Assembly: GCA_964106915.2 (NCBI GenBank)
Contig: OZ066916.1
Reading direction: 5' to 3' (one strand)
DNA: 64,000 bases
Source: Podarcis gaigeae
Taxonomy: Eukaryota
The notes under the pieces were generated by a model, which saw only the letters and a list, made by a program, of their open reading frames with translations, made no database searches and was not told where the DNA came from. The position numbers were made by a program, and so were the translations under genes. Positions 1 through 64,000 of the stretch are shown piece by piece (the stretch's first letter is position 1; the number at the start of each line of letters is the position of its first letter).

Positions 1-730
1 TGAGCTCAGTGAGGCTTGCTTCTAAGTAGATATGGCAATAATTGTACTGTGAGACTGGTTTCCTGGTGGCAATTTAATAGAGCACATATTTAGCATTTCT
101 AATTGGGAGGGACACCTGGTTATTAGTTTAATTTTAGTTTGGAAAATACAGTCAAGATCTCACTCAAGTAGCAGAGCTATGTCTGGTTTGTACTGCTGCA
201 TTTATGGAGCTGAATGTTTCAGCGTGCAAGGCAGTTCCTTTACATAGACAACTGAGCTAGATGTTTGGCAAAATGCCAAGCTACAGCTCTTCTCACATGT
301 CTGAGAGAAGTTTTGTATGGAAGAGAATTCAGTCATGGGTGCTCTCAGATCTTTACCACCTAACTTGAGTAGGTAGATCTAGTAAGTACTAGATCAGCAC
401 CTAATGTGTGACTTGTTGCAGCCATATGGATCTTTGAAGCCTCTCTGGTTAAGGGCTTTTTAAAGGAAGGTTTGAGAGTCCTGTCAAGCCTAGAATTGTG
501 GCTGATTTAAATACAGTGATGCAGATCTTTAGAAAATTGTTATTCTACCCTAAATCAATGTTGATTTCTTTAGTTTAATCTATGGCACTTTACATAGAAC
601 AATTTGACAGATCTGTAGCTGAGGAGTTCATAAGCTTGCACATGTGTTTTGATTTACTTTTAGTAAAAATGACAAAGTATTTCAGGCTAACTTTATGCTG
701 GATGAATATCTTAAAAGATTTTCAATAGGC

Positions 731-904
731 CAGTGGTTCCCAGTTGGTGGTCCACAGACCCCAGGAGGTCCACGTAACCCACCCAGGGAGTCCATGGAAG
801 CATTCACATAACAAAAACTACCGTGGAGATATCAAAATTTTCTAAAGTAGGGGTTCCATGGATTGATTTTTCAAAAACAATACCTAGCTGATTGGGAACC
901 ATTG
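731..904. mobile_element. hAT (Charlie-like) MITE
   Basis: TIRs CAGTGGTTCCCA / TGGGAACCATTG; imperfect 8-bp TSD caataggc / caatagca. Confidence 0.75.
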
Positions 905-2353
905 CAATAGCAAAAAAGTATTTGAAGTGGAGTTTGTTGAGGGAGGGGGCATTCGGTAAAGTGGACAGAGACTTGATTGGCACGTAACACTATGCCAAAC
1001 TTTAGGGAAGTCAGAGCACATGGGCACCTTCAGGAAAAAAATTGTGGCTGATTACTCCTTCCCTAGTCTGGCTTAGCATTTTGTGTGAAGCTGGGTTTTT
1101 GGTTCTTGTAGTTTGGCAGCAGGAAAACTGAAAAGAAGAAGCCACTGTTTTTACTGTGAGTATCTACATGCTCATGTGTTGTCACACAGCCATGTTTTGG
1201 CGTAGCATTATATATGAACTTGGCCTTACTTGGTTCAAATATTAGTTTCAAACAAAATGGAATCTTCCCTGGAAATTTCTTTGTCTACTTCCTAGAGATA
1301 GTACCTGAAAGAAAGCTAATTACAAGTTAGATTTTAGATTTGACTACTATTTCAATTGCACAACTCATCCTGTTTGGTGTTTACCATTATATTACTATTT
1401 AATTTTAAGAAACACTACAATTCTAAACTCAGAAAAAATTCACTCAGTCGCTGTTTTAAAACAGGTCTCTGGAAGTCACTAAACTGGCACTGTACATCAA
1501 AATATCATCATATCAGAGTTCTTTGCGAATTGATCTATTTCCTGAGAATGCTGAGAGTGCTCTTAGTTTCTAGCTTCTCTGTTGTCACTCCATTTCTATT
1601 ACTGTTTATAGCTGCTTCTTTTTAAACACTGAGTAACTATTCTCGTGAAATTGTTACAGTGAGTTTGTTTTCAAGTATTTTTATGGACCCTGAAGTTTTA
1701 CTAGTTAAGTTGATAACTAATCTTTCACAGATATTTTCCATCAGTACAAGTGCCATGGAACTCTGGACTTGCATGAATACGTAATTTCATTTAATAGGCA
1801 TTTTCTGTAATACTTCATGGAAGTTTATCAGTCTGGCATTGCCAAATTATGAAGCAGTTTCCCACTAACAAGTATTGATTAGTCTTAAATTCTGTCAGCC
1901 ATTGTGATTTTAAAGAGTTTGGTTGTTCATAAATGTGATTAGAAATGTACTTTGTTACATTTTTTAGTTTTGGGAATACTCAGACAATTTTGTACTTTAA
2001 AAAAAAAGGTTTCTCTTTTAAAGACTTCTAATTCTCTGACACTGAGTTTAGACACTGAGAATCAATATCATGGACAGCACCTAATGAGTCCCATCAGGGG
2101 GAGCTATTATTATTAATAATAGTTTGAGTTGTACCTACTACAATAACTGTTCAATTTGTAAAACCATTATTTTCTAAGTACCTCAGTCCTTTCTAACTGG
2201 ACATACTTAGCCTGTAATATTATGTGCTTCTACATAGCATGGGCTTTTCCACTGACATTGGTGCCTGTTTCTTTGTATCGATATTTGTGTATTTTGTGTG
2301 CCCCCATTCCTGTTCTTAATTTGTAAAAAAATACATATTGATTATATTTTCAG

Positions 2354-2417
2354 GTCATCCAAGTCTCATCCAGGACCTGTTGTCCATATTAGTGACAATC
2401 CAATGGATGAAGGCAAG
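2354..2417 (+). CDS. STXBP5: STXBP5 (tomosyn-1) coding exon, ~exon 6 (64 nt)
   Basis: tttcag|G...AAG|gtatgt; translates (L)SSKSHPGPVVHISDNPMDEGK, matching the tomosyn-1 WD40 region. Confidence 0.96.
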
Positions 2418-3381
2418 GTATGTTAAAACTTGGAAATGAAAAAAAAAATTGCTTAAGAGTTGAATTGTTTCTTAACATTAACTTATTTCACTTAGCATCT
2501 CTGTTTTGGATGCTAATAGTTTGTAAAACAATGTGAGGTGTCAGGTGCATTAGTGGCAATGTCCGACTTCAAACTGTAATATTTTGTTGGGAAAGACTTT
2601 GATCTCCCTAGGTGAGAGAGGTACGGAGAGTGTTCTTGTGTTGCTCTGGGTGAGAGATGGCTTTTTTGTTTCTATTCTTTTTCTTCTTATTCATTGGACT
2701 TTCTAATGTTGAAGTGCTCTTATTCAACAGAGCTATCTTTTTGTGCATGCCTATTGGTTGTTGCTTGTTTTATTGAAGGGAGAACTAAGTGGATGGTGTG
2801 GTGCAAGGAGAGTGTGAATGCTTCCCGATTGAGGATGACAGCATGGCTCCTGAATTCTTGTTTTTTATCATGTGTTAGGGGTTTTTTTTTGTAATAGTTA
2901 TGAGATTTTCTTGATATATGCTGCAGTTAGGTTTTATTTTGATGTTGTGTTTTGATGTATTTTGATGTTTTGTATAGGCTTCAATTATATGGTATATATT
3001 TTATTTATGTGGTTGGTTCTGAAATCAATTGTTGCTTAAAATGTGGAATTTCTTTTATTAACATTAGCAACAGTTTTGAATATGAAATTACTGCATTTTT
3101 AGTTTTTATTTTCGTTGACATACATAAACTGCTTAGAGATTTATGTTGAAATATGCATGTTAAGTAAATACGTTTATTAATAATAGGAATAGAATTTGGA
3201 AGTTCTGGTGAGAACCATGTTTAGGTGTAAATATCTGTGTCAAGATGCCCTTATCAATAACTATTTGGATGAAGTGTTATATATTCCTTTGCAAAAGTGG
3301 CCACACAAACACACACCTGGGGAAATGTGTAGATTGCTTTGGGAGCCACACAGGGGTCACTCCTGTCCTGTGGGCTAATTG

Positions 3382-3387
<6 letters not shown>

Positions 3388-3426
<39 letters not shown>
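3388..3426. repeat. (CA)n microsatellite
   Basis: About 19 uninterrupted CA units. Confidence 0.98.
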
Positions 3427-3427
<1 letters not shown>

Positions 3428-4561
3428 CCATTCCAGTGGAGAATGGGTAAAACAATTATCCTCTTCATTACTTTTATACTATAAAGCCCTCTTCCTCCAC
3501 TGAAGGACATGATAGGGCTTAGAAACCTATTCTTACTGAAAAGATAAGGTCCTTATTGTGAATTAACATTAAAAAAGGTTTATGTCCATCCTTCACATTT
3601 CATTCATGTATAATTTTGTGCTCTTCTAAGAACAACAACTGAAGTGTCTTGTCATATGTCCTAGAGACTGATCCCCCAGAAAAACGGTAGTTAGTGGCAA
3701 TGAAATCATCTCCAGCATCTGGACTATTATGCAAGCATCGCTATTGGATGTTCATAAGTAGCGGCTTATGACACAATGCTGTTTCAAAATTATATGTATA
3801 AAGCATACATAGACATCTTGCCAATGTAAACTCATACTTATGACATTTTAGTGACATTTTTAGACAGTATACATAATTTGTATACAAGAAAGAGATCTAA
3901 TTTTCCACATTTACTGGATTAAATGGAATTTAGTACTTCAGAATGCTTTTTTTTAGTAGGATTATGATATAAATCTTAAATGTTAGAAAATCCTCTCGAT
4001 ATTCTGATACTAGGATTAAAAAGGGATCTTAAAGATATTTCTGTGCAAATGTGGGCAGGGGCCTTACATAATAACAGTTTTGACACGGGTGCATACCAGA
4101 TTGGTGAAGATTATTTCCAAGCGGCAGGAGGCATTTTATGAAGTGTGCAGTAAAGTTACGACAGATTTTCCTCTTTAATACCTTTGCTGTGAAAAAACAT
4201 TACTTTAAAAAAATATATCGGTTCTTTTAGAGTGACTTTTTAGGACTCTAGGTTTCCAGTTTTGAAATTTTTACGTAGTGGATTTTTAGAATGGCTTAAA
4301 ACTATTTTTCTCCCTAAATTATTCAGTCAAACATACATTCTGTGTTTGCATAGGGTATAGATGGAGGATTATCTGTTCCTTCAGTTACAGTTCTCATGCA
4401 GATGAACATACTATCATGTATTGCTTCTCTCCGTAATAGTAGAAGATGATAGTTGGAAACGTTTATTTTTTAGAGTACCACACCAGTCAACCAACTAGTT
4501 TGATCCTGATGCTGCCTTCTACTCTTATTTTTTGACCCTTGCCTAATAGCTGACTGTTGTA

Positions 4562-4732
4562 CAGGGGAATCCCTGCTTACGCGAGGCTTCTGTTCGTGGC
4601 CACTGCACACATCAGTAGGACGTGCGCAAGTCCTTCCCCTTCTGCTACCACCCCCATTCCACCCCCTTTTGGCACCAAAAATGGTGCGTGTGTCACACAT
4701 GTGGTGGTTATGCGCAAGCGGGGAGCTGCCTG
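4562..4732. mobile_element. Tc1/mariner (Tigger-like) MITE, diverged
   Basis: TA|CAGGGGAATCCCTGCTTACGCG ... CGCAAGCGGGGAGCTGCCTG|TA imperfect TIRs with TA TSD. Confidence 0.65.
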
Positions 4733-5350
4733 TATTTCAATTCAAGAGCTGATTACTTTTGGTGGTCTGGTTTTATATTTCATCTGTGAAAAACTGCAAA
4801 AACCTCTAGTTCAATAACATGTGCAGTCTCCATGCTAAAAACTAACATTCAAGTCGATGTAATATGGTCCACGTTAAATGTACACAAACTACAAAAACAG
4901 AATTATTATTATTTTTGAGTTCGCAATAAAGGAGCATTGCACAAAATTAAAACAAACCAATTCAGGCACAGGTGAGATATTTTATTTCAGTTTTTCTGTG
5001 TCTTAAAAGGGCAAAATGCATATTAGAACTGTGTCTTAAAAACACAAAACAGCCACTTTTCCTGTTACATAGTTTTCATCATGCAGTGTGTTGTTGTTTT
5101 TGATGGAGTTGGATTTGAATATTCCTGTATTTGTACAGTCTAGGGTGTATCTTTCTGCATATCTGAATTGGTTCTTATTTATTTACATTAGGGTCAATCT
5201 TTTCCTTTGACCCTTTTGGTAGTGAGTCATTTAGAATATTCTACGTTTTAAGTCTAGTTGCAATGTGATAAGTGGCAGGTGACCCTGCATACTTGAAGAA
5301 GAGGAGGAAACAAACCATATTGGGGAATTTAGTAATAGTAGTAGCAGCAG

Positions 5351-6434
5351 AAAAACTTCTGCTTCATTGACTATGCAAAAGCCTTTGACTGTGTCAACCA
5401 CAGCAAACTATGGCAAGTTCTTAAAGAAATGGGAGTGCCTGATCACCTCATCCGTCTCCTGAGAAATCTCTATGTGGGACAAGAAGTTGCAGTTGGAACT
5501 GGATATGGAACTGATTGGTTCATATTGGGAAAGGAGTATGACAAGGCTGTATATTGTCTCCCTGCTTATTTAACTTATATGTGGAATTCATCATGCGAAA
5601 GGCTGGGCTGGATGAATCCCAAACTGGAATTAAGATTGCCAGAAGAAATATCAACAACCTCCGATATGCAGATGACACAACCTTGATGGCAGAAAGTGAG
5701 GAGGAATTAAAGAACCTTTTAATGAGGGTGAAAGAGGAGAGTGCAAAATATGGTCTGAAGCTCAACATCAAAAAACGAAGATCATGGCCACTGGGCCCAT
5801 CACCTCCTGGCAAATAGAAGGGGAAGAAATGGAGGCAGTGCGAGATTTTACTTTCTTGGGCTCCATGATCACTGCAGATGGTGACAGCAGTCACAAAATT
5901 AAAAGACGCCTGTTTCTTGGGAGAAAAGCAATGACGAACCTAGACAGCATCTTAAAAAGTAGAGACATCACCTTGCTGACAAAGGTCCGTATAGTTAAAG
6001 CTATGGTTTTCCCAGTAGTGATGTATGGAAGTGAGAGCTGGACCATAAAGAAGGCTGATCGCCGAAGAATTGATGCTTTAGAATTATGGTGCTGGAGGAG
6101 ACTCTTGAGAGACCCATGAACTCCAAGAATATCAAACGTATCCATTCTTAAGGAAATCAGCCCTGAGTGCTCACTGGAAGGACAGATCGTGAAGCTGAGG
6201 CTCCAATACTTTGGCCACCTCATGAGAAGAGAAGACTCCCTGGAAAAGACCCTGATGTTGGAAAAGATGGAGGGCACAAGAAGAAGGGGGCAAGATGGTT
6301 GGACAGTGTTCTCAAAGCTACCAACATGAGTTTGACCAAACTGCGGGAGGCAGTGGAAAACAGGAGTGCCTGGCGTGTTCTGGTCCATGGGGGTCACAAA
6401 GAGTCGGACACGACTAAATGACTAAACAACAAGA
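5351..6434 (+). mobile_element. Bov-B (RTE) LINE, 5'-truncated, disabled
   Basis: RT motifs FIDYAKAFD, NNLRYADDTTLMAESEEELK, FTFLGSMIT, MYGSESWT spread over shifted frames; 3' end GAGTCGGACACGACT..AAACAACAA; flanking direct repeat agtagcagcag (5340-5350 / 6435-6445); frameshifts and stops. Confidence 0.95.
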
Positions 6435-7224
6435 AGTAGCAGCAGCAGTAGTATTTATACCTCACATTTTTCCCTGATAGGATTCAAGGTGCCTTACAGA
6501 TTATAATAAGAATTGATAAAAACATAAAAAAGAATAATTAAAAAACCAATTAAACATTAATAGAATTAGGACTATATACATATATAAAATCTGTTTAAGG
6601 CATACAAATAATTGCAGTAAAAGCATTGCAGAAAATCAAATAAGGACTCAGGTAATTTATTTTTCCTAATCAACCTTGTATCACGTTTTAAGATTAGTGT
6701 TTCTTCAGGGTAATTATCAGACTATGCATGCAAAATAATTCAGTTCACTACACTGCATCTGCTGGTTTGCCACAAGCTGGGAGTTTCAGTCTGTGGTGAT
6801 CTTTATTTCCTAGATTTAATACCTCTGCGTGTTCATCCATGGGTGGATTCATTTAATTCGATTGAGACTGAAGCAACCATGAGACTATTTGTCTTTTTCT
6901 GACAATTCAAGTGTACTTTAAACAGTCTTTGAAATTGCATATCATAGTATCTGTATATTTCTTTTATTTCGGAATAGTCTGTCAGTAGGCATGTCCTAAA
7001 CACTGGGTTTAGTATTTAAAATATATTTCATCTTTTGGTGTCTCTGATAGTATTGTTACAGTTTTAGGATATTGTTACCTTTTAGTATTATGCTTCTATA
7101 ATTGTCCTTAACATTTGCATTTTAATCCAGAAATTTTTAGAATTGAATCACATGTATTCAGGTACTAGAAATAACTCATTTTCACTCCCAGAAAATTAAT
7201 ATTTTCTTTGGTTATTTATTACAG

Positions 7225-7308
7225 CTGTTGATTGGTTTTGAATCAGGAACAGTAGCATTATGGGACCTCAAATGCAAGAAGGCAGATTACAGATACACAC
7301 ATGACGAG
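7225..7308 (+). CDS. STXBP5: STXBP5 exon ~7 (84 nt)
   Basis: tacag|CTG...GAG|gtaact; LLIGFESGTVALWDLKCKKADYRYTHDE; phase 0-0 continues the previous exon. Confidence 0.96.
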
Positions 7309-9042
7309 GTAACTGAAGTTATTAATCTGGCAGGTTTTTGTACTCATGATATTAGAATTAAAGCAGTTTTGTAGTTTAACATTAGAAACATAGTTATTTG
7401 CTTGTGTTTGTCTGGAATGATCTCCCCCAACCTGTTGCATTTAACATGTTTTAGCTGTGCTGACTGGGATTGACAGGCGTTTTCATCCACAACATCTGGA
7501 GGGCACTACAATTCTATGATTCTATTCTATATGTATACGAGTTACACAAATTCATACATTAATATGTTGAAGCATTGTTGGAAAAAAACTTCATAAGATA
7601 GCAACAGATTTGGGAATAACGTTTCTGAGGTTGCTAAACTTGCATGTGCTCTATGGACTTCAGTGTAGTGTGTGTATTTAATAGTTCTTAACTACAGCAT
7701 CTGAATGTTAATGTTGAAGACATGGAGAAATGGGGGTGGAGAGATTAGGAGAGAAATGCAGGAAAATGTCAGAGGTTTGGATAGACCAACCTCCCCCCTC
7801 CCACAAGAAAGTGGCTACAGTAAAGATTGCACATGTATGCTTCTCTCCTGCTGCTGTATGGTGCCGTGTTCATCAGACAGAAATACACAGGCTTCAGTCT
7901 AAGCAGTTTTTTTGCCCTGCAAAAAGGGATGGATAGGGAGATTGGCTTCTAAAGTGACTATGGAAGAGGGTTATATATTTTTCTTAGCCCAGCTATCTCT
8001 ATACTTTGGTGACAGAGAGAGGCTATATTTCTGTACAGTTGAAGCAATCAAGGGTGTAGTAAGGGTGCAATTACACTCAGGTGAAGCATTCTCTGATGTC
8101 TCTCTATCCTCCAATGATGTGGAGGGATTTCAGGGTAAACAAGTAGCAATCCTTGCTTATCTGCTTCTCACTCCCCATTCCCCACCCCAGTTCATTACAG
8201 GTTCCCAGTTTGGTTTTTCTAGAACCTCAGAAAGCATCTGTATCTGTGTCTAAAGTGTGGAGTGGACGAGAAACATAGTTTCCTCCTATAATTAAATGTG
8301 TATGAACGTCAGAAAATGAAGAAAGCTTTAGCAAACCATTATGTGTTTAGGTTCAGCAGTGACTAGTTTGGGCCAGCAACTATACATTTGCATTTTAAAT
8401 GAAGTGACATTTTTAGATCTGTGGAAAAGGAACTGATTATCTTAAACACCATAATTGACTCATCCATTCTGCTCTCTGGATTAATGAAGTAGGGAATTTG
8501 AAAAATTCTTTTCTGTTAATTGTTGGCTATGTGCTTCTAGGCATGGTTTTGGGGAGCAATTGGCACAAGGAGAATGGGGATTAAACATGGCCATAATTTT
8601 ACTGATCACAACATATTCGAGTTTGGCGCAACAACAGGCAAGAATCTGTATCGGGCATACACATCTCCCAGCCCAGCCCACCTACTGGGCAACCATAGCT
8701 GCTACTGTGAGTCCTGCTATCAACCTGGGTGTGTGGCAGCCATTCACCCATCTTACCCCTCTGAGCCTAGAGCCATAGTCTTTAAAGTGCCATCTTCAAG
8801 ACCCCACTGGGGTCCCCTCATAAGCTTCAGATCCTGTCCAGTGCACTGCCCCACTCAAAAAAACCTGATATGGCTGAAACATAAATACAACTGCTTCCTC
8901 TCTTTGAGGTAGGCAAAAACCTTTCAGCCTAGTTAGGCCAATTAAGACAGTATAATGTCTTTCCAACAAATGTCCACAGCAAAATCACACCTAGCAAAAG
9001 GAACATGGGTTGGAAAGCTGACAATTCCAATACTAGTGCTAT

Positions 9043-9390
9043 AAAAGGCAATGGGACCCCTGACCTTTAGGTACAGTCGTGACCGACTCTGGGGTTGCGG
9101 CGCTCATCTCGCTTTACTGGCCGAGGGAGCCGGCGTACAGCTTCCGGGTCATGTGGCCAGCATGACTAAGCTGCTTCTGGCAAACCAGAGCAGCACACGG
9201 AAACGCCGTTTACCTTCCCACCAGAGCGGTACCTATTTATCTACTTGCACTTTGATGTGCTTTCGAACTGCTAGGTTTGCAGGAGCAGGGACCAAGCAAC
9301 GGGAGCTCACCCCGTCCCGAAGATTCAAACCACCGACCTTTTGATCGGCAACCCCTAGGCTCTGGCTTAACTCACAGAGCCACCCACGTC
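9043..9390 (-). mobile_element. Sauria SINE (lacertid type), near full length
   Basis: Reverse complement has a tRNA-like head (GACGTGGGTGGCTCTGTG..GGTTTGAATC), core GTAGATAAATAGGTACCGCT..GCTGGCCACATGACCCGGAAG and Bov-B-like tail GAGTCGGTCACGACT. Confidence 0.93.
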
Positions 9391-11800
9391 TGAAGACGTC
9401 TTCAATTTTGACTGATTCTAGTTCTCTCCAGGTATACTTCAGAATTCTAGCACCCTAATCCATGCAAACAGTGGTTCAGACCACAGCACCACCCACGTCC
9501 CTATAGCCTGGGCTTTATTTATACCATAGGAATGGACCAGCAGGAATAAATTCTCACGTTGATCCATTTCACAAGCCTTCCCCCTGAGGTCAGGCAGGCT
9601 GTTGATTGGCCTCCAGAGTCAGGCCAGGTAGAATGCAGTGTGGCCAACCACCCAACCAGGGAGGGAGACCTCCCCACAGCTTTTCTCCATGTCAGTGGCA
9701 CAATGCTGCCTCACCACAAAATGGTGGAGAGTTGGCGATTCTGTTTCTGTTTTTTTGTAGTACTTAGGTTATGTAATTGTATTGTATTCTTATTACCAAC
9801 TGCCCTGGATTATATTCCTATAAAGGAATACCGTAAATAAATACCTCTCGACAAGTTCTCTTCTGGTTCATGTGCATAAACTTTCAGTATTCTGATTACA
9901 CTGCTGACTTGCAGCTATCATCATAATCCTCTTTTTTTTTATTCACTTTACCTCATAGCTTGGGACACTGAGAACTGCTTCACACAGTACTGCATATATC
10001 CTGTTTGGTACTTACTGCTGTAAATGCATAAAGGGTAAACATGTACAAGACTGAACTTTTTTATTGCAGTTGAACCATTTCATTTTTCATTGGGAAAATG
10101 AATATATATATTGTGATGCTGAATAATGTGTGAAATAAGTATTTTTCAATATTCTAGGAGTCCTCAATTCAGCTGTTGTGTTTATAGTATCCTAAGATTA
10201 ATACTACGGTAATTATAGTTTAAAAGTCTGCAGTCTATGCAGGGAGTTTGGATATGAAGAAGGGAAATAGGAGCACAGTAAAATGACAAATTGAGCCCAT
10301 ATGGTTACTTTTTTCTAATGGTTAAATAAGAAATCTATATAAATAACATGTGAGCTAAAAGGGGAGATGTTTTTGGTTTTTTGCTATTTAAATTTTGCCA
10401 AAGACAGGAATTAGACTCATCCTTGATGTAGCCTATGAGGAACAAAGCCATGGGTCATATTCTCCATTTCCATTCACTGTTTCTTTTGTAACCACAAAGA
10501 GAAGCTTTTGATTTTCAAGTAACCACTGTTCCCCTTGGTGTCCAAATGTGGAAAAACTTGTTTGTTTTCATGACTAGAGAGAACAAATTGGTTTAGACCC
10601 TTGATTTCACATCCTGACTTGTTTTCAAACCATAGTTTAAACAAACCCCCATTTTCTAAGTTTGGATATTGTGAGAAATTTCAACTAAAATAGAAAGCAG
10701 GAGCTTTGAATCTCCTTGCAGGCACAAAAGAGGTAAAGTGAGGAGGTTCACCCTCATTTTTTTTATAGCAGGAAACTTTGTTTTTCTAAAATATAACTTT
10801 TTGGTTGCAGAATATTGGGCTTCTGATTACATATTGTCATGCATGCCAGCTATGGAAGCTAGAGTTGCTGTAACAATGCAGTCTTTGGTAATAGACTGTT
10901 ATTGCACACTTCTTTTTTTGACAGAGTCAAGAATTTCTTATGCTATATTTACTCTACAAAAAATGTGACACATAACTATTTTACTACTTCATTTCACGTC
11001 TTGTTCTATGTAATGTCACAATTCTGTGTGGGATTTCAGATGCAATTGAAAACTGCCTTAGTAATGAGTAATTTTAAATTTTCAAATGAACAGTAGAAGC
11101 AGCCTATTTGAAGGGTATCCTTCCTATTTCTGTTTGGATGCATGGTTTCTGGTAACATTATTTGTACTTAAAGTAAAAATAAGACAGCTATTGAATCATT
11201 GGCTGCTATGGATTCTTACTTCATGAACATTGGCCTAAGGGCAGTTTCAATATTCTTCCAACATGCAGATTGCAAAAAAAAAAAGCCATACAGTATCTAA
11301 GAAAGTGCTCATGTGAAAGTGGTAGTAACATTTGTAAGATTTCCTTATTATATAACTGAGTGTTGACTGTGGACACTTGTGCCAACATAACCCTTGCGAT
11401 GACCAAACTGTTGTGAATATATTTGGCTTGAATCCATAATGCCCCCTTCCAATCTGGGCTATTTTATTCTGTATTGTGGTATTAAAATGTTCCTGTCTTA
11501 GAAGGGGAGAGGAGTAGAGGAAGGAGGCCCAATATGTGCAGCTAGGAGGAATAACACCGTTTTAGAAAACTGATCATTTTCTACCTGAAGTGCTCTATTA
11601 TATTCAGAGTGGCATCACTACCAAGAGCAACACTCCAGCAGCAATAAGAGCTCTAACCTGGAAGCAGTTTATGAATATTTGTGGTGCTATTTCTAATCTG
11701 TTTGTAATCCCTACAGTAAATTTTGGCAAGTTGGACTTATGAGTTATGCTGATAAGCAGGGACAAAGCTTAGCAAATACCGCATGTTTATCCTTTGGATG

Positions 11801-14800
11801 AAGATGCTCTCAGGTGGGGTATGAGCTCCCTCTAGCACTTGAAGGCAGGATTGCCGCTGAATTTGAGAGTTTTCCTCCCAACTGACCAGCCCCCAGCAAT
11901 TTTTTATTCCTGCCTTTGTGCTGAGATGTCGTGTCCCAAACTCTTCATTCAGCTTGGCTCAGACTTACGTCTTGACTGTGTTTGTCTGTGTACCTGTGTT
12001 TCTGGAATTTGTCTTTGTGCTGTTGGTATTGCTTGTTTTTTTTTAAAAAAAAGGTTGTGTCTGTCATGTTATTTGTGTGAGGCAAAAGCTAGTGTGAGCT
12101 ATCTCTCATTCTGAGTTTGGGGTGTCTTGCGTAGTTTAATGTTTGCATCTTGCAGGGATATTTTGTTGATTGTGGGGAATTTGGTTGTTATTTCCCACTA
12201 CGTTTTTTCCTTCCTCTCTGGCAACTTGGTTGTTTCTTTTTGACTTTTTCTTTTTGGTCATATTGCTTCCTTTCCCCCTTTTCTTAGATAGGCAGCTTAG
12301 TGTTCTATGGCTGTGTGAGGAATTTTTAACAGCTGCTCTGTTCTCCTTCCTGCCATTTTTGAAGCCCCACCAGAGCTCTGAACTATCAACCACAGGAGAT
12401 CTGCGCTTAGTTACCGTAGATCACCTATCCTGCCAAGCAATGGCCAGCAACTACTGGATTATGGTTCCCCCATTGGTTCCAGACAATTCGCTGCTGCAAC
12501 TTTGAGGAAATAGTGGGCCATGGACAAGAAAACACTGCTGAAGGCTAAAACCCTTATGGCGATGTATAAGTCTCTACTTAATCACTGCATTTCTCAGTTG
12601 GCATCAGCTTCTGGTGTGCAGGGCTCCAGCTCTGAATCCATTCTCATTGGGTGAGGCTACTACCCTTCATTGTGTCCCAGGTACTATAACTGCTAAGTCA
12701 TGTAGCTGAGAGAGCCTCTAAAGCTGCCATGTCAAAGGCAGCCCACCAAAAGGAGTCTGGTCTAATTTCCCGCTCTTTTCTTCAGGCTTGGTAACACAAA
12801 TATCAGTACAGGTAATCAAAACTGTCAAGTATGCCTAGTGCTTCATCACTACTGCTATTTCCCCCTGACATACTATTGGCGTGGCTCTACCTCAGCCTCA
12901 GCTGAATACTGAAAAGCTTCAGCAATTCAAAGAGGCTCTGTTGTCAGACTTATATAAAGACTTACCTGGATCTGTCCAGCAGGCTAAACACCAATTTCCA
13001 TCTCTTTGATATCCTGAAGTCCTGAATCAAATAAAGGGAACTCTCCTTTCTGGTTTATTGCAAAAAACAAAAACAAAAAACAAACAAACCCCACAAAGGA
13101 TTTCCATCGTTGGGGCATAAAATATTCCTATTCTTTCAGCTGCTTTGGTTTACTTTCTGGTTGCCAGGGCTGTCATTCCCTGAGGAAGTTCCTCTCAAAT
13201 GGCCATTGTCTGAGGAGGTTAGAAGTAAAGTTTCCAGGTTTTCATGCAGTGCCACAGGGCATAGCAATTTCAAAGTGTAAAGAGCTGTCCAGTTTTAACA
13301 ATTGAAAGACGTTGTGGACCCTGCATTAGATCTGTGAGAGACTAAATGGGATTGGAGTGTTGTTTCTGAATGCAAATAAATGAAAGAAAGAAATGGTCTC
13401 TAATAGATTGTTTTCAGGTCAAACAATGCCTACACTTATATTGTAAGTGGCAGTACAGGATCTCAGTGCCCCAGGTGAGAATCCTGCCTCTTCTATATCA
13501 CAGAAGCACCAGTCTTCCTGATGCAAAGCCTCATGGAAGAGCTGTTTCTGCTCCCATTCTGTTTCAGAAACTGGTCAGCCCTGAGTGGAATGAAGCTTTA
13601 TAGTGTAGTCACTTGTATGTAAGGCTCCTGCCGTAATGGGTGATGTACATTCCCTTTACCCAGAGTTCCTCAGCTGGATAAAAAGGATGCTAATCAGGAA
13701 TTTGGGGAGATTGCATCAGTTACACAGGAGGTATTCATAAGACCCTCAAACAGGAGTTAATGTATAATATTTCTTGTTTTCCACCCCTAAAATTTCAGGG
13801 GCCAAGGAGTGAAGCTACTTGATTGTGTAGCATAAACACTGTTGCATCAGGGTAATCTGAACCGCCAGAGTGTTCCTACTGTGTTGAGTGGTTATCAAGT
13901 TATTTCCTCCAACCTTTTCACACTAGAGATTAAGTGTGCCCATTTCAGACAGGGATATGAACCCTTTGGTTAGAGACAGGGGATAGTCCTCAAGCTGAGG
14001 TGTTTTCCCACTCTTTTTCTGAAGGCACTAGAATATTAGGTTAAATGTTTCTCCTTATAGACCTGAATCTCCCCAACCTCTGAAGAGCCAGCAGGGTGTT
14101 GCCAAGGTAACCACAGACAAGTCTGTTGACTCCTCTGCAGGGCCACTTTCAAATCGGAATATGAATTGCTTCATGAGTTTGCATAAGGATCCAAAGGTTT
14201 TCTCTAAGAGATGGAGTCATTTCAAAGAGTTGCAGCACAGAGCCTCAATTTCCTTTTCTGACCAGCTGCAGTCCTAAATGAATGCATATAATTATCTTAT
14301 GTATCCATGAGGAGTTTGAAGGGGTTCCTTAGGGGCTGGCCGTGTAGATACCCTGTTCGGTGAAATTAGAAATGAGTTTGTCTTTTTTTAAGTTTCATCA
14401 GGCTTTAGCCGTAGCCATCACTCGCTTTTTGCCAGGGTTCATTGGCAAACCAGTTCATTGGTTTAAGGAACGCCAGGGATATTCACCTTCAGTAGAGATT
14501 AATTCTCTCTACCAGTTGTAAAACTTAGCAAATGTTTACCGAGGATGACAGAAGTTTTTTCTACCTACATCTAGGCAGTTGAGTAATAAAAGAGGTACAA
14601 ACTTTAAATGAAACTGAAATAATAACAACAACAACAATAATAATAATAATAAATACCCCACCCATCTGGCTGCGTTTTCCCAGTCACTCTGGGCATCTCC
14701 CTTTATTCCTTTATATGTCAGGTAAGTCTTTTGGACAGTTTTGAAGAGGAGAAGGTCTCTAAGCCTTCTATTAGTCCTTGGTGTCTATTTAAACTGCAAT
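11801..14800 (+). mobile_element. Highly degraded interspersed element, possibly a DIRS-like retrotransposon
   Basis: First ~170 bp recur at 25915-26080; LAVAIT at ~14405 resembles a tyrosine-recombinase LVAITSARR motif; boundaries uncertain. Confidence 0.3.
14618..14700 (-). mobile_element. L2 LINE 3' tail fragment with (AAT/AAC)n
   Basis: (aac/aat)n followed by ataccccacccatctggctgcgttttcccagtcactctgggc, matching a lizard L2 3' end as I recall it. Confidence 0.65.
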
Positions 14801-16049
14801 TTAAGATTACAATCACTGTCACGGTGCTTGTTTTCATAGCGATGCAATACTCCGGCTGATTTCAAAGCCTTCAGGGCAGTTGTTATTGAAATTTTCTGAT
14901 GTCCTGTAGTAATGCTCTTTCTCCTATGAACACAGGATATTGAACAAGTATCCCTATTCCACATTCCCTATTCCACATTCCAGTGGTTCAGATACTTAAT
15001 CAAAAACATTGGGTATTACCGGTAATTCCATTTTCTTTGTTGTTTACATATGTAAACTTATGGAGGCTGAGTTGTGTAGCTATAGTTTCTTTTCCAGAGT
15101 TGCCCTTTCACCTAGCAAATTAACATTTTACAGAATAGTTTGTGAAATAAGCACAGTAGAAGGAAACTAGTAGTGATGCTGTTATTGGTTGTGTGTGATG
15201 TTACATAACTTTTTTCTGTTGCTTTTTGTATGCTTATTCCCTGCCAAATAGTCCTTTTTCTTTTGAAGTTTCATACAAACAGTCAGAAACCCACTTTTAA
15301 GCATATGGAAATCATCACGACTACTAAGATGCTAAATTGTTCTCAACTTGTTTAATCAGAATGACATTTAAAGGCAAATACCAGTTTCTGGTATTTCATT
15401 CTAGATGCTGCCCTGGTAACCATGATTACTCCAAAACGAGGAGCATATTGGCTAATTTAAGGGAGCATTCTATAAAAGAGAGAAAATATTTTCCTTTTTT
15501 AGGACATCTTATGACGAGTCTTCAGTCCATTCAGGAGGCAGAAGCCTATTTTTGATGTGTGATGTCACTAATGTGGCCCCCTGCTGTAACCCCAAGACTG
15601 GAATTTGCCCTACACCCAAAGGTTAGTGAGTGTGATTAGGCTAGGAGTTAGTTGCATTATAGTTGATAGCCTCATGGGCAGTCAGTGTAGTCTATAGGAG
15701 CAGACTTTGGATATGTTTTTCTCCCTAGAAACCCTATAATTTTTTTTAATCGTTCTGAAAGGAAGGTGGGGGAACTTCTGAATTTAAATATCAATACATG
15801 TGGTGCAAGTTGGAAATTTCATTTTCTAAAGCTGATTTCCAACATGATTTGCATTAATGTAGTACCCATTTTTAAAAGACAGCAAAAAGCAAGGATACTT
15901 CTGGAGTTCCTCTCACATAAATGCTGAGCACTCTAGGTGTGCAGATACTCAAGGATTCATTCTCACAATTCTATGAAAGTAGCACTTTGGAATTTGTGGA
16001 TTAGAGATTGATTTTTCTCAATTTAAAAATACTAGTCTTTAGTTGGAAA

Positions 16050-16405
16050 CAGAGGCTTACCTGGGGTTCCTTGTGCCCTTGGCAACGAGCTGTATTGGCA
16101 CACCCCCCCCCCAGAAGAAAAACACTTTACCACAACAACCGAATTAAAAATTACTACGTTTTACACAACCCAAGTACTCAAAGCATCTGGAGTGAGGGTG
16201 AGGTAAGGAGGAAGGGCAAAAAAGTCTGCACACCTTTCTACCGTGGTGCGAGAAGGATGGGAACCTCTCTTGCATTTGAGCTGACCACGATCGCAGCAGC
16301 AGCGCATCACTGCACGCATATACGCCATACACTCCATAGTCTTGATAGGTGAATTTTCGCCCCCCTGGCAGGGGCCGGGTTCACCAACCCCGAGGTATGC
16401 CTCTG
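16050..16405. mobile_element. hAT MITE
   Basis: TIRs CAGAGGCTTACCTGGGGTT / AACCCCGAGGTATGCCTCTG; 8-bp TSD gttggaaa / cttggaaa; CpG-rich interior. Confidence 0.85.
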
Positions 16406-18280
16406 CTTGGAAACAGAGGGTGGAATATATGTAACAAGCACGTAAATCAATATTTTATTAACGATTGAGTTGTACCATTTTTAGGGTTTTCTACATGTCT
16501 GCCATAATATCTGTGTGCAGGAGGGACTCTGCTAGTTGAGTGGGATGTATCTTCATTACTGATTTCCATTGGAGGGGGATGCTTTAGGAGACGTTTGTGA
16601 ATTCTTTGAGTCCCAAATCTAATTCTTGTTTTGTGCCAGTGTGAACAATGGAAATATTTACATTGTATCAATGACTGGTTACTCTGGTGTCAGTTATTTA
16701 GCACTAATAATTCTACTTAAAATTTGAATATTGAGCAAAATTTGTAAAACATATCCATGTAGTTATCTAAAAAATATTGTGGCATAATAGCTAGTGAACT
16801 TGCTACCAAACATCCCTACAATAATGGCAGGTCCGTGAGACTACCCCCCCCCCCCGGGTTTTCAATCAGTGACACGCTAAATAATCAGCACTACCTTTCC
16901 CCCTCGTTAGTTCCTCTGAGTGGAAGCAGGTTACCTATTGTGAGTAGGGTAAAGGTTTTGCCCATGCTACCACAGTATTCCCTAGGGACAGCACTCAACT
17001 GTTCTCCAAAGGAATGAGTAACAAATCAATCATAGAAAAAATGTGAGAAAAATCAGTAAAAACTGATTAAGTTAACAGCTTTTATAAGAAATAGATTAAA
17101 TTATCAATTGGAACTAGATACATGGCAGCTGTTAACAGTTTACATAAAAATAAAATTGAAAATCTTGGTTGTGGAGTGCACATTTTTGTGAAGATATAAT
17201 CTATAGAATGAGAAAAAATGGTAAGTGTAAATAAGTTGTTTCTATTTAGTTGTTTCAGTTAAGGCATGTATGAACATTGCTATTTAATTGGTAATGTTAT
17301 AACCAAATCTATTTTGGTATGTTTTCATGTAATTTTTCAAATATAGTTAAAGCTGAAAAAGTAACAAATGGAGCATTTTTCATGGGCTCAAGTAGTGCCT
17401 TTGTATATGGGCTCAAGGCATGTACTCAGCAACGTTGGGGAAGAGGCGAAATCTCCCGCTCTCCCAACCTCTAATTCCCATGTTTCAGTGTGAATTTTTG
17501 CCTTCTGCAACAAAGTCTGCCTGATGATAAAAAAGGGAGGGGCAACACCAATCAAGAAACACTTTTTACACATTACATCTAATTATGTGCATCATCCACC
17601 ATCTCAAATGATATTGGATGTTAATTTTGTTTATTTTCATATTTGATATAGTATGCATATTCTTACATAAGGATGTTTTAATATTCAGTGTTCTTAATAT
17701 AGTACTAGTTATCTGTTTCAGTTATCCTGAAGCAAGTATTCTTTGAAATATGTTGGGTCTATTAGATAGCTAAATAAATTCTTTGAACTTTCCTTTCCCT
17801 TTTTTCATTTCCTCATTACTGCCCATTTGTGTTAAGAACTGATGAAAATCTCTTTTTTACAAGTTGTAGTCCTGCAGAAGGAAAACCCAACGATTGACTA
17901 TATTTTTATATTATACACAGAAGTCTAATAAAGTCTTATGGGCTGTACCTCTGGCAGTGGCATCAGTGATGGATAGGAAACTACCTCCTTCATGCAGATT
18001 TGCACTTGTTTCACACTTAGAATACTGATGTCACAAATGTAAAAAATAAATACTTGTTTCCCACTTTGCAAGGAGCTTGGTTCAAGTGGGATAAAATTCT
18101 TTACTTTTCACAATCCCAACTGAATCCAGCTCCTCAGTCTGGAGAATGACAAATAGTTTCAAAATGCACCACTTCTTTCACTTCCAAAACTAGGTCCCCA
18201 GTTTGGTGGGCATGTATCTTGGATGCAGTGCCTTCCCTGCTTCAAATGGTTCCAAGCATTTCTATCTCTCTGCCTATTAG

Positions 18281-18365
18281 TAGAATCTTATAGTTGGAAG
18301 GGACCCAAGGGTCTTCTAGTCCAACCCCCTGCAATGCAGGAATCTCGACTAAAGCATCCATGACA
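18281..18365 (-). mobile_element. CR1 LINE 3' end fragment
   Basis: tagaatcttatagttggaagggacccaagggtcttctagtccaaccccctgcaatgcaggaatctc is the reverse complement of the CR1 3' end also seen at 61815-61890. Confidence 0.85.
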
Positions 18366-18871
18366 TTTCCATGAGACAAAGAATGTTGGGAAATGCCTAT
18401 TGGATATATTACCCAAAAATGGGGTGTAGGTGGAAGAAGGTGCTATATATTGCAGGGACCCGAAGGGCTACAGTTTGCATCTTCTCAGCTTTCTGTGTCA
18501 GCCCTGCTAATGGGGTCTACTTCACTGTGGTCAGGAGTAGCAGACAGGTTTTGCCCCCACAGATGGATTGCACCCAAGTGATGTGCTTTAAAATTTATAT
18601 ATCCAGCTCATCATCAATGAAGAGGAATGGAGCACTGTACACTTGTAGAAGTTGAGTAATTGCAAACCAGAGTCTTAATTTGCAGTTGGTATTATTAAAG
18701 CATATAGGTTGAAAAGTTCCCCAGATTCCTGCTTTTCCCCCACTCCGGTTGTCTTCTAAATTACACTGTTCTTGCTCATGAATTGAGGAAAGGATCAGTT
18801 GTCAAGAAGCTGACAGATAACAAGCAATATTTTCATGGTGGGAAGTGTGAAGTGGTGGCATTTGATTACAG

Positions 18872-19012
18872 GTAGTAGCAGTGTTGGTCTGCCATAGTCG
18901 AAACAAAATAAATAAAATAAAATAATAATAAAATTCCTTCCAGTAGCACCTTAGAGACCAACTAAGTTAGTTATTGGTATGAGCTTTTGTGTGCATGCAC
19001 ACTTCTTCAGAT
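18872..19012 (-). mobile_element. Penelope-like element terminal fragment
   Basis: attccttccagtagcaccttagagaccaactaagttagttattggtatgagcttttgtgtgcatgcacacttcttcaga; same family as 63825-64000. Confidence 0.8.
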
Positions 19013-19808
19013 TTTTGATGTGTAGCAGAAGGCTTGGCTTGGCATCTCTTCTACCCAAAGCTCCAGGAAATGTACCGTATTCTTAAGTGTGCTTTCTGTT
19101 ATCAAAGAATCATTTAGAACAAGTTCACAAAGGCAGAACAGGAAAATACTTTAAATTTCCCCCTTAAACTTTATGGCGTAAAAGGACTGTTTACAGAACT
19201 GTGCAAGCCCCAACAGTCAAAGTGCTGTGCGCCAGGGCTTTGAGATGCAAATGATCAGTAGTGCCTACAAAACCCCCTTTGGCCCAGTCATGTCTTTACT
19301 TGCCCTACACCTGACGTGATATAGGCCAGTGGGTGTGGCTTGGGCTTTAGGGGAGGCCTGGCAGACCTAATTAGAGGCTGGAGGTTCCCTGTCCCTGCAA
19401 TCAAGGCTTCTCTATCTGCAATACACAACATTTCCCAGCCTAATGATTCCTGTCATGATGGACTTTCACATCACTAGTGTGCAGTTAGACCCCTTCCAGA
19501 ATGAAGAGGGAAATCTGCTTTACAGTTCTACAGGAGAAAATTTCACCTTTCCTCATGCAGTTGCCTTTGTTCATTTTTGTTGTTCCTTTGATACCAACAT
19601 TTAGTACAGAGACAATAAATGTTTCCATCACTTTCCTGTGTTATTGTTGAGTCACTTCTGTTTCTCTTTCTTGACCCTGACTTTTGCTGTGATACATCAA
19701 AACATGGTCATGTGGACTTTCTGATGCTATGAATGCACAGTTTATGAAGTCTTGTATCAAAGTTTTCTGATATTGCAGCAGAGTGATAGAATAATTTGGG
19801 AATCTGTA

Positions 19809-20041
19809 CAGTGGTAACTTGGGTTAAGAACTTAATTTGTTCTAGAGGTCCGTTCTTAACCTGAAACTGTTCTTAACCTGAGGTACCATTTTAGCTAATG
19901 GGCCCTGCTGCGCCGCTGCCGCACGATTTCTGTTCTCATCCTGAAGCAAAGTTCTTAACCCGAGGTACTATTTCTGGGTTAGCAGAGTCTGCAACCTGAA
20001 GCATTTGTAACCTGAAGCGTCTGTAACCCGAGGTACCACTG
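19809..20041. mobile_element. Tc1/mariner MITE
   Basis: TA|CAGTGGTAACTTGGGTTA ... TAACCCGAGGTACCACTG|CA; internal repeated TAACCTGA motifs. Confidence 0.88.
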
Positions 20042-20617
20042 CATTGATAGAAATAAAAAAATACAGAGAGGATACATTTGCTTCGTTTTATACCATAGCT
20101 AGAAGTAGCTATATAATGTGGGGAAATAAAAATGACATCAAAGAAACCTAGAAAGGCATCTGGTTTCACAAGCTACGCTACAGGCATTTTAGGAAATGAG
20201 CAATTCCTTAACTTGAAAGAATTTTATTTTTTAAAAAGTAGTACATTGTGGTTTGCTTTGTTTCATAATAGTTTAATGCAGGATTATTGCTGTATACTTG
20301 GCTGGAATATTCAAGTCACAGGGCTCATTGTTAAACTGATTTTCACCTTGTGTTTTGATCTGATGGACTAATTTCAATTTACATTTTAATGCCTTTTCAA
20401 ATGTGTTGTATGTAAAATATCACTGGCCTTGAGTTTTTATAGTTCAAAAATTTCAAGTCTACGTGTAATTAATCCAATAGTCAATGTAGCATATAGCACT
20501 TTTTACAAAGTATGTTCTGGGAATTCTGGGATTTCTTGACCAGTTTAGCAGTGAGAAGATCTAATCTAGTGGAAAACTGAAAACCACAGGTATAGTCTCT
20601 GAAGCTTTAACATTATA

Positions 20618-20757
20618 TAGCATGGGTAACTAGTTTGTGGCCCTCCAAATGTTGTTGGATTACTACTCCCAATAACCCCTAATCATTGAGTATTGGTTGT
20701 TCTGCGTGGTGCTGATGGGAGTTGAAATTGGACGGCATCTGACTGGGCCACATTATT
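20618..20757. mobile_element. hAT MITE, old copy of the 32977 family
   Basis: ggccctccaaatgttgttggattactactccca ... gatgggagttg..catctg..gggcca; further degraded copies near 7410-7510, 30150-30245 and 33540-33600. Confidence 0.65.
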
Positions 20758-22046
20758 ACTCTAGTGCAGGAGTGGCTATATTTCTAAATAAGTTTAAATT
20801 TTAGAGCTGCTTTTCTAGTAACAGTACTAGATTGTTATTTAGCATTGCTATGAATTGTCCAGGCGCTCCCAAATTACAGAAATTTCAATAGTCTTAGCTG
20901 TTACATTGCAATTATTTTGAAGAATTTCTCTGAAGTATTTTGCTGTGTTAGCTGATGATAGCTGCATACAACAAAACTCTTATTACTTCCACTACTAGCT
21001 CAACAACTCTGGCCCTCTTTGAAAAAAGTTTGGACACCACTGCAGGATGTTAGTCCTGCACTTCATGTGTATGACTTCAGCAATCTAATGTTCTAGTCGA
21101 AGTAGAAAATAACAAGATATATATTTTATACATGTGTTTTAATGCAGTAGTCTTAGTAAGTCTAAAAACTGGATTCATTTTTTGCTTATAGCAAAGCCTT
21201 TATGGAGTGCAGATCCCGTTTATTACATGTCATATCTGATTCTCATTTTATTATAAATCAAGTTTGTCATTGCCTTGTAAAATCAAATGTCACCTTTTCA
21301 GTTGCGCATAGTTGGTGAGATGTTGATGAATGCTGATTTACACCAGGAGAATTCTCTGTTCTTGACTAATAGTACATTTTTAATATAGCATGATGTGAAA
21401 GTTTTATGATTTTCACCAGATAGGAGGTTGACCGATTATCACATGATGCAATTCCAGTTGACCAGTCAGACTTCCAAAATCAATTGTATAGGAAACATTT
21501 TGTAGGCTAGCTCACTTCCACATGCATTGATTATGGCAATTGAATCTTGATACAAAATGCATGCTAGCTAAAAAGATCAAAGAGTACATTGTTGTAGGGA
21601 AGCATAGCATTGAAACAAAGTCATTATGAAAATTGTGTCTTTCACCAGTACTGCAGACAATTGTACCCTTGTCAAAAGATACAGGTGTTCTCTTCAGTTT
21701 AACAGACTATAGTACACCAAAAGCAATTGGAAATATATATATATATATATATATGTTTTTCTCATTTGCACCACTGTACTATACCATTGTATTAGGTTTT
21801 CAATAGCAGTTTTAAACCAAACAAAGTGAGTTTAAATAGTTGAACTGCTTTCGCAACACACGTAAAATGATTTGTTAAAGAAAACTATCTTCAGAATCAG
21901 TGTTACAGTTTTGCATTAAAATAGTATTTTATCACATTATTTAATCACATGAACTATGGTGGAGTATTTAAGCAATATTTGAATGAAATTGTTAAGATTT
22001 CTGCTTATTGCTTTGAATAAGTTCTGATTTCCCCTCCTTTGATCAG

Positions 22047-22170
22047 GCAATCCATTCTGTAGCTTGGCACCACGAAGGAAAGCAATTTATCTGTAGCCAT
22101 TCGGACGGAACCTTGACTATATGGAATGTAAGGAATCCTACCAAGCCATTTCAGACAATCACTCCACATG
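22047..22170 (+). CDS. STXBP5: STXBP5 exon ~8 (124 nt)
   Basis: gatcag|GCA...CATG|gtaagt; AIHSVAWHHEGKQFICSHSDGTLTIWNVRNPTKPFQTITPH. Confidence 0.96.
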
Positions 22171-23571
22171 GTAAGTTCAAAATGGAAGTGACTTCTAGTC
22201 AACATTGTGTATACATTATGCTTTAGAGTGATTTGCAGGCTAAGTCATCTAAACTGCTTACCGGTGGCTGCTACTTCATGCCACTCTATTCTTGAGGACC
22301 ATGTGCTGAAAGAAGGTATTAAACTGTACCATATATTTGCAACTCTGCTGCTGCTTATATCACCTGCCTTGTCTCCTGGCTTTGAAAGGATTGGCTTTGA
22401 AAGTCCATTGCTTTGGAGGCTAAGTGTGAAGTTGTTTATTAATCTAGGCAGTATTGCAAAAGAAAACTAGTTCAGGTGCACCTCTTGTGTCTCAAGGTAG
22501 AATAGGACCAGGCAGCTTTTTCTGGTTACGTATTTTATTAGGGTTGCGAACTAGCTCAGTAAGGGGCAACAACCTGGTCTCCTCCGGTGGTTTCAACAAA
22601 TGCTTAATGTGCAGAAGGCAGCAGGTGAAGGTTTTCATGCTGTGGAGCTAAAAACTGATGTCTGCAGAGCTGCTTCGAAAGTTAGCTTTCCTGGCTATTA
22701 TGGGCATGCCAACTACTAACCTAATGTGTGAGGGGGTGGAAGGAGTCAGCATATATCAAACTAGCACAACATATTGTAATCCAAGATTACTTTCACCCTA
22801 AGTGCAGGCACAGTAGTACATTTATCATAAGATTGCCAGGGAAAATCCAAGGCTACACTGTTGTACACATTTGTGTACACCTTTCACAACTTTAGGAATT
22901 TTGTTGTGTTGTATGATCATAATCTTACTATTGTATGTCCAAAAAGATGTCTGCAGTGGCGCCTTATCAGACTTATGCATTGATGTAAAAATGTCTAGGT
23001 TTTACCTGCTTTGCAGTGCTTTGCAGTTTTGTATAGCTTTCTTAGAAATTAGCAGAACATGTAATTAGCCTATTAGCCCTGTAAAGGTTCTCACTATTTA
23101 TGTAAATTAGTAACTGTAAAAGGTTCTAATCAGTTTATACAGTGTTTATATAGTGGAGATGATTTTTTGTGAAACTGGCAATTTGCTGGTCAAACCTGCT
23201 TTCTTTTAAAATATATCACGACCAAATGTTGAAATAAAGTAGTTTTTCTGACAGCAATACAATGAAGGGGAAAGAATTCTTTATTCTTCATAATTCTCCA
23301 ACTCAGTCCTGTGCATGTTTATGTGGGAGTAAATCCCATTGACTTCAGTGGATTGAGACTTTCTCCTAGGTAAGAGAGCACATGGGGTGTTGGTTATTAC
23401 TGCCAAATATCTACTGTTTCTAAGAGAAGCAATTGAGTTATTCGCATTAAATCTGCAAGGATAGTATGATGTACACTTTTAAATATATGGGACTATTCTT
23501 AAGATTTTGGTGTGATTTCTAAGATTTATCAAATTATTTTTAAATGTAAATAAGAAAATATTTTGTTTTAG

Positions 23572-23650
23572 GAAAGCAGGTAAAAGATGGAAAGAAGCCA
23601 GAGCCTTGTAAACCTATTCTTAAAGTGGAATACAAAACTACCAGAGCTGG
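23572..23650 (+). CDS. STXBP5: STXBP5 exon ~9 (79 nt)
   Basis: ttttag|GA...GG|gtaaga; GKQVKDGKKPEPCKPILKVEYKTTRAG. Confidence 0.96.
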
Positions 23651-25416
23651 GTAAGAATTAGGAAACAGTTACTTAACTTTGTTTTGGATATTTGTAGAGA
23701 AAAAATAAGGACTTCGCAAGGCAAAATAATCTAAACAGCTCTTGAAGTACTTCCATGATTTTAAAATGTGACAAACCCACCACCACTTTGTTTATTCATG
23801 AAACCTTAAGTTCTATTCAGCGTTGTTGTTGTTACTGCATAAAAGTAGACTGGAAGCAAAGATGATTGTGAAAGTAAATGTTTTCTCAAACTTCCATGCA
23901 CTTTGTCTTCATACAACCTTCATGCAAAAATATTTATTTGTTAAAATTAATTGAATGAGAAATCTCTTAAATTCTTGCAACAATTTAAATTACAGATTTG
24001 TTATATGTAGGTGTGGAATATAAATTAAAATCATTTGCTGCTGTAGTAAAGTGGATGTTACTTTGGGCAGGAAAAATGTCATTGTGCATACACAAGGGCG
24101 AAACTGGTTTCAGATACACAGAAAAACCTCAAGGGAAATTTTAACACTGAGCTGGGGGTAGTGGAAAGTAAAACAGAGGGAGCAAAATTAACATAAAACG
24201 CCTTACATTTTACAATAATCTGGAAGTGGGAGAGGCTAAATGATTAACCAGAATTTCTTCCCAGTTTAGGATTTGATGAGTTTTTGAGGGCTCTTTGACC
24301 CCTGTCATGGGTTGAATTTCAGAGGAAGTGATTTTTATTTAATCCTAACTTATTTCACACATGTGCAGGCTCTGCATTGCCCTTGCAAGTTTAAAGAATC
24401 CTAGAATAAGGAAAGGGAATGGAATTGGGGTGTGGCATGCATTTTAACCTGTCAGACTTCCATACATCATGTGCAGGGGAAATAAATTATTCCCACACTA
24501 CTGTTCAGATTCAGGATTAGGGTCAGATTTATCACAAATATATCACTTTGTGGGTCTCCATTTGTATGTAGTACATATCTAAAAGAGAAAATAGTGAGTC
24601 TTTATTGCACGAGGTCCACAAGATCTCGCTGGAGCCTGCTGCTGCAACCACTTGTTGCTTCTCTGGTGATGGCAGGTGGGGCGTCCTCCCTGCCATTGCA
24701 GAAGTGAGGAGAGGCAGTTGCAGCAGCTTCCAGGGAGATCTTGTCAGAACCTGTAAGCTGTCACTGCTTCTTCTCTCTTCTCTGGTGGCAAGGGGGTACA
24801 GCGCCAGAGACATGAGAAGTGGCGGCTTCCTGTGAGATCTGAAAAAAGGTTTGCAAGATCTTTCCAGAAGCTGCTGTTGCTTTTCCTGCAGAGGCTGGTG
24901 GTGCACTCGTGGAGACACTGACCTTTGGATTCTGCTGCCTGAGGCAGCTGTCTCAGTCCACATGATGGATGGGCTGGTCCTACCTAAAAGTGAATTTTGA
25001 GTTTCACACTTGTATGGCACATCTAAGGAAGGAAAAACTAGTTTTAGTAAGATTAGTTGCATTCCTTGGCAGTATTTTGCATATGCATCTTTCTGAATAA
25101 GTGGGGAGGTGTACTGAATCCTTGATAATAGTTTGTCCAACTGCTTAGAATATGGTTTAAAAGACAAACAAGTGCCTCTATTTACACAGATCAACACAAT
25201 GGGAATGGATTTTTTCAGCTAGTTGTTCAGTTTGTTGGGCAAACTTGTGTTCTTGCACAACTCTTAAGCCAAGCACACCTAACACAAAACATTAGTGGTA
25301 TATTGTGCCACATATACAGTGTAGAGTGCTATTGGTTACTCTCTTGATCTCAGATGATAAGTCTCCTAATGCTGTCTCTCATAATCTTAACTGTTTGTTT
25401 GTTTCTTTCTTTCCAG

Positions 25417-25571
25417 AGAACCTTTCATCATCTTGTCAGGTGGCTTGTCATATGACACTGTAGGAAGAAGACCCTGTTTAACAGTTATGCACGGAAAGAG
25501 CACTGCTGTTTTAGAAATGGATTATTCAATAGTTGATTTTCTAACCCTCTGTGAAACTCCATACCCTAATG
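25417..25571 (+). CDS. STXBP5: STXBP5 exon ~10 (155 nt)
   Basis: ttccag|A...G|gtaggt; EPFIILSGGLSYDTVGRRPCLTVMHGKSTAVLEMDYSIVDFLTLCETPYPN (LLGL-type domain). Confidence 0.96.
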
Positions 25572-25914
25572 GTAGGTTCTGGGGGGAAAAAATCTTCCCA
25601 CTTGTTTGACTGCTTAATAGCAGTTTTTTGCTGCAGCAATTCCAGAATTTTATTTACTGTTTATATGATTTCATGGCAGGGTTGGGTGGGGCCATTTCTT
25701 CTAAAAGGTTCCTCTAAAATGTTGAAAGATGGTAGATAGTTTTTGAGTAATCTGAGGAGAACTTACATATCTCTAGTACCATCCTATCTGGACAGCAAGA
25801 TAGCATTTATGAGAAAGAGTAGTCCTCATATTCTGGAATGTCTTCCATGGGCTGGTGGCTGTGCTGTCTAATGCATAACCTAATTTTTTTGTGTGAGCAT
25901 TTTTCTTTTGATTA

Positions 25915-26080
25915 AAGATGCTCTCAGGTGGGACGTGAGCTCCCTCTAGTGCTTACAGACAGGATTGCAGCTAAATTAAAGTTGTGCTTTCAAGCAGCCA
26001 ACCCCCACCAGTTTAAACGCCTCCCTTCATGCAGAGAAGTCTCCTTCTCCCTTGGCTCAGGCTCCCTTTTTTGACTGTTC
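25915..26080 (+). repeat. Second copy of the interspersed repeat at 11801
   Basis: aagatgctctcaggtggg..tgagctccctctag..ctt..aggattgc.gct.aatt shared with 11801-11975. Confidence 0.8.
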
Positions 26081-27686
26081 CTGTCAACTGGTCTTGGTTG
26101 TTTGTGGTTGTTCCTTGTGTTATTAAAGGGAGAGAATAAATGTAGCATCTTCCATGTGTGTGTGGAATTGTTTGTGTGTCTGCCTCAGGGTTGTTTTTTG
26201 TGGTAGTTTAATGTTTGTGACCTGGTGGGCAGTGAGTTGATTGGTTGTGAGTTTGCTGTTTTGTTCAGTCGGCTAGCCTTGTTTTTCCTCTGTTGTCAGC
26301 TCCACCACTTCCCACTCTGTTTCATACTGTACTTTGCCCCCCTCCACCCCCAATGTCCCACACAACTTCATCTATTTAAAATAAATTCTTTTTCACTGAC
26401 TATTATTTGCACTGATTTTGAGCTTTTCACCCCTTTTGGCTTATTGGAGTGTATTTCCCTCAGCCAGGTTCCTTGGCAGTTTGTTGTTGTGCGCATAGTT
26501 CTTTAGGCTGAACATGTTTGCCTTTGTTGAGGCACTCTTTTGACAGTGTGTGTTCCAGCCTACGCTTCCAGGGTTACCCACCCTATCTATTGTCACCTTG
26601 GGCATGTCCCACCTGAAAGGAAAAAGAACTGTTGGACTGTAAAATATATTTTTCATTACTCTGGGCTACCTAGTTTTTTTCTTGATTTGGTCTAACTGAC
26701 TCTACTTCTACACTGCTTCATACATCTAGAGAAGCCCTGAGCAGTGTATGTTCTTGTTGGTGTTACTTGTTGCTATTTTTATTCTTGTGTTGATTGTGGG
26801 TGGTGGCAGCTTGGACAGTTGTGTAAAACCCTGTAAGAGCTTGAAGGAGCTTAGATCCCAGCTGAGAGCATATTTTCACTCAAGCACACTTTTTATATAG
26901 GTAAGCCCAGTGGCTCTTTTTAGTGTGATATGGGGGCTTTTGAGGTGCCTAGAACCTTCTCAAGTAACCCCCTAATTTTTCCACTGTTCTATCTGTTCAT
27001 GTATTCCCCCCCCCCCCAGCAACTACTTCTTCCTAACAAACTGGTTCTCAGCCAGCCACAGATCATATTGTGAATATGGGGATGTCACAATACCAAACAG
27101 CCAATCATATTTGTTGTTGTAGCTACATCACATATGTTTCTCAGAATTGGCAACAGCAATGCTTCCTGGGTTTCATTGCTGTCAATGGCTCTGGATGGCA
27201 GGCTTATTGTTTACTGGAGAAGAAATCATCCACCAAATAAGATGAATGAGACTTTGCAGGACTCATCCCCAAAGTCATCAGCAGTGGAGGCCCCTCTTCG
27301 CTTGCATACTCCGTGGGTCTCTGGAGTGGGGAGCGCCTTCTATTTGCCACTCTCTTCGATGTTGTTCTGCAGGCAGATGAAGACACTCTTGTCCTATTGT
27401 ATTTTTTCAGAGTTGATTCCTGCTGAAGTCCTTAGATATTTTATGGCCGTTTAGTCATTTTTTAATTGCTCAGTGGTATTGTACACTACGTTGGGACTAC
27501 TGTTTAGGAAACAGTTACAAAGATTTGGTGAAAAGTGGTGTATATATATATGTTTATGGCATTAATCTGTTTCCCTCCCATGTTGCATTAAGCATCAAAA
27601 TATTAAATCAGCAGTGAATCAATGTTTGCTTTTATTAAATTATTAATTAGGCTTCATCTTTGGTTGCATTGTTGTCTCTGTCTTAG

Positions 27687-27759
27687 ATTTCCAAGAGCCA
27701 TATGCTGTGGTCGTTCTTCTAGAAAAAGATTTAGTACTTATTGATCTTGCACAAAATGG
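27687..27759 (+). CDS. STXBP5: STXBP5 exon ~11 (73 nt)
   Basis: tcttag|AT...GG|gtaaga; DFQEPYAVVVLLEKDLVLIDLAQNG. Confidence 0.96.
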
Positions 27760-28795
27760 GTAAGAATTCAGAATATAATGAGGTTATATAAAGGTGTGTT
27801 TCTCGTAGCTGTCATGGATGGAGTTTACCAATCAAGGTTGTTCCATTTAACAAAACACTAAGTTTTCTATTGTGATTTGCTTGTAAATAGCCCCTGAGTG
27901 TGTGTGTATTCCTAATGGTGAATGAAGAAATGAAGATAACTCACAGTGAATTCTTCTTTAGAGTAATTCAGTGTCCACATTTGTCTATCATGCTAAACTA
28001 TAACATGGTCTCCTCCTCCTGTGTGACCAGGACAATTCCAGCAGCTTTTGCTTCACCACAGTTTGATAAACACACTTCTGGGTCCAGATGTTATAGCAAG
28101 CTGCACTTAAAGGCAGAAGCTTCCAAACACATAATCCTGGCCATGCAGGAAGAGGATTGGGAAGTACCCAAGACCGAGGCTCACTGTAGTTTGTACCTCT
28201 TCATTTTTGTAATTCTATAAACCAGCGTTCAGCAAGATGTGTAAACTTGGCCAGTATGGCACACTGTGTGATGATTCAAACACTTAATATACCTGATAGG
28301 AGGAACATAGCTATGGCTATGCAGTGTGTTATAGCTGCTAATTTTCATCTTAAAGATAATTTTTAGTTATACATAAAATTAGGTTAGATCTTTTAATGAC
28401 AGCAGGAGTTCATATTAGGGTTGGGATATTACAAGATAATTTCTGAAAATTCTTGATTTTTGAGATTAGCAGTTCACCAGCATTCTGTTGAAGTGATAAT
28501 TTTCTGTAGAGTATATTTCACAAGCAGTTTACAATTAAATCTTTACTAATGTGTTTCGAGTATACTAGTATTCCAAAGTGATTTATATTTATTCACATAG
28601 ATTATAAATATTTGAGCTCCTTTCCCCCTTTGCTGCTTTACTTTGTACTCACTTGTATTCATTTACTATTTTTTTCTTTTTTTGCATTGACATTTTTATC
28701 ATTGTTTAATACCACCTTGGGAGAAAGTGTTGCATACTACAAATTTTATTTATCAGCTAACTAACTGCTTTCATGTTTTCATCCCTTCATTAAAG

Positions 28796-28943
28796 GTATC
28801 CTATATTTGAGAATCCCTATCCCTTGAGTATACATGAATCTCCAGTTACCTGTTGTGAATATTTTGCCGATTGTCCTGTGGACCTTATTCCAGCACTTTA
28901 TTCAGTTGGGGCTCGCCAGAAACGTCAAGGTTATAGTAAAAAG
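28796..28943 (+). CDS. STXBP5: STXBP5 exon ~12 (148 nt)
   Basis: taaag|G...AAG|gtacca; YPIFENPYPLSIHESPVTCCEYFADCPVDLIPALYSVGARQKRQGYSKK; tandem CTAAC branch-point-like motifs upstream. Confidence 0.96.
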
Positions 28944-29026
28944 GTACCAAAGGGAGTTAATATCTTTATTACTAAGCAACAGTATTCCATGTGTTTGGAT
29001 TTAATCACCTTGTTTGTTTTAAATAG

Positions 29027-29094
29027 GAATGGCCTATCAATGGTGGAAACTGGGGTTTGGTCACACAGAGTTATCCAGAGATCATTATTACTGG
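29027..29094 (+). CDS. STXBP5: STXBP5 exon ~13 (68 nt)
   Basis: aaatag|GAA...GG|gtaagt; EWPINGGNWGLVTQSYPEIIITG; follows an 83-nt intron. Confidence 0.96.
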
Positions 29095-31116
29095 GTAAGT
29101 AATAAGACTACATTAGTTTGGACAAGGCTGCCAAGGTAAATGTGGGGATATGCATAATTTATGCGTCATTATTCATAAACTGATATATTGTAACCTACAC
29201 ATATTTTAGGGTAATTTAGATAATAATTGTCTGTCATCTTTAAAGTAACATTATGAACTAATTTGAGGTGGATAAAAGGCATTGCTTGCCCCTTTTTGGG
29301 GGGAGGAGAGAAATGTATTGGGAGAAAAGAAAAGAAAAGGACTTACAGCCCAAAAAACCACCCGCTGTGTGACATTTCACTGGCATTTACCATCAACTTT
29401 TATTAGAAATATAAATGTAGAGTTAGGGCTAGTGTTGAAAATTATAACAGCGGAAAAGATTACTGTATGATCCTTGATCTGAGGCTAAAATTGCATTGTG
29501 GAGGACAGGTAATTATGGTGCAGAGGGATATTTTTCTGATTTCTATCATCCTAATGTATAACTGAAGAGTTAAAATGAGCAAGCTAGTAAAGGTTTCCCT
29601 GCTTACTTGAGAGCAACAGTGGGGATACTTCTCCAGTGGCTCTCAGCCTCCACCTTTCTTTGCAATAGCATACACATTTGTAGCCATGTGTGTATCAGGC
29701 ATTTAAAACACTTAAGTAAGGTCAGCTGGTGGTCTGAGTTATTTTAAATGTTGTATAATTTATCTAATGAAGTTTTCTTGGACGTATGAGGTGCTAGCCA
29801 ATTTGAGCAGAGAAAATCTGAAAAATCAGCATGTATATCTGTGAATTAAAAAATATCAGTTGCTTGCTGTTATTTATTGCATGTGAAACATTTCAGACAC
29901 TCAGTGAGTTCTGTGGGTGGTTACTGTGAATAATATGTTGGCAATAATGCTGGCTTTTAAGTAGTGTTGGTGTTGATACTACTACTACTTTTTGTTTTTC
30001 TTTTCAACATATCAGAAAAACAAAGATTATTTGTTACTTGTTTGATAGATTATGGGAATGGTTTTCAACATATACTGTACTCTCTCTGTCTAGATCCATA
30101 GTCCTCAGACAAAGAATATATATATATTTTTAAAAAATAATTATATAAAATATGGGTAGCCAATGTTGTTGAGTGACAACTTGCATGTTAGCTGGGGCTG
30201 ATGGGAGTTGTAGTTCAACAACATCTGGAAGGTAACACTTGGGCTATCATGTTCTAAAGCAACATCTAAGACACAAGTGAATTTCAGAATTTTTAAACCA
30301 TGCACATCAATATTAAAAGATGAACGGAACTAAACTGTTTTAAAATTAGAAAAGCACTCATAAAACCAAATCCTATCATACTTCTCTTAGTGAGGTAGTA
30401 AGGAGAATTAGCATTTGCCCTCATGAGATGACACCAGCTGTTGGTGTTGCAATGCATGTGGGATGGATTTGCAGCACAGACCTATTCACATTTATGGAAA
30501 AGTAGGTCCTGCTGAGTTCATTGAAGCTACTCACTAGTAAATGTTCTTAAGATTACAGCCTTAGTTGCACTGGAAATCATTTGGTTCTATAGAGCAAAAT
30601 AAAAAAAACCCTACAATCTGATGCCCCCTCTCACTCTGTTAAGAGAGGGCAAAATCCATTATTCATCCCAGATTATAAAGTCACCATGACAAGAGGTTGA
30701 GTTTAGCACCAGTCTTGGTGGTGTCTTCAAGTACAACTCTTTACCTCTTCCATATAAGTGAATGTCTGTTATTTACTTCTATTGGGAAATGTAAAACTCT
30801 ACATTTAGCAACATGATTATAGAGTATCATGCCCATTATGCTTGATACTGTATGACCTAGGCAGCACCAATGAGATCTTCTTGGAAGTATTAAATGTCTC
30901 CTCATTCAGAGTACACATAGATGCATTGTATCTTCCTAGGACTTCCTTCAGCAAGCCTTCCCTCAACATGCAGCTCACCTATGATAGGCTAATACTAAGA
31001 AGAAAATAGGAGCATATGGGTTTGTTACATCAATTTAACATCACTAACTAAATCTCATCGGCCTTGCTATTCCTTTTCTAAAGAGATTTTGCTTTAAAAA
31101 ATTCTTGTTTTGATAG

Positions 31117-31157
31117 GCATGCAGATGGATCGATCAAGTTTTGGGATGCCTCTGCAA
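31117..31157 (+). CDS. STXBP5: STXBP5 exon ~14 (41 nt)
   Basis: tgatag|G...A|gtgagt; HADGSIKFWDASA. Confidence 0.95.
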
Positions 31158-32156
31158 GTGAGTGTTTTGCTAAGTTATGGAAGAATTGTTTAAAAAGTGC
31201 TGCTGCGAAACTGTTGCCTTATAGATGACATCTTTTGGGGTTTACTTGCCTTGTTTGCTCAAATCTGCTGTACTTAATTCCCATTGGAATGAATGGTCCT
31301 AAATTAGTTGTGACCAGGAACAGCCAGCATCTGCAGAACTGGCTCTCCCATAAGAGGTGGCACTTCTTCTTACCAGATTGCTGTAGGGGATGAGGCAGGG
31401 TGGCTGTGAGGTTCAGGCTGTAAAGGCACACCAGCAGGAGAACCGTATGGGCTCTGCTAGTGTGCCCTTAACACCACAATTCCTCTGCCCTGCCTCTGTG
31501 ACAAATTGTCTGCTCAGCTTAAATAGGACTTGAGTGTAATTAACCTCTGAGCCAAAAGTTTGATATGAAAGACAGGAAGTGAGGAAGGTGATGGAGGAGA
31601 TGAGGTTTCAAATCATACATGATAGTTAATTGATATCTCATAAGCAACCCGTATCACCTCCTTGAAACACAAATTGAAATCCTGGAGCATAGAAGGTGCT
31701 GTAACACTATTTTTGATTATATATTTTGTCTTAATGCCATTTCATAATTGAGGGCACAATCCTTCTCTGCATAAGGGAAGGCCGCCAAGCCTTTCTGCTT
31801 CTGTGCCCTTTGGATTCTGGCCATAATACACAATGCCCAGGATCCAAAGGACTGCATGCAATGATTTGCATATAAATTATCAGGCCCCTCCTCACCCTTG
31901 TCTTCCCACTGAAGTTCCTCAACATCCTGAAAAGTGTTACATTTTGGAACCACATGTGTGCGGAATACAAATTGATATCTATCTCACTGGCAAACATGCA
32001 CACATCACCAGCAGAGGAACTTTCAATCAGCGTGAATGGAAATGTGAGCACTGTATTACCATTTTTTCAGAATGGCCTTATTTGAACAATATTTTTGTTT
32101 ATAAAATTACGTTGGTTTGTACATTTAACTATCTTTATTTTTTATTTTATTCCTAG

Positions 32157-32377
32157 TAACATTGCAAGTGCTGTACAAACTAAAAACAGCTAAAGTCTTC
32201 GAAAAATCAAAAAATAAGGACGACAGACCTAGCACAGACATAGTAGATGAAGACCCATATGCCATTCAGATCATCTCGTGGTGTGCAGAAAGCAGGATGC
32301 TGTGCATTGCAGGAGTTTCTGCACATGTCATTGTTTACAGATTCAGCAAACAAGAAATTACAACAGATGTGATTCCG
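32157..32377 (+). CDS. STXBP5: STXBP5 exon ~15 (221 nt)
   Basis: tcctag|TA...CCG|gtaatt; ITLQVLYKLKTAKVFEKSKNKDDRPSTDIVDEDPYAIQIISWCAESRMLCIAGVSAHVIVYRFSKQEITTDVIP. Confidence 0.96.
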
Positions 32378-32976
32378 GTAATTGACAGTTATCTATATTG
32401 GACATGCATTTATATATTTGTTAATCCCTATATTTAGCCAATATAAAAACTAGTATAAACTAGCTTGAACATTTTTTTGACTAGTTTGTTCCATGCTCAG
32501 TGGTTATGTCACTTTCTTGGGAATAGGACATTCTTGGGAATAGGATGTGCTGAAAACATTAGGCTTACTCATTACAAATACAATTAAAATTTAGCTGAAA
32601 TCCATTTTATCTTGAAAATGATAAATTGAAATTAGATTGAACAATTTAATCTTGCATTAGATGCTTGCTTAAAGGTAAAATCTCATAGTAGCTCCTTGGT
32701 CACATGTACTTTATACCTGGCCTTACGAAGAGAGTGCAGCTAATATTTTTATACAGGTTTGTTCAGTTTTTTCACCCATTAAATCATAGACAGTGGTTGG
32801 AGGGTTTCATAAGATGTTCATAATCAAATCAAAAAATTGATGGATGAGGCAGACTGTTGACCCATATCAGTAAATATTTGGGAGGGTTTGAGAACACCGT
32901 AATGCTTTGGTTGTCTTCATCTAGATTTGAATAGGGAGGGTATAACTTGTTCATTATCTGTATTGCCAATATAGTA

Positions 32977-33112
32977 CAGGCATAGGCAAACTCGGCCCTC
33001 CAGATGTTTTGAGACTGCAATTCCCATCATCCCTGACCACTGGTCCTGTTAGCTAGGGATGATGGGAGTTGTAGTCCCAAAACATCTGGAGGGCCGAGTT
33101 TGCCTATGCCTG
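32977..33112. mobile_element. Young hAT MITE (136 bp, palindromic)
   Basis: 35-bp perfect TIR CAGGCATAGGCAAACTCGGCCCTCCAGATGTTTTG; perfect 8-bp TSD atatagta on both sides. Confidence 0.95.
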
Positions 33113-33832
33113 ATATAGTATCATGGTATTTGATCAAATTTTCTGGATCACCTGAGATGGATGTCCACAGTGCTCTTCAGCTATGGAGGGAGAATGTTCA
33201 GCAGTTCTTCTCAATATACACAGTGTCGCCCAGCTTTATTTGTTTCCATCAAACCAAGAAACAATTGTTTGTGCATTTAATTAATGCCTGAACATATGTA
33301 GTTATGGACTGGATGAGCACTAACAAATTGAAGCTTATTCCTGATAGGAATGATGACAGGACCATGATGACAGGACAATCTAGGTCTATAAAGATGCTGC
33401 TATTTCCTCTCCTAGATGTGGTTACATTGCCTTTAAATGAGAAGGTGCACCACGCAGAAGTATTTCTTGATCCTGTGTTACTGCTCAGTTCTGAGGAGGT
33501 GGTCACAGCCCACAGAATCAGCTGCAAGTGTTTCTCTAAAACAGGAATGGCAAATCCGTGCCGTTCTAAATGTTATTTACCTGCAGCTCCCAGCATCTCT
33601 CAGGATAGTGGCAAACAAATCTCATAGTACTCTTGGTACCTTATTGTCTGGTATTTGATTGATACATTGCAGCTTGATACTGTGGTTGAGGCCATCCACT
33701 TGTCTTTAATAAGAAGTTTTGTATTTAACTTTATGGAAGTTGTTGAGACCAAAGTAGTGAATTGGCAACTGCAAAATTTGCAGTGCAAAGAACTCTCGGA
33801 CTGTGTCATGTCTTCTCCATTGTCATTTGCAG

Positions 33833-34011
33833 ATGCTTGAAGTACGGCTATTGTATGAAATAAATTATATAGAGTCTCCAGATTCTGAGCAAGTGCCACC
33901 ACTGCCTACTCCAGGCACAGGTTCCAACCCTCAGTCCATTGCTCCCCAGTCTCATCCATCCACTAGCAGCAGCTCATCTGATGGGCTTCGGGATAACGTC
34001 CCATGTTTAAA
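33833..34011 (+). CDS. STXBP5: STXBP5 exon ~16 (179 nt)
   Basis: ttgcag|ATG...AA|gtaagt; MLEVRLLYEINYIESPDSEQVPPLPTPGTGSNPQSIAPQSHPSTSSSSSDGLRDNVPCLK. Confidence 0.96.
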
Positions 34012-35213
34012 GTAAGTGTAAGGCTAATATTTCTAAATACTGCATCTAACCTTTATAGACTGCTTAATCTTACTGTAGAAAAAACCTTTGACTTTTGACA
34101 TGTGCTGCTTTGGGATATGGTTACTCATACCTCCTCCTAGTGTATGCTTTACAAAGGTGCGCTAATAGAAGACACATGTATTGAGCTTGTATCAATGTAC
34201 AAAGTAATTATATATTGCTTACAGGAGCCTATGAAACTACCTATGTGTTTCAATAGCTGTATTTGCCAAAGTTTGATATATAGCAACTGCAGCTTTTCTT
34301 AAAAAACAGCATGCCCATTCTCAGTCCTCCAGAGAGAACCGGATGCCAAATGCCCCCAACTACACATCTAACTTAGAATCTCCTGCCTTATCTCACTTTC
34401 CTGTACTGTTTCCTATTCCTTCATATTTGAGATAGAGAATAAGTTATGAGCCTGCAGATTCCTGGTTCAAATTTCAGTTGAGCCATGGACTCAAGAGATT
34501 AATTTAGGTAAGTTACCAACTCTCAAGTCTAGCTCACCAGTCATGACAAGCCACCAAATTCTACTTTATTGAGACTTGGCAGAGAGCGGAACTAATTGCA
34601 CTGTGAAATGCTCTTTCCTCTGCCATATGTGAAGCATCATCTATCAGTTGCTTTAGACACTTTGTAAAGACATACCATTTTGTCCTGGCTGTCCCTGACT
34701 CATAAGATTGGTCTCTGTTATTACTGAATTTCTGTTTCCATAAATGCTTTATAAATGCTTTAAATTAAAGAAAAATAAATAAATGTATAATAAGTATTGT
34801 GAGTCCTTATGATATAATGCTTAATTTTGCAATCACTTCAGCAAATTATAGTTTGCCATTTCATCTTAACTAAGCACGCTCTGCTGTGTGCAAACCATCA
34901 TTTACATGCCAGGATCGGAAAATATGTTAAAATGTGACTGATTAAGCAATTTATGTACACCGGGACCAGGGTGGTGGGGGTGGGAAAATGTGCTCTCCAG
35001 TGCTTGCATGTGATCCTTCTCAACATCAGAACATGGCCACTTACATTAAAAAGTCTCCCCCACATCATATGAATCTGTTCCAGAGTAAGCATTTGAAGCT
35101 GTACTAACTTGCAGTAAAAAATACAATCAGTCATGAAATATTCCCACTCTAGTAAAATTTATTGGCAGACTTCCACAAGGATAAATGTTGTCTACCTTTC
35201 CTGTATATTGCAG

Positions 35214-35339
35214 AGTTAAAAACTCTTCCCTCAAGCAGTCTCCAGGCTACCAGGTTGAGCTGGTTATCCAGTTAGTATGGGTGAGTGGAGAACCACCTCA
35301 GCAAATAACAAGCCTTGCAATCAACTCTGCCTATGGCTT
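35214..35339 (+). CDS. STXBP5: STXBP5 exon ~17 (126 nt)
   Basis: ttgcag|A...TT|gtaagt; VKNSSLKQSPGYQVELVIQLVWVSGEPPQQITSLAINSAYGL. Confidence 0.95.
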
Positions 35340-36695
35340 GTAAGTATATTTGGTGCTGTGCTTTCTCTTCCTTAAATCCCATTGTCCTGTTGCAGAAGGA
35401 ATATGACGTTACTGCTAAACTACTGGATTCATGTTGTTTTGATATGCTACTTGTTTCCATGTTTTCAGTAAAAAGGTACTTAAAGGGCCTTCTCATTTAT
35501 TGTGGTATTCAGCCGCAAACACATTTCAGTCTTTGTCCAAGGTTCCCTTTCATTACAATAATGTTGTACCATCTTCGTATATTACATGGGGAAGATAGCT
35601 TCTGCTGTTAGATGTGTACACAGCACTTTCAGAAAAGTTGACAAATGGTTCTCAGCGTAGAACACAATCTTCTGTGCCATCTCTGATTTCTTGAATGTCT
35701 TGTATATTTTTAGACTACCAGCCGTTTTGTGAAGAGGCTTTTTTTTGTTTAGTTTTTTGGTTGTATTTAGGCTAGGTGGACATTCAGATAGAATATGGGA
35801 GAATGCAATAATGTGCTGCTGTAACAAGTAAATTAGTCAATTGTTGGACATTAAAACAAGATGGTGAGAATGAAGTAATTGAACGTTGGATGTACAGTGG
35901 GGTATTCATTTGGGTAATTGTATAGCAGAAGGTTAGATGATGTGGCTAAGACAATCAGACCAGCATACGAAACCTCTGGGTGAGGCATGGAGGTGTAAGA
36001 CGTTTTGTAAAAAGTAGAAGTACAGAGTCATCAGTGGTGATGAGGCAAATCTCAAGTGTAGCAGCCAGGAATGGGGAAGATTATATTTTGGTATTCTTCT
36101 GCAGCCAGATGGTGGATTGTCTCAGCTCCTATTATATAGATGTGAAAATGCTTTTTTGGTTAATCACAACAGTTCAGAATCAAAAGTCTCCTGTTGGTGT
36201 TTCCAGCTCATTCTGTTGTTTTTATCTTGCTTATTGTTTAGAGTTGCATCTTATTATGTATTGTTCTTACTGCCTATTTACTTAAACCTGTTTTATAAGA
36301 AATAAATATCAATGTAAAACCATGCCAAAAACAAATGCATGTCAAGGACAAATTAACAAGGCAGCTATTAGCTTCTTCCCGCACTGCAACAAAACAGTTA
36401 CCCCCGAGTAAGCAGTGGACAGTAATCGTTCTATGTCAGGTGGAGGTTTGCTATTTAGTAAGGCAATAGTCTATTGGTTTTATTCTCAGCATCTACTACT
36501 AAAATAAATTGTTCTTTGAATTCATGCAAATTTTCATTTCTAAATGTTATATAAGAATAGATTTTAGATTTTGAAAAAGAATCAGTTCAACTAATTCCTA
36601 AAAATGGAAAGTAAAATGTTGTACTTAACATAAGCATATATTTGGATATCAATCATTCTTTGCCATCATATTCTTTCTAATAAATTTTCTTTCAG

Positions 36696-36847
36696 AGTAG
36701 TTTTTGGCAATTGTAATGGTATCGCAATGGTTGATTACATCCAAAAGACCACACTTTTAAACCTTGGCACCGTTGAATTGTATGGTTCTAATGATCCTTA
36801 TAGGAGGGAACCCCGATCTCCACGTAAAAGCAGACAACCATCTGGAG
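36696..36847 (+). CDS. STXBP5: STXBP5 exon ~18 (152 nt)
   Basis: tttcag|A...G|gtaagg; VVFGNCNGIAMVDYIQKTTLLNLGTVELYGSNDPYRREPRSPRKSRQPSG. Confidence 0.96.
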
Positions 36848-37098
36848 GTAAGGTCATACACTTGATACTTGCTGATAAATTTTTGTATTGGTCTTCTACT
36901 TACCGGACCGCAAGCTGATTAGGAGTGCATGCGGCTAGCTTTTTCTTTGAAAGTAACTTGCACAAACCAAAAGGTTTATATGTTGACAATATTCTGTAGG
37001 GGCTTCTTTTTAGAAAACATCATCTGATTATGGTAGGCAAACAATCTTCATTTTAAGAGTATTCCAGACTGCCAAATTTAGCATATATAACAAGCATA

Positions 37099-37620
37099 CT
37101 TCTTCTTCTTCGTCTTCTTCTTCATCATCTTCTTCTTTATATGTTCTGTAAGCTGTGGGCAGCTTACAGAACATATAAAATCATAATAAAATGTCAAACA
37201 TTAAACATTTCCCAATACAGGGCTGCCTTCAGATGTCTTCTAAAAGTTGTGTAGTTGTTTATTTCCTTGACATGGGGGGGGGCACATTCCACAGGGAGGG
37301 TGCCACTGCCTAGAAGGCCCTCTGCCTGGTTCCCTGTAACTTTAATTCACACAGTGAAGGAACTGCCAGAAGACCCTCTGAGGAGGACCTCTGTGACTGG
37401 GCTGAGTGATGGGGATGGAGATGCTCTTTCAGGTATACTGGGCTGAGGCTGCTTAAGGCTCTAAAGGCCAGCGCCAGTACTTTGAACTGTGCTTGGAAAT
37501 GTACTGGGAGCCAGTGAAGATCCTTTAGGACCAGTGTTACATGGTTCCAGAGGCCACTCCCAGTCGCCAGTCTAGCTGCCACATTCTGTATTAGTTGTAC
37601 TTTCTGAGTCACCTTCAAAG
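37099..37620 (-). mobile_element. L2 LINE 3' fragment with (TTC)n tail
   Basis: ORF 37310-37618(-) QLIQNVAARL..LKDLHWLPVHFQAQFKVL..RQRAF is an L2 ORF2 C-terminus. Confidence 0.9.
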
Positions 37621-37984
37621 ATATAATATTCTACTTCATTACTTTTTTATACAAAAAGTGTTATTCTTTACCAAGGTTTATGTGTTCACATCAACCATCT
37701 TCCATTGTCTTGCCTTTCCCTGTTTGAGATTTACTTTTCGTCTTCCTTTCTGCTATCACACCCTGTTATCATAAATGCCCTGTTAATTTATTCTGAACTA
37801 ACTGCTTCACAGAACCACTCAGCACTTAACCCCTTCATTTTTGGACACAATTATTTCAGCATGCTGTATTTGATCTGTTAAGGTGTGTATTGGCACATGG
37901 AAGCAATCACATAAATTCAGCAAACCACAAGCCTAAAATTCTCAGAGGAGGAAGTGCATATGAACAGAAAATTTTAGAGTTGCT

Positions 37985-39440
37985 TCATACCCCTGAAGAT
38001 GTGGACAAGCTGCTTGAAGAAGTGCAGCCAACCAGCTGCCCTTTGATGCTTGCCCACCTCGACTTCTGAGAGCTAGCCGTAGATGGTTAGCTGGGTTTGC
38101 AATGAGTGATTAATGCTTCACTTGAGGAGAGGGACTGACCACCTGCCTGGAAGGACATGGTGGTGTGGCTCCTCCTTAGGAAGACATTTTTTGTCCCAGA
38201 AATGTTAAATCACTATTGCCCAGTACAAAATAACTAATTTTTGGACAACGCTTGAGAGGGTTGTGGCAGTACAGCTTTAGACATGCTTGGAAAAAACTCT
38301 TTGCTTAGATCCATTTCAGTCTTGCTTCAGGCCCAGTTATGGTACTGAAGCCACCTTGGACATCCTGGTTGATGACATTTGTCAGGAGAGAGGTGAGAAG
38401 AGTGCAAGCCAGCTCATTCTCCTTGACCTCCCACTGTCCTTCTGGATCATCTCAGGGAGGTAGGGGTTGGGGGCACTGTACTTCAGTAGTTCCAATCCTT
38501 CATCCAGGGCTGTTTCCAGAAAGTAGTTATGGGAGGCTACTGTTATGTGCCATGAGAGTTGTCCTGTGGTGTCCTGCAGTATTCTATTTTGTCCCTGGAA
38601 CATCTATATGAAGCCACTGGGAACTGCCATCAGGAAATTTGGTGTCACCAATATGCAGATGATACCCAGTTCTGTTTCTCTGTTGCGTATGAATTGGGCG
38701 AGGTAGTCAAGATGTTAGACTGATGCTTGGAGGTGGTGATGGGCTGTGTGTGAGCCAATAAACTGAATCAGAATCCTGAAAAGAAAGCAGTATTATGTGT
38801 CCCAGGTTCTTGATTCTGGGGTGTGGGGACCTGTCATGGTTTGGGTTGTACTTCCCTGGAAGTAGCATGTCCATAGCTTGGGGGTGCTACTGAATTCAGC
38901 CTTGTCATTGGAGGCTCAGTTGGCCTTGGTAACTAGGCATGCCTTTTTCCAGCTCTGGATGCTTCACCAGTTACAGTCTAATTTGCACAGAGACAACTTG
39001 GTCACAGTACTCCATGCTCTGGTAACCTCCAGCAGCCAGACTACTGACTGGGGCTCCCTTTAGAACTCACATAAGCCCTGTTCTAAAAGAGCTGCACTGG
39101 TTGCTGGTTTGTTTCTGGGCTTAGTTCATGGTGCTCACTTAGTCCCCAAATATCTGAAAGACCACCTCCTTCCCTACAGACCTTCTTGGGTGTTAAAATC
39201 AGCGAGGTTGGTAGTTCCACTGTCCTTAGAGGTCTTGGGATGTGACCTGAGATGAGAGCATTCTCTGTGTGGAATACCCTCCCCACAGAAATATATCTCT
39301 GTCACCTTCATTATACAGCTTTTTGTCATATGCTTAAAGACACCTGTTGTGAGCATAGTTTGTTTTAATCTTTTTTGAATGCTTTATTTTCTATTACCCT
39401 GGGACCTTTTAGTGTAACCAGCCCTGGGACCTTATAGTAT
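37985..39440 (+). mobile_element. L2 LINE, degraded RT region
   Basis: tatgcagatgatacccag (YADDTQ) at ~38652; LGVLLNSALSLEAQ, LVTVLHALVTS; many indels. Confidence 0.8.
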
Positions 39441-41553
39441 GCAGCAACCACAGTACACCATTCTTCCACAGGAGGAAGAATGTGAAAGAAGTAAAAGTGT
39501 AGTGAGAACATGCTTCTTCCCCCAAGTGTTTGGGGATATATGTCTCTGCTTCAAATGCCATGTTTAATGTGGCACACTTCCTGTGAAGGTCATTGGTTTA
39601 GTATTGGCTTCACCTGGTGGTTGAAGGTGGGGACAGAATATGTGGGAAGTAGGCAGCTCCTAGTTGATTCTTGCCTTTATCGAAGTAGTCACATTGCTTT
39701 TGAGCTCCTGTTCTTTCTCTTCTCAGGTTTTCTAAATTCCACTTTTTCTTATTTGTTCCAGTGTTTGCCTTCCTCTTAACTGTTTCTAAGCCACCCCATT
39801 CTCCCTTCAGTATACCAGGGCAGTATGGTTGTCACTCCTAACTTTCTCTCCTCCTTATGACTGCTCCAGCACTTTCTTCTCTCAGCCTGTCTCTTGTCAC
39901 CTGAGCCCGTCTTTCTTGGCTGTTTTCTACATTCTTTGCTGCCTGCATCTCTCCCATAAATAGAACCCCTTTGCCTTGCCTTCTTGCCTTTTCTCTCTCT
40001 CCTGATTTCACCAGTAACTGCTTCAGTGGAGGGTGGAGGCAGGTTTGTTGGTATTTGAACCTTGGCGATTCTTCTTAGCTGTTTTGGACCACTGCACCTT
40101 TTGGTTTGGTGTGTGCTATGTATCCATGCCCCAGCATTCTGGCTTTCTGAAGAGTAGGGATGGCAGTCAGTGTGCTCTCTGGTGGCAATAGCCACGCCTC
40201 CTGCCCAAACTCAGCCTTTGAATAAACTTAAAGTGCCTGCTAAGGCAGCTTTTCCTTCTTCCTCTAAATGTAAGACCTTTGCTCGGCATTTGCCTCATAA
40301 ACAAGCACTAAGCATCTCATAGGCAGCCCTTATAATAAATGGATTCATCCCTTTCCATGGATATCTGTGGACATTCTGGACCCTTAACAACATTTGCCTT
40401 CACCATTGCCTGGGCCTGATGGGTTTTATCTCTCATGACTCCCACTATTTGCCTTTGCTCTGCAATGGCCTTAGACTTCATTGCCCTCCTGCAGAACCTA
40501 CCTCAGCACCATTTAAGGGGGCATCTGTTCTTGTTGAGCCAAATTCCTTTACAAAGTCCATACCATTTCCTTCTACTTTTAAAAAAGATCCTGAAGGCAG
40601 AGAGGGACTCTGCCTCCTTGTAGTATAAAAATATGTTTCATAGTTAATTAATACTATAGTTTAGAGCCTATTAGTAGAGGTTCAGTAAACTGCTGTCTCC
40701 TTGGGCCTGGGCTTATCGTACACCGTTCCTTGATTTCTGTTCTTACCTGGGTCCTTCATAAAATCAGGGAGGAAAAGCCACAGTGGTCCTTTTAGCTTCC
40801 TTCTGGCCTTGACGTCTGTGGCCGTTGGAGATCCTGATCACGGCAGTGTATCCATGGCCCCCTCTTTGCTGTCTGGATGTCAGAACTGCCTACTTCTCAC
40901 AAGTTCTGTTCCTGCCTTTGACCATCAGATATGGAACCAATATTCAACCAATAAGATTCATCAGGCACTGAAGATCTGCTCTTCTGGTAGTAACCAATGG
41001 AACTTTTTGTGTACTTATATGCAATTATGAATTACTATAATAGCCACATGGAACACTGCAAATGTTTCAGATATAAACTGCAATATTCCATGAATTACCA
41101 TTTCGTTGTAAAACTATTTATGGCAGTTGAATAAGCAGCAATTCTGGCTCTTCCTACCTACCTTTCCTGGTAGTTCCATATTAAAGATGGTTAAATAATT
41201 GTAGTTTTATTAAAAGAATAAGTACAAGTAAGTCTGGCTATTTTATAATATTAGTAATATATTCTCTTAAATGAAACAGTTAAACAGCTGAGTAGGGATA
41301 GGTTTGTTTTGTCGTTAAATTGTTAGTAGTATTAATGGGAAATTTTATAAATATTATGTAAGACAACAAGTAAATTATATTATACTGTGTGAATTCTGGC
41401 ACATGCACGATTTGTTGTATTTCAGTTGCTGTCTAACAATTTCCCACAAATACATTGTTTTCTTGGATCTTAAAGTTTTTCTGCAGTTTTTTTTCTTTCT
41501 CCAAATATACTGTGTTGGTGTTTTTGTCTTTCCTTTCTCATTGCTTCAATAAG

Positions 41554-41637
41554 GCATGCTGGCTGTGGCTTCTTGCATGTGTGGCCTCTCTAACTTATAT
41601 TCAGAGTCTGTGAAAAAACTTCGCACCTCTTATATAA
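41554..41637 (+). CDS. STXBP5: Putative additional STXBP5 cassette exon (84 nt, phase 1-1), similar to an alternative exon of STXBP5L
   Basis: Long polypyrimidine tract, aataag|GC...A|gtaagt, open frame GMLAVASCMCGLSNLYSESVKKLRTSYI; resembles STXBP5L DNFCMRGLSNFYPDLTKRIRTSYQ (recalled). Confidence 0.8.
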
Positions 41638-42959
41638 GTAAGTCATCTCATAAGAATAAAGTGTTTTAACATCCAGTTGATTAGGTTATATGCATTCATC
41701 ACCCTGAATATTTTACCATAGCTTTTACTTTTCAGCTTCTTTCACTAACATATCGGCAGAGATTAATTCTATATTAATATAATTATAGATTGTTACCTGA
41801 GATACTATCAATATGGAATATTGAGTACAATAAGATCCAGATTACATCCTTCATCTATTTTGCAAGCAACAGTAAAAGAAGTGGCATTAGTAGATAATAG
41901 AATACAAGTCACAAATGTGCAGTGGTGCCCACAAATGTGTGCAATGGTGTCCACAAAGACCTTCATTGGTGCCCTTGGACAAAGGACCAAGACTCTGAAC
42001 TTTCCTTTTTATTTTTAATAAAAAAGGAAATCTCTAACCCTCCTGGAAAGAAAGTTATGAAGCAAAAATATACAGGTACCCTTCTAAGCAATTTCTGTGA
42101 AACGAGCTAGCCTGGCTGCCTCTGTCAGTGCTTTTTAGCCAGCGAGTGAAGTCAGAGCTGTGATTGTTGAGTGTGTTGTATTAAAGTTTGATAAAGGTAT
42201 TACAGTTAATTTATTAATCACCTTCTAAACCACTGTCTCAAGGTGATTTACATATAAAATAATTTAAAATGGTTAAAAACACAAAAACAAATCAATTTAA
42301 AACAAACCTAAAACTTGATATAAAGACCCATTTATCCAGCTGGAAAAGCCTTCTGTTTCTCCTTTCCATTTAGTGCACTTTTCCTGCTTGTCTTATTTGC
42401 TAGTAGTCCCTGGAGTCTTCGAAGTTTATCCTTCCTTTTTTCCTAGTGACCAGGATGCATCTTTCTTGTGGTGGGTTCTCCTGCGATCAGATACTGCCTA
42501 GAAGTTATTTTCTGCAAATACTTCTACACAATAAGTGTGGGTGAATTTTAAAGTATCCCCTCCCTAAATGGCAAAATTCAAAATGTGAACTTTGCAAAAG
42601 AGGCTTAGGTGTGCCTCCTGCTGTGCTGGACTTAAAGCCAGGCACTCATTAAGAATTCACTGTATAGTTAAATTATGATACAATATTATACATGCCGTAC
42701 GTTTCATTCAAGTAAAAGTGACCTTAACTGTTCTTGGGGTGCAAGTGCAGACATGTCTGAACTACAAAGGTGTAATTGCAAATGGCAGGGTAGAAGATGA
42801 CCCATTAGGGTGTGTACTGGCCCCAGTATTGTACTGTGCATTTCTTAAAATTTCTATCTCTCTGTGTTGGTCTGTGGTCTCTGGATTAATCTGTAATTCA
42901 GGTTTTAAGCAGCTCTGTAAAATTAAGCTCTCTGTTCTCTCTTCGCTATGGAGGGTAAT

Positions 42960-43660
42960 GGAGGGCAATGCAATTCATTGGTTCTGTTCCTGCTTCTAGG
43001 GCTGTTTCCAGAGAGTAGTTTGGGGAGGACCATTGTTTGGCACCATGTGAGTGGAGCTGTAGGTTTCATCTTGCCCTCCATGCTATGTAACATCTATCTG
43101 AAAATACTGGGAGCTCTCATCAGGGGTTTTGATGTGAGGTGTCACCAATATGTGGGTGCTAGACCAATGCTTGGAGGCAATAATGGGTGGGATTGGCCCA
43201 ATAAGTTGAAGGTGAATCCTGAAAGCACAGGTATTATGTGTTCTAAGTTTTTGAGTTCGGGATGTGGGGGGCATGGCGTGTTCTGCACAGCTTGGGAGGG
43301 GAGGATAGTCCAGGATCCAGTATTGTCATTTGAGGCTCAGTTGTCCTTGATACTTAGATATACCTCTTTCCAGCTTTGACTGGTTTACAGCTATAGCCCC
43401 TTATGAACTGATAGCATGATCATCATACTCCATCCACTGATAACTTCCAGGCTGGATTATTGCAATATACTCAATGTGAAGCTGCCTTTGAAGATGACTT
43501 GGAAACTGCAACTGGTCCAAAATACAATAGCCAGGTTACTGGGATTTCATTTAGAACACACCTCTTTACTCTGGCCTTTGATACCTGAGATACATATTTT
43601 AGATGTAATCTGTTTTAACTGTTTTTAACAAGGGCCTTATGGTGAATGGTGTATAATAAT
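42960..43660 (+). mobile_element. L2 LINE, degraded
   Basis: NIYLKILG..NKLKVNP..DPVLSFEAQ and LITSRLDYCN..KLQLVQN..ARLL. Confidence 0.8.
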
Positions 43661-45122
43661 AATAACTAATATTATAATAGGAAATCTAAAAATGGAAATA
43701 ACCTTTCCCACTTTTGGCCAAAGTGGATATGATTTACAGGCACAGGAGCCAATCTGGATTTAAGGCTGCCAAACTACAAACAAATTGTTGGCTTTTTTGT
43801 GGGGGAAATTAAAAGGTTTTACTTTTCTCTGTAATCCATATTAGGGTGATACCTTTATTAGGCCATTTAAAACTCCCAGATCCATACATTTAACATTTTG
43901 GGGGGAATGGGAGCTCTTTGTCAGGAATACTTTTGCTTCTCTTTTTTTCACCACACCAACTTTTCCAATGCTTGTGTGTATCCTCTCATAGGTTTTACAG
44001 ATCTCTGATAGGTCTTCCAGCATGAAGCTGCCTGTGGAGTTCTGAAGAGTTCTAGATATTAAAGTAGAATTATGTAGTTTTATTTATAACTAACACACAC
44101 ACACTATATATATAGAGAGAGAGGGAGAGAGTGTTAAGAAAGCCTCCACTCCTGTGATTTTACAAAGAAAATCAAGAGCTCTTCAGTGCCTAGCAAGCAA
44201 CATTATGGACAACCTTGTTTATTGCAAAGCCCATGGACCTAGAGAAACCTAGAACTATAAGATAACAAACGACAGATTGACATGAGGCTTTGTGAGGCTT
44301 TGTAATTCTGCCTTTCAGTGTCATCTTTACACTTCAACACCTTTCATAACAGCATCTCCTTCCAAAGCGGCCCAATCATTTCATCATCTGTAGTGATGCC
44401 TGTTGTTGCTACTTCGGTTTTGTATTGGATACAGTGCTTTCTTTATCCTTATCAATGGTCTAGATGCCAAAATCACATGTTGACTATCACTTTGATTGAG
44501 CAAGAGTTCCAAGCAACCACCACAGTCCTGGATTTTTCATCACCATGGTGTTTTCTGAAATTAGTGGTTTCTTGGGTCTAGAAGGGCACAGGTTATCAAA
44601 TAGATCAATATATTTGAAGTATGTATTTTTAGGCCTTTCTTCAAAATTTGATCTGTTTTGACGACAGTGGTAGGCAAATACTTAAACATGTTAAATATTA
44701 CTAATTCTAGCTTGCTTTTATGGTCTATGGTGGTTTTTAAATGTAATTTATTTGTCCTTACATGTTCATTCTTATATTCAACTTGGTTACCTTTCTTTGT
44801 AATATACCTGTTTACAATACAGGTAATTTTCCATTAATTTTGCATTAATCACATATATTACATAGAAAAATCACATTGAAAAATGGCTTTCATGCACATC
44901 TATACCAACTCCCCTTTTCCCTGAATCTTCATAATCATCCTGTTCCCCAAAGAAGAAACACTGATACTTTGAACAGCAAAACTCTTAGTTAAAAATATAA
45001 TTAAGTATCGGATTTGATTGTTTCCCCAGTGGGCACAAAAATACCTTATGTGTCATGTTTGTGTCAAGAATTAGAAGTGGTCCACAGCTGTTGAAACCTG
45101 TTGTGTTCTTTGTATTTTACAG

Positions 45123-45188
45123 CAGGTCTTTGTGATATTAATGAAGGTACAGCTGTACAAGAGGATCGTTGCAAGTCACCCACCTCAG
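45123..45188 (+). CDS. STXBP5: STXBP5 exon ~19 (66 nt; NAGNAG alternative start at 45126)
   Basis: ttacag|CAG GT...G|gtaatg; AGLCDINEGTAVQEDRCKSPTS. Confidence 0.95.
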
Positions 45189-45954
45189 GTAATGAACTGT
45201 TCTTGGAAATGCTTTAGAACAAATAGTACTTCAAAACGCCTTGTAGCAGGCTTCTCTTCTCTTTTGTTTTCATGCTCCAGAAGGATTTTTACTATGCCAC
45301 TGAACTTTACAGGGGTTTTCTCAAATATACACAATTCAGACAAGTACATACAGCTGAATACTTGGTTTGCCTCAAAGCCATTCTTATATATTTGTCATTG
45401 TTCATTATTTACAGTGTTTAGAATGCATTACTATAGGAAATACTATATTATAAGGGGATGTGTTTTATGTCTCTTGGGCTATCTGTTTCAAGAAGAGATT
45501 ATTCACAGTAGAAATGTGTTCTAAGTCCTACTCTCATCATGATCTTTTATTTGTAGGAGCTTTCGTTGTTCTTTGCCAGAGGTAATTTAAGTGGGTAATT
45601 TAAGGTCATCCCACTTTTGTCACTTCTGCTGCTGTTATAGTAAAATCAACCAATAGGGTGGAAAGTAGTATAAGAATAGGAAGCAAGGAGTGAGTAGCAA
45701 TTTCATTAAACTTTAGAATCTTTATTTCAGATATGCAACTTGGCAAGTTGTTATCTTTTTCTTAAATAGGAGTTGAGACTTTTTCAGTGGCTTAGATTTT
45801 AATTGGACCTAGCAAAAGAACTCCTCCCTCTGCTTCCCTGACTGCGGTTTCAGCAGCAGCAAAATCATCATAATCACAGAATCCAGGAAGCAAGCTGGGG
45901 GGGGGGGGGGCTTACAATGCCACCACAGGAGTGTGAACAGGGGCTTTTTGTGTA

Positions 45955-46153
45955 CTTTAAGCCCACAACTTACACACATTTAACTTGTGCACATTCAGCT
46001 TTATGTGCATGGCAAATTTATTTATTCTTAAAAAGCAGGCAGGGTTCTGGGGGAAATGACTTTGGCAATCCCACCCACCATTGGATTTTGACTAGACACA
46101 ATTTTGCCTTTAGGTGTGAACCCTGGATTGAGCCATTTTTTAATCCTGTGTAT
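45955..46153. mobile_element. Tc1/mariner-like MITE remnant (second copy at ~62060-62253)
   Basis: caacttac.cacatttaacttgtg..cat..gcttta....ggcaa..tcccacccacca..ttttgacta.ac..attttg.cttta shared between the two copies. Confidence 0.55.
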
Positions 46154-47155
46154 TAATTTGCTGAACCCAATCATGAATCTGACTTGGGTAAGGGAGGAGA
46201 GTGCCTCCCATCACTAGAAGAGAATGAATGTAATATTTCCAAGGAATTCAGCAAGTATTCTTATTGAAAGTAGTAGTTCCTGATATAATTCGTATATCAT
46301 TTTTATTTTCATCTGTACCATGTTGGTATGCATAGAGAAGGGAGGGAAGGTTTTTTATGTTCTTAGTTAAAACATGATAAATATATGTATGTAGAAAACT
46401 ATTTACAAAATTCACTTTTACAGGTAAACAAAGGATGTTATTTCCAATTAGTTTTTAAAGTAATTAATAGCAAAACAACCACACTTCAAATCTTTTCACT
46501 TTTGGATTGAAATACAGAGAATTGGCAAAAGTAGCTGTATTTTCATTTGTTATCACAGAGATAAGTGCACTGGAACACACCTTAGACCTTAATGAAGCTA
46601 TTTCTTCTGAATTATTTTGGCAATATTGATAATACAAAAATTGACATTTAAAATGTGAACTAGAATCCCTGCTATTATTATCATGTGAATATTTTTGTTA
46701 ATCTGAACACAAGCAACCTTTCCAGACTGTTTTGTTTCCCGTTTCCCAATTCCCATCAGAAAATCTGTATCTTCTATGCTTTCCTTTGGTTGTGTGGTCT
46801 CATCTGTACTAGAAAATTGTAGCACCAGCATAAGTTCGAAAAATTAAAGCTGTGTATGATGAAAGTGAAACACGGAAGACGCAAAAGTTATCTGTCTCAA
46901 ATGTAGATGTCCTTACGCATAAAGCAGGAGATATAGGTGAATACTCCCTCTTTTTTTGCAGGAAAAAAGCCTGAAATTATAAATCATCCATAATACCCAA
47001 AGAGGTGTTTATTTAGGTGTTTATTGTTGCATATGATACGGATTAGGATATATAGTCTTTCTCATTTTGTCATCTGTCGTAATTTTTTTGTATGCATCCT
47101 TTTTTGTTAATATCCATTTCGTATGTCCCTTTCATTCTTATCTTCACTCATTTAG

Positions 47156-47215
47156 GTTCTGGTTCTCCCAACAATTCTGATGATGATCAAAAAATGAATA
47201 ATTTTATAGAAAAGG
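47156..47215 (+). CDS. STXBP5: STXBP5 exon ~20 (60 nt, alternative; b-tomosyn insert part 1)
   Basis: atttag|GT...G|gtatag; GSGSPNNSDDDQKMNNFIEK. Confidence 0.93.
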
Positions 47216-47309
47216 GTATAGTATTTTTATTTTTAAGAGAATTATCATAAATTTTCATTAGCTCATATTTTTAGTAAATTGACATTTTGTATTGAAATAT
47301 TATTTGCAG

Positions 47310-47357
47310 TGAAGACCAAAAGCAGAAAGTTTTCCAAGATGGTAGCCAATGATATAG
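47310..47357 (+). CDS. STXBP5: STXBP5 exon ~21 (48 nt, alternative; b-tomosyn insert part 2)
   Basis: ttgcag|TG...G|gtagga; VKTKSRKFSKMVANDI; with the previous exon gives the 36-aa b-isoform insert. Confidence 0.93.
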
Positions 47358-50300
47358 GTAGGAACTAGAAAAATTCTCCTTTGCTCCTTACCTGGGACCT
47401 TATTCTATGCAGCGCTTAACTCTGCAGCAAAACAAAGCAAGCTGCATTATATTTGTTAAATTAATATTCTCCTAACCATAAGTGGTGTTCCTTTGGGCTG
47501 CTTCTCTGCTAATATACTGTGCTCAATTATTAACACAATCCAAGAGACTGGGCTCTTAATTTTCTCTAATTGTATATGCACATCCTTCTACAAAGGTTTT
47601 GGTTTCTATTCAGAAATACTGAAAGGGTTCAATCCTATGAGCATTGCCGTATAAAATGGTTTTAACATAGGTTCTCAAAGTGTTAATGCTAATTCTGAAA
47701 TGCAGAAGCAATGGTTTTAGCTTCTTGGGAATAAAGTACATAACATTTTAATTCATGTATTTCAGCAATAAGTGTATTCTCTCTGAATCCTTGTTGCTAA
47801 CTGATCTTTGATCACTGACAATTAAATTGCAAATTACTTACCAAGTTTGCAGTATGTGCATAAGGTGGATTGAACCCTTCTGTTGTAAGAACATAAGAAA
47901 TAACCTTATTGCTTGGATATGGTTGTTCTGCTTTTTATTTTAGAGTATATCTGTTAAACCTATTGGTCATCTGTTTGAATGGAAATTAAATTACTTAGCA
48001 GACTTCCTCCCATTTGTCATTATTTCTATCTAATTATTTATTTGTAGTGAGATTTTACTAATTATGTGTAACAATATATATTTCACAGTAACCACAGTGG
48101 CTTATCTCTCTTCTAAATTTGCATATTTACAGCATGTTGTCTAATTGTTATTTTCTTGATCATGTTTCTTCTTTAATATCTTCAGTTTATCACAACATTC
48201 GGTGTCAAAGGGAATTTTATAGATTTAGTTTTAATGTGTTGAAACAATCAACATATCTGTTAATCTGCAAGTTGTGTGCAAGTCACTACAAATTAAGTAC
48301 TTCTCTTCCATTGTTACGCTTCCTGTGTCAACAGGATTGGCTTCTAGGATACTGTGATGCCCATTCTATGTGCTGCTTTCATTCAAATGTCAAGAGAGCA
48401 ATGAGGTATCCAGCCACAAAGAAGTCACAGCCATACTGCTCTAGTATGGTTGGGAAATAAAACCAGAAGCTTCTCAAATTAAGGAAGTTTCTACTTGCTG
48501 TCTTTTGGCTTAATTTAGTAGCAGAGTAAAAAGGAAATGACGGGGAGATTCACTCTCACAAAAACTGTCACCCACAAGCAGTTCCATGATTAAAGGAAGC
48601 ACCTGTATAATGTGTAACTAACCAACCAGCCTGTGTGGCATGGTGCATAAGTGTCTATAAAAAGAATCCTAGAAGATGCCACAAATTTATTGATGTGTGC
48701 TAGATATGCTAGTCAAAAGTATTAGGTTCATTTTCAGAGACAAACTGTGGATGGAGATGGATGCTGCCATCATGCCACTAGTTCTCCAGCTGTGTTACTT
48801 CATGATATGCATGACACACCTGTATGCAGCACCAGTTACCTCCAGGTAAAAATCTGCTGCTTTGCCATTGTGTGCAGTCAAAAGAGAAAAAGAAATAACA
48901 AAGGAGGGAGAGAAACTGAAGGTTTGCCTCACAACTCCACCAGCACCCAGGGACACGAGTGGCATTGGTTGGTCTGCTACATTAAATGGCAGTGATTGAT
49001 ACTGGCAAGAAAAGATTACTTCCCTCCTCTCTCCGTTTGAGATGCTAGCCTATCTCTTACCAGTCAAGGTGTATGTGCATACAATATCCATATGGCACAT
49101 GTGCCTTACCAAACATCCTATCACCGTGAGATAGTGGCAAAGCTAAATCCAAGGAAGAGCAACCTGTAGTTCAGACTCTGCTCTAATTGAGACACAAAGG
49201 TTAGAACAATGTGAGCACTTTATCTTCAAAGTGACTAGTGAAAATGTCTGACTTGGTTACAGAAGATTCTAACTTCTGGATGAATGAGGGAACAGAAGAC
49301 CATTGACCTCTGGAATAAATCCACCATAAGGCTCTGCATGGATGCAATAGGACAAAGAAAATCTTTGGCAAATTACCACTTTTGAAAGTAGCCTCTGCTA
49401 TGTCCAGTTGCAGTCAGTAGTAGTATTCTGCTGTTTGCTGAAGCAGCAGAAAGACTTCAAAGAGTGTAATCTTAGTTACTCTGTATACAAAGAGGGGGTA
49501 TATTATCAGAGGGCTCCTAGAGGTTAAGTCTGGCTCATGACAATTATTCATACTTTTTTATCAGCTTTATCTTAAGATAAGACAGAATAGCAGTCTTGCA
49601 GACTTCCTTTGGACAGTCCAGGAAGTTTGTCATGCTCCTTCTACAGGTATTCAGATTATCCAGGACTTGTGCAAGATTTACCCCTAGGCAGGTGATCTGT
49701 TCCTCCAGCCCCTGCACCTCCTGGGTAGGCAGTCTGTTCCCCACCCCGTGAACCTATGGTGCAAGCAGCAGCAGATGGCTGCCAGCTGGAGGAAGGATGC
49801 TGCAGAGCCATCCATTTAAGTGAGAGGACCTTGGGGGGGAACCAATTGTTCTGGACCAGGTGAGCTGCTTCCTGGGTAGGCTCAGTATTCTTGCTTTAAC
49901 AGTCTAGGCACTGAAAGGAGATGTAATGTGCCAGGTAACTCTGTGGTGGGCACAATATTTCCGAAATTTGATCTACTTTGACTTTAAGGACCTCATTTTT
50001 CAGTGCCAGGCTGGGCAGCTCTGCAGTGGCTGGCATCCTTTTTTCTCTGGGCCTCACCCAACATAGCAAGGATATATTTGGAGGAGACTCAAAGGCACAC
50101 AAAGATTCAGCTGTTTGGCTTGCAGAAATGAAAAAAGCATACAAAGAACGTTAAAATTATTGTTATTTTAAGATGATATATCTCAATTTTGTGTTGAACA
50201 GAATTCATGCAACATAAAAAGAGATAAATAATAAAGTAAGCAGAAAATAAACCCACAGCAATAGAAGAGAGTTGCCAGGGGAAATAAGTATTAGTTTCCC

Positions 50301-52964
50301 CAAATATCCTCTGAAACTGTGTGTCATAAACATGGGGAACCACAAGCAAGCCCTTCTCCTCAGTAGAAGGTATTTTCTGGTGGTGTGGACTGCAGGTGAC
50401 TGTTTTGCTAGAAATGGTTAACTATATGAACTGCTTTCAAAATGGTTCCTGTAATTAATCAGGCACCATTAAATGTATAGCTAGTTAATTTTGCCTACTG
50501 ATTTAAACTGCAGTTAAGTTGGTATGGCACAAATTCTGCAGGCGTGGCAAAGGAGTAAAGGAAAAGAGACAATTGGTTTACCCTCTGAGTTGTTGCTTAT
50601 ATGCTGTTCTCACTGTGTCAGTTTTATCTACATGCTAGGCTTATATGCCCAATAATTATAATTTATGAACGCCTTTCAAGAGGTACTGTGTGAATTATAC
50701 TAATTTGTCCATAACAATTGCTGCTTCTATGGCAAAGGTCAGTGTTTTCAGTGAGCAGGATTAGATCACCTGCTTATGTTCTGTGGTCATGTCTCTTGGT
50801 ACAATTTTAAATCTGTATTGGTCATAATTCAGTACCAGACTCTTTAGATGTTATGTTTGGCCTTCTCAGGTAGATTCTTCTGATAGTGGTTGCCTATTTT
50901 AAACAATGAGTGGTGACTTTGATTTAAAAGAATTTAATTTCTGATTTGCTTTTATCTAGAGTTCTTGAGATCTGTGTTTAGTGAGCTACTTTCATTGAAA
51001 ACACCAGTAACATTCCTACTGTAGGCATGTGTGCATTGTCCCTATCTGATGAGATATAAAGCTTTGGGGTTTGATGCATCCTAGATGGGATTTGTCTGGG
51101 GCTCTTTGAGAGCTGTTTGTTGTGTTGCCTTTCACTGAATACTTACTATTGGCTGATGTGGAGTGCAATTTTGATGGTGAGATGGATTAAAATACTCCAG
51201 TAATAATGAGTGTCTTTATATATTTTTCTGATCAGTTCTTCAGAACTCACTGAAATTTGCTTGCATTTTTAATATGGCTACAAATTTTCTTTGTGTGTGC
51301 ATGTGTCGTTGTCTGTCTCTCCTATGGCTGTCAAGGTCTCCACTGTGACCTGGATGAATAAATACGTTTTTTACCAAGCAAATGCAAAACTAGCAAAATT
51401 TTAAAAATCATACTTGTAAGTGGCCTTTAAAAATCAACTTGTTCAAAATGATATCTAAGTGTAATATGTGACCATATTAAAATCTACACTAAATCTCTCA
51501 GAACTGGTTTTTCAACTAGCAAGGTTAAAATCAATATCATACAAACAAAACATAAAGCATAACAATTTTACATCACATAAAACAAAATAAAATTTAAAAC
51601 CGCATCTTACAACAACCGGTATAAAACAAACTAAAAAAAACAACCAGCAGCAACCCTTTCTCCTGTCTCCCCCACCACCCCACTTTAAGCACATCTAAAC
51701 AAAATGATCTTAACCTATTGAAAGAAACGAGAGCCAAACAAACCTTCCTGAAGATGGAATTGCATACTTTTAGACACCATCAATGAAAAGACCCCAGGAA
51801 GGGCCTCAGGTTCAGAGTGGGGCATTTGAGCAAGTTTGTATGGAAAATGTAGTCTTAAAGGCTCACCAGTCCTAAAGAATACAGTCTTCTCCAGCTATAT
51901 TTGGAGTTTAGGTATCAACTAGTACAGGATGTTCTTTGACTGTTCCATCACCTCCTCACTTTTCTGTCCAGTTTACTTGCAGCATAGTATTACCTTGTTT
52001 TATTTATTTAGAACATTTATATCCTGCTTTTCAACAACAAAAAATCTTAAAGTGGTTTGCATATGTCAAGACAGCTTACAAATATGTATGAATCTTGTTG
52101 TTTGCATTCTCAGCAGGGTTGGCTTCCACATGTAGATGTATTCTAGAGCACAGGACCAGACTGCTTCAGGTTCTGTTTGTCTCTGCCTTGACAATGGGAT
52201 AGGGTGGAAGCACCTGCACACCGTCCCCGCCCAACTAGAGGAGCAACGGTACCCTAATTGGGTCAGGGATGCTTCTTCCACATGGTTCTTCCCTCTGTTG
52301 AACAGTGCTGTTTGACAGCAGTTAGATTCCTTGCAGGTAGGGGCTTGATGGAGTTGCCCTCTGCCAATGGTGGTTCTGGCTAACTTGGCCTCATCAGTGG
52401 AGAAAAGAGTCCTTCCACAGGAACATAGTTCATGAACTTATTTTCTATACAAATTTGTCTCCAATATATTCCCAGTAGCCACAGCCACTCTTGTGGTCTT
52501 TAACTTTACAGTGTAATTCTGTGATTTTTTCTAAAATTTATCATTTTTTTGTGGTTCAGCGGTTTTCTTTTTGAAGTGTTAGTATTCCATTGTTTGGGGG
52601 AGGTGGTTGGAAAGAGGCTTAAGTAAACTTGACTCAATTGTTAAATCCATTTAGTGCCAGGGAAATCATACAAAATAATGACCTTCAGTGCACTACAATA
52701 AAGACATCAGAGATTCTGAGAATTTTAACTACTAATGTTCCTAACTGTTCATAACTCCAAAGAAGGTACACTGCCATACTCTGACTGCACACTTGTCACT
52801 AAAACCTGTTACAAATATATGTGTAAATGCGCATACCTTCCTTGCTTACAACTGTTGTATATGATTTCTTATTTTGGAAACCAACAGCTTAAATTCTTAG
52901 TTTCATAAACTCTTTAAAATGTGATCATTCTAGCTTTATTATAAAACTATACGTTATTTTTCAG

Positions 52965-53015
52965 CAAAGATGTCTAGAAAATTAAGCTTACCAACTGAAC
53001 TGAAACCTGAGTTAG
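52965..53015 (+). CDS. STXBP5: STXBP5 exon ~22 (51 nt, alternative; absent from s-tomosyn)
   Basis: tttcag|CA...G|gtaagt; AKMSRKLSLPTELKPEL (17 aa), contains RKLS PKA motif and LKPE SUMO consensus. Confidence 0.94.
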
Positions 53016-53367
53016 GTAAGTGTTTGTTCAAAGCCTGTATTAATGATGTTTACAATTTTTGAAAAGGCTGCGGAAAAAGAAACACATACAGTGACCGAAC
53101 TACTAAGTAGGGGGGAGTACATTTAATTTCCATTGTTGTATTCCAAAATTTGACAGTATTTAATGCATGTAAGAAAAATGCTTTCCCATCTACTTGGAGC
53201 CACTTTTATGTTCTTCTCATTTAAAACCATGGGAAATCTATTGAAATAAGACATGAAATTTTCTTCTTAGGTTCTTGTTTTTTAATCACCGTGTTTCACA
53301 TTATTATCAGTTTGGACACTGTATGGAAAACAAGAATAGTTTAAGGAAATCCTATATACCTCTTTTC

Positions 53368-53595
53368 ATAGCCAGTGGTTATAAGAGTGTTGAGTTAGGA
53401 CTTGAAGATCCAGATTCAGATCTCTATTGAGTCATTCAGCTCACTCACTTGAGCTTACTTACTTTCTCTCAACCTAACCTATTCCACATGACTGTTGTGT
53501 GAATAAAAGAGGCATCGGAGGAATAACGTGTGCTGCCTTGTGCTCCCTAGAGTAAAAGCAAGATATAAATGTAAAAAAATAAATTGAATAAATAG
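53368..53595 (+). mobile_element. tRNA-derived MIR/Squam3-like SINE
   Basis: agtggtt..agagtgttg..tagga..gagatccagattcagatc head, ctctcaacctaaccta..ccaca..gttgtg core, L2-like tail gatataaatgtaa(a)taaat; similar remnant at ~34430-34540. Confidence 0.65.
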
Positions 53596-55897
53596 GCTGC
53601 TGCTTCTGCTACATAATATTTCTTAAGATCTAATCAATCACCTGAGTCTTAAAACAAGTATTTAATGAACTGCTATGTGCATCACAGTGGGGTGTTGCTG
53701 CAACTGTATACACAGTTTGAGAAACTTAGGCAAGAATACAAACAGCTGCCTTTGAAACTACCATTACTTTTAAATATAGTTTGCTATACTGGAGTAGTGG
53801 GATACAATTTTAAAAAAATTTAAAGTACCCTTAGGAAATGGAACTTCATAGTTCTTCAGATCATGGCCTCAGTAGTGAGGCCTTAGGTTTTAAGATCCCA
53901 TGGGGATATAATTGTGTGTCGGTCTTTATTGATTTTGATTGGACCATTGGCATATAAAACTAAAATCATGTATATATATATTAGTAGTACAGTAGGCGTA
54001 CGCTCATGTTTAAATCTGAATGCCTTTATGAAATCATGCTGTTTTCTTGAACTATGTCTTAGCAAATTTACGTGTCCATTAAAGCCCTTGCAGTTTTATT
54101 AAGGAAATAGTACTATAGAGTTCTCTATCAAAAGAAAGGTACAAACTAAAAGTCAAAGAGGCAGAAATCAATGTCAGGCACATCCCCTACTTTCAGTGAA
54201 TTATAAGGTTTTTGGTTTATCTTATTTGTTACAGATGTGCATGTTAATCTTGAAATTTCAGTATTTCTTCACACTTCTGATCCTTCTGCTTTTTTGCAGT
54301 TCTTCTTTACAAACATGCTTACTAAATGCAGCAAATCACTATATAATACCAGGTTTAAAAGTCTGCTGTTCGTATGAAAATGAGATTTTAACATACTGTA
54401 CTTTTGAAAGGGACAGTATGACCAGTATGGCAATTTAATAGGTCAGAAATCATTTTCATACTTTCAATGGATCTAAGATCTGAACAATATATTTACATGG
54501 ACTGAACTGTGTCAGAAAATCTCAGTGTGTTCTTCCTCTCTCCTTCAAGATGCCTTCACTGCTCAAATATTGGCAAAGGATAGGAGGAACAATGCTATGT
54601 TCTTGCTACTTTAGCATAGAGAGTTGAGTGCATTCAACATGGTGGCTTAACTTTTCAAGGTACACTTCAGCTCCTCTTGGGACACACAACTTGGAAATCT
54701 CACTGTTTTATAACTTGAGAAGTATTGAGTTTTTGTATAAAACTTTCTGCCATAAAAATAAAACCACAATTTTGAAACTACACTTTAAAACTAAGCAATA
54801 AGATTAAGCAATATAACAAAATAATAGACGCATCATCATCAACATCATCATCAATAACAAAAGCCCTACTGGAAACAAAGAGCTCCTGATAAACTTAATA
54901 ACATCAAAAGAGATGGGCATGAACTGACCTTCTTATGCAGTGGCCTTCACAGTTAATGCTACTGCCATAGAAAGGTCCTGCCATGTACCTTTATCAAATA
55001 CCGTCATTGTGTTGCTAACCATATACTACAGATACACTAAAGCAAGCACCCATAATTAATCTTATCTAGACAACTGTATCGTACTCTACCACCATCCCCT
55101 TCTCTATCTCTCCACATTAAATACACACGTTCAATAGATTCTGTGGCTGGGTGGTCTATGAGAATATATATTTTAAGTGTCTGGGCTCTAGTTTTTGGCT
55201 CAGAAATCTGACCTAATATTATATTGGTGTTTCAAAAAAAAAAGTACATTTATGGGTTCATCTAATTTACATAAGCAAATAGATCCTCTGTCCTAAAGTT
55301 GCAATAACTAGCTTTTAAAAATAGTGAGAACTATTAATCTGAACTAAAAAAGAAATCAATAGCTCTCTGTGTGTAAGTGGGTGTGTTTGTGTGTGTTTGT
55401 GTATGTTTGTAAAAGAACTTAAAATATGTTTACATCATTTTCCTCCATAGTGCATAGCATCTCATAAAACTAGTCAGAAAGAAAATGACCAAGCTGGTCT
55501 GAGAAATGGCGCATCATGCAACATTATTATATATATCTTTTTTTAAAAAAATAACTTGATCACAGCTGTGTTGTCCTATCTAAAAGATAAATGTGATTAT
55601 GATAAAGTATGGTATATTCTGCAAGCTACTTTTCATGTACAGATACATAGATTTACTTCTTTGTCGATACTTGTAGACCGTGATGGTGCTCTTGTGGGCA
55701 TATATGTGTATGTTCAAACACATTTCTTTCACACTTGTTACTTAAGTGTTCACCTAAAACATGCAATGTGTGAAATGCACTTAACTATAGTGAACTGAGT
55801 TTTTATAGACGCCTTATAGCTAAACTGTTTGTAACTGTCCTTTAAAGGAAAGATGGACTATTTTTCATTGTGTTTAAATTGATATTAAATATTTCAG

Positions 55898-56137
55898 ATG
55901 TTAGAGACAACTCCTTCAGCAGATCCAGGAGTTCTAGTGTCACCAGCATTGACAAGGAATCTCGAGAAGCAATTTCAGCTCTTCATTTCTGTGAGACTTT
56001 CACACGAAAAGCTGATACAGCACCTTCACCCTGCTTGTGGGTTGGCACTACGTTGGGTACAGTTTTAGTCATTGCATTGAATTTACCCCCAGGAGGAGAG
56101 CAAAGACTACTTCAGCCAGTAATTGTATCTCCCAGTG
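55898..56137 (+). CDS. STXBP5: STXBP5 exon ~23 (240 nt)
   Basis: tttcag|AT...G|gtatgt; DVRDNSFSRSRSSSVTSIDKESREAISALHFCETFTRKADTAPSPCLWVGTTLGTVLVIALNLPPGGEQRLLQPVIVSPS. Confidence 0.96.
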
Positions 56138-56956
56138 GTATGTATTTCACAAGGCAGAGTTTACAATGTGCAAAATACTATGTGCTTTTAATTCTTAACG
56201 TGGTGTTGTGATTATGACAGTCATCGGCACAAAAGCAAGAAGGCCATTTGTTGGCTTCTTCTGGCGTATTTTGCCAGAAAAATGAACTTTCTTGTGAGAA
56301 TTGTGATTGTTGGCTTCTCTTATAGTGCTAAAGTTTATATATAATCAGGTATATAGGAATTCAGCACAATCCTTTTCATCTGTAAAATTTCATCTTCACA
56401 TATGTGTAAAAGGAAAATAATATCACTTATAAACTGCAATATTTCTAACCATATGCCTCAAATAGATTGTGCTTTGTATAAATGGACATGTCATCTTGCT
56501 TTGGAAGCACAGGATTAGAAAATCTGTAGATTTGGCTATCCTGTACAACAGCATTTGAGGGCAATTGTGAGCAAGTCCTTTCCCCTGAATTTTATTATTC
56601 TTTATCTATAGATTTCTGTATTGTTTTCTCCTATAGATGGAAAAGACCTCTGAGGGATGCCAGAAAATCCTGCTTTTTTTAAATTCTCCACCCCCCCCCA
56701 AAAAAAATGATAAGCAGGAACTATAATTTTTGTGTGTGTGCTGCCATCATGTTGCCAGCATTATCCTATTTCAACACAGGGTTAAAGAAAGAGAAAAGAT
56801 GTATAAACGAAGTAGTTTGATCCAGACATGTGATTCATAGAGTTATACTATATGTGGGGGGTGGGGGGGAGACCATTTTAGCTACTTTCCTCTCTCCATC
56901 ATCCCCCTTATGATCTCTGAAAATCTGTTACAGTAGTTTCAGCAACTGACATGAGT

Positions 56957-57057
56957 ACATAAGAATAAAAGAAGAGCCCTACTGGATCAGATTAAAGGCC
57001 CAGCATCTTACGCTCACAGTGACCAGCCAGATGCCTATGGGAAGCTCATAAGCAACA
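56957..57057 (-). mobile_element. CR1 3' end fragment
   Basis: acataagaa..aagaagagccctactggatcag..aaggcccagcatc..cacagtgaccagccagatgcc..tgggaagc. Confidence 0.7.
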
Positions 57058-57493
57058 ACATGGGGAGGCTAGAGGAAGAAGGAACTGGGGGAATTCCTTC
57101 CTCCAGCATAGACCCTCTGCTGGATCTCAGTATCTTCTGCAAACAGGAACCCTTTTTTTTTACAGAACAAATCCAAGGCAGTATTTCATTAAAAAAGGAG
57201 CTTCCAAATATAAGTACATATAAATGTACTTTCATATGGGTTCTTCAGTATGATCTTTCATTAAAAGAACAAGTTATGTGCTTACATGTATTTCTTGAAG
57301 ACTTCGTTTCAGAAAGGACCCTTGTTTTGGAGTGACCCTTAAGCACATTCTACATGTCATGGTATTATGGAGGCAATAGTTTAAGAGTGCTTTATAAATT
57401 AGGAATGCATTTCAGTGTATTGGGCTGAACATTTTTTTATTAGTCAAAAATTGTACAGCTATTTTAGCAACTTTCTCTGTTTCTGTATCTTAG

Positions 57494-57863
57494 GAACCAT
57501 ACTAAGGCTTAAAGGGGCAATACTGAGAATGGCTTTTCTGGACACTACAGGATCATTAGTTCCACCAGCATATGAACCCTGGAGAGAACCCAATGTTCCT
57601 GAAGACAAGGAAGAAAAGGATAAGGTGAAGAAACGCCGGCCTGTCTCAGTGTCTCCATCCTCCTCTCAGGAAATCAGTGAAAACCAATATGCAGTGATAT
57701 GTTCTGAAAAGCAAGCAAAAGTTATTTCACTGCCTTCACAGAACTGTACTTATAAGCAAAATATAACAGAGACTTCATTTGTCCTTCGTGGAGATATAGT
57801 GGCACTGAGTAACAGTATCTGCCTTGCTTGTTTCTGTGCCAATGGACATATAATGACTTTTAG
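57494..57863 (+). CDS. STXBP5: STXBP5 exon ~24 (370 nt)
   Basis: tcttag|GA...AG|gtaaga; GTILRLKGAILRMAFLDTTG...CLACFCANGHIMTF(S); gene continues beyond the window. Confidence 0.96.
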
Positions 57864-59499
57864 GTAAGATATTCAATACTAAAAGGAGGCAATATAATAG
57901 TATAGATGTGTTCGCTGAAAATACATAAAATGTACAAAGACTTTAAGAAAACAAATGTTATATAGGTGAATAAGACTGCAACTACACAGGGAAAATGAAG
58001 GATTTGATGGGTAAATATTGTTGCAGCTGTAATATATTTACAGTATTAAAATAATAGACTTATTCTATTATTATTAATTTATTTTAAAATCTGTCAAACA
58101 GATGCTGCATATTTTATCTGCAACAGAGCCTAGAACAAGGGATTCTTCAGTTCACACTGAAGCTGTACAAGTGATGGGGAGAACATGCAGTCATAACATG
58201 CATACTTCATATGTAACCTGTATGCAGGACTGCTGATAAACTAGCCACTTGTTTACCTATTTATGTGATTTAATGCAGTTTTTGAATGACTTTGAAGCAA
58301 AAGATAACTTTTGCCATCCCTTTGCTACATGCATTTTTCTTCTTTTGGCTTGACTAATTAACATTAAGAATGCAGTTCACAGCTATTTAAAATCATTTTG
58401 TTTGGAATTATAACTTAATAGGGCTCTGCTTAAATATCATTAAAATCGTGGCTTGTGTTAACCATAGTTTAGAATCCAAACAATACTCTGTGCTTCCAGA
58501 AATGCCGTTACTGCTTGTTATTCTCTTGATGATCTGGTGCAGTGCCTCAGCTGCAAATTTTGTCAGTTGAATCATTGTACCAAGCCATCGTAAGCAAAAA
58601 GGCTGCTCAGTGGAATGCTTACACAACTGATCTTTCCACTCCTCATGCAGCCCCCTGCACCCCTGAAAGGCTGCTCCAGACAGTAAAGGTGGAATCTCAA
58701 CTGCAGGGTGTATCATGGAAGGCTGCAGTGGGAATGCCACCCCAAATTAGGCAGAAGACTCTTGCTGCAACAGATTGAATTCTAGCTGTGGAGCTCCCCT
58801 AATGTATGTTTCCTCAATCTGATTTTGGGTGGTTCCCCATTCTGTGACAGCCTCCCATGATTCGGCCCATACTGTTCTGGAGTGAATCCTGGAAATAATG
58901 GGAAGGAGGGGAGAATGATCAATTCTACAAGTGGTCTTGAGCTTGCATAACCTTTGGATCTGACCCCATGTTTTATTACCTATTTCAAACAGTAGCTTAT
59001 TTTTACTTGCCAGCCAGATGTAAACTAGTTTGTCAATTTAAACATTGTGTTAACTTTGGTTAAACTTTTTTGACCAAGATTTAGTATGATATCTGAAGAA
59101 AACCAGTATCAGACGAGCTTGCTGTGATCGAGAGATTGTTGTTTCATTTGTCAGCTGATAGGACCGGGAGAAAGGAAACAGTTGTCTGCTTCATGCAAGG
59201 GAACTGTGCCCACATATGCTGAGCATATCTTTGGGTGGCAGCTGCTACTGCCATTAAAAGTAGAGGCTAAATTTTACAGATCCATCTCTCAAAAGTGTCT
59301 GCTTTCCAGCTAGACATGACTAAATTTGAATTTAAAACACACAGAGACAGTGTGAACAGAGGAAAAGTGCAATCTAATAGTAGGAGGGAAAGATTTCATA
59401 TCAAGTTGGATTTCTATGTCATCATCTTCCCTCAATGGATTTGTGGGACATGTACCATTAGTTGCAAGAGTTTGACTTCTTTGCAATGGTATTTTTGAA

Positions 59500-61890
59500 T
59501 TACTTAAACTTACTTACCTGCGTTAACTAACTAACCTGGGATCAGAAGCTTTGAGTGGACTGTGCTGGAACAGAGATGCAGGCAGGGTGCCTCTAGAGAG
59601 GAGGAAGATTGCCCAGTGCAGGAGGCGAACCCCTGGAGGAATGGGGCACAAAAAAGCAGGACTTTCAGGAGCTATGCTGTGTCTCTGGGACTACAAAACT
59701 GGTTCCATGCCCTCATCTCGAACACCAATTCTCAGCCAGAGGAGCAAGTGCAGTGGTTGCAAACCTCAAACACACCAAGATGGTAGCGGAAGGTACAGTG
59801 TACAGAATGATTCCTGTCACTCCCCAGAAAAGGAAGAGATTTGTAGTCGTGGCAGGTGACTCTCTATGGAAGAGGACAGAGGCAGCAGTGTGCAGAAGAT
59901 TAACCCATAGTTTTAGTTGTCTCTACACAGTTGACTCTCTATATTCTTCATGCAGAGAATATGGGAAACAAGCAATTAGATATTGAGCACTTAATGCAGG
60001 ATGGCAAATATGACCTAATAGGCATTACTGGAATCTGGTGGGATGAGACTCATGACTGGAATATAGAAATTTAGGAGTACAACCTGCTCCAAACAAATAG
60101 ATCAAACAGGAAGGGAAGAGGAGTAGTATTATATGTTAAGAAAATGTACACTTGTGAAGAGATCCATGACTTGGAACATAGAAGGCAGATTGAGAGAATA
60201 TGGGTAAAAATTGTAAAAGTGACCTTGCTAAACATTCAAAAAGGAAAGGTATAGTAGTCATGGGAGACTTCAACTACCCTGATATCTGTTGGAGCTCAAA
60301 CTCTTCCAAGAATGTAATTCCTCAATTGCCTCACTATTTCATTTCCAATAAGGTGGCACAAGAGGGTCATCTCTCGGACCTGGTCCTCACCAACATAGAG
60401 GAACTGATGGACAAAGTGAAAGTATAGGGAACCTTGGGAGGAATTAATCATGTCCTTTTGGACTATATGATACCTAGCTACAGGAAAGCTGAGTGTAATG
60501 GGACATGCGCTCTGGACTTTAAATAGGCTGATTTCAAAAACCTTGAGGAACTACTGTGTGAGGTCTCATGGTCAGAAATACTCTTAAGAGAAGGGTGTCC
60601 AAGATGGATGGAAGTTTCTTAAATGTGAAATATTGAAGGCACAGACAGTTCCAACAAGAAAGAAAAGTGAGAGGCACCTAAATAAACAACTATGGCTTCA
60701 TAATGAACTTACAGATTAGCTGAGATGTAAGAAGGGAATGTATAAGGGAATGTATAATAAATGGAAGAAAGGAGAAATCACCAAGGAAGAGTATACATGA
60801 GTTGCAGGGAGGTCAGGCAGGCCAAAGCTCAGAATGAGCTCAAGCTTGCAAGAGAAATTAACAACAGTAAAAAAAGGTTTTCTTTGGCTATGTTCAAAAC
60901 AAGAGAAAGAAAAAGCAAGATCCTCTGATTGGAGTAGACAGAGAAATGCTATTGGGTGGCAGAGAAGTGCTCAGTGCCTGCTTTGTCTCTGCACCCAAAA
61001 TAAAAGCAGTGCCCAACCTGATGATGACAGAATAAATGATACAAGAAAGGAGTTGCAGCCAAAGATGGGAAGAAGTGGTAAGGGAACACCTAGCTACTTT
61101 AAATGAATTCAGATTTCCAGGGCCTGATGAGCTGTACTCAAGAATACTAAAGGAAATTTCAGGAGTAAACTCAGAGCCTCTGCTTATAATCTTTGACAAT
61201 TCTTGGACAACAAGTGAGGTCCCAAAAGACTAGAGGTGGGCAGATGTCCTCAGCTTCAAAACAAGAAAAAAAGTTCCAGATAACTACCAATAGGTCAGCT
61301 TGACATCAGTACCAGGAAAGGTCCTAGAACAGATAATTAAACAGTCAGTTTGTGAGCATTTATAAAAGGACACTGTGATTACTACGACCCACCATGGGTT
61401 ACTCAAAAACAAGTCATGTCTGATGAATCTCATTTCTTTCTTTTTGATAGTTACAAGCTTTGTGAATCAGGAGAATGCTCTGGATGTAGTGTATCTTGAT
61501 TTCAGTAAGGCTTTTGACAAAGTCCCTGTGATATTCTTGCTGAGAAACTGGTAAAATGTAGACTGGACTAGATGACTGTTAGGTGGATTTGTAACTGGTT
61601 CACTGACCAAACCCAAAGAGTGCTCACTAACGGTTTCTCATCATCCTAGAAAAAAGGGACATGTGGATGTGGAGTGCTGCGGGGTTCTAACATCTTTATA
61701 ATGACTTGGATGAAGGTATTGAGGGGACAGACTCCCATGAGAGGTGGTGGACTCTCCTTCCTTGGAGGGTTTTAAGCAGAAGTTGGATGGTCATCTGTCA
61801 TGTATGATCTAGTTGAGATTCCTGCACTGCAGGGAGTTGGACTAGATGACCCTCAGGGTCCTTTTTAACTTTACAATTCTATAATTCTAT
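59500..61890 (+). mobile_element. CR1 LINE, degraded, internally deleted
   Basis: ORF1 esterase-like VVVAGDSL; endonuclease IVVMGDFNYPDICW and DLVLTN; RT region FPGPDELYSRILKE and VYLDFSKAFDKV; 3' UTR ending attctataattctat; deletion at ~61725. Confidence 0.9.
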
Positions 61891-63331
61891 CTTTTCCTAA
61901 ACAATCTGCATTGGCATATGCAATAGATCTATAGAGTTTGTTTATAGGATTCTGCAAGTAGGTCAAGACTGTTTGTTTGTTAAAATAATATCATTTTGTT
62001 CAAATAAAGAACTATACAGGAATTCTAGAATGTGCTGCCTGAAAAGACTCAGCACTGGTAACTTGCAACTTACGCACATTTAACTTGTGTCCATCTGCTT
62101 TACACACTTGGCAAAAAAAATTACAAAGGGATGGGCATCCTAAGGGGATGGCATTCCCATCCACCACTAAACCCTATATGTTTTGACTACACGATTTTGG
62201 CTTTATGCACTATCCCTGTAACATAACCCCAGCATATGTTGAATGTCATCTGTATTGTGTTTTAATATTCTGATACAACTTGTACCAAGATGATAAATTT
62301 GTTAAGCTGCTTTTTATCAGCTTACACATCCAAAATATCAAAATTATTCAAACATAAATGGTACTCATGAATATCTTAGATCATATTTATTTGACAAATG
62401 TCTTTACCAGCCACCTATGAAGTTTTCCTTAGTTTCTGCCAATCTTTTGTCCTCAGCAATCCTGTTCAAAGAAGAGTTGGTGCTTGTGACCTATAAAATA
62501 GGTTCAAGCTCATACCCTGAAGATCACCAACTCCTCTGTTTCATGATCACGAAGAATGACTAACACAATATGTTTCACAATACCCTTTGTATACTATATC
62601 TGAAAAAGTGCGGTGAAGTTTAACAATTCAGTAGACATAATTTGGCCAGCTGCTATATTTTTTCAGTATTGTAGTTTACCTTTTGAAGTGTTTTTTATTT
62701 CCAGGCAGGACTTAGCAGTGGTTCTAGTCATTATCTATAAGAAGAGACTCTGTTCTTTTTTCCCTGTGATACATCTTTTAAAAGCATCTAAGTTTAGTGA
62801 TGTCTGTGGTTGGTGTTCCAACCTTGGAGTTGCTGAAGGAAATGTGTCCTAAATTAGAAGCACAACTTGGATTTTCTGTACTGTCCAGGATCTGAGAAAC
62901 TTTACAGCTAGTTCTGTGTGCCCAGTGGGGCTTTGCAATTGCATTGCTCAAAAAACATCCCCCATGCTACATAGCAAACTTCTTTTGAAACTGAGGAGGC
63001 TCCAAAGTAACTTATGAGACCATGGTGTGAGGGTAGAGGGCTACTCTTCAAAAGAAAGTGGGGAATGTATCGAACAATTATGTGGCTGGAAGGCAGCTCA
63101 TGATGCAGCCAAATTCTCTCTGATCCTATTCTCTCCCAAAGCCCCTTGAACAGTGGAAGCAGTGTTGTACATGGTTGCAGTATGAGAGGAAAATCATGTA
63201 AGATCAGAAGGGGAAATTCCCTCTTCACACTGTAGCCCCATACATTGTTCAGGCAGTCCCCAAACCTCTAGAGAGCGTTTTCAGGAGGCTACACTGGGGA
63301 TGGCGGGAGAGAGTTTGGTTGCATGAAATGT

Positions 63332-63391
63332 CTTCCAGTCACACACTTCTCCTAGATGCAACTTCTAGTCACACATTTCTCCTAGATGCAA
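63332..63391. repeat. 30-bp tandem duplication
   Basis: cttccagtcacacacttctcctagatgcaa / cttctagtcacacatttctcctagatgcaa (2 mismatches). Confidence 0.95.
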
Positions 63392-63395
63392 CTTA

Positions 63396-63583
63396 CATAG
63401 GAGCCAACTCCTAGGGGCAAAAGTCCTTTTGGTCCCTCAATAAAATATTTGAGGAGGCCGGACCCTAACAAAGTTAATGGGCATTGCCATTGAAATGGTG
63501 TGTGTGCATTGCAACATGTGATCGATTATGGGGGGCGGGCCTTACTTGACCCCCCCAATATTTTATTCAAGTTGGTACCCCTG
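63396..63583. mobile_element. hAT-like MITE
   Basis: Imperfect TIRs CATAGGAGCCAACT / AGTTGGTACCCCTG; no clear TSD. Confidence 0.55.
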
Positions 63584-63824
63584 CCCAAAGTAAATATAGC
63601 AACTCTTTGCATCTCACAGAGCTTTACGTGTACATTTAATAGTTAGATTCTTTGTTTGAATGTTTCTATTGTGTATAAGATATAATATCAACATCTTTTT
63701 AACAGTGATTCTTCATGCCCTATTTAAAAACACAGAATAAAATCCCAGAGAATCAAACTGGCTACCATTTTTGGAGACGTACAATGCACCAATTAGATTA
63801 TATATATCTCCTTATGAAAAATAG

Positions 63825-64000
63825 TCAAAACAAAAAACATTCCTTCCAGTAGCACCTTAAAGACCAACTAAGTTAGTTCTTGGTATGAGCTTTCGTGTGC
63901 ATGCACGTCTGAAGAAGTGTGCATGCACACGAAAGCTCATACCAAGAACTAACTTAGTTGGTCTTTAAGGTGCTACTGGAAGGAATTTTTTTTGTTTTGA
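63825..64000. mobile_element. Penelope-like element inverted terminal repeat (runs off the window)
   Basis: Perfect 68-bp inverted arms 63839-63906 and 63919-63986 around a 12-nt spacer; same family as 18872-19012. Confidence 0.85.
63907..63942 (+). ncRNA. Minimal hammerhead ribozyme motif of Penelope type (stem I weakened)
   Basis: CUGAAGA-A-[GUGUGC AU GCACAC stem II]-GAAA-GCUC-AUAC: both catalytic boxes and palindromic AGCU in place of stem III. Confidence 0.65.

Follow-up and report, generated by a model that had tools for sequence, protein, structure and literature searches.

Introduction

Three isoforms of tomosyn-1 (STXBP5) and four of tomosyn-2 (STXBP5L) have been described (PMC3188574), and elsewhere the tomosyns are counted as "at least seven" (PMC5529015). 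In the papers that we searched, three tomosyn-1 isoforms are counted, and the m form is the one used in rescue experiments. The hypervariable loop of tomosyn-1 contains a PKA site (S724) and a SUMO site (K730) that tune the inhibition of secretion (PMC3948876).

In tomosyn-2, a 72-nt exon of mouse Stxbp5l has been measured by RT-PCR as a cassette exon, with an inclusion (PSI) of 35% in wild-type brain that changes to 43% in the T-STAR knockout (PMC3636136, Dataset S1). A different Stxbp5l exon of 171 nt is regulated by T-STAR/SLM2, its PSI rising from 62 to 92% in the knockout (PMC3636136, Dataset S1), and is the subject of further papers (PMC5199341, PMC11077083).

Here we analysed a window of 64 kb from the lizard Podarcis gaigeae, that is, the whole stretch of DNA to which all coordinates refer and which contains no N. 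A first-pass annotation, made from the letters alone, had pointed to a hidden 84-nt cassette exon in STXBP5 resembling an alternative exon of STXBP5L. Very probably, this exon represents an ancient STXBP5 cassette in its squamate form, one that keeps the reading frame, is mostly skipped and predates the split from STXBP5L; a four-step mechanism is proposed for it below.

Results

The window holds the middle of STXBP5 on the plus (+) strand, on which all features named here lie. In an exon-by-exon tblastn comparison, the exons flanking the candidate showed 75-100% identity to squamate and bird STXBP5 versus 56-76% to squirrel STXBP5L. The upstream exon at 36696-36847 (152 nt, phase 2-1), which ends where the hypervariable loop starts, was 82-92% identical to vertebrate STXBP5 and 56-62% identical to STXBP5L. 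Because the flanking exons are nearer to STXBP5 than to STXBP5L, the host gene is, judged by sequence comparison, STXBP5. Further downstream, two more exons of the hypervariable region at approximately 47155-47214 and 47309-47365 (tblastn coordinates) make up a b-type segment (47155-47365), and the exon at 52965-53015 contains the known PKA and SUMO sites of the m and b isoforms (PMC3948876). A cichlid STXBP5L (P0047) has a counterpart of this last exon, so more than one hypervariable exon is older than the gene duplication.

The candidate exon at 41554-41637 is 84 nt long, a length divisible by 3, and is directly preceded by TAAG (41550-41553) and directly followed by GTAAGTCAT. Upstream of it lies a pyrimidine-rich tract (41461-41549), with 83% pyrimidines in the last 30 nt and 72% across 90 nt before the acceptor, and 65 nt (41487-41551) are free of any AG. 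The acceptor (41539-41553) is weak, whereas the donor (41638-41646) has the consensus GTAAGT(CA). In the frame fixed by the upstream exon, the 84 nt contain no stop and encode a peptide of 28 residues. Acceptor, donor, pyrimidine tract, length, absence of a stop and peptide were thus all as the first-pass annotation had described them. Its statement that the exon is phase 1-1 like all its neighbours is true of the two flanking introns and of the exon downstream, but the upstream exon is phase 2-1. Likewise, with the exon included, the downstream junction reads T-GLCD or S-LCD rather than A-GLCD, depending on whether the downstream exon (45123-45188) is entered at position 45123 or at 45126 of its tandem CAGCAG acceptor. 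Given the phase 1 end of the upstream exon and either start of the downstream one (45123 or 45126), inclusion adds 28 codons and no stop.

When the 8.3-kb intron (36848-45122) was scanned for splice-site pairs of the form AG...GTRAGT that enclose 30-200 nt, preserve the frame, are stop-free and follow at least 75% pyrimidines, the exon at 41554-41637 was the sole candidate returned. In a branch-point search, the best consensus lay 117 nt upstream of the acceptor with two AGs in between, and no branch point could be placed. Taken on its sequence features and its relatives described below, 41554-41637 is a real optional, frame-preserving exon of STXBP5.

Rays, gar, sturgeon, bichir, teleosts, amphibians, birds, squamates and placentals all have predicted STXBP5 isoforms with the same insert at the same junction; these are computational NCBI or UniRef models that were retrieved by a search with the upstream exon, by further homolog searches and by cluster look-ups. 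The exon is therefore neither hidden, as had been claimed, nor a mere survivor in lizard tomosyn-1, as mouse, rat, gerbil, marmoset, goat and whales have predicted isoforms that contain it; the accompanying guess that predicted isoform models may already hold it was borne out in many vertebrates.

Identity to the 28 residues of the window insert was 21-22 in rays, 26 in gar, 24 in sturgeon, 25 in bichir and 18 in two teleosts. Among amphibians, 25 residues were identical in newt and 24 in the frogs Xenopus and Leptodactylus, and the inserts of many birds shared 25-27 residues with the lizard. The lizards Anolis sagrei, Phrynosoma and Hemicordylus each reached 25/28 and snakes 18-20/28. In elapid and colubroid snakes (P0310, P0314), the insert has retained its Cys-Met core, while its basic C-terminal half has eroded. 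Placental inserts were identical at 20-21 of 28 positions (mouse, rat, gerbil, Arvicanthis, marmoset X6, goat and four cetaceans), the rodent carriers including mouse X2 (XP_036012002.1) and X9 and rat X11 (XP_063131071.1). The tammar wallaby isoform X5 (P0266, XP_072499766.1) has a longer, degenerate insert with 12/28 identical residues, which suggests, at the level of sequence, that the exon decayed in marsupials while placentals retained it. Across 28 distinct peptides, eight of the 28 positions (C, M, L, Y, S, S, K and S) were invariant.

The closest predicted carriers include mouse X2, rat X11, Anolis sagrei X1 (XP_067322247.1), Hemicordylus X10 (XP_053147482.1), crow X1 (XP_039424435.1) and gar X6/X23. 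All have the same exon, the same junctions and the same two downstream acceptors, and they differ from the window exon by species-level substitutions only (identity 20-27/28). Both downstream junctions, T-GLCD and S-LCD, are used together with the cassette in predicted isoforms, which matches the prediction for the window. Independently of the cassette, the tandem CAGCAG at 45120-45125 yields two forms, one residue apart, in predicted isoforms from rays to birds, and both the 45123-type and the 45126-type form occur with and without the cassette. The Anolis models (P0291, P0355) differ from the window in an extra 19-residue segment just 5′ of the cassette. When lizard copies of the extra loop segments of Anolis, gar or cetaceans were sought, no match was obtained in the intron of the window.

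Skipping isoforms are predicted alongside inclusion isoforms in the same species, for example in gar, orca, newt, sturgeon and Anolis. In general, alternative RefSeq isoforms rest on aligned transcript evidence. None of the full-length Logan transcript-assembly proteins among the matches contained the exon, and the RefSeq isoform sets of bichir and bowfin are without it, in contrast to GenBank models from those genera; inclusion is therefore probably low or restricted. In runs of a close relative that resemble RNA, 9-12% of the words sampled from 41300-41900 were present, where the exon alone would give 9.5%, an indirect observation that fits a spliced exon; in DNA-like runs, 57-100% of the sampled words were present. 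The toothfish insert as a lone query retrieved only itself, as few words were shared and the length window excluded full-length proteins.

In genomic DNA, the exon was located in paddlefish (L003) and toothfish (L001), in both with an AAG acceptor and with the donor A/GTAAGTCA of the window (the slash marks the exon end). Window and paddlefish are 83% identical across 134 nt, reaching approximately 25 nt into each intron, and the paddlefish exon has a 6-nt deletion that retains the frame. At shared degenerate residues, 17 of 20 codons of the cassette are identical between window and paddlefish versus 20/39, 10/17 and 7/16 in three neighbouring exons, and 12 of 17 between window and toothfish versus 6/28 in the neighbours. 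In the 15 nt before the acceptor, 13 positions are identical to paddlefish versus seven of 15 for both neighbouring exons. The flank comparisons rest on the paddlefish, toothfish and anchovy loci, and the comparison of synonymous sites and flanks on small counts from two species; within this range, the raised conservation of synonymous sites and splice flanks is of the kind that regulated alternative exons commonly have. In the comparison with anchovy STXBP5L, eight of the 14 shared degenerate codons differ synonymously with the residue retained, which argues for selection on the protein.

No trace of the cassette was found in the gap-free stxbp5a-type intron of Hoplias (L004:5849-11888), and it is possible, judging from this one genomic locus, that one teleost duplicate lost the cassette. 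Separately, we noted that in eel, tarpon and milkfish none of the stxbp5a isoforms listed carries it and that a second, faster-evolving teleost STXBP5 copy keeps it (toothfish L001:12747-12830, and glassfish).

At the equivalent position, a segment of 23-24 residues is present in squirrel STXBP5L (P0042) and in an anchovy protein (P0057); its core is identical to the window insert at 12 of 20 and 15 of 20 positions, respectively. The alignment scores of 67 (squirrel) and 80 (anchovy) compare with shuffle maxima of 38 and 46, and none of 20,000 shuffles reached the observed score, so that the pairwise alignment that had been suggested as a check in the first pass proved significant for both species. 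In a phylogenetic tree built from the 300 residues before the loop, with three rows lacking the anchor omitted and the window sequence not included, the squirrel and anchovy carriers fell into the STXBP5L clade (96/89), apart from the STXBP5 carriers, which formed a weak clade (83/66). The anchovy STXBP5L locus (L002) has the same phase and donor as the window exon; the donor A/GTAAGTCA is invariant across four loci and reads A/GTAAGT in mouse Stxbp5l.

The 72-nt STXBP5L exon, which we take to be the exon that distinguishes isoform xb from b, thus agrees with the window exon in intron position, phase 1-1, the donor A/GTAAGT, a TGCATG at Cys-Met and in being alternatively spliced. It differs in that its acceptor lies approximately 12 nt further downstream, which results in 24 codons instead of 28, in that it lacks the second Cys, and in that its inclusion has been measured in mouse, whereas that of the STXBP5 copy is only predicted. 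In anchovy and mouse, the GCATG that opens the lizard exon (41554-41558) lies just 5′ of the STXBP5L acceptor; it is not kept in paddlefish or toothfish STXBP5. Position, phase, donor and a similarity above that of 20,000 shuffles support, as sequence evidence, that the 84-nt STXBP5 exon and the 72-nt STXBP5L exon are paralogous. Because of this paralogy, the exon is very probably older than the STXBP5/STXBP5L duplication, as the first-pass annotation had inferred, and one ancestral cassette retained by both genes is the simplest history.

In a profile search, no homolog of the insert was found in the invertebrate-type or outgroup tomosyns among 150 representatives. A long-branch tomosyn near the STXBP5L clade (P0064) has, at the same place, a few residues like the start of the STXBP5L insert; it could be a jawless-fish copy, which would date the exon. 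In the anchovy STXBP5L contig (L002:38869-43126), parts of one exon are repeated in tandem approximately 25 times, probably as an assembly artefact, and these repeats corrupt the P0057 model 3′ of the cassette. The Stxbp5l exon 22/23/24 that is repressed by SLM2/T-STAR and Sam68 is likewise a regulated cassette in the hypervariable region of a tomosyn; the window exon was ruled out as its counterpart because that target is the unrelated 171-nt exon.

The invariant Cys-Met is encoded by TGCATG (41574-41579) in the window, a candidate Rbfox-type splicing element by its motif, and the same hexamer occurs at Cys-Met in each of the five DNA copies, namely those of the window, paddlefish and toothfish and those of anchovy STXBP5L and mouse Stxbp5l. 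TGCATG is the Rbfox consensus and, by the known position rules, usually represses inclusion when it lies inside an exon. Because the hexamer leaves only one synonymous site and occurs 27 times in the 64 kb, we treat it as a lead only. No paper in the literature searched links Rbfox to the candidate tomosyn-1 exon. A neural microexon of the SRRM4 type was excluded by the length of 84 nt versus a limit of 27-30 nt; a UGC of the SRRM4 type is present near the acceptor in the window, but paddlefish has TGGC.

In the mechanism that we propose, the strong donor, the weak AAG acceptor and phase 1-1 allow, as sequence and comparison show, inclusion or skipping without a change of frame. RNA elements in and beside the exon would govern inclusion, the best candidate being the TGCATG, which is predicted to repress it.

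In the AlphaFold model of a bird isoform, the insert (residues 695-722) lies inside a loop with pLDDT < 30 (681-819), so that the model shows it within the disordered hypervariable loop of approximately 140 residues in the second beta-propeller. Inclusion would accordingly place 28 additional residues at the start of the disordered loop, with the WD40 core and the SNARE tail predicted to be unchanged. The exons that distinguish the b, m and s forms of tomosyn-1 are similar to the window exon in that they are phase 1-1 modules of the same disordered loop, the loop with the PKA and SUMO sites, and are skipped combinatorially, but the window exon lies upstream of them and outside the three described tomosyn-1 isoforms (PMC3188574).

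As the last step, the insert may provide a docking or phosphorylation site in the form of a short linear regulatory motif, a reading of its motifs to which we give somewhat less than an even chance. Such a motif would consist of the conserved C-M-x-x-L-S-x-L-Y-S core and the basic K[KR]xRxS end; the basic end is conserved in STXBP5 and STXBP5L, and the core and the terminal Ser are common to both paralogs. The insert would then tune the strength or the place of the restraint on SNARE-driven secretion, in the way of the PKA and SUMO sites that follow later in the loop.

Discussion

Several other explanations were weighed against an ancient cassette that both tomosyn genes retained. AT-rich introns yield short exon-like stretches randomly, but the probability of a chance pseudo-exon, or of a convergent likeness to STXBP5L, is practically nil in view of the 26/28 identity to gar, the conservation that reaches rays, the intron position, phase and donor common to both paralogs and the failure of every shuffle to attain the paralog score. 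A real exon confined to lizards or sauropsids, whose loss in mammals would account for a tomosyn-1 repertoire limited to the b, m and s forms, agrees with the three tomosyn-1 isoforms in the papers (PMC3188574, PMC3948876), with mammalian copies that are more diverged (20-21/28) than those of birds (26-27/28) and with the degenerate wallaby copy; it is scarcely credible given the in-frame copies with the invariant core that are predicted in mouse, rat, gerbil, Arvicanthis, marmoset, goat and four cetaceans. The unusual conservation of synonymous sites and flanks, together with the seeming rarity of inclusion, would also be expected if the stretch were conserved mainly as an RNA element, that is, as a decoy or regulatory exon for the neighbouring hypervariable exons, with the peptide as a rare by-product. 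We regard this as very unlikely because the frame is retained in every copy, even with the 6-nt deletion in paddlefish, because the synonymous differences from anchovy STXBP5L leave the residues intact, and because the paralog is included at 35% in mouse brain (PMC3636136).

A special case of the linear-motif step is that the insert is a lipid anchor, in which palmitoylation of the CxC motif and the basic stretch would tether the isoform to vesicle or plasma membranes. The first Cys is invariant and the second is present in 26 of the 28 STXBP5 peptides, a hydrophobic N-terminal third is followed by the basic end, and tomosyns have no membrane anchor yet ride on vesicles (PMC5529015). However, STXBP5L has Arg and teleost STXBP5 has Ser in place of the second Cys, so that this Cys is not conserved wherever the exon occurs, which leaves the palmitoylation motif suggested in the first pass with little in its favour, and the overlapping TGCATG may be what holds the first Cys. 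A strong amphipathic helix was rejected with a helical hydrophobic moment of only 0.4-0.5, vesicle targeting occurs without loop 2 and in isoforms without the insert (PMC5529015), and tomosyn palmitoylation did not appear in the titles or abstracts of the literature searched. A lipid anchor is therefore unlikely in our judgement.

With the ancient cassette as the preferred reading, automated annotation already includes the tomosyn-1 exon, which seems not to have been studied and whose function is only proposed. No paper on a tomosyn-1 isoform carrying the insert was found among the openly readable papers searched. For gene annotation little is added because the exon is already part of predicted isoforms in many vertebrates. 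Specialists on tomosyn gain a cheap and useful lead, namely a fourth optional exon in the mouse and rat models that has been under selection since before the split of tomosyn-1 and tomosyn-2. We regard the cassette as conserved and soundly supported but ordinary, with a modest appeal to specialists and no new kind of mechanism.

A more speculative extension, which we think rather improbable as a whole, is that vertebrate neurons, including those of rodents, make an overlooked xb-type tomosyn-1 in which the insert is a conserved lipidation or docking motif, switched on by a splicing element at the Cys-Met codons that is shared with tomosyn-2. If true, a neuronal xb-type tomosyn-1 would be an unrecognised isoform class beyond the "seven tomosyns" and would offer a new handle on how the brake that tomosyn puts on vesicle fusion is tuned by cell type.

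As a minor observation on the intron, two diverged copies (73-79%) of a dispersed repeat, at 38471-38967 and 42963-43388, lie in the same orientation approximately 4.4 kb apart and flank the cassette; they are probably old transposon fragments.
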